Shown here: in pieces, positions 1 to 33,525 of the stretch | Layout of the letters: every line of letters starts with the position of its first letter | How positions within the stretch are numbered: position 1 is the stretch's first letter | Source of the DNA: Octopus sinensis | Lineage: Eukaryota | DNA length: 33,525 nucleotides | Reading direction: 5' to 3' | Assembly (NCBI RefSeq): GCF_006345805.1 | Contig: NW_021829929.1 | Span: forward strand, 1-33,525 | Notes under the pieces: generated by a model | What the model was told of the DNA's origin: nothing | What the model saw: the letters and a program-made list of their open reading frames with translations, nothing else | Database searches by the model: none | Made by a program: the position numbers and the translations under genes

Positions 1-183
1 ATACAATATGTTCATGGCAAACCCTCAAACAGCTATCAGGGTCTGAAAGTTTCTGAGGGAATCGGGACTGAAGTTGGTGGAGGACCAAATTCATCATTGC
101 AAGACAAAACCCATCCATATTTGAGGAAAGACATGGAAAATAAGATTCAACATTTCTCAGCATCTAAAGAATTACCTCCAAGA

Positions 184-440
184 TGGCATGTAAAAAGCAC
201 CATCCGATCGTGGCCGTTACCAGCCGCCCCTGGCACCTGTGCCGGTGACACGTAAAAAGCACCCACTACACTCATGGAGTGGTTGTCGTTAGGAAGGGCA
301 TCCAGCCATAGAAACACTGCCAGATCAGACTGGGCCTGGCACAGCCTTCTGGCGCAGCCTTCTGGCTTCCCAGACCCCAGTTGAACCGTCCAACCCATGC
401 TAGCATGGAAAGCGGATGCTAAACGATGATGATGATGATG
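184..440 (+). mobile_element. SINE-like element 3' part ending in a (GAT)n tail
   Basis: Inverted copy at 4171-4357; ends ...GCGGATGCTAAACGATGATGATGATGATG, a simple-repeat tail typical of LINE-mobilised SINEs. Confidence 0.75.
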
Positions 441-642
441 TTATCATGAAGATTTCATACAAAGATGGTCATTATGCCCCAGGTCAAAAGATCACAAAAC
501 AAGAAATTGCTTCCAAAAGTTCTCCAAGCCAATCTGCTTGCAACATGCGATGCACATCTGCATCGACTGCTTTGCTCAGAGTGATGAGGATGAGAGTGCA
601 AACAATGAGTAAACAGTGAATATGAAAGGACCACTCTCCCCT

Positions 643-2262
643 CCGTAAGATACTTTTATCTAGTTTCACTTTCATTTTCAAAGAGTACTCGCTTGTTTTT
701 GTTTACATGTTAAACACATTATATCGGAATATGGTTTTTGGTAATATTATTGCTTAGGAACACATCAAAATCATAGAAAATATTAAAAAATAAGCTAAAA
801 CTATTAATGGGACTCTCCATACCCCAACCACACCAATGATGAAAAATACAGAACTACCCCACCAGTGGGTTAAGATGGTTCATCATAAAGCCATTGGAAG
901 ACATTTTAAAATAGTTTTGCAGAGAACTTTGCAAGTTTCTTTGCTTGTGAATCAGTTGTCACGTCTACAAATGATGGTGTCCCTGAGTCTTTTCAGAGTG
1001 ATTCAGAAAACAATTATATATTTTTTGTCTATTCTAAATGATCTTGACATTGTTTTTGACTTTACATAAAATATTCTTTACATTCTACTGTTGTTTTATT
1101 GTCATTTATTTACAAGTATTATAAATTTTATTGGTAAAATATTTTTCTAGCAATGAATTACAATTTATAACATTGCTTCTATGGGAAATTATTGCTTTGC
1201 TTTATGAGTTTTCACTTTAGGAGCAATCTCCAGGAAGAAATTAACTCATATATCAAGGCATTATTGTATCTGACATTATTTTGGCACAAGGCCAGCAATC
1301 TCAGGGGAAGGAGTAAGTTGAATAACCACATGGATCAGCATGTGTGCTTTTTACATGAACTAGCAGAACTGCTTCTTACAGGGAGTGGCATTGCACGATA
1401 TACCTATATATATAAAGCTGAAGTTGTCTGTGTGTGTAGCAGGTTTTGCAGCCTTCAACTAACACTATCTCTACCGAGACACTGTGATGTCATTTATTTA
1501 CAAGTTTTATAAATTTTAGAGGTAAAATATTTTTCTGGGAATGAATTAGGATTTATAACATTGCTTCTAGAATACAGTTTTTGGTAATATTATTGCTTAG
1601 GAACACATCTAAAGTCATAAAAAGTACTAAAAAAAATGGCTAAAACTATTAATGGGGTTCTCCATACCCCACTGCATTAATCATGAAAAAATACAGAACT
1701 ACCCCACCAGTGGGTTAATATTTTATCATAAAGCCATTGGAAGACATTTTTAAGTAGTTTTGCAGAGAAAATATGGCAAAAGTTTGCTTTAAGCTTAGCA
1801 TATAACTTCTCGTAACTTCTATATTTTTAGGAATATTTTTTTTTGCATAATCGTACGATTGTGATTATAGAGGTAAAGAAACAAAATTGGTGCATGTTTT
1901 AAGGGCCATTTAGCTTACAGTAGTGTCCCCTTTTCCCTGTTTAGGAATTGAACCCACAATTTTCCCTGTTTAGGAATTGACTTCACAGATCTTCCAAACT
2001 TTGATCAGCCATTTGCTATTTTGCCAAGCATGTACTGTCGGAAACATACTCTGTCTTTGTACCTCACCCTACCCTCATAAATGGCTAGGCATTTATGAGG
2101 GTATATCAGAATATGGTTTTTGGTAATAGTATTGCTTAAGAACACATCTAAAGTCATAAAAAGTATAGAAAATGGCTAAAACTATTATATTAACATATAA
2201 ACAAAAACAAATGAGTACTCTTTGAAAATGAAAGTGAAACAAGATAAAAGTATCTTATGGTT
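643..2262. repeat. Rearranged DNA-transposon-like repeat block
   Basis: Direct repeats at ~720-930, ~1570-1770 and ~2103-2186; inverted pair 643-712 vs ~2190-2262; 1020-1218 recurs inverted at ~29180-29372; two GGG|TTAA motifs (867-873, 1712-1718). Confidence 0.55.
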
Positions 2263-2284
2263 AGAGACTCATTTATAAGCATTA

Positions 2285-2672
2285 TGATGAAGGTCTTATT
2301 TTAAATAAGGGACCAGTTTGGTTCTCCACCTACTGGCCCACTACTAGTGTCTTCAGTGTAGGTATTGTGACAGTTTTAAAAATCCTGTCTCTATCATGAT
2401 ACTGGAAACATGAAAGTCACTAAAAGCTTCTTCGCTGCTCCAATCGTTTGCTATTCTGGGTAACTTGCTTATTCTCATTAATATATTTATAGCAGAAAAT
2501 GCTTGGATTTCATCTAAGCATGTGGGTGGCCAGAAATGGTCCTTTCTACCACATTGCTTATATTCTGTGTAGCAATGGTTCTGCACAGTAATTGCTTCCA
2601 ACAAACTAGGAGGGAAAAATAAAAGAAGGTCAAATGGTTTTGTCTCCTGGAAATCACTGTGACTAGGTCCAA
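2285..2672 (-). pseudogene. piggyBac-family transposase remnant (N-terminal part of the DDE_Tnp_1_7 region)
   Basis: Translation PFDLLLFFPPSLLEAITVQ...WPPTCLDEIQAFSAINILMRISKLPRIANDWSS...IMIETGFLKLSQYLH, then PLFKIRP after a stop/frameshift; this follows the piggyBac/PGBD motif order. The ORF start MLQHGRSQ is borrowed from the adjacent SINE. Confidence 0.8.
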
Positions 2673-2673
2673 T

Positions 2674-3067
2674 CTCTTTTCTCTTTTTACTTGTTTCAGT
2701 CATTTGACTGCGGCCATGCTGGAGCACTGCCTTTAATCGAGCAACTCGACCCCGGGACTTATTCTTTGTAAGCCCAGTACTTATTCTATTGGTCCCCTTT
2801 TACCGAACCGCTAAGTCACGGGGACATAAACACACCAGCATCGGTTGTCAAGCAATGCTAGGGGGACAAACACAAACACACAATACATATATATATATAT
2901 ACATATATACAACAGGCTTCTTTCAGTTTCCGTCTACCAAATGCACACACAAGGCTTTGGTCGTCCCGAGGCTATAGTATAAGACACTTGCCCAAGGTGC
3001 CATGCAGTGGGACTGAACCCGGAACCATGTGGTTGGTAACCAAGCTACTTACCACACAGCCGCTCCT
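2674..3067 (-). mobile_element. tRNA-derived SINE family A, full length
   Basis: Reverse complement of the copy at 6905-7518; tRNA-like head (TGTGGTAAGTAG...GGTTCAGTCCC), internal (TA)n, GTAAAAGAG-type tail. Confidence 0.85.
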
Positions 3068-3068
3068 A

Positions 3069-3612
3069 CACCTATATATATATATACATACGATGTTCTT
3101 CTTTCAGTTTCCGTCTACCAAATCCACTCACAAGGCTTTGGTCGTCCCGAGGCTATAGTAGAAGACACTTGCCCAAGGTGCCATGCAGTGGGACTGAACC
3201 CGGAACCATGTGGTTGGTAACCAAGCTACTTACACACAGCCGCTCCTACACCTATATATATATATATACATACGATGGGCTTCTTTCAGTTTCCGTCTAC
3301 CAAATCCATTCACAAGGCATTGGTCGGCCCGAGGCTATAGTAGAAGACACTTGCCCAAGGTGCCATGCAGTGGGACTGAACCCGGAACCATGTGGTTGGT
3401 AACCAAGCTACTTACCACACAGCCGCTCCTACACCTATATATATATATACATACGATGGGCTTCTTTCAGTTTCCGTCTACCAAATCCACTCACAAGGCT
3501 TTGGTCGTCCCGAGGCTATAGTAGAAGACACTTGCCCAAGGTGCCATGCAGTAGGACTGAACCCGGAACCATGTGGTTGGTAACCAAGCTACTTACCACT
3601 CAGCCGCTCCTA
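3069..3612 (-). repeat. Three extra tandem copies of the family A SINE head (~181 bp unit)
   Basis: Units end in CAGCCGCTCCTA at 3068, 3248, 3431 and 3612. Confidence 0.9.
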
Positions 3613-3959
3613 AACAGTATTCAAACATTTGTTACAGTCAGATACAAGTTCGTTTTCTTTGTCACTGAGTTATTGTCTGAATTACTTTCACTTTCAGAAA
3701 CAGAAATATCTCATTCGATTTCAGACACCAGGATTTTGTTTTTGCTGAATATTTTGTTCGATTTTATTTCTATGTCTTCAGACAACAAATTCTGATTTAC
3801 TCGACAACATAAAACAGTTATTGATCTCTAATCAGTATTAAAAAAGTCTCAAAACCACAATGTAGAAAATATGTGTTTGCGTGCGTTTGTGTGGAGGGTG
3901 GGAGGATCTTAAGAAATTCGCAGAGGTCGGATATCTCATCAAATATCAGAATTTCATCT

Positions 3960-4075
3960 GTCTTTACATTCTGGGTTCATATCCTGCCAAGGTCGACTTT
4001 GCCTTCCATCTTTCGGGGATCAATGAAATAATTACTAATTGAACAATGGTGTCTGATGTAATTGACCTATCTGCT
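3960..4075 (+). mobile_element. Degenerate SINE family B fragment
   Basis: GGGTTCATATCCTGCCAAGGTCGACTTTGCCTTCCATCTTTCGGGG resembles the family B core at 20848-20996. Confidence 0.55.
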
Positions 4076-4170
4076 CCTGGGTAAAAGTAAAAAACCTGAA
4101 CACCTCTGCCAGGCCATGTTGGAACAGTGTGGTTCAGATATACATTTATTACATATATATATATATATAT

Positions 4171-4357
4171 ATCATCATCTTCATCATCATCATTTAGCGT
4201 CCGCTTTCCATGCTAGCATGGGTTGGATGGTGCAACTGGGGTCTGGGAAGCCAGAAGGCTGCACCAGGCCCAGTCTGATTTGGCAATGTTTCTATGGCTG
4301 GATGCCCTTCCTAACGCCAACCACTCCATGAGTGTAGTGGGTGCTTTTTACATGCCA
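4171..4357 (-). mobile_element. (GAT)n-tailed SINE-like element, second copy
   Basis: Reverse complement of ~250-440 with (ATC)n at its left end. Confidence 0.75.
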
Positions 4358-4388
4358 GACAAGGCTGGCAAACGGCCATATATATATA

Positions 4389-4441
<53 letters not shown>

Positions 4442-4650
4442 GTATATATATATATATATATATCTATATATATATATATATATATATATCTATATATATA
4501 TAATATATGTATATATAATATATGTATATATATACATGTATACATATATATGTATGTATATATTATATATATATATAATATATATATATATAATATATGT
4601 ATATATATACATGTATACATATATATGTATGTATATATATATATATATAT

Positions 4651-4960
4651 GAGGTTGTGAGGTTGTGAGCTCGAATCCCGGGCCGGGCTGCGTGTTGTGT
4701 TCTCGAGCAAGACACTTTATTTCACGTTGCTCCAGTTCACTCAGCTGTAGAAATGAGTTGCGACGTCAGGGGTGCCAAACTGTATCGACCTTTGTCTTTC
4801 CTTTGGATAACACTGGTGGCGTGGAGAGGGGAGGCTGGTATGCATGGGCGACTGCTGGCCTTCCATAAACAACCTTGACCGGACTTGTGTCTAGGAGGGT
4901 AACTTTCTAGGTGCAATCCCATGGTCATTCGTGACCGAAGGGGTCTTTACCCTTACCCTT
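4651..4960 (+). mobile_element. 5'-truncated SINE with CORE-like segment
   Basis: B-box-like GCTCGAATCCC, then GTGTTCTCGAGCAAGACACTTTATTTCACGTTGCTCCAGTTCACTCAGCTG; tail TTTACCCTTACCCTT. Confidence 0.65.
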
Positions 4961-5009
4961 TATATATATATATAATATATGTATATATATACATGTATAC
5001 ATATATATG

Positions 5010-5064
<55 letters not shown>

Positions 5065-5067
<3 letters not shown>

Positions 5068-5280
5068 TAATACTAAGCAATAAAGGGTTTAGCAACGAAT
5101 TGCCTTACCACATACCGAATTTAGAAATAGCAGTCAAAGAGTTATAGCTATTTCTTCTACTAAAAAGGGAGATCTCAGTAAAAACAGCAATTGGAAGGCA
5201 GACACAAACAGGTAAGAGAGTTGGTGTAATTGATAATATTCCAAATTAATTAATTTCACCCTTCATTATTACGGATAACT
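5065..5280. repeat. Interspersed repeat flanked by (TA)n, unclassified
   Basis: 5065-5135 is the reverse complement of ~31231-31298 with scattered mismatches. Confidence 0.55.
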
Positions 5281-5347
5281 ATATATATATATATATAATA
5301 TATATATATATAAAATATATGTATATATATACATGTATACATATATG

Positions 5348-5393
<46 letters not shown>

Positions 5394-5537
5394 ATATGTA
5401 TATATATACATGTATACATATATATGTATGTATATATATATATGTATGTATATATATATATAATTATGTATATATATACATGTATACATATATCTGTATG
5501 TACATATATATGTAAGTATATGTATACATATATGTAC

Positions 5538-5607
<70 letters not shown>

Positions 5608-5637
5608 CATATATGTATATATATATATAAATGTATA

Positions 5638-5672
<35 letters not shown>

Positions 5673-5910
5673 TATATATATATGTGTGTGTATATATATA
5701 TGTATATATATGTACATGTATATTATATGTGTATATGTATATATATATATATATGTATATGTGTGTGTGTATATATATATATGTGAGTATATATATGTAC
5801 ATGTATATATATGTGTATATGTATACATATATGTGTGTGTGTGTGTGTGTATATGTACATGTATATATATATGTATATGTATATATATATATATGTATAT
5901 GTATATATAC

Positions 5911-6098
5911 ATATGTCCCTCGTTTAAGAAACAGATTGGGTTTATTTACATTTCTGAAGAAAAAAAAGATACCCTTCTCCCCACCCCTAACCCTAAAACA
6001 GATTGAAATGCAATAGATCGATACTAGGGTCATAATTGTGGGTGACAATTTCATATGACACCGCTAGAAAAAAACTGCCGTTCAAACCGAAAAGATCC
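5911..6098 (+). mobile_element. MITE-like family 1, right half
   Basis: Ends in AAAAACTGCCGTTCAAACCGAAAAGATCC, the inverse of GGATCTTTTCGGTTTGA..GGCAGTTTTT; internal CCCTAACCCTAA; further copies at 7864, 8337, 14022 and 24682. Confidence 0.8.
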
Positions 6099-6539
6099 GA
6101 ACCTCTATATTTAGCCCCTTGTGGGCAATACCAAAAAAAACCCCCAAAAAGTCCCAGGACTACCACGTGTAACTGATATTTTAACTGAGTTCGAAATAAC
6201 CCCAGGTGTGAATTAAAGAATTCTCTAAATGCAGAGTTACTTCCCCATTGTACGTTTTCCCGCAATATTTTTCATTCCCTGCCGTTGATGGACCCTCGCC
6301 TACATTATTACATGTCTCGTTCGTTTAACAGATAATTAGCCAACATTTAATTTAATAGACGTGATTGATAATTAACAATATCAATCATTTATCTCCTGCA
6401 TTCTTTACTACGTTGATCTTAAAAATATAAATCAGCATTCATGGTAAAACCTAGAATTTCTTACGAAGCCATCATTCGCTTCCTTGGCTAAAGTTCTGAC
6501 TGCCTCAACGTTCTGCGACTTCGTTGCCGGATCCTATAT

Positions 6540-6688
6540 ACCTATTTCTTTGCTACCCACCAGGGGCTAAACACAGAGGGGACAAACAAGGACTGACAAA
6601 CGGATTAAGGCGATTATATCGACCCTAGTACGTGACTGGTACTTATTTAATCGACCCCGAAAGGATGAAAGGCAAAGTCGACCTCGGT
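6540..6688 (-). mobile_element. SINE family B fragment
   Basis: TATTTCTTTGCTACCCAC..GGGGCTAAACACAGAGGGGACAAAC...GACCCCGAAAGGATGAAAGGCAAAGTCGACCTCGG, shared with copies at 28114, 30781 and 32400. Confidence 0.85.
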
Positions 6689-6904
6689 TTAATTTCTGAC
6701 TTGCTTGAACGTACTGCGACTTGTTCCTTGCTGGATCTCTATGTTACCTGCTTACTGTCATTGTCCACCTTGGATTTATTGTGATATCTTCCTCCTCCAC
6801 ACTGGGTCTATTATATAATACGTAAGTGTTATATTTATTCTGTCATTGTCTACCTTGGCTGGGCATCTCTCTCTAGATTTATCATTAATGTGTCAGTATT
6901 GCGC

Positions 6905-7282
6905 AGGAGTGGCTGTGTGGTAAGTAGCTTGCTTACCAACCACATGGTTCCGGGTTCAGTCCCACTGCGTGGCACCTTGGGCAAGTGTCTTCTACTATAG
7001 CCTCGAGCCAACCAAATCCTTGTGAGTGGATTTGGTAGACGGAAACTGAAAGAAGCCTGTCGTATAGATGTGTATATATATATGTGTGTGACTGTGTTTG
7101 TCCTCTAGCATTGCTTGACAACCGATGCTGGTGTATATATATGTGTTTGTGTGTCTGTTTGTCCCCACCAAAACCACATGGTTTCGGGTTCAGTCCCACT
7201 GCGTGGCACCTTGAGCAAGTGTCTGCTACTATAGCCTTGTCAGTGGATTTGGTAGACGGAAACTGAAAAGAAGCCCGTCGTA

Positions 7283-7314
<32 letters not shown>

Positions 7315-7518
7315 CGTGTGTGTTTGTCCTCCTAACATTGCTTGAGAATTGCTGGTGTGTTTATGTCCCCGTTACCTAGCGGTTCGGCAAAAGTGACCGA
7401 TAGAATAAGTACTGGGCTTACAAAAGAATAAGTCCGGGGTCGAGTTGCTCGATTAAAGGCTGTGCTCCAGCGTGGCCGCAGTCAAATGACTGGAACAAGT
7501 AAAAGAGTAAAGAGAGAG
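6905..7518 (+). mobile_element. SINE family A with internally duplicated head
   Basis: Head at 6905-7070 repeated at ~7172-7280, then the family tail to GTAAAAGAGTAAAGAGAGAG. Confidence 0.85.
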
Positions 7519-7660
7519 TATTATTCACTTGAATTTTTTGTGTGTGTGTTCAGTAAATTATCGGAAAGAAACTGAAGGAGGAAAATAATTGTTTTAATCC
7601 ATACACGAAGGGTCTCACACAATGTAAATGCGAATTAAAAATTGGAATAACTAAGATGTT

Positions 7661-7760
7661 GGTACTATTTAAGAAGAGTGGTCCCGGTGCGCGCACTCGC
7701 ACAAGCTAGTCGTGACTAGTCGATCCTAAAACGACTACCTATCCTATAACAAATGTTCAT
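7661..7760 (+). mobile_element. MITE-like family 2, left end only
   Basis: GGTACTATTTAAGAAGAGTGGTCCCGGTGCGCGCACTCGC...GTCGATCCT matches the terminal repeat of the copies at 22401 and 28522. Confidence 0.65.
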
Positions 7761-7863
7761 AAAAATTCGGTTGAAAGTTTTTAGAAGAACGTAAAACGAT
7801 GTTTTAAGAGTATGATGGGGGTACCAAAAACAGGTACTGTGTGTTGTTCTTATTTAATCTGTT

Positions 7864-8170
7864 GGATCTTTTCGGTTTGAACGACAGTGTTTTCTAGCAG
7901 TGTCATATGAAATTGTCACCCATAATTATGACCCTAGTATCGATCTATTGCATTTCAATCTAATTTAGGGTTAGGGTTGGGGGAAAGGGCATCTTTTTTT
8001 CTTTAGAAATGTAAATAAACCCAATCTGTTTCTTAAACGAGGGACATATTCATACGGCACAGAATGGTTTCACCTCAATAGACGTCATTGATTGGTTGAA
8101 ATTGCAGAAATTGAAGAAAAAACAACAAATATCTTACAAACTCTAGAATTTTCTCAATAAAACCAAGAGA
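7864..8170 (-). mobile_element. MITE-like family 1, truncated
   Basis: Reverse complement of 5911-6098 plus interior; cut at 8170 by a SINE A head fragment (8171-8220). Confidence 0.8.
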
Positions 8171-8336
8171 CTGAACCCGAACCATGTTGTTGGTAAACAA
8201 GCTACTTACCACACAGCCACAGACGTTTTCAATTTAATTTGGATTCTTTGCCATCAAATTTGAATTCTTCAATTGGTGCTCAAGCCTTGAAAAAAAAGAG
8301 AGTTAAACTACATCAGCCGTAAGGGAATACATGTCT

Positions 8337-8822
8337 GGATCTTTTCCGTTTGACCGGCAGTTTTTTAAAATAATTTCCACGTAACTAAACACTTTTAAAC
8401 TTCCTATACTGGTAGAATGTGTTTATAAAACATCTTTTTCTCTTGGCTTTATTGAGAAAATTCTATAGTTTGTAAGATATTTGGGATCTTTTCGGTTTGA
8501 CCGGCAGTTTTTTAAAATAATTTCCACGTAACTAAACACTTTTAAACTTCGTATACTGGTAGAATGTGTTTATAAAACATCTTTTTCTCTTGGCTTTATT
8601 GAGAAAATTCTATAGTTTGTAAGATATTTGGGATCTTTTCCGTTTGACCGGCAGTTTTTTAAAATAATTTCCACGTAACTAAACACTTTTAAACTTCGTA
8701 TACTGGTAGAATGTGTTTATAAAACATCTTTTTCTCTTGGCTTTATTGAGAAAATTCTATAATTTGTAAGATATTTGTCGTTTAATTTGTTAATTTTCGG
8801 CAATTTCAACCAATCAATAACA
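8337..8822 (+). repeat. Three tandem 147-bp copies of the family 1 MITE left end
   Basis: GGATCTTTTC(C/G)GTTTGACCGGCAG starts at 8337, 8484 and 8631. Confidence 0.9.
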
Positions 8823-8983
8823 TTGATTGGATGTGCCTCTCATTAATTCAATCTAGCTGTTTCTGCTCATCTCGACAGGCAGAAAGTTCTGCTTGATAAA
8901 ATTAATATATTGATGGACAAGCTAAAATCATTAAAATTGTGGGTAAACTTTGGGGCAAAAACACCTTTACACCTTATACAAAA

Positions 8984-9288
8984 GTGGAGGCACATGGCCT
9001 GGTGGTTAGAGCAGCAGACTTGCAGTTGAGGGATCGCTGGTTCAAATCTCAGACTGGCCGATGTGTGTGTTTATGAGCGAAACACCTAAGCTCCACGCGG
9101 CTCAGGCAGAAGGTAATGGAGAACTTCTGCTGACTCTTTTGCCACAACTTTCTCTCACTTTTTCCTCCTGCATCTTGCAGCTCACCTGCGACGAACCGGC
9201 GTCCCGTCCAGGTGGGGAACCTATACGCCAAGGAAACTGGGAAAACGGCCCTTATGAGCCAGGCATGGCTCGAGAAGGGACAAAGAAT
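8984..9288 (+). mobile_element. tRNA-derived SINE family C
   Basis: A-box-like TGGCCTGGTGG, B-box-like GGTTCAAATC, long non-tRNA body; second copy directly downstream. Confidence 0.8.
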
Positions 9289-9304
9289 ATATATAAATAT
9301 ATAT

Positions 9305-9583
9305 GTGGAGGCACATGGTTAGAGTAGTGGACTCGCGGTCGAGGGATCATGGGTTCAAATATCAGTCTGGGCGATGTGTGTATTTATGAGCGAAACACCT
9401 AAGCTCCACGCGGCTCCAGCAGAAGGTAATGGTGAAACTTCTACTCACTCTTTCGCCACATCTTTCTCTCACCCGCTCACCTGCGACGGACCGGTGTCCC
9501 GTCCAGGTGGGGAACCTATTCGCCAAGGAAGCTGGGAAACCGGCCCTTATGAGCCAGGCATGGCTCGAGAAGGAACAAACAAA
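9305..9583 (+). mobile_element. tRNA-derived SINE family C, tandem second copy
   Basis: Colinear with 8984-9288 with small deletions. Confidence 0.8.
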
Positions 9584-9585
9584 CC

Positions 9586-9712
9586 TTATACAAAGAAATA
9601 AATCCTGTTGGTCCAGTACTTACGAAATGATTGAGAGATTCTTCCAACTCTGGCCGTTTTTAGACTCTTTTCAAGGTGATACAAAGCTGCTTGATCATCT
9701 GTTGACTCCACT
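9586..9712 (+). pseudogene. Possible hAT transposase fragment
   Basis: IQRNKSCWSSTYEMIERFFQLWPFL resembles the hAT TRW(N/S)ST(Y/F).M..R motif; short and without context. Confidence 0.5.
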
Positions 9713-9910
9713 GGGCCATTGCGCCTCCACTTTCTAGGGGTAAGCATGTAGGAAATAACAATTGCTACCAAAGGCCCAAAATCTTGTTATACAATGTTAT
9801 CTGTTGAAGGCCTTCTACCTCTCTCAAATACAATGTTCATATAAGATTGAGTCTGTATTTTCTGAAGCCTTTTGCCAGATTTTTGATGTGAAATTGTGTG
9901 TTGAAACAGA

Positions 9911-10272
9911 CATTGTTGTATTTCGCAATGGTCATTTTGCCAGTTTAGCCAATAAAAACACACGCACTATATATTTGGTGTTACTTTGCTTCAACGTTAT
10001 TTATTTTTTACATTAATCCTAATCTTTTTTCGGCCAGAGTTCTTTCGTCACACTCCTGTGACCGCATCAGTGGTCCTTTGCTTTCTTCTTTCTTATTTGT
10101 GTGTCTCTCCTTACTAACCGTCAGCTGATGAGTGTGACGAAAGAACTCTGGCCAAAATAAGATTAAGATTAATGTAAAAAATAAATAACACTGAAGCAAA
10201 GTAACACCAAATATATAGTGTGTGTGTTTTTATTGGCTAAACTGGCAAAATGACCATTCCTAAATACAACAG
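9911..10272. repeat. Inverted repeat, ~140-bp arms with ~75-bp spacer
   Basis: 9914-10055 pairs with 10130-10271 with few mismatches; lies ~90 bp upstream of the zinc-finger copy 1 splice acceptor. Confidence 0.9.
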
Positions 10273-10339
10273 TGGCAATAAATGTTGTATATAAATGAAC
10301 ACCAAGCCTTTGTCATAACCAAAGCTACACTCTGTCTTA

Positions 10340-10364
10340 AACTGTTGTTTCTCTATTATTTCAG
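10340..10364 (+). promoter_or_regulatory. Putative 3' splice acceptor of zinc-finger copy 1 terminal exon
   Basis: Pyrimidine tract CTGTTGTTTCTCTATTATTTCAG; equivalent site ends at 14368 in copy 2. Confidence 0.6.
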
Positions 10365-10792
10365 AATATCAGAGGACATTGGCATGAGAGGAATTTTACT
10401 GCAGAAGCGTCATCAATATTTATCATATTTTGAAGATGATGTTACACAGAACTGGATATAAGAACCCTGTTTATGTAAATTAACTGTGAATTACAGTAAA
10501 ATATTTCTTCTGAGTGACATTATTGGTGAAATTTCTTGGATTCACTCTGAAATGAGTACAACCTAAATTTGAATTCTGAATAAACTTGGATAAATTTAAA
10601 AAGACATTTGCAACATCTGAAGATATCAGCAAAGCTTATATTTGATAAAAATATGGCAGTTGTAACATTTGTTAGGAATAAAATATAGAAACAAGAAGAA
10701 AGGACATTTCCAGACCATTTTGTTGAAGAAAACAATTACAGAAAGAGGAATTGTGTGAGAATCTTGGAGTTTTGTTAGTTTTAGCTGCAGAG

Positions 10793-10936
10793 ATGCCAAA
10801 AGAAAGAGGAAAATCTGTATATGACTGTGATATCTGTGGTAAATCATTCTCTGTGAAAGTTAACTTAGCTACTCACAAATGTACTCATACAGGAGAGAAG
10901 CCACATCATTGTGATATCTGTGGTAAATCATATTAA
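10793..10936 (+). CDS. C2H2 zinc-finger copy 1, N-terminal ORF (MPKERGK start, one intact finger, stop inside finger 2)
   Basis: ATG at 10793 is homologous to ATG 14795 of copy 2; the frame ends at GKSY*. Confidence 0.6.
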   Translation: MPKERGKSVYDCDICGKSFSVKVNLATHKCTHTGEKPHHCDICGKSY

Positions 10937-12740
10937 AAATAAACTTAATCTAACTATTAACAGAAATATTCACACACAGCAAAAACTATATCAGTATGAT
11001 ATCTGTGGTAAATCATTCTCTCAAAACTGTCACATAACTAAACACAAACTTACTCATACACGAGAGAAACCATATCATTGTGATATCTGCAGTAAATCAT
11101 TCATTCGCAGAAGTGCTGTAACTGTACATAAACATATTCATACAGGTGAGAAACCATATCACTGTGATATCTGTGGTAAATCATTCTCCATGAGAGTTAA
11201 CTTAGCTAAACACAAACTTACTCATACAGGTGAGAAACCTTATCAGTGTGATATTTGTGATAAATCATTCGCTCGAAGAAGTGCTGTAACTGTACATAAA
11301 CGTATTCATACAGGCGATAAACCATATCATTGTGATATCTGTGGTAAATCATTTTCTAATTGTAGTGGTTTAACATGTCACAGACGTATTCATACAGGAG
11401 AGAAACCATATCACTGTGATATCTGTGGTAAATCATTCTCCATGAAATTTAACTTGGATACACACAAACTTACTCACACTGGGGAGAAACCATATCAGTG
11501 TGATATCTGCGGTAAATCATTCTCTCGAAATGGTGCCTTAGCTAAACACAGACATACTCATACAGGCAAGAAACCTTATCAGTGTGATATCTGTGGTAAA
11601 TTATTTTCTTTGAAAGGTAACTTAACTACACACAAACTTATTCATACAGGTGAGAAACCTTATCAGTGTGATATCTGTGGTAAATCATTCTCTGTGAGAG
11701 TTAACTTAGTGACACACAAAGTTATTCATACAGGGGAGAAACCTTATCAGTGTGATATCTGTGGTAAATCATTCACTCAAAGAAGTACTGTAACTATACA
11801 TAAACGTATTCATACAGGAGAAAAACCATATCACTGTGATATCTGTAGTAGATCATTCTCTCGATGCGGTTACTTAGTTACGCACAAACTTACTCATACA
11901 GGCGACAAACCTTACCAGTGTGATATCTGTGGTAAATCATTCTCTCGAAATGGTGACTTAGCTAAACACAAACATACTCACACTGGCGAGAAACCCCATC
12001 AGTGTGATATCTGTGGTAAATCATTCTCCTTGCAATGTAATTTAAGTAAGCACAGACTTACTCATACAGGGGAGAAACCTTACCAGTGTGATATCTGTGG
12101 TAAATCCTTCTCTCGAAATAGTGACTTAGCTACCCACAAATTTACTCATACAGGAGAAAAGCCATATTCCTGTGATATCTGTGGTAAATCATTCACTCAC
12201 AGAAGTGCTGTAACTGTACACAAACGTACTCATACAGGTGAGAAACCATATCAATGTGATATCTGTGATAAATCATTCTCTCAAAGTGGTGACTTATCCA
12301 CTCACATGTTTATCCATACAGGTGAGAAACCTTACCACTGTGATATCTGTGGGAAATCATTCACTCTAAAGGTTGTCTTAACTAAACACAAACGTACTCA
12401 TACAGGTGAAAAGCCATATCACTGTGATATCTGCAGTAAATCATTCATTCAAAAGGGACAATTAAGTAGACACAAATGTATTCCTTCAGGAATGAAATCA
12501 CATCATTGTGACACCTGTGGTGAATCATTCTCTGTAAAAGCTAAATTAACTAATCACAAACTTACTCATACAGGTGAAAAGCCATATTATTGTGATATCT
12601 GTGGTAAATCATTCACTCAAAAGAACCATTTAAGTAGACACAAAGGTATTCATTCAGGGGTGAAGTCACATCATTGTGACACCTGTGGTGAATCATTCTC
12701 TGAAATAGATCACTTGACCACTCACAGACTCATTCATTAG
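10911..12740 (+). CDS. Poly-C2H2 zinc-finger protein, copy 1 main array (20 fingers, one with His->Pro); possibly a frameshifted pseudogene
   Basis: Repeating CxxC-12-HxxxH fingers with TGEKPY linkers. The frame opens on GTG; the first in-frame ATG is at 11190, inside a finger. Confidence 0.8.
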   Translation: MISVVNHIKNKLNLTINRNIHTQQKLYQYDICGKSFSQNCHITKHKLTHTREKPYHCDICSKSFIRRSAVTVHKHIHTGEKPYHCDICGKSFSMRVNLAKHKLTHTGEKPYQCDICDKSFARRSAVTVHKRIHTGDKPYHCDICGKSFSNCSGLTCHRRIHTGEKPYHCDICGKSFSMKFNLDTHKLTHTGEKPYQCDICGKSFSRNGALAKHRHTHTGKKPYQCDICGKLFSLKGNLTTHKLIHTGEKPYQCDICGKSFSVRVNLVTHKVIHTGEKPYQCDICGKSFTQRSTVTIHKRIHTGEKPYHCDICSRSFSRCGYLVTHKLTHTGDKPYQCDICGKSFSRNGDLAKHKHTHTGEKPHQCDICGKSFSLQCNLSKHRLTHTGEKPYQCDICGKSFSRNSDLATHKFTHTGEKPYSCDICGKSFTHRSAVTVHKRTHTGEKPYQCDICDKSFSQSGDLSTHMFIHTGEKPYHCDICGKSFTLKVVLTKHKRTHTGEKPYHCDICSKSFIQKGQLSRHKCIPSGMKSHHCDTCGESFSVKAKLTNHKLTHTGEKPYYCDICGKSFTQKNHLSRHKGIHSGVKSHHCDTCGESFSEIDHLTTHRLIH

Positions 12741-13052
12741 GAGAGAAACCATGTCATTGTGATATCTGTGGTGAATGGTTCTCTCAAATAAATCTCTTAG
12801 ATAAACACAGACACACATTGATATGGAAGAGAAGCCATGTAACTGATTCTGTGGTATATCCTTCTCTGAAAAAAGACAATTAACTACAGATATATTTCTC
12901 ATCATAGAGAAGAGTGACTGTATCAATATCAAAAGTCATTGTTGAAAGGAATATCTTATATAACAATAAATATATCCAGATGATAAAGAAGATATAACAA
13001 AACACTATATTTTTTATTTATACTCATCAATATCTACCATTCTGATATTTTT

Positions 13053-13058
13053 AATAAA
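13053..13058 (+). terminator. Putative polyadenylation signal, copy 1
   Basis: AATAAA conserved at the equivalent position in copy 2 (15720-15725). Confidence 0.6.
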
Positions 13059-13073
13059 AGCTGTTTTTCATAA

Positions 13074-13350
13074 TCTCTTATATAAAATCCGTTCTGTCTG
13101 TGTGTCTTCTTGGATTTCAGGCATCCTCCATCCGATTGCACTTAAATTTGATTTGTAGATACCGACTGTATCAGGGCGTGTATTAGTCTTTGAAAAAATT
13201 ACAAAAATCGTTTCCAGGTGAGAAAAAATTACAATAATATATTCCAGGTGAGAATGCGATCAATAAAGCCGTTTTTGTCCTGCTTTTCTTCCGTCAACCT
13301 GTACATAACTGCACCTTCCATTATTTGTTGTTTTTGTCCTGCTTAAAGGC
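13074..13350 (+). mobile_element. Helitron-like 5' end fragment
   Basis: Starts TC (TCTCTTATATAAAATCCGTTCTGTCTGTGTGTC) right after an A; the paralogous empty site in copy 2 reads CATAA|TATTC (A|T). No 3' hairpin or CTRR found. Confidence 0.5.
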
Positions 13351-14021
13351 ACGTTTCTTTCCTGCCAAGCTTACTGTTTAAACCATGTTTGTGTTCTCCC
13401 AGTCAACAGCCTTATAATTACTGGTACTTTAAACTCTTCGGTTGCATATTTTTGTGAATAAAATCGTTTTTCTTTGGAATAGAAAAAAAGTCTATCTTTA
13501 TTTCTTCTTTTGCTGGTGTCCCTAATTTAGGTTAAATCAGTGTTTCTCAAAGGGGAGGCCTATGGAGCGGTCGGACAAGTTATCTTGAGAAAATTTGGTT
13601 TAAATGTTTGACAACTCAGCACATTCCATTATACGGTGGGGGTGCATTTTGCTCGTGCATATATATATATATATATATAAAGTAGACTGTGTGATTTCGT
13701 TGTCTTCCTTCCTTCTACCATATACGGGTTGCAAATACTGTTGTTTGTGGAGACTTCTTTTTGTAGTAATAGTAATAGTAGCCTATTTGGCTGCTATTTC
13801 TAATATTTTCGGTATGTGGTTTAAGCAACTTGTTGCAAATAACCCTTTATTATAATTATATATATATTAATGTCCCAGCGGGTTCTCATAAATTTATCAT
13901 GCTTTTCCATCTAGATTTACCTCCAGCCAACCCATTTGCATGCATCGTTTTTGTCCTGCTTTTCTTTTGTCATAACTGCACCTTCCACTTTTTTGTTGTT
14001 TTTTTGTACTGCTTAAAGGCA

Positions 14022-14261
14022 GTATGAATATGTCCCTCGTTTAAGAAATAGATTGGGTTTATTTACATTTGTGGAAAAAAAAAAGAAAATTACCCTTCCC
14101 CCCAACCCTAACCCTAAAACAGATTGAAATGCAATAGATCGATACTAGGGTCATAATTATGGGTGACAATTTCATATGACACCACTAGAAAAAAACTGCC
14201 GTCAAACCGAAAAGATCCCTTTTTCTTCAGAAATGTAAATAAACCCAATCTGTTTCTTAAA
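14022..14261 (+). mobile_element. MITE-like family 1 right half plus short inverted internal piece
   Basis: 14022-14218 matches 5911-6098; 14219-14261 is an inverted copy of its interior; abuts the start of the zinc-finger duplication. Confidence 0.75.
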
Positions 14262-14704
14262 TGAGATTTATCATTGTAGCAGTAAATGTCGCATATAAAT
14301 GAACCCCAAGCCTTTGTCATAACCAAAGCTACACTCTGTCTTAAACTGTTGTTTCTCTCTTATTTCAGAATATCAGAGGACATTGGCATCAGAGGAAATT
14401 TACTGCAGAAGCGTCATCAATATTTATCATATTTTGAAGACGATGTTACACAGAACTGGATATAAGAACCCTGTTTATGTAAATTAACTGTGAATTTCAG
14501 TAAAATATTTCTTCTGAGTGACATTATTGGTGAAATTTCTTGGATTCACTCTGAAATGAGTACAACCTAAATTTGGATTCTGAATAAACTTGGATAAATT
14601 TACAAAGACATTTGCAACATCTTAAGATATCAGCAAAGCTTATATTTGATAAAAATATGGCAGTTGTAACATTTGTTAGGAATAAAATATAGAAACAAGA
14701 AGAA

Positions 14705-15397
14705 ATGAAATTTCCAGACCATTTTGTTGAAGAAAAAATTACAGAAAGAGGAATGTGTGAGAATCTTGGAGTTTTGTTAGTTTTAGCTGCAGAGATGCCA
14801 AAAGAAAGAGGAAAATCTGTATACGACTGTGATATCTGTGGTAAATCATTCTCCATGAAATTTAACTTGGATACACACAGACTTACTCACACAGGGGAGA
14901 AACCATATCAGTGTGATATCTGCGGTAAAACATTTGCTCGAAGAAGTGCTGTAACTGTACATAAACGTATTCATACAGGCGAGAAACCATTTCAGTGTGA
15001 TATCTGTGGTAAATCATTCTCTCGAGATGGTAACTTAGCTGCTCACAAGGTTATCCATACAGGAGAGAAACCATTTCAGTGTGATATCTGTGGTAAATCA
15101 TTCACTCACAAAAGTGGTGTAATTGTACATAAACGTACTCATACAGGTGAAAAGCCATATCAATGTGATATCTGTGATAAATCATTCTCTCAAAGTGGTG
15201 ACTTATCCACTCACAGATTTATCCATACAGGTGAGAAACCATACAACTGTGATATCTGCAGTAAATCTTTCACTCAAAAGGGACATTTAAGTAGACACAA
15301 AGGTATTCATTCAGGGGTGAAGTCACATCATTGTGACACCTGTGGTGAATCATTCTCTGAAATAGATCACTTGACCACTCACAGACTCATTCATTAG
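14705..15397 (+). CDS. C2H2 zinc-finger protein, copy 2 (7 fingers, intact ORF; family-type start probably ATG 14795)
   Basis: Open frame of 230 aa with 7 C2H2 fingers; flanks homologous to copy 1 (~10272-13073 vs ~14276-15740). Confidence 0.85.
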   Translation: MKFPDHFVEEKITERGMCENLGVLLVLAAEMPKERGKSVYDCDICGKSFSMKFNLDTHRLTHTGEKPYQCDICGKTFARRSAVTVHKRIHTGEKPFQCDICGKSFSRDGNLAAHKVIHTGEKPFQCDICGKSFTHKSGVIVHKRTHTGEKPYQCDICDKSFSQSGDLSTHRFIHTGEKPYNCDICSKSFTQKGHLSRHKGIHSGVKSHHCDTCGESFSEIDHLTTHRLIH

Positions 15398-15719
15398 GAG
15401 AGAAACCATGTCATTGTGATATCTGTGGTGAATGGTTCTCTCAAATAAATCTCTTAGATAAACACAGACACACATTGATATGGAAGAGAAACCATCTAAC
15501 TGATTCTGTGGTATATCCTTCTCTGAAAAAAGACAATTAACTACAGATATCTTTATCATCATAGAGAAGAGTGACTGTATCAATATCAAAAGTCATTTGT
15601 TGAAAGGAATATCTTATATAACAATAAATGTATCCAGATGATAAAGAAGATATAACAGCATGTTATAACAACTTACTAACACTATATTTTTATATATCCT
15701 TATCAATTCTGATATTTTT

Positions 15720-15725
15720 AATAAA
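15720..15725 (+). terminator. Putative polyadenylation signal, copy 2
   Basis: AATAAA in conserved 3' context GATATTTTTAATAAAAGCTG. Confidence 0.6.
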
Positions 15726-15974
15726 AGCTGTTCTTTCATAATATTCATATATATATTCCATTTAAGATAATTTCTGAATGAATAAAAAATTCTATTAATG
15801 TTTGTCCAATTATTACAAAACTGTTTCTCAGAGTTTCATGTTCTTGTCTGTTGGACAGTTGGAATGAAATGTTTCCATCGCACCTGTCTCTTGAATGCAA
15901 ACCTGACACTCAGATTAACAGTTTTGTGATAAATTTGCAGCTTTAATAAAAGTATGTATGTATGTATATATATA

Positions 15975-16180
15975 TGGCCGTCCCCATGATAGATCGTTAG
16001 CCACTACACACATCTTTTTCCCTCCTTGTTTTTTCTGTAGAAGAGCGTAGGCTCGAAACGTAAAAGACTTTTTCTATTCCTAAGCATTATACTAATACAA
16101 CTGTTTGTTTTGTACACCACCTGTCTTCGTCTTTTGATTATTTTCGTAAACTCTCTCTCTCTATATATAGATATATATGT
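15975..16180 (+). mobile_element. Penelope-like terminal repeat remnant with minimal hammerhead-like motif
   Basis: CTGTAGAA-GAGC-GTAG-GCTC-GAAAC-GTA at 16035-16062; flanked by (TA)n. No RT or GIY-YIG coding sequence seen. Confidence 0.45.
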
Positions 16181-16190
16181 GTATATGTAA

Positions 16191-16455
16191 TCACGTGACC
16201 AACCAGACCATCAGATGTAGTTGCATATCGCTGGTCACAATGTGTTCGCATTGTTTTAGCCTTCGAAGGACGCCACCCCGCTGGCTAAGCGAGCAGGCCG
16301 ACAGAAGAGTGGGAGAAGAGTACAGCAGGGATCACCCCCCCCCTGCCAGAGCCTCGTGGAGCTTTTAGGTGTTTTCGCTCAATAAACACTCACAACGCCC
16401 GGTCTGGGAATCGAAACCGCGGTCCTGCGAGTCCACTAGGCCATTGCGCCTCCAC
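16191..16455 (-). mobile_element. tRNA-derived SINE related to family C
   Basis: Minus-strand head GTGGAGGCGCAATGGCCTAGTGG...GGTTTCGATTCCCAGACCGGGCG, shared with 31301-31450. Confidence 0.8.
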
Positions 16456-16871
16456 ATATATATATAATCAAAATAAGCAACAAGAATGACTCCGGTAATG
16501 TGGTACAATTGTTTTGCACTACATCATTTTATTAAATGCTGTAAGTATTACAACAGATTTAAGATGTTGAGTACTCATCAGCCAATTATATAGGTTTTTC
16601 CATTAATATAAAAATTTTCAAATCAAATGGCAACATTATAGAGAAGGTAGATATACAAAGATGTGGATTTAAATTTTAAGAACATATGAGGTGGTGAAGT
16701 CCAACCACTTTTAATAAAATGTTGTAGTGCGAAACAATTGTACCAAATTACCAGAGTCATTCTTGTTGCTTATTTTGATTATAATCACCCCGCAAATTTT
16801 TATGGATAACACCATACAAAATTCTGGTGCATAAGTACCATATTCATTTGAATCTAAATTTTTGCTGAACT

Positions 16872-16907
<36 letters not shown>

Positions 16908-16991
16908 ATATTAATAAATAAAATAAAACATATATGTACGTACCTACCTCCACATGTACATATAATATATATATATATGTATACATAAAGA

Positions 16992-17272
16992 CTATGGTCT
17001 TTTCCCAAAGGCCCTTCAATTCTAGCCTTGCCTACCACACCTGAAATTTCTCCTTCAGCTTTGGTAGTGACCCAGCTATAAGCGAAGGTCACCAACACAG
17101 GAGACCCTAGGGTCAGCTTGTCAAGAATTCCTGCTATTGCCCAGAGGACTAATGAATAAGAGTGGGCTGAGGACTGAACCTTGGTGAACAGCCTACTTCT
17201 ACCAGGAACTCTCCACTATACTCGTTACCAACCCTCATCTCACCGACAGCATCCCTGCGCATGGCTCATAGT
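16992..17272 (-). pseudogene. Non-LTR retrotransposon (LINE, RTE-like) reverse transcriptase fragment
   Basis: Frameshifted translation AMRRDAVGEMRVGNEYSGEFLVEVG/VHQGSVLSPLLFI...IAGSLPKLKEKFQVW*ARLELKGL. Confidence 0.85.
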
Positions 17273-17651
17273 TTTCCACCCATCCCTTTTCTCCCCGAAC
17301 AAAAATAAAGGGCTTGCAGCATAAAATGGTACTATTTATGAAGAGTGTATTTCTTTATTACCCGTAAGGGTTTACATAGATGGGGACAATACAATGATTT
17401 GGGGTCATGTGGATGAAATGGAACTATTTACAGTGAAATCGAATGGATTATTTACAATGAAATGAAATTGAATGAGTTACAAGAACAAATAAAAAGGGAC
17501 ATATGAAGTGAAAAGAACAGGATAGCCGACCCCATGAGCCCTGTTATTTTAACTGAAACCCTTCGGTAAGGGATCACGGCGTGTTCATGCAAGGCCTCTC
17601 ACACCTAGCATCCGTCTTTTTTTAAATGCAGACACATTTTCTCCAGCCCCA

Positions 17652-18213
17652 CCACTATTTATGACGAGTGGTCCCTGTGCGCGCACACGCACTAGCTCGT
17701 CAAACCGGTCAGAAAAACAAGATATAAAAATAGTGTAAAAACTTCCTCTAAACGAATATGGCAAAAAAAAAAAAAAAGGCGCGCTCGCGAAAGGGGTTGG
17801 GTGGGGGAGAGGACTCGGAAAATCCACATCGTGAATCTTACGGGTCTAACCCTGGCACAAAAGTGTAATAGGTGTAAAACAATTCCTATATATATACATA
17901 CACCGGAGTAAACACATGTTAAAAAAGGTGGAAAAAAAGCGTACTCAAATACCATAAGTAGAGTAATATGCCTTATTTAAAAGCAGCAGAAATTCTAATG
18001 CTGCTACCCGGGGCTTTACGCTTCCGTTCGCCGGACAGCCCCTCCGTATTTCAAACAAAACTGTCCGACAAACGGGAACGTGAAACCCCGAGCAGCAGCT
18101 TTTGTTAAATATCCGCTGCTTTTAAACAAAGTATGGAATATAAGTAAAAAAAAAAAACGTGTCTCATAAAAACATTCTCAAACACACCGGGACCACTCTG
18201 CTTAAATAGTACC
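17652..18213. mobile_element. Composite family 2 MITE with unrelated internal cargo
   Basis: Left TIR-like ~17652-17700, right TIR-like CACCGGGACCACTCTGCTTAAATAGTACC at 18185-18213; interior holds a foldback sub-repeat and a hairpin (17973-18134). Confidence 0.55.
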
Positions 18214-18408
18214 GCACACCTTGAGGTCAGCGGTTCCTAATACCATACAAAAAAATCAGAGTATTCTTCGTCTTAATGAAAATTATGAGGGTGAAAGAAT
18301 ACTAAATAATAAAACATTCATTCGGCACCAACACTAAATAACATACTTTTGACAGATTATAAATCGCAAATATTAAGTCGAGAGAAGACAAATACGCAAA
18401 GTGTGAGA

Positions 18409-18424
18409 GGCCCTGAAAAGGGCC
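18409..18424 (-). terminator. Histone mRNA 3' stem-loop (H2A)
   Basis: GGCCCTTTTCAGGGCC on -, 38 nt after the stop codon. Confidence 0.95.
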
Positions 18425-18462
18425 GTTGATACGGATAAAGCAAAAAATGCCACCGAATTAAT

Positions 18463-18840
18463 TTACTTAGAAGCCTTCTGGGTTTTCTTGGGCAGAAGAA
18501 CAGCCTGAATGTTGGGAAGAACACCACCCTGGGCGATGGTCACTCCGGACAAAAGTTTGTTCAATTCTTCGTCGTTACGGATGGCCAACTGCAAGTGACG
18601 GGGAATGATTCTCGATTTCTTGTTATCTCTGGCAGCATTTCCTGCCAATTCCAACACCTCAGCAGCCAAATATTCCATCACAGCGGCCAAGTAGACTGGG
18701 GCTCCGGCACCGACACGTTGGGCATAATTTCCCTTACGGAGAAGACGGTGGATACGACCGACAGGGAACTGAAGTCCGGCACGGGACGAACGGGTCTTGC
18801 TCTTTCCCTTTACTTTTCCTCCTTTACCACGTCCAGACAT
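18463..18840 (-). CDS. H2A: Histone H2A (canonical, replication-dependent)
   Basis: MSGRGKGGK...[17 protein letters not shown]...[20 protein letters not shown]; intronless, 3' stem-loop. Confidence 0.99.
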
Positions 18841-19109
18841 ATTTCAAAGTTCGACAGTAGTTCTCAGCAAAGAAGAGAGTTGGCGACTAAATACGAGGGC
18901 GGCTTTTGCCTTTAAATAGCAGTCAGGAGGCTCCAGCAGTCACAAACTGCCGAGCGAAAAAGGAGCGGGTTTATGTCACGTGATTAGACTGCTGTCAAAT
19001 TCCACCAATGAAATTGATTGGCGCGAAACGTCAGCAAGGTGCTCGGCTGAGCCTACTTGTCAATTATAAATAGCGTGGACGAGGGTTGATTAGTAGAGCA
19101 AGTGACATT
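18841..19109. promoter_or_regulatory. Bidirectional H2A/H2B promoter
   Basis: 269 bp. TATTTAAA on - (18911-18918), GTCACGTGA (18975-18983), CCAAT (19005-19009), ATTGG (19017-19021), E2F-like TTTCGCGCCA on - (19019-19028), TATAAATA (19065-19072). Confidence 0.75.
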
Positions 19110-19487
19110 ATGCCACCAGCACCAGCAACTGCTTCGAAAGGAGCCAAGAAGGCTTCCAAGGCCAAGACCTCTCGCCCTGCCGGGGACAAGAAACGTAAGA
19201 AGAAGAGGAAGGAAAGTTATTCCATCTACATCTACAAAGTGATGAAGCAAGTCCACCCGGACACTGGCATCTCCAGCAAAGCTATGTCCATCATGAACAG
19301 TTTTGTCAACGATCTGTTCGAAAGAATAGCTTCTGAATCCAGCCGCTTGGCTCACTACAACAAACGTTCGACCATCAGTAGCCGTGAGGTGCAGACTGCT
19401 GTCCGTCTTCTCCTTCCTGGTGAGTTGGCCAAACACGCCGTCTCTGAGGGTACCAAGGCCGTCACCAAATACACTAGCAGCAAATAA
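19110..19487 (+). CDS. H2B: Histone H2B (125 aa from ATG 19110)
   Basis: [11 protein letters not shown]...[27 protein letters not shown]...TKYTSSK; the track's earlier start is a TTG. Confidence 0.99.
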
Positions 19488-19519
19488 ACCTGCTTCGTTT
19501 CTCTTCATCGAAGAATAAC

Positions 19520-19535
19520 GGTCCTTTTCAGGGCC
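19520..19535 (+). terminator. Histone mRNA 3' stem-loop (H2B)
   Basis: GGTCCTTTTCAGGGCC followed by ACCCA. Confidence 0.95.
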
Positions 19536-20360
19536 ACCCACATTCTCATGAAAGTTAATTCAAATTTTCTGCCGATTTGCGATCCATGTTTTTGGGGTTA
19601 ATTTCTCTAGACTTAGCGCAGGAGACAACAGCCATAGAATGGATTGGGGGAGGAAACATAATTTGTGTACATCGAAGCACAGGTATTTGTATACTCAGGC
19701 GAATATATAAACGAACATGTTTGCAAGTTTTTAATGATACTTTTTTGAAATTTAAGAAATCCCTCCTCCAACTTCAATTTTGTCTTGTCTCCCCCAGCGC
19801 TAACCTTAACCGTAATTACAGGATAGTTTGGATACTTTTGTCCGTATTTTTCCGCATATTTAGAATAAGTTAATTCCTAAAAGATTTCTGTAAAAAATGA
19901 AGGAAACGTGTGGTAGTTTAGAAATGTTGATTGTTATTTTTTTGCCAATTTATTTTGCAGATTCGAATTCACCGTAACCGAAAAAGGGGATTTGCGTCGA
20001 AGAAGTTTAAAAAGTGGGCGGTTTTGGGGTGGAGGCGAGCCCATTCATTTTTAAATATTTTAATCTATAAATTAAAACAAAACAGAAAACAGGCAAATTC
20101 TTGATACTTTTTAATTGCTCTCAGAAAAAGTTAAGGGCTTGTAACTAACAACCGTCTGGTACCTTCCTTATTTTCATATTTTAGTCATCAATAAGCAAGT
20201 AAAATTTCTTTATTATCCATACGGATTAACACAGATGGGGACAATACAATAAGCAAGTAAACAGGCCTAACGGGTGTACGAAGACCTGTGTGTAGTATTA
20301 AATGCGCCATCGTACCTCTTCCGTGTCCCCAAAAGAAGTCGGTGAGTTGGCCCGTATGAA

Positions 20361-21969
20361 TAATAACCGAGTGTGAGAAGAAGGTATTCATTGTGAAATT
20401 TCAATAAAGGTTTTGTCTTGAGGTGAAAACGCGTGCATTCAGCAGCTGGGGTGTTTCTTACCAATACAATAAAACCTGGAGTAGAAACAGTACTATATAT
20501 ATATATATTTACTACTTGAATATGTCATGTTTTCCAATTTTATTAAAATAAACACAAAAGTTCTCGTTTAAAGGCAAAAAGGTAAGCCAAGTTTTCGTTT
20601 TTTTTAGTCTCATACAACATTCTCTGTAATTGTCTGTCTTGTGTCCCGATCTATGTAAGATCGCATGATTATAATAAAGATTTTATACTAATATGAATGC
20701 AAAACACCACGGAGGAATAAGTAAGCTTAAATAACTGACATAGCGACGAGGGACTGACTACTGTACCCTGAATATCGCCTGCTTTTCACGATAATGCGTG
20801 AGTGAAAGCAGGCACTCGCACACACCACATTATCTCTTATACGTAAAGGCGGCGAGCTGGCAGAAACGTTAGCACGCTGGGCGAAATGCGAAGCCGTATT
20901 TCGTCTGCCGTTACGTTCTGGGTTCAAATTCCGCCGAGGTCGACCTAGCCTTTCATCCTTTCGGGGTCGATAAATTAAGTACCAGTTTACACACTGTATT
21001 CAGCAGCTGGGGTGTTTCTCACAATACAATAAAACCCGAAGTAGAAACCACTATATATATTTTCTAATTTTATTAAACAAGAATCACACAAAGTTCTCGT
21101 AAAGGCAAAAGTAAGCCAAGTTTTCGTTTATGTCATATTACAACTAAATTTTAAAGTCTCATAACATTCTTTGTAATTGTCTATCTATGTAAGATCGCAT
21201 GATTATATATATATATATATATATATATGTATAGACATCTTTAAAACGGACTTCAACAGACAAATATTACTATAATGGATAATATAAGCATATAACTACT
21301 TATACACACACATACAATAAATACAGACATATAGCCACATATACACACACACGTGTGTATGTAATCGCGGTGGTGGTCATTTGTGTAGATTTGGTGTGAT
21401 TTCCTTTTTAAAAACAAAATAATGAATAATGCAAGAATATATTTATTTATAAAGTTTAAACAGAACATGGAATGAAATGTTTTAAACTGAACTAATAACC
21501 GACTGAGAATTAAAAAGGTATTCATGTGAAATTTCAATAAAGGTTTTGTCTTGTTGAGGTGAAAACGCGTGCATTCAGCAGCTGGGGTGTTTCTTAACAA
21601 TACAATAAAACCTGGAGTAGAAACAGTATTATATATATATATATTTACTATTTGAATATGTCATGTTTTCCAATTTTATTTTAAAAAAACCCAAAAGTTC
21701 TCGTAAAGGCAAAAGTAAGCCAAGTTTTCGTCATATTACAACTAAATTTTTAAGTCTCAGTCCCTATCAATGTAAGATCGCATGATTATAATAAAGATTT
21801 TATACTAATATGAATGCAAAACATCACGGGGGAATAGTAATCTTTAAATAGCAAACTGATATAGCGACGAGGGACTAACTACTGGACCCTGAATATCGCC
21901 TGCTTTTCACGATAATGTGTGAGTGAAAGCAGGCACTCGCACACACCCCATTACCTTTTATACGTAAAG
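20361..21969 (+). repeat. Spacer repeat in three copies (20361-20848, partial 20998-21207, 21493-21969)
   Basis: Shared blocks such as CAGCAGCTGGGGTGTTTCT and GTAAGATCGCATGATTATA; hairpin at 20777-20813 and 21898-21934. Confidence 0.9.
20848..20996 (+). mobile_element. SINE family B, 5' part with head
   Basis: GGCGGCGAGCTGGCAGAAACGTTAGC...GGTTCAAATTCCGCCGAGGTCGAC. Confidence 0.85.
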
Positions 21970-22400
21970 ATGTATGTACAGTAATACCCTTAATAAGCTT
22001 AACACAGCCACCAAAACAAAAAATCTTATAGCGGTAAAAAGTGTACAGACAGATTACTCGGTGGAGGTAAAAGGTTCACCCTGCACCCGAATTTAAGGAT
22101 TTGCAGTCTGCAAGAGAAATGCGGCCGGAGTTCTGACAGAAGCAACTTTTTTCACTTTTACAACTTTTCCGATTGTCAAAAGCCGTTAAAGGGTGGGTTA
22201 GGGATGCCTTGGCTGTTGATGCACAAGCATGCGCTGAGGTTGAGGCATCTTTGGCTCTACGTGGTTCCCGCTCGCAAAACAGATGTTCCCCAGTTTTCCG
22301 ATTGACCTCTGCACAATGGAACGATTATGCAATAACAAAGCTCATTAACTATATTAGCAGAAACAGCCGTCCCATGGTATGAATATCGGAGGGAAATATG

Positions 22401-22575
22401 GGTACTACTTAAGAAGCGTGGTCCTGGTGCGCGCACTCGTGATTAGTCGATCCTTATTTTGTATGTTTTTTATTTACCTTGTTTAAAAAAATTATTTTGC
22501 ATTATATACTTTGCTAGGTGATCGTAGGATCGACTAGCTAACGCGAGTGAGCGCACCGGGACCTTAAGTAGTACC
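22401..22575. mobile_element. MITE-like family 2, complete
   Basis: GGTACTACTTAAG..GGTCCTGGTGCGCGCACTCG..TAGTCGATCCT / AGGATCGACTA..CGAGTGAGCGCACCGGGACCTTAAGTAGTACC inverted termini. Confidence 0.8.
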
Positions 22576-23100
22576 GCAATATCTACCCCAAAATTAACTC
22601 CACCCGCATTAAGAGACTGCAGATTTTTACCACTGAACAATCGATTATAGTTAGCAAAGTACTAGATTGGTGACCGGGTACTAAACTTAATGTAACCAAA
22701 GCTACTACTACCATAATGCTCCTAAGTGTTACTAGACTTTCTAAAGAGAAATCTACCAGTCTCTGTGAATCAGCAATCGCATCCAAGTGTTTGCACAGAA
22801 TATTCTGCACTAGGGCGATGCAAGTGTCCCGAAATATCCAATTTAACGATAATAAAACGCAGATGGTCTGGGGGCAAATATTTCGTGCATCTGATTCCCT
22901 AACTTTGAGACGTATTTGCCATTTAAATATGGTTAACCCCTAAGGGTGGATGCTACTGTAGTTTGTAGCCCCAGGAGGACACCTCCAGTTGGCTTTAGAC
23001 ACTGTCTGTGCCCTCTCAGTGTTTGCAAAGGCAAGCCACCCTTCCCGTCAACTTATGAAACACACGGGCTTACCCCTAACGTTTCCCCGAGAAGGCGTAA

Positions 23101-23226
23101 CTTCGGTATAAGTACCGGATACATTTCAAGAAAGTGTTTTTATATATATAGGGGTTTAGGGTTGGTGGGAGAAAAAGGTTTATCTTCAGAAATGTAACAA
23201 AGCCACTTACGGTAGTTATACCGAAG
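23101..23226. repeat. Small element with 17-bp inverted termini
   Basis: CTTCGGTATAAGTACCG (23101-23117) vs CGGTAGTTATACCGAAG (23210-23226), one mismatch; interior resembles family 1 MITE. Confidence 0.55.
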
Positions 23227-23427
23227 GATCGCCCCCGAAACACACCACTAAACTAAATATTTCGTAAAGGACCGTACATAGGTGTGAAATAATTATTTTC
23301 GCCAAAAGGGTGTGAACCAAGTTTTCCCACCAAGGGGCACCTTGAAAACCAACAGCTGCAAAATAACATTAAACACAGAAGAAGCACATCGCGATTTAGA
23401 AGAGTTGACTTAAATTAAAAAGTGGGT

Positions 23428-23443
23428 GGCCCTGAAAAGGGCC
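23428..23443 (-). terminator. Histone mRNA 3' stem-loop (H4)
   Basis: GGCCCTTTTCAGGGCC then ACCCA on -. Confidence 0.95.
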
Positions 23444-23475
23444 GGTATGTTTCAAAGAAGCTCAAGGTTCTTAGC

Positions 23476-24477
<1,002 letters not shown>

Positions 24478-24506
24478 GTCGCCGTTGCTTTGTCAGCATA
24501 TTAAAT

Positions 24507-24522
24507 GGCCCTTTTTAGGGCC
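24507..24522 (+). terminator. Histone mRNA 3' stem-loop (H3)
   Basis: GGCCCTTTTTAGGGCC followed by GCCAC. Confidence 0.95.
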
Positions 24523-24681
24523 GCCACGTTATATCCTAAGTATTCTCTTTCGATCGTTGATATGCTACTCTCTTCTGTTTGTTCAGTTTCTGTTTTCTCT
24601 TAGTTTTTCTTGGTCAATGTTAAGGTCCTTGCTCCTTAGCGAAAACAGGAGAAAATCCAGCCAGCTGGGTGTTAGCAGTTG

Positions 24682-24939
24682 GGATCTTTTCGGTTTGTCG
24701 CTAAAGACTTAAACTTCGTATTCTGATAGAATGTGTTTATAAAACTGACGTCTATTGAGGTATAAAAACATTCTGTGCCGTATGGCTGTTGGGTTTATTT
24801 ATATTTCTGAAGAAAAAAGATACCCCACCCCTAGGCTTAAAACAGATTGAAATGCAATAGATCGATATTAGGGTCATAATTATGGGTGACAATTTCATGA
24901 CACCGCTAGAAAAAGCTGCCGTTCAGACCGAAAAAATCC
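24682..24939 (+). mobile_element. MITE-like family 1, internally deleted, both termini present
   Basis: Starts GGATCTTTTCGGTTTG and ends CTGCCGTTCAGACCGAAAAAATCC; no clear TSD. Confidence 0.75.
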
Positions 24940-25305
24940 AGTAATTGAGTAGAAATCGAATATGAATAGAAAGGATTTGCGCAAATGATCCTGATGGGTG
25001 GGGACCGGGATCCGATTTTACCCTCATAAAGCACATTTTCAGTTCCAAAAGCATACGATGTTTTGCGCTGGCTATTTTTTGTTGTTTCTGCACTTATTTT
25101 TTTGTATCTTTACTTTGTCGTTACTGCGGGAGATTTCTGATAGAAGAATGTGCAAAGGTGAGTAGATTGTTTACAGGTTTCTTTTGTTCTGTTATCGCAG
25201 TTTTGGAGATTTGGCTGTTATTTCTAGCACGTGGATAGCCTGCTTGGTGCCGACCGGGAATACGAATCTGCAAAAAAAATTGGCAAAAGTAGACATTTCT
25301 AGGCA

Positions 25306-25644
25306 ATCTTTCGTCTCTAGTAGACCTTTTTTTTTTAATATGGGCTTGCGGGAACTTTTGAAGTAATGAGAGCGAAAGAGACTAAGTGAAAGCGATTTTA
25401 TGACGAGGGAAGTTCTTTTGAAGTTACCGTCCAGGGGAAGCATTTATGTACATGTGTGTGTGTGTGTGTGTTTGATGGGGTGTGGGAGACAAAGTATGTT
25501 GTGTAAGTGAAGTGCTTCTGTTAGATAACTGAATTTTTTTACTCGGTGTATGTGTATATGTATGTATATTACTTCAAAAGTTCCTGCAAGCCCATATGTA
25601 AAAGAAAAAGTTTCTTACGGAAAGGTCTACTAGAGACGAAAGAT
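25306..25644. repeat. Inverted repeat with (TG)n-containing spacer
   Basis: 25306-25367 pairs with 25568-25644 (one indel block). Confidence 0.8.
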
Positions 25645-25830
25645 CGCACATTTCTATTATATAACCCCCACTTATTTCCTTTATTTTTCACTAATTTTTT
25701 TTCAAAATGTGCGTAAAATTTGGCATTCCTTCGATCAAAGCATTTCACTTCGGGTATTTCCGTGGGTTGTGGAGTATAGATATAACGAAATTATGCCAGC
25801 AATGTCTCGTTTTAAACTTGAAGAAAAAAT

Positions 25831-27452
25831 GGTTAATATAGGGCGTTACGATTATCAGAAAATCAAAAAAAAAATGTGTGTAATAGGTGTAAAACAACTT
25901 CCTATGAACGAATATGAAAAAAAAAATTCGCGCACGCGAAAGGGGGGTGGGGAGAGGCCTCGGAAAATTCACATCGGGAAGTTCCGAAAGCGTCTGAGGA
26001 GCTGACCCGGTCACCAAAACAAAAAAAAATAGTGTAATATGTGTAAAACAACTTGCTCTAAACGAATATGACAAAATAAATGCGCTCTCGCGAAAGGGGG
26101 GTGGGGAGAGGCTTCGGAAATTTCACATCTTCAGTCCACGGCCTTTAAACTAAGAAAAAATAGTGTAATTGGTGTAAAACTACTTGTTCTAAACGAGTAT
26201 CAAGAACACACATGAATCATAAACTCCGTATTTCGCAAAAAAAAAAATTAACAAAGAGAAGAAATTCTGGAAAAAGTGAAGAAATGTTGGATCTCATTCC
26301 TTGGTTAAAGCTATTTTAAACATTAAATTTATGCTTTTCTTTGAAATAGTTCAGATATATGCAATTCTTCTCCCTTATTAAGATGCATTTATCAGAAAAA
26401 AGAGACAGAAAAAATTATTATTTTGTGTCAATCCTTCCCTAATTATCCTTTATTAATTAGTTTTGGCGTGTATTTTTTTCCCAAATTTATTTTTTCACCT
26501 TTACAACACTGTTTAGTAAAGCAATTAATTATCTTTATAATTTGCATATTTGACTTATTAATCAAAATTCTCTCGATGTAATATATACTAAGTAATGCAT
26601 CCTTCATTTATGTGTTCCGTTCTGTATTATGCATGCGTGACTGTTTGTATGTAAGTGTGTTTAACTGTGCACATGAATGTGAATATTAAAGAACATATTT
26701 ATTTACTATGATTGTTATTTTCAGAACAAATAAATCTTTTGGCTGTTATGTTATTGATGTTATTATTATTGCTAGTTAAAGGGTGGTGACTTGGCTGAAT
26801 ATTTTGAGTCTTGTAGTATGTAGTTGTGTTAGTCAATATTCTGAGTTCAAATCCAACTCATTTCTTTATCATCATTATCGATGGACCACTCAAAGAGGTA
26901 TGTATACATTATCATTTTCGTAACATAATTTCTGTAATATTTCAAGATGTTTCTGACACGTATTTTGATTCACATGGCGGAGATCCAACATTTCTTCACT
27001 TTTTCCAGAATTTCTTCTCTTTATTTTTTTTTTTTTTGCGAAATACGGAGTTTGTGATTCATGTGTGAGTGTGTGTTCTTGATACTCGTTTAGAACAAGT
27101 AGTTTTACACCAATTACACTATTTTTTCTTAGTTTAAAGGCCGTGGACTGAAGATGTGAAATTTCCGAAGCCTCTCCCCCACCCCCCTTTCGCGAGCGCG
27201 CATTTTTTTTGTCATATTCGTTTAGAGCAAGTTGTTTTACACATATTACACTATTTTTTTTTGTTTTGGTGCCCGGGTCAGCTCCTCAGACGCTTTCGGA
27301 ACTTCCCGATGTGAATTTTCCGAGGCCTCTCCCCCACCCCCCTTTCGCGTGCGCGAATTTTTTTTTTCATATTCGTTCATAGGAAGTTGTTTTACACCTA
27401 TTACACACATTTTTTTTTGATTTTCTGATAATCGTAACGCCCTATATTAACC
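25831..27452. mobile_element. Foldback-like element: ~465-bp inverted arms built of sub-repeats, 686-bp AT-rich spacer
   Basis: 25831-26294 is near-identical to the reverse complement of 26981-27452. Confidence 0.8.
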
Positions 27453-27607
27453 GAAAAAAAGCCTTGCATATTTGTTCTTACCCGTTTCATGTGTGTATGA
27501 AAAGTCCGTTAAATTTCAAAGCAGAAAACAGAATCAAACTGTCATTTACTTCAACGGAAACACCCGAAGTGAGTTGTTAAACCTAAAATTTTAAAGATTT
27601 TTGGTGG

Positions 27608-27810
27608 GGTTCAGTCCCACTACGTGGCCCCTTGGGCAAGTGTCTTCTACTATAGCCTCGGGCCGACCAAAGCCTTGTGAGTGGATTTGGTAGAGGCCTG
27701 TCGTATATATATGTGTGTCTTACAAAGAATAAGTCCCGGGGTCGATTTGCTCGACTAACGGCGGTGCTCCAGCATGGCCACAGTCAAGTGGCTGAAACAA
27801 GTAAAAGAGT
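27608..27810 (+). mobile_element. SINE family A, internally deleted
   Basis: Head fragment joined to the tail AAGAATAAGTCCCGGGGTCGA...GTAAAAGAG. Confidence 0.8.
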
Positions 27811-28113
27811 TACGGTTTTAGGGTTAGTGTTGGGGAGAAAAGTCAGAATTGAAGAAGGTGGGGACGGTGGGAATTTCACAATGACGATTTTGGGCAAAAA
27901 AAGGGTTACAAAAATAAACAAATTTGGGAGAAAATGAGCTAGGGACGGGCGGAAGTCTTTCTACGTGGCCCGTCCGCAAAATGCTAAAAATAGCAGCTGC
28001 TATCCCTCACCTTGTCGAAGCACTGACACGTCCTGCATTCACGGTTTCCCCGATTGAAGAGGGCGCAATCGTACCCTGCTTGTGCGTGCTTCCTCCTCTA
28101 CTTAGCTCCCTAA

Positions 28114-28331
28114 CCTATTTCTTTGCTGCCCACAAGGGGCTAAACACAGAAGGGACAGACATAGGTATTAAGTCGATTGCATCGACCCCAGTGCATAACT
28201 GGTACTGAATTTACCGATCCCGAAAGGATGAAAGGCAAAGCCGACCTCGGCGGAATTTGAACTCACAACGTAACTGCAGACGAAATACCGCTAGACATTT
28301 CGCCCGGCGTGCTAACGTTTCTGCTAGCTCG
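28114..28331 (-). mobile_element. SINE family B, near full length
   Basis: Reverse complement of the 20848-type head plus family tail; a plus-strand fragment follows head-to-head at ~28345-28460. Confidence 0.85.
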
Positions 28332-28521
28332 ACATCATCCCAGAGATCTGAGTTCAGATTCCGTCAGGGTCGACTTTCATCGTTTCGGGGTCGATAAAAT
28401 AAGTCCCAATTGACTAGACCCACATCCGCCAAATTTCAGGGCTTGTGCCTCTAGAAGAAGGATATTTTTTAGTAGGAGGGATGGTTTAGTGTGAGAAAAT
28501 GTTAGTAATTGTATACGTTTG

Positions 28522-28709
28522 GGTACTACTGGCTAACAGTGGTTCAGGTGAGCGCACTCGCGCTAGCTAGACATAAGTGGTCGATCCTAAATAATTAAAA
28601 AACTATGTAAATGAATTATTTTTATAAACAAAGGTTAGGGTTAAAAAGTCGTAGGATCGACTACTTACGACTAGCTAGCGCACCGGGACCACTGTTCGCT
28701 AGTAGTACC
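28522..28709. mobile_element. MITE-like family 2, complete
   Basis: GGTACTACT...GTCGATCCT / AGGATCGAC...AGTAGTACC inverted termini. Confidence 0.75.
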
Positions 28710-29109
28710 TACAAAAAGTGCGTAGAAAACGAAAATGAAAAGAAAACAGCTCCATATAATATCCAGAGGAAGATTGTTACTAAAAAAATTCCAGCATTGA
28801 TTACAGGAAGGGATTAGATCTGAGAGAAATTTGTGTTGGTATTAATTCATTGAAAGACGATAAGGAAAATTAGTGAGTAAAGGGAGATAAGCAAGGGCAT
28901 GAGCCTAATTACGGGAAAAAGAAGCATTCGATCTTTAGATGGCTTCATAGGCTTATAACGGTGGTGGATCTCCGTCGTTTCACAACGAAGAGTCAATCTT
29001 ATGGTCAACTGATTTACTTGCACTTCACTGAGTATTTGCTGGTGTACAAGATGCATCCTTACTTTAGCAGAATATTTAGGACAGAAACCAGATTAATACG
29101 TTTCGTCAT

Positions 29110-29372
29110 TCAGCCATTGGAAAACGTTTTAAAGTAGTTTTGTGGAGAAAATGTGTCTGGTGCAATGTAAAAAGCAGTGATAACTCATAAAGCAAAGCAA
29201 TCATTTCCCATAGAAGCAATGTTATATATTGTAATTCATTCCCAGAAAAATATTTTACCAATAAAATTAATAATACTTGTAAATAAATGACAATAAAACA
29301 ACAGTAGAATGTAAAGAATATTTTATGTAAAGTCAAAAACAATGTCAAGATCATTTAGAATAGACAAAGAAA
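29110..29372. repeat. Fragment of the 643-2262 repeat family
   Basis: 29110-29150 matches 889-925 directly; ~29180-29372 matches 1020-1218 inverted. Confidence 0.75.
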
Positions 29373-29382
29373 TACTATTATT

Positions 29383-29714
29383 ATGTCTCTTTGAGACATT
29401 TAGAAATTTTATATTTCTATTTACGGTGACCAGTGAATAGATTTCACTGTAAATATATATATTTGTGAAGGCTGGACAGGCACCTCAATCAGCAGATCTC
29501 ACTATCCTGGGCTGATGACCGGTTAAGACCCAGAAGCATGTATGTCCTCAGGTGTGAATCTTGGCTGGACGGGGGTGCTTGCCTCCCCTTCGCAAATATA
29601 AGGACAGAGGAAATGTGTCAAGGCCGACAGGAAGCGTCGATGCTTCCTAGGGCTAAACAGCGGTGGTGTAATTCCCTTACGGGACTGTCACGTTATGTTG
29701 ACAGAATACAACCA
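29383..29714 (+). repeat. Ribozyme-bearing repeat unit, copy 1
   Basis: Colinear with 30044-30375 (offset 661). Confidence 0.9.
29506..29552 (+). ncRNA. Type I hammerhead-like motif, partly degenerate (GAAA->GAAG)
   Basis: Stem I CCTGGG/CTCAGG, CTGATGA, weakened stem II, GAAG, stem III, GTC; predicted cut after 29546. Confidence 0.55.
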
Positions 29715-29799
29715 CTCTATGTAAAACAATTTTGTATATATTACATGTAACAAAAAACAGAAATTAAAATGCAAAATAGTTTGTAAACTTTTCAGGAAG

Positions 29800-30079
29800 T
29801 GAAGAGGACAAATATTGATATTTATCTTGGTTCAAAAAGGCAAAAAAAATTTACCAGGAATTCACCATAGATTTATATAAAAAGAGTTATTATAGTTTTC
29901 CTTTTCTTATCAGAATATACACAAATTTTCTTCTGCGTATTTTTGTATTATATTCCTAGCAAGTATTACTACTGCTTCATTTCCATCAACTGTGAGCTTT
30001 GGTGATATCTGAAGATGCTGCAAACTCCTCCGTAAATCATTCCATGTCTCTTTGAGACATTTAGAAATTCAATATTTCT
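29800..30079 (-). pseudogene. Decayed C2H2 zinc-finger gene leader/5' fragment
   Basis: Reverse complement of 29941-30037 aligns without gaps to 10594-10690 at 72/97 identity (hand count); weaker similarity runs on toward the start of the finger array. The left boundary is approximate. Confidence 0.65.
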
Positions 30080-30400
30080 ATTTACGGTGATCAGTGAATA
30101 GATTTCAATGTAAATATATATATTTTGCGAAGACTAGACAGGCATTTCAACTAGAAGGTTTCACTATCCTGGGCTGATGACGGGTAAGACCCAGAAACAT
30201 GTATGTCCTCAGGTGTGAATCTTGGCTGGTAGGGGATGCTTGCCTCCCCTTCACAAATATAAGGACACAGGAAATGTGTCAAAGCCGACAGGAAGCGTCG
30301 ATGCTTCCTAGGGCTAAACAGCGGTGGTGTAATTCCCTTACGGGACTGTCACGTTATGTTGACAGAATACAACCATTCTATCGCTCCACCACCGCTTATT
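30044..30400 (+). repeat. Ribozyme-bearing repeat unit, copy 2
   Basis: Chain of hairpins around a hammerhead core; 30080-30400 is flanked by an identical 33-bp direct repeat (30047-30079 and 30401-30433). Confidence 0.9.
30160..30219 (+). ncRNA. Type I hammerhead ribozyme motif, intact core
   Basis: Stem I CCTGGG/CTCAGG extended by TTCAC/GTGAA across an internal loop; CTGATGA (30174-30180); stem II GGGT-AAG-ACCC; GAAA; stem III ACAT-GT-ATGT; GUC triplet, predicted cut after 30207. Confidence 0.8.
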
Positions 30401-30780
30401 TCTCTTTGAGACATTTAGAAATTCAATATTTCTGTTTTCAGATATATAGAGAGAAATGGATGGTGATGGAGATGTATGAGGACATACACAAAAGGTAGTG
30501 GTGGTGGGGGAATATTAGTGGTACAGAGGATAGAGGGGGATGTTTCATAGAAGTGTGAGGGGCTTTTGAATGTGTGTGTGTGTGTGTTACTATATCTTTG
30601 CCTTGAGACTGTGTGATAGTTGTGGGTGTCACTGCCATGCAAGCAATGTCCATCGCCAACCTGACACAAAAACATGTCAGGTCACAGGGAAAATATCTTA
30701 GTTTGAAATAGGTGAAGGTTGGCCACAGGAGGGACATCAGTACAGAAAACTCACCTCAAAAATTTCATCATGGAAGAATG

Positions 30781-31046
30781 TATTTCTTTACTACCCACAA
30801 GGGGCTAAACACAGAGGGGACAAACGGATCAAGTCGATTACATCGACCCCAGTGCGTCACTGGTACTTAATTTATTGACCCCGAAAGAATAAAAGGCAAA
30901 GTCGACCTCGGCGGAATTTGAACGCAGAACGTAGCAGCAGACGAAATACCTATTTCTTTATTACCCACAAGGGGCTAAACACAGAGGGGACAAACAAGGA
31001 CAGACAAACGGATTAAGTCGATTACTCTGACCCCATTGCGTAACTG

Positions 31047-31050
<4 letters not shown>
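30781..31050 (-). mobile_element. SINE family B, head-to-tail dimer fragment
   Basis: One truncated unit joined at ACGAAATACC|TATTTCTTTA (30950/30951) to a second tail. Confidence 0.8.
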
Positions 31051-31102
<52 letters not shown>

Positions 31103-31300
31103 CAAAGGGTAAAATGAATTAAGAAGTAATCAATAATTTCACCAAGTAGAATTCGGCATGAAAAAAGGACCAATTCACGGTAAACTTAAGTAATACTTAA
31201 TAATTAGGGTTCAGCAAATTATTATTAATTAGGGCTGCTATTTCTAAACTTCGGCATGTGGTAAAGCAAATATTTGCTGAACCCTAATTATTAAGTATAT

Positions 31301-31498
31301 GCAATGGCCTAGTGGTTAGGGCAGCGGACTTGCGGTCGGAGGATCGCGGTTTCGATTCCCAGACCGGGCGTTGTGTGTGTTTATTGAGCGAAAACACCTA
31401 AAAGCTCCACGAGGCTCCGGCAGGGGATGGTGGTGATCCCTGCTGTACTCAAAAGGCGGTGCTCCAGCATGGCCGTAGTCAAATGACTGAAACAAGTA
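31301..31498 (+). mobile_element. Chimeric SINE: family C-like head plus family A tail
   Basis: 31301-31450 matches the 16191-16455 family; 31451-31498 matches the family A tail. Confidence 0.7.
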
Positions 31499-31516
31499 CA
31501 AAAAAAAAATATATAT

Positions 31517-31563
<47 letters not shown>

Positions 31564-31566
31564 AAA

Positions 31567-31710
31567 TTTTATAGAAGGAGCTTCTACAGGACTAGAACTG
31601 TTTCATTCAAATGAAATCATCTGGAAGCTTTGTGATTGTTGACACAAAGCTTCCTGATGATTTCATTTGAATGAAACAGTTCTAGTCCTGTAGAAGCTCC
31701 TTCTATAAAA
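31567..31710. repeat. 68-bp near-perfect palindrome with 8-nt loop
   Basis: 31567-31634 pairs with 31643-31710 with a single T.T mismatch (31622/31655). Confidence 0.95.
31648..31698 (+). ncRNA. Type I hammerhead-like motif in the palindrome right arm
   Basis: Stem I AGCTTC/GAAGCT; CTGATGA; stem II TTC-ATTT-GAA with U.U at 10.1:11.1; GAAA; stem III ACAG/CTGT; GUA triplet, predicted cut after 31692. Confidence 0.7.
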
Positions 31711-31835
31711 TAAATTAATTTACTCTGCTATGTATTGAGTACCTTATTTACTGTGGTTAACCCCGACTCAACCCGGGACCTACATATATATATATATATA
31801 TACTTTATTTAAAGCAGCAGAAAATTCAACAAAAC

Positions 31836-31873
31836 CTGTTACTCTGAGTTTCCCGTTGCCGTTCATCGGACAG
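31836..31873 (-). ncRNA. Variant minimal hammerhead-like motif (CCGAUGA core)
   Basis: On -: CTGT CCGATGA ACG-GCAA-CGG GAAA CTC-A-GAG T A ACAG; related copies at 18001-18038 (-) and 18061-18098 (+). Confidence 0.5.
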
Positions 31874-32023
31874 TTTTTACTACATATATATATATACACA
31901 CACGCACACACACATATATATATATATATGACTAGCTAGCGCGGAAAAGATCCTATATATGTGTATATATATATACACACACAAGCACATATATATATAT
32001 ACACACATATATAAGATCTTTTC

Positions 32024-32197
32024 CGCGCTAGCTAGTCATGACTAGTTGATCCTTATTTTGTGTTTTTGTGTTTTATTTACTTTGTTTAACAAAAATTATT
32101 CATTTTGTGTCTTATTTACTTTGCTAGGTAGCCGTTGTAGGATCGACAAATGACGACTAGCAAGTGCGCGCACCGGAACCACAGTTCGCTAGTAGTA
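32024..32197. mobile_element. MITE-like family 2, left end replaced
   Basis: Interior and right terminus match the copies at 22401 and 28522. Confidence 0.7.
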
Positions 32198-32399
32198 TTG
32201 TGTGATGGTCGTGGTTGGATCGGACGGAAGCCTTTCCTTACAAGTTTGCTGTCATATTAATATGATACGTGGCACACCCCTCCTACCTTTCACTATATTA
32301 GTTATTGATCTCCTTACCACTAATGACCAAACTTTTACTTCCGTTTATCACTGTCTTTGGACGTCTTCTTTATTCTTTTTATCATAAACCGAGGTCCCT

Positions 32400-32993
32400 T
32401 TCTTCTTTTCTACTCTAGGCACAAGGCCCGAAATTTTGCCGGAGGGGCCAGTCGGTAAGATTGACCTCAGTATGCTTAATTTAATACTTAATTTATCGAA
32501 CTAGAAAGGATGAAGGCGAAGTCGACCTCGGCGGAATTTGAGTTCAGAACTTAACGGCAAACGAAATACCTATTTCTGTTTCTTTACTACCTACAAGGGG
32601 CTAAACACAGAGAGGACAAACGAGGAAAGACAAAGGGATTAAGTCGATTATATCGACCCCAGTGCTTAACTGGTACTTATTTAATCGACCCCGAAAGGAT
32701 AAAAGGCAAAGTCGACCTTGGCGGAATTTGAGTTCAGAACTTAACGGCTAACGAAATACCTATTTCTGTTTCTTTACTACCCACAAGGGGCTAAACACAG
32801 AGAGGACAAACGAGGAAAGACAAAGGGATTAAGGCGATTATATTGACTCCAGTGCGTAACTGGTACTTATTTAATCGACCCCGAAAGGATAAAAGGCAAA
32901 GTCGACCTCGGCGGAATTTGAACTGAGAACGTAACGGCAGACGAAATACCTCTAAGCACTTCGCCCACCGTGTAACGATTCTACCTGTTCGCC
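32400..32993 (-). repeat. Tandem array of SINE family B units (190-bp period)
   Basis: GTCGACCT(C/T)GGCGGAATTTG at 32521, 32711 and 32901; only the last unit has a complete head. Confidence 0.9.
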
Positions 32994-33525
32994 GGGGCCA
33001 GTTTATTACAAAACCCAATAAGAACCAATAAGTTAAAATACTAGAGGACTCGAGCCCTCAATAATGCTGGGGTTTGTGTTGGAAATTCTGCACGATCGGA
33101 GTATGAGTACGAGTGAAAACGCGGAAGTAGCAGGTAAGCAAGGAAATTACATTTATCACATTTCGAAAGAGACATCAAAAGGGAGTTTATTTTTAACGAA
33201 ATTTTCTAATATAGGGGTAGCTATGAGGTAACACGTTTACCTCTCAACCACATGGTTCCGGGTTCAGTTCCGCTGTATGAAATTTTGGTAAATTTTACCG
33301 AAATTTTCTATAAATATGCTTCGGGTTGTGTAGATTCCAATGATATCGGATTTTATTGTGAATTTTTTTTTTCCCGAGGGCGGAGAGAGAAATTTCGGAA
33401 AATTCACGAGAAGACTTTGTTTCCTCGTAACTTTCAGAAAAAAGGGGTTATGTTTACAATATGGGCGGAGGTAACGACAATGGACCGTAATTTATGTTCC
33501 AAACCCCAGTTTAGGAGTGATGAAG

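What the first reader, a model, noticed from the sequence alone, without database searches (positions are those of the whole stretch)
30160..30219. Complete type I hammerhead ribozyme motif in an unclassified repeat
Seen: all conserved core residues (C3UGAUGA9 at 30174-30180, G12AAA at 30194-30197, GUC triplet at 30205-30207). All three helices can pair: stem I CCUGGG/CUCAGG plus UUCAC/GUGAA beyond a UAU/U internal loop, stem II GGGU/ACCC, stem III ACAU/AUGU. The 10.1:11.1 pair is a C.A mismatch. Known: type I hammerheads use a stem I bulge to dock on loop II, and animal genomic hammerheads mostly occur in Penelope-like elements and retrozymes. Inferred: a self-cleaving RNA that gene annotation would miss.
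Basis: partly seen in the sequence, partly recalled or inferred. Interest (0 to 1): 0.9.

Follow-up and report, generated by a model that had tools for sequence, protein, structure and literature searches.

The report
Hammerhead ribozyme in a retrozyme repeat
The motif is a real hammerhead-type self-cleaving RNA motif carried by a 355-base non-coding mobile repeat present in thousands of copies in this probably octopus genome; this kind of element is already known from other animals, so it is a new example rather than a new principle.

Summary
All invariant hammerhead core residues and three helices are at 30160-30219 (+), with the predicted cut after C30207. A loose descriptor finds such a motif 0.002 times per shuffled window.

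The motif sits in a 355-nt non-coding repeat with about 2,500 first-look candidates and 207 exact intact cores in the 2.72-Gb genome. The window holds two copies. Copy 2 (30044-30433) has a core equal to the family consensus. Copy 1 (29383-29720) has a degraded core.

The family looks like a metazoan non-LTR retrozyme moved by Penelope-like elements (PLEs):
- The consensus circle is very self-paired (z = -9.1).
- Helix I and the long rod show compensatory changes.
- Helix III is a palindrome, stable only as a dimer.
- Insertions are 1.x-mers with 3' ends at two fixed sites, a 36-42-nt tail, inverted twin copies, 8-14-bp target duplications and frequent (TA)n targets.
- A young, abundant PLE family in this genome also ends in (TA)n.

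Caveats:
- The 10.1:11.1 pair is C.A in 34 of 39 copies.
- No Rfam hammerhead model reports the motif.
- Cleavage, circular RNA and mobilisation by PLEs are inferred, not shown.

Verdict: a new member of a known kind, of moderate interest.

The parts
30044..30399 (+). Copy 2: one full 355-nt repeat unit (u1-u355), 95% identical to the family consensus.
30398..30433 (+). Tail: the first 36 nt of a second unit (u1-36). It consists of two hairpins and ends where most family copies end (u36-42).
   Evidence: hairpins in the consensus fold
30160..30219 (+). Hammerhead motif of copy 2, including the distal part of helix I.
30174..30180 (+). Core C3-U4-G5-A6-U7-G8-A9.
   Evidence: invariant in 36 of 39 copies
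30181..30193 (+). Helix II with loop 2: C10.1, GGGU, AAG, ACCC, A11.1. Positions 10.1:11.1 form a C.A mismatch. This copy lacks one U of the consensus loop.
30194..30206 (+). G12-A13-A14 followed by helix III (A15.1-C-A / U-G-U16.1, loop UGUA). The consensus is the palindrome ACAUGCAUGU; here a C>U change gives two G.U pairs in the dimer form.
30207..30208 (+). Predicted cleavage site: after C17 (30207) and before C1.1 (30208).
   Evidence: Follows from the hammerhead architecture. Not tested experimentally.
29383..29720 (+). Copy 1: unit u1-u337, from a different subfamily, 93% identical to copy 2. It ends at the family's second common 3' end.
29498..29558 (+). Degraded hammerhead of copy 1. 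A15.1 is changed to G (GAAG at 29533-29536) and G10.2 to C (29520). It is probably inactive.
29721..30043 (+). 323-nt spacer between the two copies. It does not belong to the family. It is made of two local sequences (B 29721-29894, A 29892-30043) that flank a single unit in the opposite order on scaffold C27.

Best explanation
The motif is the type I hammerhead of a 355-nt non-coding, non-autonomous retroelement: a metazoan non-LTR retrozyme.

Proposed life cycle:
1. Multimeric transcripts of tandem master copies are cut after GUC (unit position 164; window 30207/30208).
2. Two neighbouring motifs probably act together as a double hammerhead, because helix III is a palindrome that is stable only between two copies.
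3. The 355-nt product, with 5'-OH and 2',3'-cyclic phosphate ends, is closed by a host RtcB-type ligase into a compact, highly base-paired circle.
4. Circles or multimers are copied in trans by the reverse transcriptase/GIY-YIG endonuclease of resident Penelope-like elements.
5. Reverse transcription starts at one of two internal sites (u39, just after two hairpins, or u337), at TA-rich or (TA)n targets.
6. This gives 1.x-unit insertions with variable 5' ends, a 36-42-nt tail, inverted twin copies and 8-14-bp target duplications.

Shown here: the motif, the family, its fold, the covariation, the insertion architecture, and the presence of young PLEs that insert in (TA)n.
Inferred: cleavage, dimer action, circularisation, and mobilisation by PLEs.

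The window's copy 2 is one such dead-on-arrival 1.1-unit insertion with a core identical to the consensus. At most it could cut a read-through host transcript. Copy 1 has lost its core.
For: Motif and chance:
- Sequence at the stated coordinates.
- Descriptor: 0.002 hits per shuffled window.

Family:
- 2,471 first-look candidates; the copies listed are mostly 87-97% identical.
- 355-nt consensus; mean divergence from consensus 6%.
- 207 exact intact cores in the genome, 0 for the reversed control.
- 33 of 39 copies keep all invariant residues.

Structure:
- The consensus circle folds at -141.4 kcal/mol against -90.0 +/- 5.6 for shuffles, z = -9.1.
- 93% of cells are paired in the hammerhead-plus-rod structure, against 20-53% when partners are slid.
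- Pair 2.1-1.1: GC 27, AU 9, GU 3, none broken. Rod pair 25-91: AU 20, GC 16, GU 3.
- The hammerhead fold lies within 1.5-2.7 kcal/mol of the MFE.
- The helix III hairpin has no stability alone, but the palindrome dimer gives -14.7 kcal/mol for the consensus and -7.8 for the window copy.

Insertion architecture in 39 insertions:
- 30 of the 3' ends fall at u36-42 and 20 at u332-342.
- 15 insertions have 3' ends on both sides.
- 17 abut (TA)n of at least 4 repeats.
- Clear 8-14-bp target duplications are present.
These are the PLE hallmarks described in PMC8557442 and PMC11167929.

Resident PLEs:
- 4,846 GIY-YIG candidates, with intact frames of 781-883 aa.
- Copies of the main family are 97-99% identical and end in ...ACAAAT(AT)n.

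Not a classical SINE: no tRNA, 5S or 7SL match in the unit.

Precedents (PMC7229834):
- 350-390-nt mussel retrozymes.
- An axolotl hammerhead with a U.U mismatch at the base of helix II that cleaves mainly as a dimer.
- Circularisation by RtcB.
Against: - No Rfam hammerhead model reports the motif at E<=10, for the window copy, a consensus copy or a U10.1-A11.1 copy.
- The family is absent from the 65 best RF00163 matches in the genome, which come from another family.
- C10.1.A11.1 replaces the usual G-C, so the G10.1 purine of the A9/G10.1 metal site is missing (established hammerhead biochemistry, from my own knowledge).
- Helices II and III never vary at master level, so they have no covariation support.
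- Conservation among young retro-copies is not by itself evidence of selection. Zero variable sites in the 15 unpaired core positions, against about 1.5 expected, is not significant.
- No sequence similarity between the unit and 19 sampled PLE loci.
- Only 3 of 39 sampled insertions carry two same-strand hammerheads.
- 5' ends are not enriched at the cleavage site.
- There are no expression data.
Confidence: 0.6

Rival explanations
1. The motif is a relic. It descends from a hammerhead, for example one in a PLE pseudo-LTR, but the family-wide C.A at 10.1:11.1 and the 3-bp helix III have abolished useful self-cleavage. The family spreads as an ordinary uncleaved RNA template of PLE enzymes.
For: - Rfam models are silent.
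- C.A in 34 of 39 copies.
- Helix III is unstable in a single motif.
- Hammerhead mutations did not affect PLE insertion in vitro, and no reads ending at the cut site were found in Anolis (PMC11167929).
- Insertion 5' ends are not enriched at u165.
Against: - All invariant core residues are identical in the masters of the three subfamilies.
- The only subfamily-level changes inside the 47-nt motif are a compensatory pair (2.1-1.1) and loop 2.
- The helix III palindrome is kept.
- The axolotl hammerhead with a U.U at the same place still cleaves, 22% in 1 h as a monomer and far better as a dimer (PMC7229834).
Confidence: 0.27
2. The motif is a chance resemblance. The core words and helices arose by accident in a repeat that has nothing to do with ribozymes.
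For: - The fold energy of the 71-nt segment is no better than shuffles (z = -0.2).
- The loose descriptor also hits a palindromic repeat at 31654-31692.
Against: - 0.002 hits expected per window.
- The element has the size, self-pairing, insertion architecture and PLE co-occurrence typical of hammerhead-bearing retroelements.
- Helix I shows covariation.
Confidence: 0.02
3. The element is a transcribed satellite of the newt satellite-2 type, whose main form is long tandem arrays. The dispersed copies would be by-products.
For: - Unit size and a dimer-type hammerhead resemble the newt and axolotl repeats (PMC7229834).
- Short arrays exist: two units plus a tail at L049, and 1.7 units at L007.
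Against: - None of the 39 sampled insertions exceeds about 2.1 units.
- Most have target duplications and defined 3' ends, as retro-copies do.
- Sampling was limited to the best 40 candidates per search, and long arrays may be collapsed in the assembly.
Confidence: 0.06

Closest known systems
Metazoan non-LTR retrozymes, especially those of the mussel Mytilus galloprovincialis (Cervera & de la Pena 2020, PMC7229834)
   Same: - A non-coding unit of 350-390 nt in a mollusc, carrying one type I hammerhead.
- GC below 50% (45.9% here).
- Thousands of copies.
- A highly self-paired predicted circle.
- Co-occurrence with autonomous PLEs.
- Target duplications longer than 4 bp.
   Different: - Here most sampled loci are dispersed 1.1-1.9-unit insertions rather than longer tandem arrays.
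- The 10.1:11.1 pair is C.A.
- Expression as circular RNA is not shown.
- Sequence relatedness to the mussel elements could not be tested.
Newt satellite 2 and the axolotl HHR_Amex1/Amex2 retrozymes
   Same: - Helix III is very short and capped by a palindromic loop, so the active form is expected to be a double hammerhead.
- Amex2 also has a mismatch (U.U) at the base of helix II.
- Unit size is 330-350 nt.
   Different: - The host is an invertebrate.
- There are no large arrays in the sample.
- The mismatch is C.A rather than U.U.
- Helix III has 3 bp rather than 1-2.
Penelope-like elements with minimal hammerheads in their pseudo-LTRs (Cervera & de la Pena 2014; Craig et al. 2021; Frangieh et al. 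2024)
   Same: - The insertion signature matches: a partial tandem, an adjacent inverted 5'-truncated copy, a 30-40-nt tail, two reverse-transcription start sites, and a bias for microsatellite targets.
- The resident 781-aa PLE family also ends in (TA)n.
   Different: - The element has no ORF.
- No sequence similarity to 19 sampled PLE loci.
- The hammerhead has full-length helices I and II, unlike the PLE's own minimal motif.
- The distance between the two 3' ends is about 57 nt, not 30-40.
Plant LTR retrozymes
   Same: Non-autonomous retroelements that use hammerheads to make circular RNA.
   Different: Plant retrozymes have type III hammerheads inside LTRs, PBS/PPT sequences, 4-bp target duplications and 600-1000-nt circles. 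None of these is present here.

Membership tests
Hammerhead ribozyme, type I | Invariant core: C3 U4 G5 A6 N7 G8 A9, G12 A13 A14, A15.1-U16.1, H17. | tested here: met
   All are present at 30174-30207. 33 of 39 family copies keep them.
Hammerhead ribozyme, type I | Three helices around the core, with helix I open and helices II and III closed by loops. | tested here: met
   Helix I has 6 bp plus a 5-bp distal part, helix II 4 bp and helix III 3 bp. The hammerhead fold is -13.4 kcal/mol against an MFE of -14.9. Helix III is unstable on its own.
Hammerhead ribozyme, type I | A Watson-Crick 10.1-11.1 pair, normally G-C. | tested here: not met
   C.A in the window copy and in 34 of 39 copies. It is U-A in 5 copies, through C>T change at a CpG.
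Hammerhead ribozyme, type I | A match to the curated covariance models (Rfam RF00163 and the other hammerhead families). | tested here: not met
   No hammerhead hit at the gathering score or at E<=10. RF00163 does find a different family in the same genome.
Hammerhead ribozyme, type I | Helices supported by compensatory change. | tested here: inconclusive
   Helix I is supported: pair 2.1-1.1 is GC 27, AU 9, GU 3, and a distal pair is AU 28, GC 4. Helices II and III do not vary. The changes are subfamily-level, so they represent few independent events.
Hammerhead ribozyme, type I | Site-specific self-cleavage after H17, and a loop 2/helix I tertiary contact. | not testable with these tools
   This needs transcription and cleavage assays. 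A UAU/U internal loop 6 bp from the core is in the usual place for the contact.
Metazoan non-LTR retrozyme | A non-coding unit of about 170-400 nt with one type I hammerhead, GC below 50%, and no LTR, PBS or PPT. | tested here: met
   The consensus is 355 nt with GC 45.9%. There is no RNA-gene match and no ORF beyond a spurious 99-aa frame. PBS and PPT were not searched for explicitly.
Metazoan non-LTR retrozyme | Occurrence as head-to-tail tandem repeats. | tested here: inconclusive
   Insertions span about 0.5-2.1 units, and most full ones are 1.1-1.9 units. 3 of 39 carry two same-strand hammerheads. Only the best 40 candidates per search were seen.
Metazoan non-LTR retrozyme | A highly self-paired monomer circle. 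| tested here: met
   Circular MFE is -141.4 kcal/mol against -90.0 +/- 5.6 for 200 shuffles, z = -9.1.
Metazoan non-LTR retrozyme | Abundant linear and circular RNA of unit length in tissues. | not testable with these tools
   No expression data are available here.
Non-autonomous derivative of Penelope-like elements | The PLE insertion signature: partial tandem, inverted 5'-truncated neighbour, 30-40-nt tail. | tested here: met
   15 of 39 insertions have 3' ends on both sides. The tail is u1-36 to u1-42 at 30 of the 54 outer 3' ends. Upstream copies are variably 5'-truncated. The definition comes from PMC8557442 and PMC11167929.
Non-autonomous derivative of Penelope-like elements | Sequence shared with an autonomous PLE (pseudo-LTR or 3' end). 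| tested here: not met
   blastn with word size 7 found no match between the unit and 19 PLE loci. Only a few of the genome's PLE families were sampled.
Non-autonomous derivative of Penelope-like elements | The same target preference as the resident PLEs. | tested here: met
   17 of 39 insertions abut (TA)n. The young 781-aa PLE family ends in ...ACAAAT(AT)n at four loci.
SINE (derived from tRNA, 5S or 7SL) | A small-RNA-derived head with an internal pol III promoter. | tested here: not met
   There is no tRNA, 5S or 7SL match in 29900-30600 at E<=10.

The most novel reading that the evidence does not exclude
This may be an active cephalopod retrozyme family with two unusual properties.

First, its hammerhead works without the canonical G10.1-C11.1 pair. 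It would use a C.A (perhaps a protonated A+.C wobble) and obligatory double-hammerhead pairing through a 10-nt palindromic helix III.

Second, its insertions give unusually clean genomic evidence that PLE enzymes mobilise retrozyme RNA in trans in an invertebrate. They show two fixed reverse-transcription start sites about 57 nt apart, twin-primed inverted copies, and (TA)n targeting shared with a young resident PLE. All this occurs without any shared sequence between the retrozyme and the PLE.
Probability: 0.3. Interest if true: 0.55.

Novelty: new member of a known kind. Interest (0 to 1): 0.4.

Why it matters
Hammerhead-bearing retrozymes are a source of abundant small circular RNAs in animals. 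How they move is still argued; a 2026 preprint proposes that they derive from Penelope-like elements.

This family adds a case in what is probably an octopus. The 2026 repeat annotation of Octopus vulgaris that I checked lists active Penelope elements but does not mention ribozymes.

The family also shows that standard Rfam scans miss whole families of such motifs when the 10.1-11.1 pair is non-canonical.

Its insertion sites carry a full set of PLE signatures that could be used to test trans-mobilisation.

For genome annotation, the practical message is that this 355-nt "unclassified repeat" should be labelled as a retrozyme-like element.

Tried and rejected
- Rfam scans of the window, of an 81-nt slice, of a consensus copy and of a U10.1-A11.1 copy gave no hammerhead match. 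So the C.A alone does not explain the silence of the models.
- RNAalifold on 39 copies predicts a non-hammerhead pairing of the core and supports only the rod. I therefore tested the hammerhead structure explicitly.
- I looked for an autonomous partner by sequence. There is no similarity between the unit and 19 PLE loci, or between the unit and the second hammerhead family.
- I tested whether the single unit on scaffold C27, flanked by the window's spacer halves in permuted order, is a chimera of copy 2 and copy 1 joined at the cleavage site. That would have been direct evidence for cleavage and circularisation. It is not: it matches copy 2 along its whole length.
- I tested whether insertion 5' ends pile up at the cleavage site (u165). 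They do not.
- A scan of metagenome contigs for the family core found only an unrelated minimal hammerhead.
- A literature search for the core sequence found nothing.
- I looked for target duplications around copy 1, copy 2 and the composite. None is clear.

Full report
**1. The observation**

- CUGAUGA is at 30174-30180, GAAA at 30194-30197 and GUC at 30205-30207.
- Helix I is CCUGGG/CUCAGG, with one G.U pair.
- A distal helix UUCAC/GUGAA lies beyond a UAU/U internal loop.
- Helix II is GGGU/ACCC.
- Positions 10.1:11.1 are C.A.

The one error concerns helix III. ACAU/AUGU would leave a two-base loop. The feasible helix is 3 bp (ACA/UGU) with a UGUA loop.

I wrote a descriptor that asks for the core, helix I of at least 5 bp, helix II of at least 3 bp and helix III of at least 2 bp, and tolerates a 10.1/11.1 mismatch. 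It finds this site. It gave 2 hits in 1000 dinucleotide-preserving shuffles of the whole window on both strands, or 0.002 per window.

The stand-alone fold of the segment is not unusually stable (z = -0.2). The hammerhead fold lies only 1.5 kcal/mol above the minimum free energy.

**2. Context in the window**

The motif lies in a repeat. The window has two copies in the same orientation, 661 nt apart.
- Copy 2 is 30044-30399, followed by the first 36 nt of another unit (30398-30433).
- Copy 1 is 29383-29720. It is 93% identical to copy 2 and ends at unit position 337.
- Copy 1's hammerhead is damaged. GAAA has become GAAG (A15.1>G), and G10.2 has become C.
- Copy 2 differs from the family consensus inside the motif only in loop 2 (one U missing) and loop 3 (C>U).

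The rest of the window is animal sequence. It holds a histone H2A/H2B/H4/H3 cluster with Rfam histone 3' stem-loops, C2H2 zinc-finger arrays and (TA)n/(CA)n tracts.

The assembly has 2,719,151,902 bases in 13,516 records, about 30 of them very large. This fits the 2.72-Gb chromosome-level Octopus sinensis assembly cited in PMC12564688. That identification is an inference, not a result.

**3. The family**

- A search of the window's own genome with the 357-nt unit gave 2,471 first-look candidates. Among the 40 scored there were 104 matches, the full-length ones mostly 87-97% identical.
- Twenty full-length copies give a 355-nt consensus with GC 45.9%.
- Forty-three copies differ from it by 6% on average, and by 12.5% at CpG sites.
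- An exact pattern for the family's hammerhead core occurs 207 times in the genome, against 0 for the reversed control. At 6-12% divergence this fits a few thousand copies.
- Of 39 aligned copies, 33 keep CUGANGA, GAAA, U16.1 and H17.
- No tRNA, 5S, 7SL or other RNA family matches the unit, and it has no meaningful ORF.

**4. RNA structure**

Opened at the predicted cleavage site and folded as a circle, the consensus monomer gives -141.4 kcal/mol. Two hundred dinucleotide shuffles give -90.0 +/- 5.6 (z = -9.1). The fold is a compact branched rod in which helix I of the hammerhead continues into a long helix.

On the 39-copy alignment A2, the hammerhead-plus-rod structure has 93% of cells paired. 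When the 3' partners are slid by 1-3 columns, 20-53% are paired.

Subfamily differences include compensatory changes.
- The first pair of helix I (2.1-1.1) is G-C in 27 copies, A-U in 9 and G.U in 3, and is never broken.
- A rod pair is A-U in 20 copies, G-C in 16 and G.U in 3.
- A distal helix I pair is A-U in 28 copies and G-C in 4.

Inside the 47-nt motif, the only sites that differ between subfamilies are that compensatory pair and two loop 2 positions. These are few evolutionary events. Helices II and III do not vary, so they are neither supported nor contradicted.

Helix III (consensus ACAUGCAUGU) is a perfect palindrome. As a hairpin it has no predicted stability. As a homodimer it gives -14.7 kcal/mol for the consensus and -7.8 for the window copy. 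This is the arrangement of the newt and axolotl hammerheads, which cleave efficiently only as dimers (PMC7229834).

**5. What argues against an active ribozyme**

- Rfam's hammerhead models give no match at the gathering score.
- They also give none at E<=10 on 701 nt, on 81 nt, on a consensus copy, or on a copy in which CpG decay has made 10.1-11.1 a U-A pair.
- RF00163 run over the genome finds a different hammerhead family, with scores up to 48 bits, and none of this family among its 65 listed matches.
- C.A at 10.1:11.1 is the state of 34 of 39 copies and of all three subfamilies. G10.1 normally contributes to a metal site with the A9 phosphate (my own knowledge of hammerhead biochemistry).
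- There is a published precedent for a mismatch at this position. The axolotl HHR_Amex2 has a U.U at the base of helix II, cleaves 22% in an hour as a monomer and much better as a dimer.

I therefore consider weak, dimer-dependent cleavage the most likely behaviour. It remains untested.

**6. How the element moves**

I mapped 39 insertions in the fetched loci onto unit coordinates.
- Outer 3' ends fall at two places: u36-42 of a following unit (30 ends, mode u39) and u332-342 (20 ends, mode u337).
- 5' ends are scattered.
- Fifteen insertions have a 3' end on both sides, that is, an inverted 5'-truncated copy next to a direct one.
- Seventeen abut (TA)n of at least four repeats.
- Where the target is not a microsatellite, 8-14-bp target duplications bracket the whole composite, for example at L014, L015, L016, L023, L028 and L048.
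- The u1-38 tail is made of two perfect hairpins.

Partial tandems, an adjacent inverted truncated copy, a 30-40-nt tail that reflects two internal reverse-transcription start sites, and a microsatellite bias are the published hallmarks of Penelope-like elements (PMC8557442; PMC11167929).

The same genome has at least 4,846 GIY-YIG candidates. 147 of the 150 scored pass the Pfam cut-off, and many sit in open frames of 781-883 aa. Copies of the main 781-aa family are 97-99% identical, form pseudo-LTR tandems with a minimal hammerhead, and end ...TTTTTTACAAAT directly on (AT)n.

So a young PLE with the same target habit is present. I found no sequence shared between the unit and 19 PLE loci, so the partner is not identified.

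**7. Comparison with what is known**

The element fits the metazoan non-LTR retrozymes of Cervera & de la Pena (PMC7229834). The shared features are:
- a 170-400-nt non-coding unit with a type I hammerhead;
- low GC;
- target duplications above 4 bp;
- a self-paired circle;
- co-resident PLEs.

The mussel units (350-390 nt) are the nearest described case. A 2026 preprint argues from vertebrates that such retrozymes are non-autonomous PLE derivatives (10.64898/2026.07.22.740005). The insertion anatomy here points the same way in an invertebrate.

I found no mention of hammerheads or retrozymes in the 2026 Octopus vulgaris repeat annotation (PMC13282606), and no paper holding the core sequence.

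The finding is therefore a new member of a known kind. Its modest peculiarities are the C.A pair, invisibility to Rfam, and mostly 1.x-unit dispersed copies.

**8. An unexplained detail**

Scaffold C27 (10808638-10809302) carries a single unit that is 97% identical to copy 2 and shares copy 2's private changes along its whole length.
- It is flanked by the two halves of the window's 323-nt spacer in the order A-unit-B. The window has unit-B-A-unit.
- Both unit/flank junctions are the same in the two places. The B|A junction overlaps by ATA.
- Paralogous A-like and B-like sequences in the C27 zinc-finger cluster are in the order A then B.
- This suggests that C27 shows a simple insertion and that the window is rearranged. 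Possible causes are tandem duplication with conversion, a circular intermediate, or an assembly problem in this unplaced contig and its identical twin C6399. I could not decide between them.
- The unit is not a chimera joined at the cleavage site, so it gives no evidence for ribozyme processing.

**9. Verdict**

- I put about 0.6 on a family-level functional, probably dimer-dependent, hammerhead within a PLE-mobilised retrozyme.
- I put about 0.27 on an inactive relic in such an element.
- Chance and a satellite-type main form share the small remainder.

Noticed in passing
window 31654-31692 (+), within 31566-31711: A second hit of my loose hammerhead descriptor: CUGAUGA, GAAA, GUA, a 6-bp helix I, U.U at 10.1/11.1 and a 3-bp AU-rich helix II. 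It lies inside a roughly 150-bp palindromic MITE-like repeat (69-nt arms, 99% complementary), with 855 first-look candidates in the genome. It is probably a by-product of the palindrome.
   Followed up: partly
L031-L042, e.g. G000:C16:25146363-25146839 (L036/L037): A second hammerhead family that Rfam does recognise (RF00163 up to 48 bits; GUAC-CUGAAGAG-ACCC..GGGU-C-GAAA-CAUGUG-UC-GUAC). It sits in non-coding repeats, with a tandem period of about 431 nt at one locus. It looks like a second retrozyme-like family and is unrelated in sequence to the 355-nt unit.
   Followed up: partly
window 29383-30437 versus G000:C27:10808638-10809302 (L003): There is a circular-permutation relation between the two places. 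The window has unit-B-A-unit, and C27 has A-unit-B with the same two unit/flank junctions. The C27 unit carries copy 2's private mutations. The origin is unexplained.
   Followed up: partly
L065-L071 (e.g. G000:C1:207473000-207481400): A very young Penelope-like element family. Its ORF is 781 aa, copies are 97-99% identical, and it forms pseudo-LTR tandems with a period of about 5.9 kb. A minimal hammerhead (CUGACGA..GAAAUCGGUC) lies in the pseudo-LTR, and the 3' end joins (AT)n.
   Followed up: partly
window 18463-24477: A histone cluster: H2A 18463-18840 (-), H2B 19086-19487 (+), H4 23476-23787 (-), H3 24067-24477 (+). Only two histone 3' stem-loops pass the Rfam gathering score (19515-19560 + after H2B, and 23403-23448 - after H4). 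None was reported for H2A or H3.
   Followed up: no
window 10911-12740 and 14705-15397 (+): Long open frames of tandem C2H2 zinc fingers (609 and 230 aa). Related arrays surround the C27 locus, so the window probably belongs to a zinc-finger gene cluster.
   Followed up: no
window 28559-28707 and 32024-32197: Direct repeats of about 150 bp, 82-93% identical and 3.47-3.49 kb apart, bracket the stretch that holds both retrozyme copies. A 48-nt inverted repeat with the same CGCGCTAGCTAG word lies at 31928-32039. This may be another repeat family.
   Followed up: no
L082-L084 (metagenome contigs Ga0131853_10002319, Ga0123352_10008748, Ga0123354_10008387): An unrelated minimal hammerhead with a U10.1-A11.1 pair (GCUC-CUGAUGA-UGGGCGUAUGCCCCA-GAAA-CAUGUA-GAGC) occurs in three near-identical contigs of 38% GC. 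These are probably eukaryotic DNA within the metagenomes.
   Followed up: no
G000:C6399:3078-4132 (-): Contig C6399 repeats the window's retrozyme region base for base (100% over the unit and the spacer). C6400 and C6399 are probably duplicate or haplotype contigs.
   Followed up: no
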